Source: Armatimonadia bacterium
Lineage (GTDB): Bacteria > Armatimonadota > Zipacnadia > Zipacnadales > UBA11051
DNA length: 10,552 nucleotides
Direction: 5' to 3'
NCBI GenBank assembly: GCA_039683575.1
Contig: JBDKRC010000263.1
Coordinates: 1 to 10,552 of the forward strand
The notes under the pieces were generated by a model. The model saw only the letters and a list, made by a program, of their open reading frames with translations. It ran no database searches and was not told the DNA's origin. Below, one piece after another: positions 1-10,552 of this stretch (position 1 is the first letter of the stretch; each line of letters opens with the position of its first letter). A program made the position numbers and the translations under genes.

Positions 1-209
1 TACTCGGCGTGGAAGGTCTGGATCGTCACGCCGCGCTCGCGCTCTTCAGGCGCGTTGTCAATCTGATCAAAGTCCAGCGCCTTCGTGTTCGTGGTCGCCG
101 CTAGACACTTCGTAATGGCCGACGTCAGCGTCGTCTTGCCATGGTCTACGTGCCCAATCGTGCCCACGTTCACATGTGGCTTGTCGCGGACAAACTTCTC
201 CTTGCCCAT
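1..209 (-). CDS. tuf: Elongation factor Tu, N-terminal part (runs off the window's left edge)
   Basis: Not in the ORF track. Manual minus-strand translation from ATG 209 gives [69 protein letters not shown]. It contains the G1 P-loop GHVDHGKT and switch I RGVTI. GGAGG RBS at 215-219. Lies downstream of tRNA-Thr(GGT), as in tufB operons. Confidence 0.98.
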
Positions 210-378
210 GATGGCCTCCCAGAGTCTCTGCCAAAGACAGGATACGCCGGCACGATTGCCGGCAGGGTCGTATGCTCAGGCCGCCACCGCGGCTTGAGCC
301 TATCGCTTCTACAGCTATCGCTATGGGTGTTTGGCGACTGTGGTGCCGCCGGTCTCTCCCACAACTCGGAAAAATCGC

Positions 379-454
379 TGGAGCCCACGACCGGGGTCGA
401 ACCGGTGACCTTGTCCTTACCAAGGACACGCTCTGCCGACTGAGCTACGTGGGC
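379..454 (-). tRNA. tRNA-Thr (anticodon GGT)
   Basis: Reverse complement GCCCACGTAGCTCAGTCGGCAGAGCGTGTCCTTGGTAAGGACAAGGTCACCGGTTCGACCCCGGTCGTGGGCTCCA. 76 nt, anticodon arm TGTCC-TTGGTAA-GGACA, GTTCGA T-loop, encoded CCA. Confidence 0.97.
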
Positions 455-459
455 TTAAC

Positions 460-545
<86 letters not shown>

Positions 546-557
546 ACGGGAAACGAA

Positions 558-583
558 CCCTCGGGTCACTGGTGACCCGAGGG
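558..583. repeat. Perfect 12-bp inverted repeat between the promoter and tRNA-Tyr
   Basis: ccctcgggtcac-tg-gtgacccgaggg. Confidence 0.8.
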
Positions 584-590
584 CACCGCT

Positions 591-619
591 ATAATACGGT
601 AGACTCGTCCAGACGTCAA
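591..619 (-). promoter_or_regulatory. Sigma70-type promoter for tRNA-Tyr/tRNA-Thr/tuf
   Basis: Minus strand TTGACG (619-614), 17 bp, TATTAT (596-591), followed by a GC-rich discriminator AGCGGTGCCC typical of stable-RNA promoters. Confidence 0.75.
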
Positions 620-697
620 GACTGAGTCTGCCAAAAAAACCACAATTATGCCCACCAGGACAGATTCTTCTCCGCGCTGCACCTGGCAGGGCTAAAA

Positions 698-773
698 TGG
701 AGCCGACGATCCGATTCGAACGGACGACCTAGGCATTACAAGTGCCTTGCTCTACCAACTGAGCTACGTCGGC
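698..773 (-). tRNA. tRNA-Thr (anticodon TGT)
   Basis: Reverse complement GCCGACGTAGCTCAGTTGGTAGAGCAAGGCACTTGTAATGCCTAGGTCGTCCGTTCGAATCGGATCGTCGGCTCCA. 76 nt, anticodon arm AGGCA-CTTGTAA-TGCCT, encoded CCA. Confidence 0.97.
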
Positions 774-797
774 CCAATTCCCACCCCGTAGAACGCA

Positions 798-840
798 CCA
801 CAGAGCCCCACACGGGGCTCTGTGGCCCCTCTGTGGGGCT
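798..840. other. Overlapping inverted repeats (alternative hairpins) between sigH and tRNA-Thr(TGT)
   Basis: ccacagagcccc-acac-ggggctctgtgg (798-825) forms a 12-bp stem. agccccaca (804-812) can instead pair with tgtggggct (832-840). Confidence 0.6.
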
Positions 841-939
841 ACGAGATCTCTCGAACAACCTTCGCCTGGTTAGCGCAGGCGCGCTGTTCATCTCAAACTG
901 TAGACTTCGTGGCGCAGGCGGCTCGCCGGCGCCTTGCCG

Positions 940-1587
940 CTAAGCCACGATCATATCCGTGCGGAGACTCCGCCCCATTTTCTTCTTCGCCCGCTGCAGC
1001 GCGTTGTCAATCTGCTTGACCCCGCACTTCAGCTCCCGCGCAATGTCACCGTACGATTTGCCCTCGATGTACCGGCGCAAGGCCTCCGCCTCAAGCTCCG
1101 ACAGGTAGCGGCGAATGTGCCCATCTACCTCGGTGCGGAACTCGTGGTGCAGGAACAACTCCTGCGGGTCACTCGGCCGGGACTCGATCAGTACGTCCCG
1201 CAAGGGCGGCTCATCATCGGCATCCGCGGCTGGCAATTCCGTTGACACATACAGATTTAGCAATGAGTGCTTTTGCCGCGTGGCTGTCTTCACGGCGGTA
1301 ATGATCTGCCGTGTTATGCACAGTTCGGCGAACGAACGGAATGCTGCCAGATTGTCTTCCGAGAAATCGCGGATGGCTTTGAACAGGCCGATCATACCCT
1401 CCTGGACCACATCTTCATGATCCGCGCCCAGAAGGAAATATGAACGAGCCTTACCCTCGACCAGATGACGGTACTTGCGCAGGATGTGTTCCGTGGCGCA
1501 TAGCGAACCGCTCTTGGCCTGCGCTACGACTTCCTCGTCGCGCATCGCCTGGAAGCCATAGCGCGCCCACAGATTCCCTGCGGCCAT
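940..1587 (-). CDS. sigH: SigH-family alternative sigma-70 factor, 215 aa
   Basis: Motifs KYRHLVEGKARSYFLLGADHEDVVQEGMIGLFKAIRDF, FRSFAELCITRQIITAVKTATRQKH and C-terminal HTH KSYGDIARELKCGVKQIDNALQRAKKK match the Firmicute SigH (Spo0H) signature. Start moved from the ORF-track 1695 to ATG 1587, which has AAGGAGGA at 1593-1600. Confidence 0.93.
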   Translation of the reverse strand: MAAGNLWARYGFQAMRDEEVVAQAKSGSLCATEHILRKYRHLVEGKARSYFLLGADHEDVVQEGMIGLFKAIRDFSEDNLAAFRSFAELCITRQIITAVKTATRQKHSLLNLYVSTELPAADADDEPPLRDVLIESRPSDPQELFLHHEFRTEVDGHIRRYLSELEAEALRRYIEGKSYGDIARELKCGVKQIDNALQRAKKKMGRSLRTDMIVA

Positions 1588-1828
1588 ACGTATCCTCCTT
1601 CCACTGCAAAGTGTAGCGGAGAACGCGTGTAACGGCGTGCGACTTATGCTGCAAGTGTTACCAAATCCCCCGCCTTTGCCACCGAATGATGGCAAACCTC
1701 GTGGAACAGGACGAGCGTTGCCACTCCTCCTGGAGCATATATATGCCGTATCGGCCCGGAACCGATGGTGTCGTCAATTGTGAAAGTGGTCGTGGCCAGA
1801 TTGACTCAACAGCCAACGATTATTGTTA

Positions 1829-1857
1829 AGTATAGCCAAAATCAGCCCGACCGTCAA
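1829..1857 (-). promoter_or_regulatory. Sigma70-type promoter upstream of sigH
   Basis: Minus strand TTGACG (1857-1852), 17 bp, TATACT (1834-1829). Implies a ~235-nt 5' leader. Confidence 0.7.
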
Positions 1858-2075
1858 GAAATCCCGCGCCCCCCTGCATCACCCGGACTGGCGGACCTCC
1901 TCCAGCACCGCACCCGCCTGCTGATCGACCTTTACATTGTGGTATATATTGCCTATTACCCTGGCGCGGTCGATCACAAACGTGGTTCGCTCGGCTTCCC
2001 TACACCTATGGCAGGGATCAACAGTTCCAGGCCCGCAAGGGAACCGATACTCCAGACGCGAATGCTTACAACCAT

Positions 2076-3236
2076 ATGCTGAACCTGAACCGGGTGGGAT
2101 TGGGTGTCATTCTTCTCGTGCTGGGAGCAGCCGCCGCGGCTGCCGCCCCGCCGCCGGAAGTGCACGCCTACTACTTCACCGCCCCCCAGTGCCCCAGTTG
2201 CGACAAGGCCGACAACCTCATGGCCACCTTGCTGGCCAACGACCCGCAGGTCAAGCTACACACCCTCAACGTCTACCTGCCCCCGGAATATGAGGTCGCT
2301 GAGGCGCTGCTCGTTGTCTCGGGCATCTCGAGCAAGGAATTGCCGCTGGGCCCTGGCCTACTGGTGGGGCAGACCTACATCAACCGCAATAAGTTCTCCA
2401 AAGCAGCGGTGGAGGCTGCACTTAACGCCTACCGCACCACCGGCGCCCCCGACCGGACTGCCGAGGCAATGCCGCTCAAGGGCCACGCCCGCGAATCGTT
2501 GCCCCAGGAGTTGCGTCGCTGGGGGCTGCTCCCGTTCCTCGTGGCCGGGCTGCTTGACGGGATCAACCCCTGCGCCTTCGCCACTTTGATCTTCTTCCTG
2601 TCATACCTGGGGATGATGGGCAGCCGGGGTTGGTCGCTGGCCTCGGCAGGTCTGGCCTTCGCCGCGGGAGTGTTTGCCGCCTATTTCGTCTTTGGCCTCG
2701 GCCTGTTGCACGCCCTGTGGGCGCTCAACAGCCTCCCCTTGTTGCGCTGGGGGCTGTTGCTGCTCATGGGAGCGATCTCTCTCGTGTTTGCCGGTCTCTC
2801 CTTCAGGGACTACCGGCGCATCTCGAAGGGCGACTTCGCCTCTGTAACGCTGCAACTGCCTTTGGGGCTCAAGCAACAGACCCACGCGATCATCAGGCAC
2901 GGTCTGCGGGCACGACTGCTGTACCCGGCCAGCTTCCTCATCGGCGCCGGCGTCTCGACGCTGGAGCTTGCCTGCACGGGACAGGTCTACGTCCCGGCGC
3001 TCATCTACATGATGAGCCTCGACGAGACCCGCAACCGGGCCGTCGGCTGGCTGCTTATGTATGACGTGATGTTTGTCGTTCCCCTGTTGTGTCTGCTGCT
3101 ACTCGTCCTCAGAGGCAGCACCTCCAAGCGCCTGAAAGCCCTGGCCGAGGAGCAGGCCGGCAAGACCAAGCTCTACCTTGCGGTGTTCTTCGTGCTCTGC
3201 GCGGCGTACTTCCTGATGCGCGCGGCAGGGCTGTAA
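2076..3236 (+). CDS. Exported thioredoxin-like CxxC domain fused to a CcdA/DsbD-like (cytochrome c biogenesis-type) transmembrane domain, 386 aa
   Basis: N-terminal signal/TM, then YYFTAPQCPSC (CxxC after a beta strand). About 6 TM helices follow, with the two membrane cysteines in LLDGINPCAF and LELACTGQVY, typical of CcdA/DsbD-beta-like domains. No clear RBS, so the start is less certain. Confidence 0.85.
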   Translation: MLNLNRVGLGVILLVLGAAAAAAAPPPEVHAYYFTAPQCPSCDKADNLMATLLANDPQVKLHTLNVYLPPEYEVAEALLVVSGISSKELPLGPGLLVGQTYINRNKFSKAAVEAALNAYRTTGAPDRTAEAMPLKGHARESLPQELRRWGLLPFLVAGLLDGINPCAFATLIFFLSYLGMMGSRGWSLASAGLAFAAGVFAAYFVFGLGLLHALWALNSLPLLRWGLLLLMGAISLVFAGLSFRDYRRISKGDFASVTLQLPLGLKQQTHAIIRHGLRARLLYPASFLIGAGVSTLELACTGQVYVPALIYMMSLDETRNRAVGWLLMYDVMFVVPLLCLLLLVLRGSTSKRLKALAEEQAGKTKLYLAVFFVLCAAYFLMRAAGL

Positions 3237-3256
3237 CACACCGACCTGGACCCCGC

Positions 3257-3291
3257 AAAAAAGCCGCCGCCCTGCATGGGGCGGCGGCTTT
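3257..3291. terminator. Bidirectional intrinsic terminator between convergent genes
   Basis: aaaaaa-gccgccgccc-tgcatg-gggcggcggc-ttt. 10-bp GC stem, 6-U tail on the minus strand and a short U tail on the plus strand. Confidence 0.85.
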
Positions 3292-3336
3292 GTGACTTGT
3301 GCGTACGAACGAGACACTGCCCGAGCGCGAGGTGCC

Positions 3337-3984
3337 TTAGCTCGTGCCGTCCGCCCGGTTGTGGGCGCCTTGGCCAGCCATTATGGCGCTTTGGGACAGC
3401 CACTTGGCGTGACCATCACAGAAGGTGAGGTTGCAGCCATCGTTGTGCCGCTTGCTGGCTGCGGTCCAGGTCGCGTAGGTGTATGGCGGGTTCGGGCCAA
3501 CCTGTGACCACGGGGCAGTCGCCTCGATCAGCATCATCGTCTCGGCAGGCGCGACGATTGTGCCCATAGCGGCCCAGCGGAGCTCTAGGCCCATTCCATA
3601 GCTAACGCTGTGGTCTGTGGTCCAGGCTGCCGTGGGGGCGTTGGGAGTGGCGCACGGCTTCTGCTGGCCGGCCAGAACCTGGCATGGCGCCGAGTCCGAA
3701 GGACAGATACCAACCTGGTAGTTCTTGATGTAGGGCTGCACCACAGTGTCCCACTCGCCGCCGTAGGACGTGGCGGAGCAGTCTGCGGACGGCAGTTTCT
3801 CGTCGTAGTCCTGCGAGTACGACAGTATCGCCAGACCAAGCTGTTTCATGTTGGACAGACAGCTCGACTGGCGGGCCTTCTCGCGTGCCTTGGCGAAAAC
3901 CGGGAACAGAATGGCCGCCAGAATGGCGATGATGGCGATAACGACCAGCAACTCAATGAGCGTAAAACCGCGTTTCCTAAGCAC
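3337..3984 (-). CDS. Prepilin-type N-terminal cleavage/methylation domain protein, DUF1559 / H-X9-DG family, ~215 aa
   Basis: RG^[46 protein letters not shown] at the N-terminus and [12 protein letters not shown] near the C-terminus. GTG 3984 chosen as start because AAGGAG (3994-3999) is 9 nt from it but abuts ATG 3993. The 457-aa ORF-track extension is not supported. Confidence 0.92.
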
Positions 3985-4027
3985 TCTAGGCATCTCCTTG
4001 CCATTGGATATTCGCTGCCAGTTCACA

Positions 4028-4057
4028 ACTATATAACACAATATAGTGATATTGCAA
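4028..4057 (-). promoter_or_regulatory. Putative promoter of the DUF1559 gene with an overlapping palindromic operator
   Basis: Minus strand TTGCAA (4057-4052), 18 bp, TATAGT (4033-4028), within an AT-rich island. Inverted repeat ACTATAT-N6-ATATAGT at 4028-4047. Confidence 0.55.
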
Positions 4058-4194
4058 GTGCAAGGTGTGCGCTTGTCCATAGCGGCAGCGGAAGTCCTGT
4101 CTTGCCGGCAATAGACGGGGAAATCCGACAAGAGCTGTGGCATCTGGTAAGCCCTGCTGAAGAGACCGGCTATGGCTCTGAGACGGCAGCCTGA

Positions 4195-4262
4195 TCTGTC
4201 GAAAGATGGACTTGGAGGTCTCTCCACAGGCGGATGCGGCTGTCCTGCGGACCGCGTACACT
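4195..4262 (+). promoter_or_regulatory. Repeated promoter module, copy 1 (most diverged box)
   Basis: TCTGTCG-AA-AGATGGA (4195-4210), TCTCCAC-AG-GCGGATG (4221-4236), -10-like TACACT (4257-4262). Offsets are the same as in copies 2-4. Confidence 0.65.
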
Positions 4263-4374
4263 GCAAACGTAGAAGCATCACTGGTGCTGCTGCGAAGAGT
4301 AAGCTACGTTGGTTTGGCGCAACCGAGGGTGGCCAGAAGATCATGGTTGAGATGTCCCGGTCGCAGGTGCAGCA

Positions 4375-4581
4375 ATGAGTGGCAGGTTCGAGAGCAGGCG
4401 AATGCCGGGCATCCGCCATTGGACCAGCAGCAACGGCCAGTTCCGATTCCGCTGCGCCAGCCCCCGGGTAGCCATTGCCGATGCTGGTATGCCGCTGGAA
4501 TACCGCGTGCGCTGCTTTGAACTCAAGGCGAACGGTGATAGGGGCCCCGAGGCAGTCGTGAACTGCCGCATGGCTCCCTGA
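4375..4581 (+). CDS. Possible small hypothetical protein, 68 aa
   Basis: ATG preceded by AGGTG (4365-4369). First plausible ORF after promoter copy 1. The C-terminal half [25 protein letters not shown] looks beta-strand-like. No family recognised. Confidence 0.25.
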
Positions 4582-4700
4582 ACAGGCTAAGCGTCCCAGG
4601 CGTGCAGATTGTGACGCCCGCGCGGTTCGCGGCACGGCACAGTGGACAGCATCACCATTGGCCGCCTTATCACGCTGCGGTCGCCACAAAGAGGTATTAC

Positions 4701-5450
4701 ATGGCGGCACTCCGCTCCAGCGAGGAAGACGTCGTAGAGATTCGCCGCACTTTCAGCGAGCCTTTTGAAGAGCTTTTGGTGGAAGTGTCGAGCGACCCGC
4801 TGCGAGCGGAGGCCCTCGCTACGCGCCTGACTGACATGCGCAGGCATGCCATCGAACGCCACGACTATTATGAGCGTTACTGTAATCAATATCTCGCCAT
4901 AGGGCTGGCGATGCTGCCGTTTGCGTTCACGATCGGCGGGTTCGTACTGAACTTCATGAGGACGGGGGGTGTAGGCGCGGTCTGGGCGCTTCCGACGGCC
5001 CTGGGCATCTTGACCTTTGCGGGTACGGGCCTGGCCGTACTAATCCTCTACATCAGAATGACCTCCACCAACTACTGCTATCGTCAGATCGAGAAGACAC
5101 GGTCGTGGTACCATACCCACAGCGTCTTGTCGGGCACCGGGAATGCCGACAAGATGAGTCCCGAGCAGCAGGATGCGGACAGAAGAGACTTTGCCGACAA
5201 TCTGCGGATCTACGGCGAGCAATGGCTGCTCTTCATGCAGGTGCCGTGGGCGCCGATTGCAGAAGACATTGAGCGCATTTTTACTCTTTTCGTGTTACAG
5301 TCAGCCAAGCGCCGCCACGTGCGGACGCTCGCGAAGGTTGTTCAGTGGGGAGTGACGATGGGAACGGTGCTGCTTATCGTGGGGCTGATGTACCTGGCGG
5401 CGGGAATGGGCACGCATGTCACGGCGACAGCGGGGGGCAGGATGCGATAG
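4701..5450 (+). CDS. Hypothetical membrane protein, 249 aa, with two N-proximal TM helices and one C-terminal TM helix
   Basis: ATG 4701 with AAAGAGG RBS. Hydrophobic segments [49 protein letters not shown] and [23 protein letters not shown]. Confidence 0.8.
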
Positions 5451-5537
5451 TTGTGGCGAGGCCGCCCAGCATCCATAGGGGTACGGCACGGCCGGCGCCT
5501 AACACGACACCGTCGTTGATTTGCTGAGGAAGGCACA

Positions 5538-6740
5538 ATGGGGGAGACATTGCTCCCCACGGAGGACACTACGGAACGAACGCAGGTAGAAGCAGCGTTG
5601 GCGGCCTCAGAGATGCGGTACCGGCGGCTCTTTGAGACCGCGCAGGACGGCATTTGGTTGGTGGATGCTCACACTGGGGAGATCGTGGACTCCAACCCCT
5701 TCCTTGAAGATCTGCTGGGGTATACCCACGACGAGATGGTGGGCATGAAGCTTTGGGAGGTCGGCCCGTTCAAAGACATGGCAGCCGCCAAGCTGGCCTT
5801 TGAGAAGCTGCAAGAAGAGCGGTACATCCGCTACGAAGACCTGCCCCTGCAGACAAAAGGCGGCCGGAGCATCAACGTCGAGTTCGTCAGCAACGTGTAT
5901 GCGGTCGGGGACGAGGAAATCATCCAGTGTAACATCCGCGACATCACCGAACGCGCGCAAGCCGAGGAGCAGTTGCATGTTCTGCGCCTTGAGCTTGAGG
6001 AGCGCGTTGCAGAGCGCACCGCAGAGCTGGCGCGAGCCAATCTCGCTCTCCAGGGCGAGATCGTTGAGCGCGAACGGGCCGAAGCGCGCGAACTCACGGT
6101 AGTGGTGGAGGAGCGGACGCGCATGGCCCGCGAGATCCACGATACACTCGCCCAAGGCTTTACGGGTATTGTCATCCAGTTGGAGGCCGCTGAGGATGTA
6201 CTGCTGGAGCAGCCGGAAGCCGCACGCCTGCATGTACTCCAGGCGCGCACCCTGGCGCGAGAGAGCCTGGCCGAGGCCCGCCGCTCGGTCTGGGCCCTGC
6301 GGCCACTGGTACTGGCGGCCGAGGACCTCGGATACGCCTTTCTCCACCTCGTGAAGAAGCTGGCGGAGGAATCCGGGACGGCAATCGAATTCACTCTCAG
6401 CGGCGTGCTCCGCCCGCTGAGCGAGGATCTTGAGCACCATCTGCTGCGTATTGGCCAGGAGGCGCTCACCAACGCCCTCAGACACGCCAATGCGACCGAG
6501 ATCCGCGTGACGCTCACCTGCAACAGCGACTCGATTACGTTAAGCATAGAGGATCAAGGTGAAGGGTACGAGGTCCTTGCGGGGGGAGACAAGCGCGGCC
6601 TGGGACTGCGCGGCATGCAAGAGCGCGCGGATGCTATTGGCGGAGAGCTTGAGATCGGCAGCGCGCCTGGACAGGGGACTCGCGTACGAGTGACAGTGCC
6701 ACTTCCTCGTGATGAAGGAGAGCCTCTTGCAGAAGACTGA
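5538..6740 (+). CDS. Soluble PAS-domain sensor histidine kinase, HisKA_3 (NarX/UhpB-type), 400 aa
   Basis: PAS from [12 protein letters not shown] to NIRDITER, then a coiled coil. H-box [16 protein letters not shown]-box [12 protein letters not shown]1 EDQGEG, G2 [18 protein letters not shown]. No TM segment. GAGG upstream of the ATG. Confidence 0.95.
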
Positions 6741-7356
6741 CCCGATCAGGATTCTGGTAGCTGATGACCATCCGGTAGTGCGTGCGGGCCTTGTGGCGCT
6801 GGTGGACCGGCGACCCGATATGACTGTGGTCGCTGAGGCGTCCAACGGGCAGGAACTGCTGGATCAGTTCCTGCTGCACCGCCCGGATGTCGCTCTCGTG
6901 GACTTGCGCATGCCCGAAATGGACGGCGCCGACGCCATCGCAGCCATTCGCGAACGAGCGCCCGGGGCGCGCGTGATCGTTTTGACGACCTACGACGACG
7001 ACGAGGACATCCAGCGCAGCCTCCGCGCCGGCGCCAAAGCCTACATGCTCAAGGACGCGGCCCGTGATGATCTGCTAGCTGCCATCAAAGCTGTACACGA
7101 GGGGCGGACCCTCATTCCCCCGGCCATCGCCACCAAACTGGCCGAATCCATAGGTGCGCCTACCCTGACCGCTCGCGAACTCGAGGTGCTGGCGCTCGTT
7201 GCGGACGGCAAGTCCAATCGCGAGATCGCCACTCTCCTGTTCATCACCGAAGGCACCGTCAAAAGCCATCTCAGCACCATGCTGGGAAAGCTTGACGCCT
7301 CTGACCGCACGCAGGCAGTGACCATCGCTCTCAAGCGGGGCCTCCTGCGGCTGTAG
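6727..7356 (+). CDS. NarL/FixJ-family response regulator (REC + LuxR-type HTH), 209 aa
   Basis: ILVADDH, phosphoacceptor VDLRMP, LTTY, YMLK and [43 protein letters not shown] 6727 has AAGGAG (6715-6720) 6 nt upstream. Overlaps the kinase 3' end. Confidence 0.96.
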
Positions 7357-7424
7357 CTCCTCGTACCCTCCTGTCTGCACGTCTGGCCCCCATTGCCTCT
7401 CGTTGCTCCTGCCATGTCCCTGTA

Positions 7425-7492
7425 GCCACCGAAAGACATAGACGCAAACCCACCCGCCGGCGGATGTGCCACTTCAGTCCCGCGGCTATAGT
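7425..7492 (+). promoter_or_regulatory. Repeated promoter module, copy 2
   Basis: GCCACCG-AA-AGACATA (7425-7440), CACCCGC-CG-GCGGATG (7451-7466), TATAGT (7487-7492). Upstream of the beta-barrel gene. Confidence 0.75.
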
Positions 7493-7592
7493 TACAACAG
7501 TCCGGCACTTGGATGTGCCTGGACACAGGACCTGATGACGCTCTCGTACGCGTCACAGTCCAAATGCAGCAAGAGAGACAAGAGGCGGCAAG

Positions 7593-8414
7593 ATGAAGCT
7601 CACATGGGCGGCAGTGATGGCGTGTTGTTTGACATTGGCGACTATCGCGGGGGCACAGACTATCCCGAACACGCCGCGGGCGATGGGTATGGGTAATGCG
7701 GTAATCGGCGTTGCTGACGACGCTGGTGCGTGGTCACAGAATCCGGCAGGGCTTGGTGCTTTGCACGTGGCGACGAAGGATGGCAATAGCTGGGGCCACG
7801 ACATTGTGGTGGGCTTTGGCGAGATCAACCCTGGGAATGACGACCTGGCGATCAACTGGTCTGGCTGGAACCCCACCACGACGATCGGTCTCGGCGCGGG
7901 CTACAACGGCCTGGGCCACACCGAGACGTTCGGCGCCGGCTTTGGCATGAGCTACAACAAGACCATGTTCAGTTGGGGCGTTGACGTCATGCGGATCAAG
8001 AACGATAGCCACTCCGACACCGCGCTTGATCTGGGTGCAATGTACCGGTTCATTCGGCCCGGAAAGCCAAGCACACGTCTTGGCCTCAAGATCTCTGATA
8101 TCGGCGACTCAACCGATGCCGGCCCGCAGGTTGGCCTTGGCGTAAGTTGGACGGCTGCCGAAAACCTGATGGTCGCGGTTGATGTGGCTGACATATCCGG
8201 CAAGTCCGCCCACGGACCGTTCATCAACGCTGGCGCTGAGTACCGGCTGGGCAAGACGAATGAGTGGAGCGCTCGCGGCGGGCTGTTTGACGCCGGTGAC
8301 GGGCACAAGCTCACCCTCGGCGTTGGCCTGGTCCTGCCGAAGGTTCGGCTGGATCTGGGTTACATGAACACCGACAGCTCAAGCTGGATGGTCGGCGCGG
8401 GCTTCGACTTCTAG
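7593..8414 (+). CDS. Secreted outer-membrane beta-barrel protein, PorV/FadL-like N-terminus, 273 aa
   Basis: Signal peptide ending AGA|Q. PRAMGMGNAVIGVADDAGAWSQNPAGLG matches the RA.GMG...D.....NPAGL motif of PorV/FadL-type barrels. Alternating amphipathic strands and a C-terminal aromatic signature (GAGFDF). Confidence 0.85.
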   Translation: MKLTWAAVMACCLTLATIAGAQTIPNTPRAMGMGNAVIGVADDAGAWSQNPAGLGALHVATKDGNSWGHDIVVGFGEINPGNDDLAINWSGWNPTTTIGLGAGYNGLGHTETFGAGFGMSYNKTMFSWGVDVMRIKNDSHSDTALDLGAMYRFIRPGKPSTRLGLKISDIGDSTDAGPQVGLGVSWTAAENLMVAVDVADISGKSAHGPFINAGAEYRLGKTNEWSARGGLFDAGDGHKLTLGVGLVLPKVRLDLGYMNTDSSSWMVGAGFDF

Positions 8415-8445
8415 ATAGGTTCCACACCGGGAGATAGGTAGCAAA

Positions 8446-8488
8446 GAGAAAGGTCACCGGCTGTCGGTGGCCTTTCTCGCCGTTTTGT
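8446..8488 (+). terminator. Probable intrinsic terminator after the beta-barrel gene
   Basis: gagaaaggtcaccgg-ctg-tcggtggcctttctc hairpin (8446-8478, with G-U pairs), followed by gccgtttt. Confidence 0.6.
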
Positions 8489-8503
8489 CGACAGCGGAGC
8501 ATC

Positions 8504-8571
8504 TCCCCCGAAAGATATAGAGAAAGAGTAACCTACGGACCCATGTCGGCTTCACGGTTTCCGACTACAGT
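8504..8571 (+). promoter_or_regulatory. Repeated promoter module, copy 3
   Basis: TCCCCCG-AA-AGATATA (8504-8519), degenerate second block AACCTAC-GG-ACCCATG (8530-8545), TACAGT (8566-8571). Upstream of the second response regulator. Confidence 0.7.
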
Positions 8572-8648
8572 ACAGTGCCTGCATACCAAGCCGGGGCTTG
8601 GGCGTTGCACTGCTATTCCTGACCTTTCCATTCCTTAAGGAGCTTCTT

Positions 8649-9188
8649 GTGAAGCAGAACAATCCCATTAGAATGCTCGTCGCGGATGATCACCAGATTG
8701 TCCGTGAGGGCTTGGTAGCTCTCATTAACCGCCGGCCTGACATGGAAGTGGTTGCCCAGGCGGCCAATGGGCGTGAACTGGTCGAGCAATTCCTGCTCCA
8801 CTGTCCCGACGTTGCCCTGGTAGACCTGCGCATGCCCGAGATGGATGGCGCGGAAGCCATCGCAGCCATTCGCGAGGTCATACCCTCAGCGCGCGCGATC
8901 GTGCTGACGACCTACGACGACGGCGACGACGTCAAGCGTTGCTTCGCGGCAGGCGCGAAGGCATATCTACTCAAAGGCACGGGTCGCGAGGAGTTGATGG
9001 CCTGCATCAAGGCAGTGCACGAGGGGGAGGACCTGATTTCCCCTCCGTCATCCTCAACCTCGCCTGACAAGCCAGCACCTTCGCATCTCTCCGCAGGAGA
9101 CCGCGGCGAGAGGTTCCGTGGGGACTGCAGGTCCAGCCGGCTGGTCGCAGCTCCTTCGCGCGGCCCGCAGGGATACTGCGAAGCCTAA
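8649..9188 (+). CDS. NarL-like response regulator paralog with intact receiver domain and no functional HTH, 179 aa (possibly a partial pseudogene)
   Basis: GTG 8649 with AAGGAG 6 nt upstream. The receiver matches the 6727 regulator at 88/121 residues by manual alignment and keeps DD, D, T and K. The tail is S/P-rich and lacks the LuxR recognition helix. Confidence 0.8.
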   Translation: MKQNNPIRMLVADDHQIVREGLVALINRRPDMEVVAQAANGRELVEQFLLHCPDVALVDLRMPEMDGAEAIAAIREVIPSARAIVLTTYDDGDDVKRCFAAGAKAYLLKGTGREELMACIKAVHEGEDLISPPSSSTSPDKPAPSHLSAGDRGERFRGDCRSSRLVAAPSRGPQGYCEA

Positions 9189-9218
9189 GGCGTGTGGCTG
9201 GCCTGGTCAAGGTGAGGC

Positions 9219-9242
9219 AGCACAGGGAGCGATCCCTGTGCT
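9219..9242 (+). other. 10-bp hairpin with GNRA loop after the second regulator (weak terminator or 3' stabiliser)
   Basis: agcacaggga-gcga-tccctgtgct, with no U tract. Confidence 0.5.
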
Positions 9243-9265
9243 CATTAGCGTGTACAGGCTCATCT

Positions 9266-9333
9266 TCGTCCGAAAGGCATAGAGAGGGACCCACCCACCG
9301 GCGGATGCGCCATTCACCGGTTCCGGCTACAGT
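9266..9333 (+). promoter_or_regulatory. Repeated promoter module, copy 4
   Basis: TCGTCCG-AA-AGGCATA (9266-9281), CACCCAC-CG-GCGGATG (9292-9307), TACAGT (9328-9333). 46/65 gap-free identity with copy 2 (9270-9334 vs 7429-7493). Confidence 0.75.
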
Positions 9334-9378
9334 TGCATTAGTCGGGTACTCTACGTGCCCAAAGAAGAGGTGTTGACG

Positions 9379-10506
9379 ATGCAATGGAGACGAATGGGCC
9401 TGGTACTCTCACCGGCAGTCCTGCTTCTCGTATTGCTCGCAGGCTGTCGCACACAGACGGTGGCGCCCGTGCAAACCGCCGTATCGCCGGCTACCGCGGC
9501 GAAGTCGCAATATGTCGAGCTTACATATCCGCAATCTGATGATCAGGGCCATTATATCGGGCTCCCAGAAGCCGGTGACGTGACAGTGTCCGGGCTCATT
9601 GCGGCGCTCAGCCCGCCGACGGGCGTCGTCGTCAACGGCACCACCGTTGAGCCCTACCTTGTCCAGGGCGTCACACCGTTCGGCACACCGGCGGGTTACC
9701 AGACCTATGGTTTTGACGCGCCGATGTCGCTCACACCCACCTCTTTGTTGAGCGTTGCCCTCCAGGCGCTCGGGGTGACCGCGCCGGCGACCACTTTCGC
9801 ACCAAACACGGACAGTACCTACTCGCGCTTGTTGGCACTCGCTGGCCTCACCCCGAAGGCTCCTGAGTCGCAATACCGGTTGGGTAACGCCTACCTGACC
9901 AGCCGGGAGTACAACAAGGCAGTCGACGCGTACAACCGCTCGGTCGCGCTGCAGCCGCAGTTTGCGTGGGGCTACGATGGCCTGGGACAGACCTATGTCC
10001 TGATGCACCGCCCGGGTGATGCCGTGATCTACTTCAAGAAGGCGAAGAAGCTGCATCCGAAATGGGCCAACCCGAGCTATCGCCTCGCCGAGGTCTACAA
10101 CTCCCAGAAGCGGTACGACGACGCGATCACAGAGTACCGGCAGGCACTGAATGTCTGGCCGACGCATCCTGGCCTGCACCGCGGCTTCGCGGTCGCACTG
10201 TACAACCGGGGGCACTATCAGGAAGCCTGGAAGCACGTCCAGACTGCCGAGAAGAGCGGGGCCAAGTCGCCCGCGGACTTCAAGAAGCGGCTGCAGGCGA
10301 AGTTGCCCAAGACGGCAAGCAAGGAAGCCGGGAGGAACGGCGGGGATAAGCCGTCGAGCCGGGATGAGAAGCGTCAAGATGGCGTGCGACGCGATGGCCC
10401 TCATGCGGAGGAACTTAACAACAAGCCCCAGAAGCGGCAGGATGGCGTCCGAGAGCCGGGCCCGCACGCACAGGGGCAGAGGCACAAGCCCTCGAAGGGC
10501 AATTAG
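9379..10506 (+). CDS. TPR-repeat lipoprotein, 375 aa
   Basis: ATG 9379 after GAGGTG. Lipoprotein signal MQWRRMGLVLSPAVLLLVLLAG|C. Beta-rich N-domain, about 4 TPRs (YRLGNAY, YDGLGQTY, YRLAEVY, HRGFAVALY) and a charged, probably disordered tail. Confidence 0.9.
   Translation: MQWRRMGLVLSPAVLLLVLLAGCRTQTVAPVQTAVSPATAAKSQYVELTYPQSDDQGHYIGLPEAGDVTVSGLIAALSPPTGVVVNGTTVEPYLVQGVTPFGTPAGYQTYGFDAPMSLTPTSLLSVALQALGVTAPATTFAPNTDSTYSRLLALAGLTPKAPESQYRLGNAYLTSREYNKAVDAYNRSVALQPQFAWGYDGLGQTYVLMHRPGDAVIYFKKAKKLHPKWANPSYRLAEVYNSQKRYDDAITEYRQALNVWPTHPGLHRGFAVALYNRGHYQEAWKHVQTAEKSGAKSPADFKKRLQAKLPKTASKEAGRNGGDKPSSRDEKRQDGVRRDGPHAEELNNKPQKRQDGVREPGPHAQGQRHKPSKGN
10369..10494 (+). repeat. Two tandem 63-nt (21-aa) units in the lipoprotein C-terminus
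   Basis: KRQDGVRRDGPHAEELNNKPQ (10369-10431) and KRQDGVREPGPHAQGQRHKPS (10432-10494). Confidence 0.85.
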
Positions 10507-10552
10507 CGGATAGTCTTCTGAGATGCCCACCAGGCGTGCCCCCGCTCCCGGG

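Follow-up and report, generated by a model that had tools for sequence, protein, structure and literature searches.

A stretch of about 70 bases, comprising two related dyads and a -10 hexamer, stands before each of the gene units of a local cluster in the 10,552-nucleotide DNA analysed here (the window) and has travelled through evolution with a kinase-regulator pair encoded in that cluster; on this sequence evidence it is therefore most likely the on-switch of the local regulator. We suggest, with a probability of roughly 0.68, that it is a predicted regulator-activated promoter module of the sigma-70 type that controls a regulon.

Module copies and gene units in the window

The motif YCGAAAG occurs four times in the window, always on the + strand, at 4199, 7429, 8508 and 9270. 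By itself it is unremarkable (4 observed against 2.37 +/- 1.51 expected, and at least 4 in 42 of 200 shuffles). The composite YCGAAAG-N28-ATG-N20-TANNNT matches four times, at these same copies, and in none of the 200 shuffles, which bears out the four gapless copies reported in an earlier note on this DNA. Its details were confirmed as well. With the first base of YCGAAAG as offset 0, GCGGATG occupies offsets 31-37 in copies 1, 2 and 4 (ACCCATG in copy 3), the -35-like hexamers at offsets 35-40 read ATGCGG, ATGTGC, ATGTCG and ATGCGC in copies 1-4, and after a 17-bp spacer the -10 hexamers at offset 58 read TACACT, TATAGT, TACAGT and TACAGT. Copies 2 and 4 are identical at 46 of 65 positions, the 19 mismatches lying at offsets 7, 14-18, 27, 38, 43, 45-53 and 60. 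Each copy is intergenic and points into a + strand unit, as the note had also stated. A scan for consensus sigma-70 promoters called none of the four window copies, because the match at -35 is too poor. The features of the cluster are as follows.

4194..4262, +, module copy 1: distal dyad 4194-4211, proximal dyad 4218-4235, -35-like hexamer 4234-4239, -10 TACACT 4257-4262
4375..4581, +, 68-aa ORF of uncertain reality, the first after copy 1 in the ORF list
4701..5450, +, predicted membrane protein of 249 aa, no family match
5538..6740, +, sensor histidine kinase (Pfam HisKA_3 1.4e-18, HATPase_c 3.4e-16, PAS_9 7.9e-09)
6727..7356, +, NarL/FixJ-family response regulator, REC plus GerE/LuxR helix-turn-helix (Pfam Response_reg 6e-28, GerE 7.8e-19)
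7424..7492, +, module copy 2: distal dyad 7424-7441, proximal dyad 7448-7465, -10 TATAGT 7487-7492
7593..8414, +, presumed target gene, 273 aa (NCBIfam PorV_fam 9.9e-09, 35.2 bits against a cut-off of 90)
8446..8478, +, terminator-like hairpin, 15 pairs, then a T run (fold z -4.09)
8503..8571, +, module copy 3: distal dyad 8503-8520, degenerate proximal dyad 8527-8544, -10 TACAGT 8566-8571
8649..9188, +, receiver-only paralog of the regulator (Pfam Response_reg only)
9219..9242, +, 10-pair hairpin after the receiver-only gene and before copy 4, weak T tract (fold of 9189-9269, z -3.00)
9265..9333, +, module copy 4: distal dyad 9265-9282, proximal dyad 9289-9306, -10 TACAGT 9328-9333
9379..10506, +, presumed target gene, TPR protein (Pfam TPR families)
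10533..10552, +, first part (left arm and loop) of a terminator-like, G+C-rich hairpin whose remainder lies at the start of contig C166

Copy 1, the weakest (E 6.1e-10 with the R1 profile, of which it is a training copy), lies upstream of the operon formed by the 68-aa ORF, the 249-aa gene, the kinase and the regulator and is therefore presumed to be an autoregulatory promoter; counterparts upstream of the kinase-regulator operon are found in two relatives, at G057:C130:8615(-) and G034:C29:7442(-). The product of the 68-aa ORF has no Pfam family, and tblastn gave a single weak match for it, on G032:C174 (33% over 60 aa); the 249-aa protein has no match beside the regulator orthologs of relatives. 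The kinase has no Pfam domain besides PAS, HisKA_3 and HATPase_c, and its orthologs, 70-80% identical, directly precede a regulator ortholog in G032:C237, G057, G030, G034:C29, G017 and the metagenome contig L103. The regulator gene, which overlaps that of the kinase by 14 bases, encodes the presumed binder of the module. Its residues D13, D14, D59, T87 and K109 are invariant across 10 aligned sequences, and its best solved relatives are VraR/LiaR (5hev, 1.2e-44) and NarL (1.3e-35). It scores below every NCBIfam equivalog cut-off, the best match being the NarL model with 163 bits against a cut-off of 250. The sole RNA data are Logan contigs of two metatranscriptome runs (X2, X3) from one sample; these contigs, which cannot show start sites, are confined to 5189-7361, the region of the 249-aa gene, the kinase and the regulator, and the presumed target genes have none.

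Copy 2 begins 68 bases past the regulator stop codon, and the interval from that gene to the copy shows no terminator-like fold (fold z -0.16). The 273-aa protein behind it has a signal-peptide-like N-terminus by eye, a weak PorV/PorQ-like match and no Pfam family, and the hairpin at 8446..8478 closes this unit just ahead of copy 3. The receiver-only protein is 67% identical to the regulator over residues 3-137, keeps the phospho-acceptor residues and is without the helix-turn-helix, which makes it a candidate phosphate sink or feedback element; such a paralog also lies behind the module in G017 (G017:C488:2506-2985). The TPR protein, lipoprotein-like by eye, has a lineage-specific N-terminal domain, and homologs follow module copies in relatives (G017:C422:3602(-) and G032:C530:8833(-)). 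Terminator-like hairpins lie ahead of copies 3 and 4 and of the C166 copy, and the genes downstream of the copies are mutually unrelated, both of which mark these as evidently independent units. Rfam families in the window are limited to three tRNAs.

Further copies and co-inheritance with the regulator

A matrix built from the four window copies identified two more on contig C166, at positions 57 and 1412 of the + strand, with module copies scoring 41-81 and the next best match elsewhere 16.2. C166 adjoins the window end with a 5-base overlap inside the hairpin at 10533..10552, so the cluster goes on into it, and a DNA contig from run X1 bridges window position 10500 and the C166:57 copy, the 103 letters between them being a number computed from the overlap. 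A weaker seventh candidate lies elsewhere in the genome (G000:C278:35741(-)). The count of four copies in a local cluster, as first proposed, thus stands for the window and falls short for the genome, which holds six or seven copies in 6.2 Mb, all oriented into downstream genes. In copy 3 and in the C166:1412 copy the left arm of the proximal dyad is poor.

Among 79 genomes of the class, full-length orthologs of the regulator (62-78% identity) were found in five besides its own (6/79), and the top full-length match of each remaining genome does not exceed 46% identity; two receiver-only paralogs of about 140 residues (G000, 67%; G017, 71%) were counted separately. The R1 profile finds 28 places at E <=2.2e-5 (26 training copies and 2 new), all in the six ortholog-carrying genomes, which also supplied the training copies for the profile and the matrices, so that only absence elsewhere is informative and the relatives are not independent. 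In the 73 ortholog-free genomes this profile gave no good match (best E 0.0026). Since good matches are thus found in 6/6 ortholog genomes and 0/73 others, the idea of a mini-regulon run by the local regulator, put forward in the earlier note, is supported by co-inheritance; the 7-2-7 type of site proposed with it is not, as described below. The scan of the genome and its relatives also led us to reject a REP- or MITE-like repeat, the copies being few, all directed into genes and confined to the six ortholog genomes of 79.

Further supporting such a relationship, a copy lies just past the regulator stop codon, usually within about 25-80 bp, in the window, in G032:C237, G032:C174, G057:C130, G030:C306 and G017:C488, and on metagenome contig L103. 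The sole gene set common to all these loci is the kinase-regulator pair, and no other DNA-binding protein was seen beside the module or regulator loci. Five families hold the module, and its blocks are kept across them while divergence is concentrated in the spacers, which indicates selection.

Two dyads and a -10 hexamer

Alignment of 27 copies from the six genomes shows conservation at offsets -5 to 13, 17 to 40 and 58 to 63 only, with none after offset 64. These positions make up three blocks, namely a dyad centred at offset 3.5, a related dyad centred at 27.5 and a TAnnnT hexamer at 58-59. The matrix with which the copies were collected spanned offsets 0-42 only, that is, without the hexamer; TANNNT stands at offset 58 in 16/27 copies and at 59 in a further 3, and NANNNT at offset 58 in 23/27 (7 copies at the next commonest offset). 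The -35 position reads ATGYGS, with 2/6 matches to TTGACA in all four window copies, and is poor in relatives too. A 7-4-7 symmetry scan of offsets -10 to 44 peaked at just two centres, 3.5 (r 0.81) and 27.5 (r 0.78), with no more than 0.55 at any other; the two centres were the top two, in either order, in 5/9 arm/spacer layouts and both among the top three in 9/9.

The dyads, 24 bp apart from centre to centre, are 18 bp each, with 7-base arms around a non-symmetric 4-base spacer. As the inner four positions are complementary in just 2-3/27 copies (distal dyad) and 7-11/27 (proximal dyad), the layout is x-4-x. The earlier note had drawn 7-2-7 NarL heptamer boxes, whose edges (YCGAAAG..., GCGGATG) cut across the dyads; NarL-type heptamer pairs were rejected on account of the asymmetric 4-base spacer and of half-sites unlike the NarL heptamer. 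Its site centres, near -66 and -41, came close to ours, which would be about -66.5 and -42.5 given a start near offset 70, some 7 nt after the -10 hexamer.

The half-site profiles (gTCtaCC, CTaTAtC, aCCCACC and ATCCaCC) are related: the distal and proximal 18-mer profiles agree most closely when shifted by 24 (r 0.47; next 0.31), and the left distal arm resembles both proximal arms (r 0.63-0.70). In single copies the distal dyad is weakly symmetric, most arm positions being complementary in 11-13/27. No part of the module is better conserved than the GAAA spacer of this dyad, which is unexpected in a spacer and might point to a different reader or to a requirement for a certain DNA shape; the A at offset 17 is also among the most conserved positions, and the distal box is rich in purines and in A, against a genomic G+C content of 63.5%. 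The 24-bp spacing sets the dyads on different helix faces and is not the textbook phasing for cooperating activator dimers.

Proposed mechanism, alternatives and known systems

The conserved architecture and the co-inheritance and adjacency with the kinase-regulator pair are the observations from which we infer where transcription starts, that this regulator binds and activates, that both dyads are occupied and that feedback may be involved. The module would be an activator-dependent housekeeping (sigma-70) promoter with a good -10 (TAnAnT) and a vestigial -35. The PAS/HisKA_3 kinase (5538-6740) would activate the NarL/LuxR-type regulator (6727-7356) by phosphorylation, and a phosphorylated dimer would most likely sit on the proximal dyad, overlapping the -35 region, and recruit RNA polymerase in the manner of LuxR and TraR at promoters of class II type. 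Help would probably come from a further dimer bound to the distal dyad, giving a tetramer as in LiaR/VraR. One signal would then turn on six or seven units in the genome: the regulator's own operon (positive autoregulation), the PorV-like protein, the receiver-only paralog, which could drain phosphate as feedback, and the TPR protein in the window; a copper-amine-oxidase N-terminal domain protein and a nitroreductase-receiver-kinase hybrid beyond it; and possibly a sugar nucleotidyltransferase. As a regulon prediction of a familiar kind, with the module acting as an activator-type promoter cassette, this appears well supported by the sequences.

It is unlikely, if conceivable, that the regulator occupies the proximal dyad only and that the distal box, with its near-invariant CGAAAG core, is read by something else, such as the RNA polymerase alpha C-terminal domain (on an UP-like element), a nucleoid-associated or DNA-bending protein, or another transcription factor that is not linked to the cluster. 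The conserved GAAA and A at offset 17, the modest complementarity of the arms, the spacing out of helical phase and the base composition would all fit such a reader. However, the distal half-sites resemble the proximal ones, with the best 18-mer match exactly at shift 24; G032 has a second system, on contig C174, whose distal right arm looks like a proximal half-site; no conserved DNA-binding gene besides that of the regulator accompanies the loci; and the centre at -66.5 is upstream of the usual UP-element positions. Quite improbable is that the sites are repression operators, the regulator, unphosphorylated or phosphorylated, blocking an otherwise active promoter from over the -35. The proximal dyad does overlap the -35 position, a place from which repression can be exerted as well, and NarL-family regulators are capable of both activation and repression. 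Yet with so poor a -35 beside a good -10 the promoter should be weak unaided, a second upstream site is typical of activation, and -42.5 is, in the cited account, the classic activating position of LuxR/TraR-type proteins (PMC3907764).

We give very little credence to an alternative sigma promoter, with the GGATGTG block as -35, TAnnnT as -10 and the link to the regulator reduced to shared gene-island ancestry. The spacing from block to hexamer is fixed and a sigma-70-family gene lies at 940-1590, 2.6 kb upstream, but this is a core gene, present in 66/67 genomes of the order with identities that follow taxonomy, against 6/79 of the class for the module; among the listed ORFs of the relatives' module-bearing contigs no sigma gene was seen, the hexamer resembles a housekeeping -10, and the distal dyad and the dyad symmetry are left unexplained. 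Slighter still is the chance that the copies are relics of a duplicated promoter, propagated or mobile, without a present common regulator, or a transcribed RNA leader. Promoter propagation does yield homologous upstream regions before unrelated genes, and some spacer similarity is left, including a 10-base string between -35 and -10 common to window copy 4 and G032:C237. The copies, however, are few and lack terminal repeats, their spacers diverge where the blocks are kept across five families, and neither the lack of conservation downstream of -10 nor the Rfam result speaks for a leader.

The regulator-activated promoter that we prefer has several counterparts. Members of the NarL family can activate from sites near -42 to -45, and E. 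coli NarL/NarP share with the present system the regulator family, the best NCBIfam match and a paired kinase of HisKA_3 type; they differ in that the NarL equivalog cut-off is missed, the spacer is of 4 bases rather than 2 (7-2-7) and the half-sites gTCtaCC, aCCCACC and ATCCaCC are unlike the NarL heptamer. LiaR/VraR, the closest solved relative, is autoregulated with envelope proteins as targets and has an extended bipartite operator, a consensus site and an adjoining secondary site being bound, according to the source, by an activated tetramer with DNA bending (PMC4482077). Here the kinase contains a PAS domain, a LiaF-like partner was not seen, the site sequence is another, the NCBIfam equivalog cut-offs are missed, and the host is an uncultured Armatimonadia bacterium, not a Firmicute.

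SsrB of Salmonella SPI-2, likewise of the NarL/FixJ family with a LuxR-type helix-turn-helix, is described as using degenerate 18-bp 7-4-7 palindromes with a variable 4-bp spacer, two of them upstream of ssrAB (PMC2837388), and its sites lie before many units of one horizontally acquired cluster, the regulator's own operon included. Its half-site sequence, as given there, is unrelated, and its sites were shown by footprints and ChIP, whereas ours are predicted; the module also has two dyads per promoter at one fixed distance from -10, with a strongly conserved distal GAAA spacer. TraR and LuxR likewise pair a dimer with LuxR-type helix-turn-helix with 18-bp inverted repeats, the proximal one over a weak -35, as is predicted here, although TraR is described as ligand-activated and without a receiver domain (PMC3907764). 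By the same account the TraR boxes are placed some 45 or some 65 nt ahead of starts, the former overlapping the -35; these class II-type and class I-type positions match the dyads at -42.5 and -66.5, and where a TraR promoter has one box at one of the two positions, both are filled in each promoter of the present module.

Copies of the module in genome G000

Pattern search of the window places YCGAAAG at 4199, 7429, 8508 and 9270, all on the plus strand, just as the earlier note had it. The heptamer by itself lies within chance (four occurrences against 2.37 +/- 1.51 expected, with at least four in 42 of 200 shuffles); the fixed-geometry composite YCGAAAG-N28-ATG-N20-TANNNT was found at exactly these four places and in 0 of 200 shuffles. 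The finer points of that description also proved accurate, namely the box strings, the GCGGATG/ACCCATG element at offsets 31-37 (offset 0 being the first base of YCGAAAG), the -35-like hexamers at offsets 35-40, the 17-bp spacer, the -10 hexamers at offset 58, and the 46/65 identity of copies 2 and 4 with mismatches at offsets 14-18 and 45-53. The four modules, copies 1-4 in order of position, lie among the following features.

Start of the window: end of tuf and three tRNAs
940-1590, minus: sigma-70-family gene, regions 2 and 4 only, next to the tRNAs and tuf
2076-3236, plus: 386-aa membrane protein without a Pfam family
3337-3993, minus: DUF1559/N-methyl pilin-like gene
4028-4057, minus: near-consensus sigma-70 promoter TTGCAA-18 bp-TATAGT, in front of the divergent DUF1559 pilin-like gene
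Plus strand, first of the plus-strand run: 68-aa open reading frame
Plus strand, between the 68-aa frame and the kinase: 249-aa membrane protein
5538-6740, plus: sensor histidine kinase (PAS/HisKA_3/HATPase), overlapping the regulator gene
6727-7356, plus: response regulator (REC-GerE)
7593-8414, plus: 273-aa protein with a weak PorV-like match
8649-9188, plus: receiver-only paralog of the regulator
9379-10506, plus: TPR protein
10533-10552: left part of a G+C-rich terminator-like hairpin, the contig break lying inside the hairpin

The membrane protein at 2076-3236 has a Cys-x-x-Cys motif in its N-terminal part and matches an ArsG-like transporter only weakly. The near-consensus promoter at 4028-4057 lies 140 bases from copy 1.

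Scoring the entire 6.23-Mb assembly of this genome, G000, with a matrix derived from the four copies revealed two extra strong ones, at C166:57(+) and C166:1412(+), and the six strong copies score 41-81 with the next best match at 16.2. Contig C166 starts with the right arm of the hairpin whose left arm ends the window, the two contigs overlap by 5 bases, and a DNA contig from sequencing run X1 extends from window 8730-10500 into the C166:57 copy, the intervening 103 letters being exactly as many as the overlap predicts. C166 therefore adjoins the window, and the six copies fall within about 12 kb. The bridging contig is 95-99% identical and probably comes from a close strain. Downstream of the two C166 copies are genes for a secreted protein with a copper-amine-oxidase N-terminal domain and for a nitroreductase-receiver-HisKA-HATPase hybrid kinase.

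A refined matrix and a sequence profile of the module (R1) both pick out a moderate seventh candidate, C278:35741(-), spanning 35678-35745, with an R1 E-value of 1.2e-6, TATGAT at offset 58, and a sugar nucleotidyltransferase (NTP_transferase/hexapeptide) gene 145 bases downstream; it is a possible seventh member of the regulon outside the cluster. Scans of the genome with single boxes ranked only known modules at the top. Proximal-box look-alikes that lack a good distal box were seen at C235:11218(-) and C87:8423-8462(+) of the same genome, and these may be chance matches or single-site targets. The units are marked off from one another by hairpins that precede copies 3 and 4 and follow the TPR gene; no hairpin was found between the regulator gene and copy 2.

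The earlier note had named a REP- or MITE-like repeat, present in many copies in random orientation, as the case that would speak against a regulon. The matrix scan of genome G000 gave six strong copies on two adjoining contigs, one moderate hit and two weak hits, and the six strong copies, like the moderate hit, are all directed into a gene downstream. This small number and uniform orientation rule out a dispersed repeat of that kind.

The regulator, its kinase and their company of modules

From its sequence, the protein encoded at 6727-7356 is a member of the NarL/FixJ family, combining a receiver domain (Pfam Response_reg, 6e-28) with a C-terminal LuxR/GerE helix-turn-helix (Pfam GerE, 7.8e-19, residues 152-207 of the 215-aa form) and lying next to a HisKA_3 kinase. 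The acidic pocket and phospho-acceptor set, D13, D14, D59, T87 and K109, is invariant among 10 aligned sequences, and full-length matches include the structures of VraR, ChrA, NarL, DesR and DevR. The regulator does not reach the NCBIfam equivalog cut-off for NarL (NF007935; 163 bits vs 250), nor those for MadR, MctR and NarP. The kinase has HisKA_3 (1.4e-18) and HATPase_c (3.4e-16) domains, and the pair is kept together at loci of five relatives and on one metagenome contig.

The comparison covered 79 genomes of the class, including 67 from the same order. Five other genomes (G017, G030, G057, and G032 and G034 with two each) encode full-length regulator orthologs, 62-78% identical, and the best full-length match in all the others is at most 46% identical. 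Searching with a fixed pattern that tolerated at most two mismatches found good copies in G000, G017, G032 and G057, with 0 matches for the reversed-pattern control, and a matrix applied to contigs around the regulator orthologs added copies in G030 and G034. Because this second step was restricted to the surroundings of the regulator, a sequence-only profile of 27 copies, R1, was run uniformly over the 79 genomes. It found 28 places at E <= 2.2e-5, all in the six regulator-bearing genomes and comprising 26 training copies and two new ones; the best match in the other 73 genomes has an E-value of 0.0026 (19.9 bits, partial matches). As training copies match by construction, it is the absence elsewhere that is informative. 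Two-mismatch matches in G005, G007, G012 and G027 were taken as chance, since they lack the CCACC block and their matrix scores are 11.5, 10.3 or below 10. Exact-pattern matches in G029, G010, G035 and G032:C351 appeared by eye to be unrelated, and the matrix did not recover them.

The position of the module is recurrent. A copy lies just past the regulator stop codon in the window, at G032:C237, G032:C174, G057:C130, G030:C306 and G017:C488, and on metagenome contig L103, where the regulator is 87% and the kinase 80% identical; a kinase ortholog (70-80%) precedes the regulator at six of these loci. Upstream of the whole operon, a copy is found in the window (4199), G057 (8615) and G034 (7442). 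Wider collections were searched as well. Among species-representative genomes, an exact 23-base pattern matched only two relatives, both already known, and in a metagenome collection a 21-base pattern matched contig L103, which was new, and one contig from the G017 organism. The second regulator paralog of G034 (C219, 62% identity) has no module on its 11-kb contig at a matrix score of at least 12. Many genomes have homologs of the TPR target that align over its N-terminal part; among the loci examined, the module accompanies only the homologs in G017 and G032, and no copy reached the threshold used at the loci in G039, G020 and G057:C65.

G032 has a second, paralogous system on C174, at 702(-), 1916(-), 4543(+), 5773(+) and 7773(+). 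The regulator of this system is 70% identical, and the opposite strand holds a kinase match with no more than 28% identity. The modules are a variant with CCAAAAG and GGCCGATGCGG blocks and a GAGAAT hexamer, and the system looks like a diverged regulator-operator pair. In the G017 organism, a metagenome contig (L104/L105) connects contigs C422 and C689 and bears at least four serial module copies before two TPR paralogs, an ice-binding-like PEP-CTERM protein and a 146-aa secreted protein, with one more copy in the opposite direction, toward a receiver-domain gene.

The receiver-only paralog at 8649-9188 keeps all phospho-acceptor residues, is missing the DNA-binding domain, and is located behind a module. 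A counterpart stands behind a module copy in G017 (C488:2506-2985), so that this arrangement is found in two families. The two proteins, which were counted separately from the orthologs, are 67% (G000) and 71% (G017) identical to the regulator over about 140 residues; they are 64% identical to each other and 63-74% to the regulators, with no clear grouping together. Where the helix-turn-helix would be expected, the window protein has a low-complexity tail of about 50 residues, and the G017 protein ends straight after the linker.

Architecture of the module

Among the 27 copies, conserved offsets are confined to -5 to 13, 17 to 40 and 58 to 63, with no conserved columns beyond offset 64. An Rfam gathering search of the window returned the three tRNAs and no other RNA family, and these two results together are evidence against a transcribed RNA leader or riboswitch. 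TANNNT stands at offset 58 in 16 of the 27 copies and at offset 59 in 3 more, and NANNNT at offset 58 in 23; since the matrix used to collect the copies covered offsets 0-42 only, the hexamer is an independent observation.

A symmetry scan revealed exactly two dyad centres, one at offset 3.5 (r 0.81) and the other at offset 27.5 (r 0.78), which gives a spacing of 24 bp, out of helical phase; they take the first two ranks in five of nine arm/spacer layouts and are within the top three in all nine. Counting outward from the centre, symmetry starts at position three, in 27/27 copies for the distal dyad and 26/27 for the proximal one, and the inner four positions are complementary in just 2-3 and 7-11 of the 27 copies, respectively, so that the layout is x-4-x. 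The half-site profiles read gTCtaCC, CTaTAtC, aCCCACC and ATCCaCC. Of the two, the proximal dyad stands out more clearly and has the consensus aCCCACC-N4-GGtGGAT, its left arm being poor in copy 3 and C166:1412. The distal dyad, gTCtaCC-GAAA-GrTAtAG, is weaker within single copies, has a half-site profile similar to that of the proximal dyad, and gives its best 18-mer match to the proximal box at a shift of exactly 24. Its GAAA spacer belongs, with the A at offset 17, to the best-conserved positions of the module, a pattern suggestive of DNA-shape readout or of a different reader.

Assuming a transcription start about 7 nt beyond the hexamer at offsets 58-63, the proximal and distal dyads would be centred at -42.5 and -66.5, and the proximal one, near -41 to -45 over a poor -35 (ATGYGS, a 2/6 match), would fit class II-type geometry. 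A scan for consensus sigma-70 promoters did not call the module sites, and the same scan called the ordinary TTGCAA-18-TATAGT ahead of the divergent pilin-like gene, so sigma-70-type signals do exist in G000. A 10-base string in the -35/-10 spacer, CCGGTTCCGG, is common to copies from two families, window copy 4 (9317-9326, offsets 47-56) and G032:C237 (about 1515-1524), and weaker versions are seen in other copies.

The earlier note's picture of a regulon of the local regulator is supported in part. Such a regulon remains the likely reading, and the site positions are about right on the assumed start; the 7-2-7 operator of NarL type does not hold, as the inner four positions of both dyads are asymmetric. 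The half-site profiles also appear to differ from the NarL heptamer consensus.

A predicted regulon and its distribution

The simplest reading of these sequence features is a two-component regulon under the local regulator. The kinase would phosphorylate the regulator, a dimer of which would bind the proximal dyad over the -35 region and recruit polymerase to a promoter with a good -10 and no -35, and a second dimer on the distal dyad would stabilise the complex. Copy 1 would then provide positive autoregulation, and the receiver-only paralog may, by inference, act as a phosphate sink. Six short metatranscriptome contigs, which give no start positions, lie on 5189-7361, the region of the kinase-regulator operon; no contig cover of the target genes was seen in the assembled contigs of two runs from one sample.

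Three features sit uneasily with this reading: a 24-bp spacing between the dyads that does not match the helical phase, the strong conservation of the GAAA spacer and offset-17 A, and the poor left arm of the proximal dyad in copy 3 and C166:1412. On sequence alone, the predicted sites might instead serve a repressor, though we consider this very unlikely. A further possibility, that the local sigma-70-family protein is a module-specific factor, is ruled against by its distribution, the gene at 940-1590 being a core gene found in 66/67 genomes of the order, most of which have a second paralog as well.

The two-component system, by comparison, is patchy. It is present in 1/16 genomes of the window's family and in four other families, and was not found in three other genomes of the window's genus. 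Synteny with G002, G003 and G004 stops directly after the sigma gene, so that the close relatives examined differ from the window throughout the part beyond about 1700. In comparisons of G000 with the primary locus of each relative that bears the module, the regulator is 70-78% and the kinase 70-77% identical, and the core sigma factor in the same genomes is 40-61% identical. With patchy distribution and identities above that of the core sigma factor, regulator and operator appear to travel together, a pattern that, judged against this one reference gene, fits horizontal spread of the two.

The shared core comprises the kinase, the regulator, the copper-amine-oxidase-N-domain protein and the nitroreductase hybrid kinase (in G057, and in part in G030). 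Other targets differ by lineage and include ice-binding-like PEP-CTERM proteins, PD40 repeat proteins and small secreted proteins, and G034 has a radical-SAM gene ahead of the kinase. It is conceivable, though we think it doubtful, that this is a portable, plug-in regulon, in which the pair and its double-dyad promoter move horizontally between families and copy the 70-bp cassette before new surface-protein genes. The distal box might then be an architectural element for a tetramer that wraps or bends DNA, or the dock of another partner, which would explain a geometry frozen over all copies.

To our knowledge, almost nothing is known of transcription control in Armatimonadia, a class that is mostly uncultured, and a narrow search of titles and abstracts found no such regulon in Armatimonadetes. 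The locus offers a first working picture of a promoter in the class and a concrete predicted regulon, consisting of a sensor-regulator pair, a two-dyad operator fixed relative to a sigma-70-type -10, and a target set. The -10 consensus, TAnAnT, suggests that ordinary sigma-70 rules apply here. The predicted targets are mainly secreted or envelope proteins (copper-amine-oxidase-N-domain, ice-binding-like PEP-CTERM, TPR and PorV-like), along with signalling proteins (the receiver-only paralog and the nitroreductase-fused hybrid kinase). A regulator and operator that apparently travel together are also of general interest for the transfer of regulons.

The mechanism itself is familiar, and three regulators of the same helix-turn-helix family provide precedents that fit it. 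SsrB recognizes 18-bp 7-4-7 palindromes before the units of an acquired island, its own operon included (PMC2837388). The TraR boxes, inverted repeats of 18 bp, are located either around -45, where they overlap the -35, or around -65 (PMC3907764). LiaR, which among solved structures is the closest to the regulator described here, is reported to bind a consensus and an adjoining secondary site as an activated tetramer, with the DNA bent (PMC4482077).
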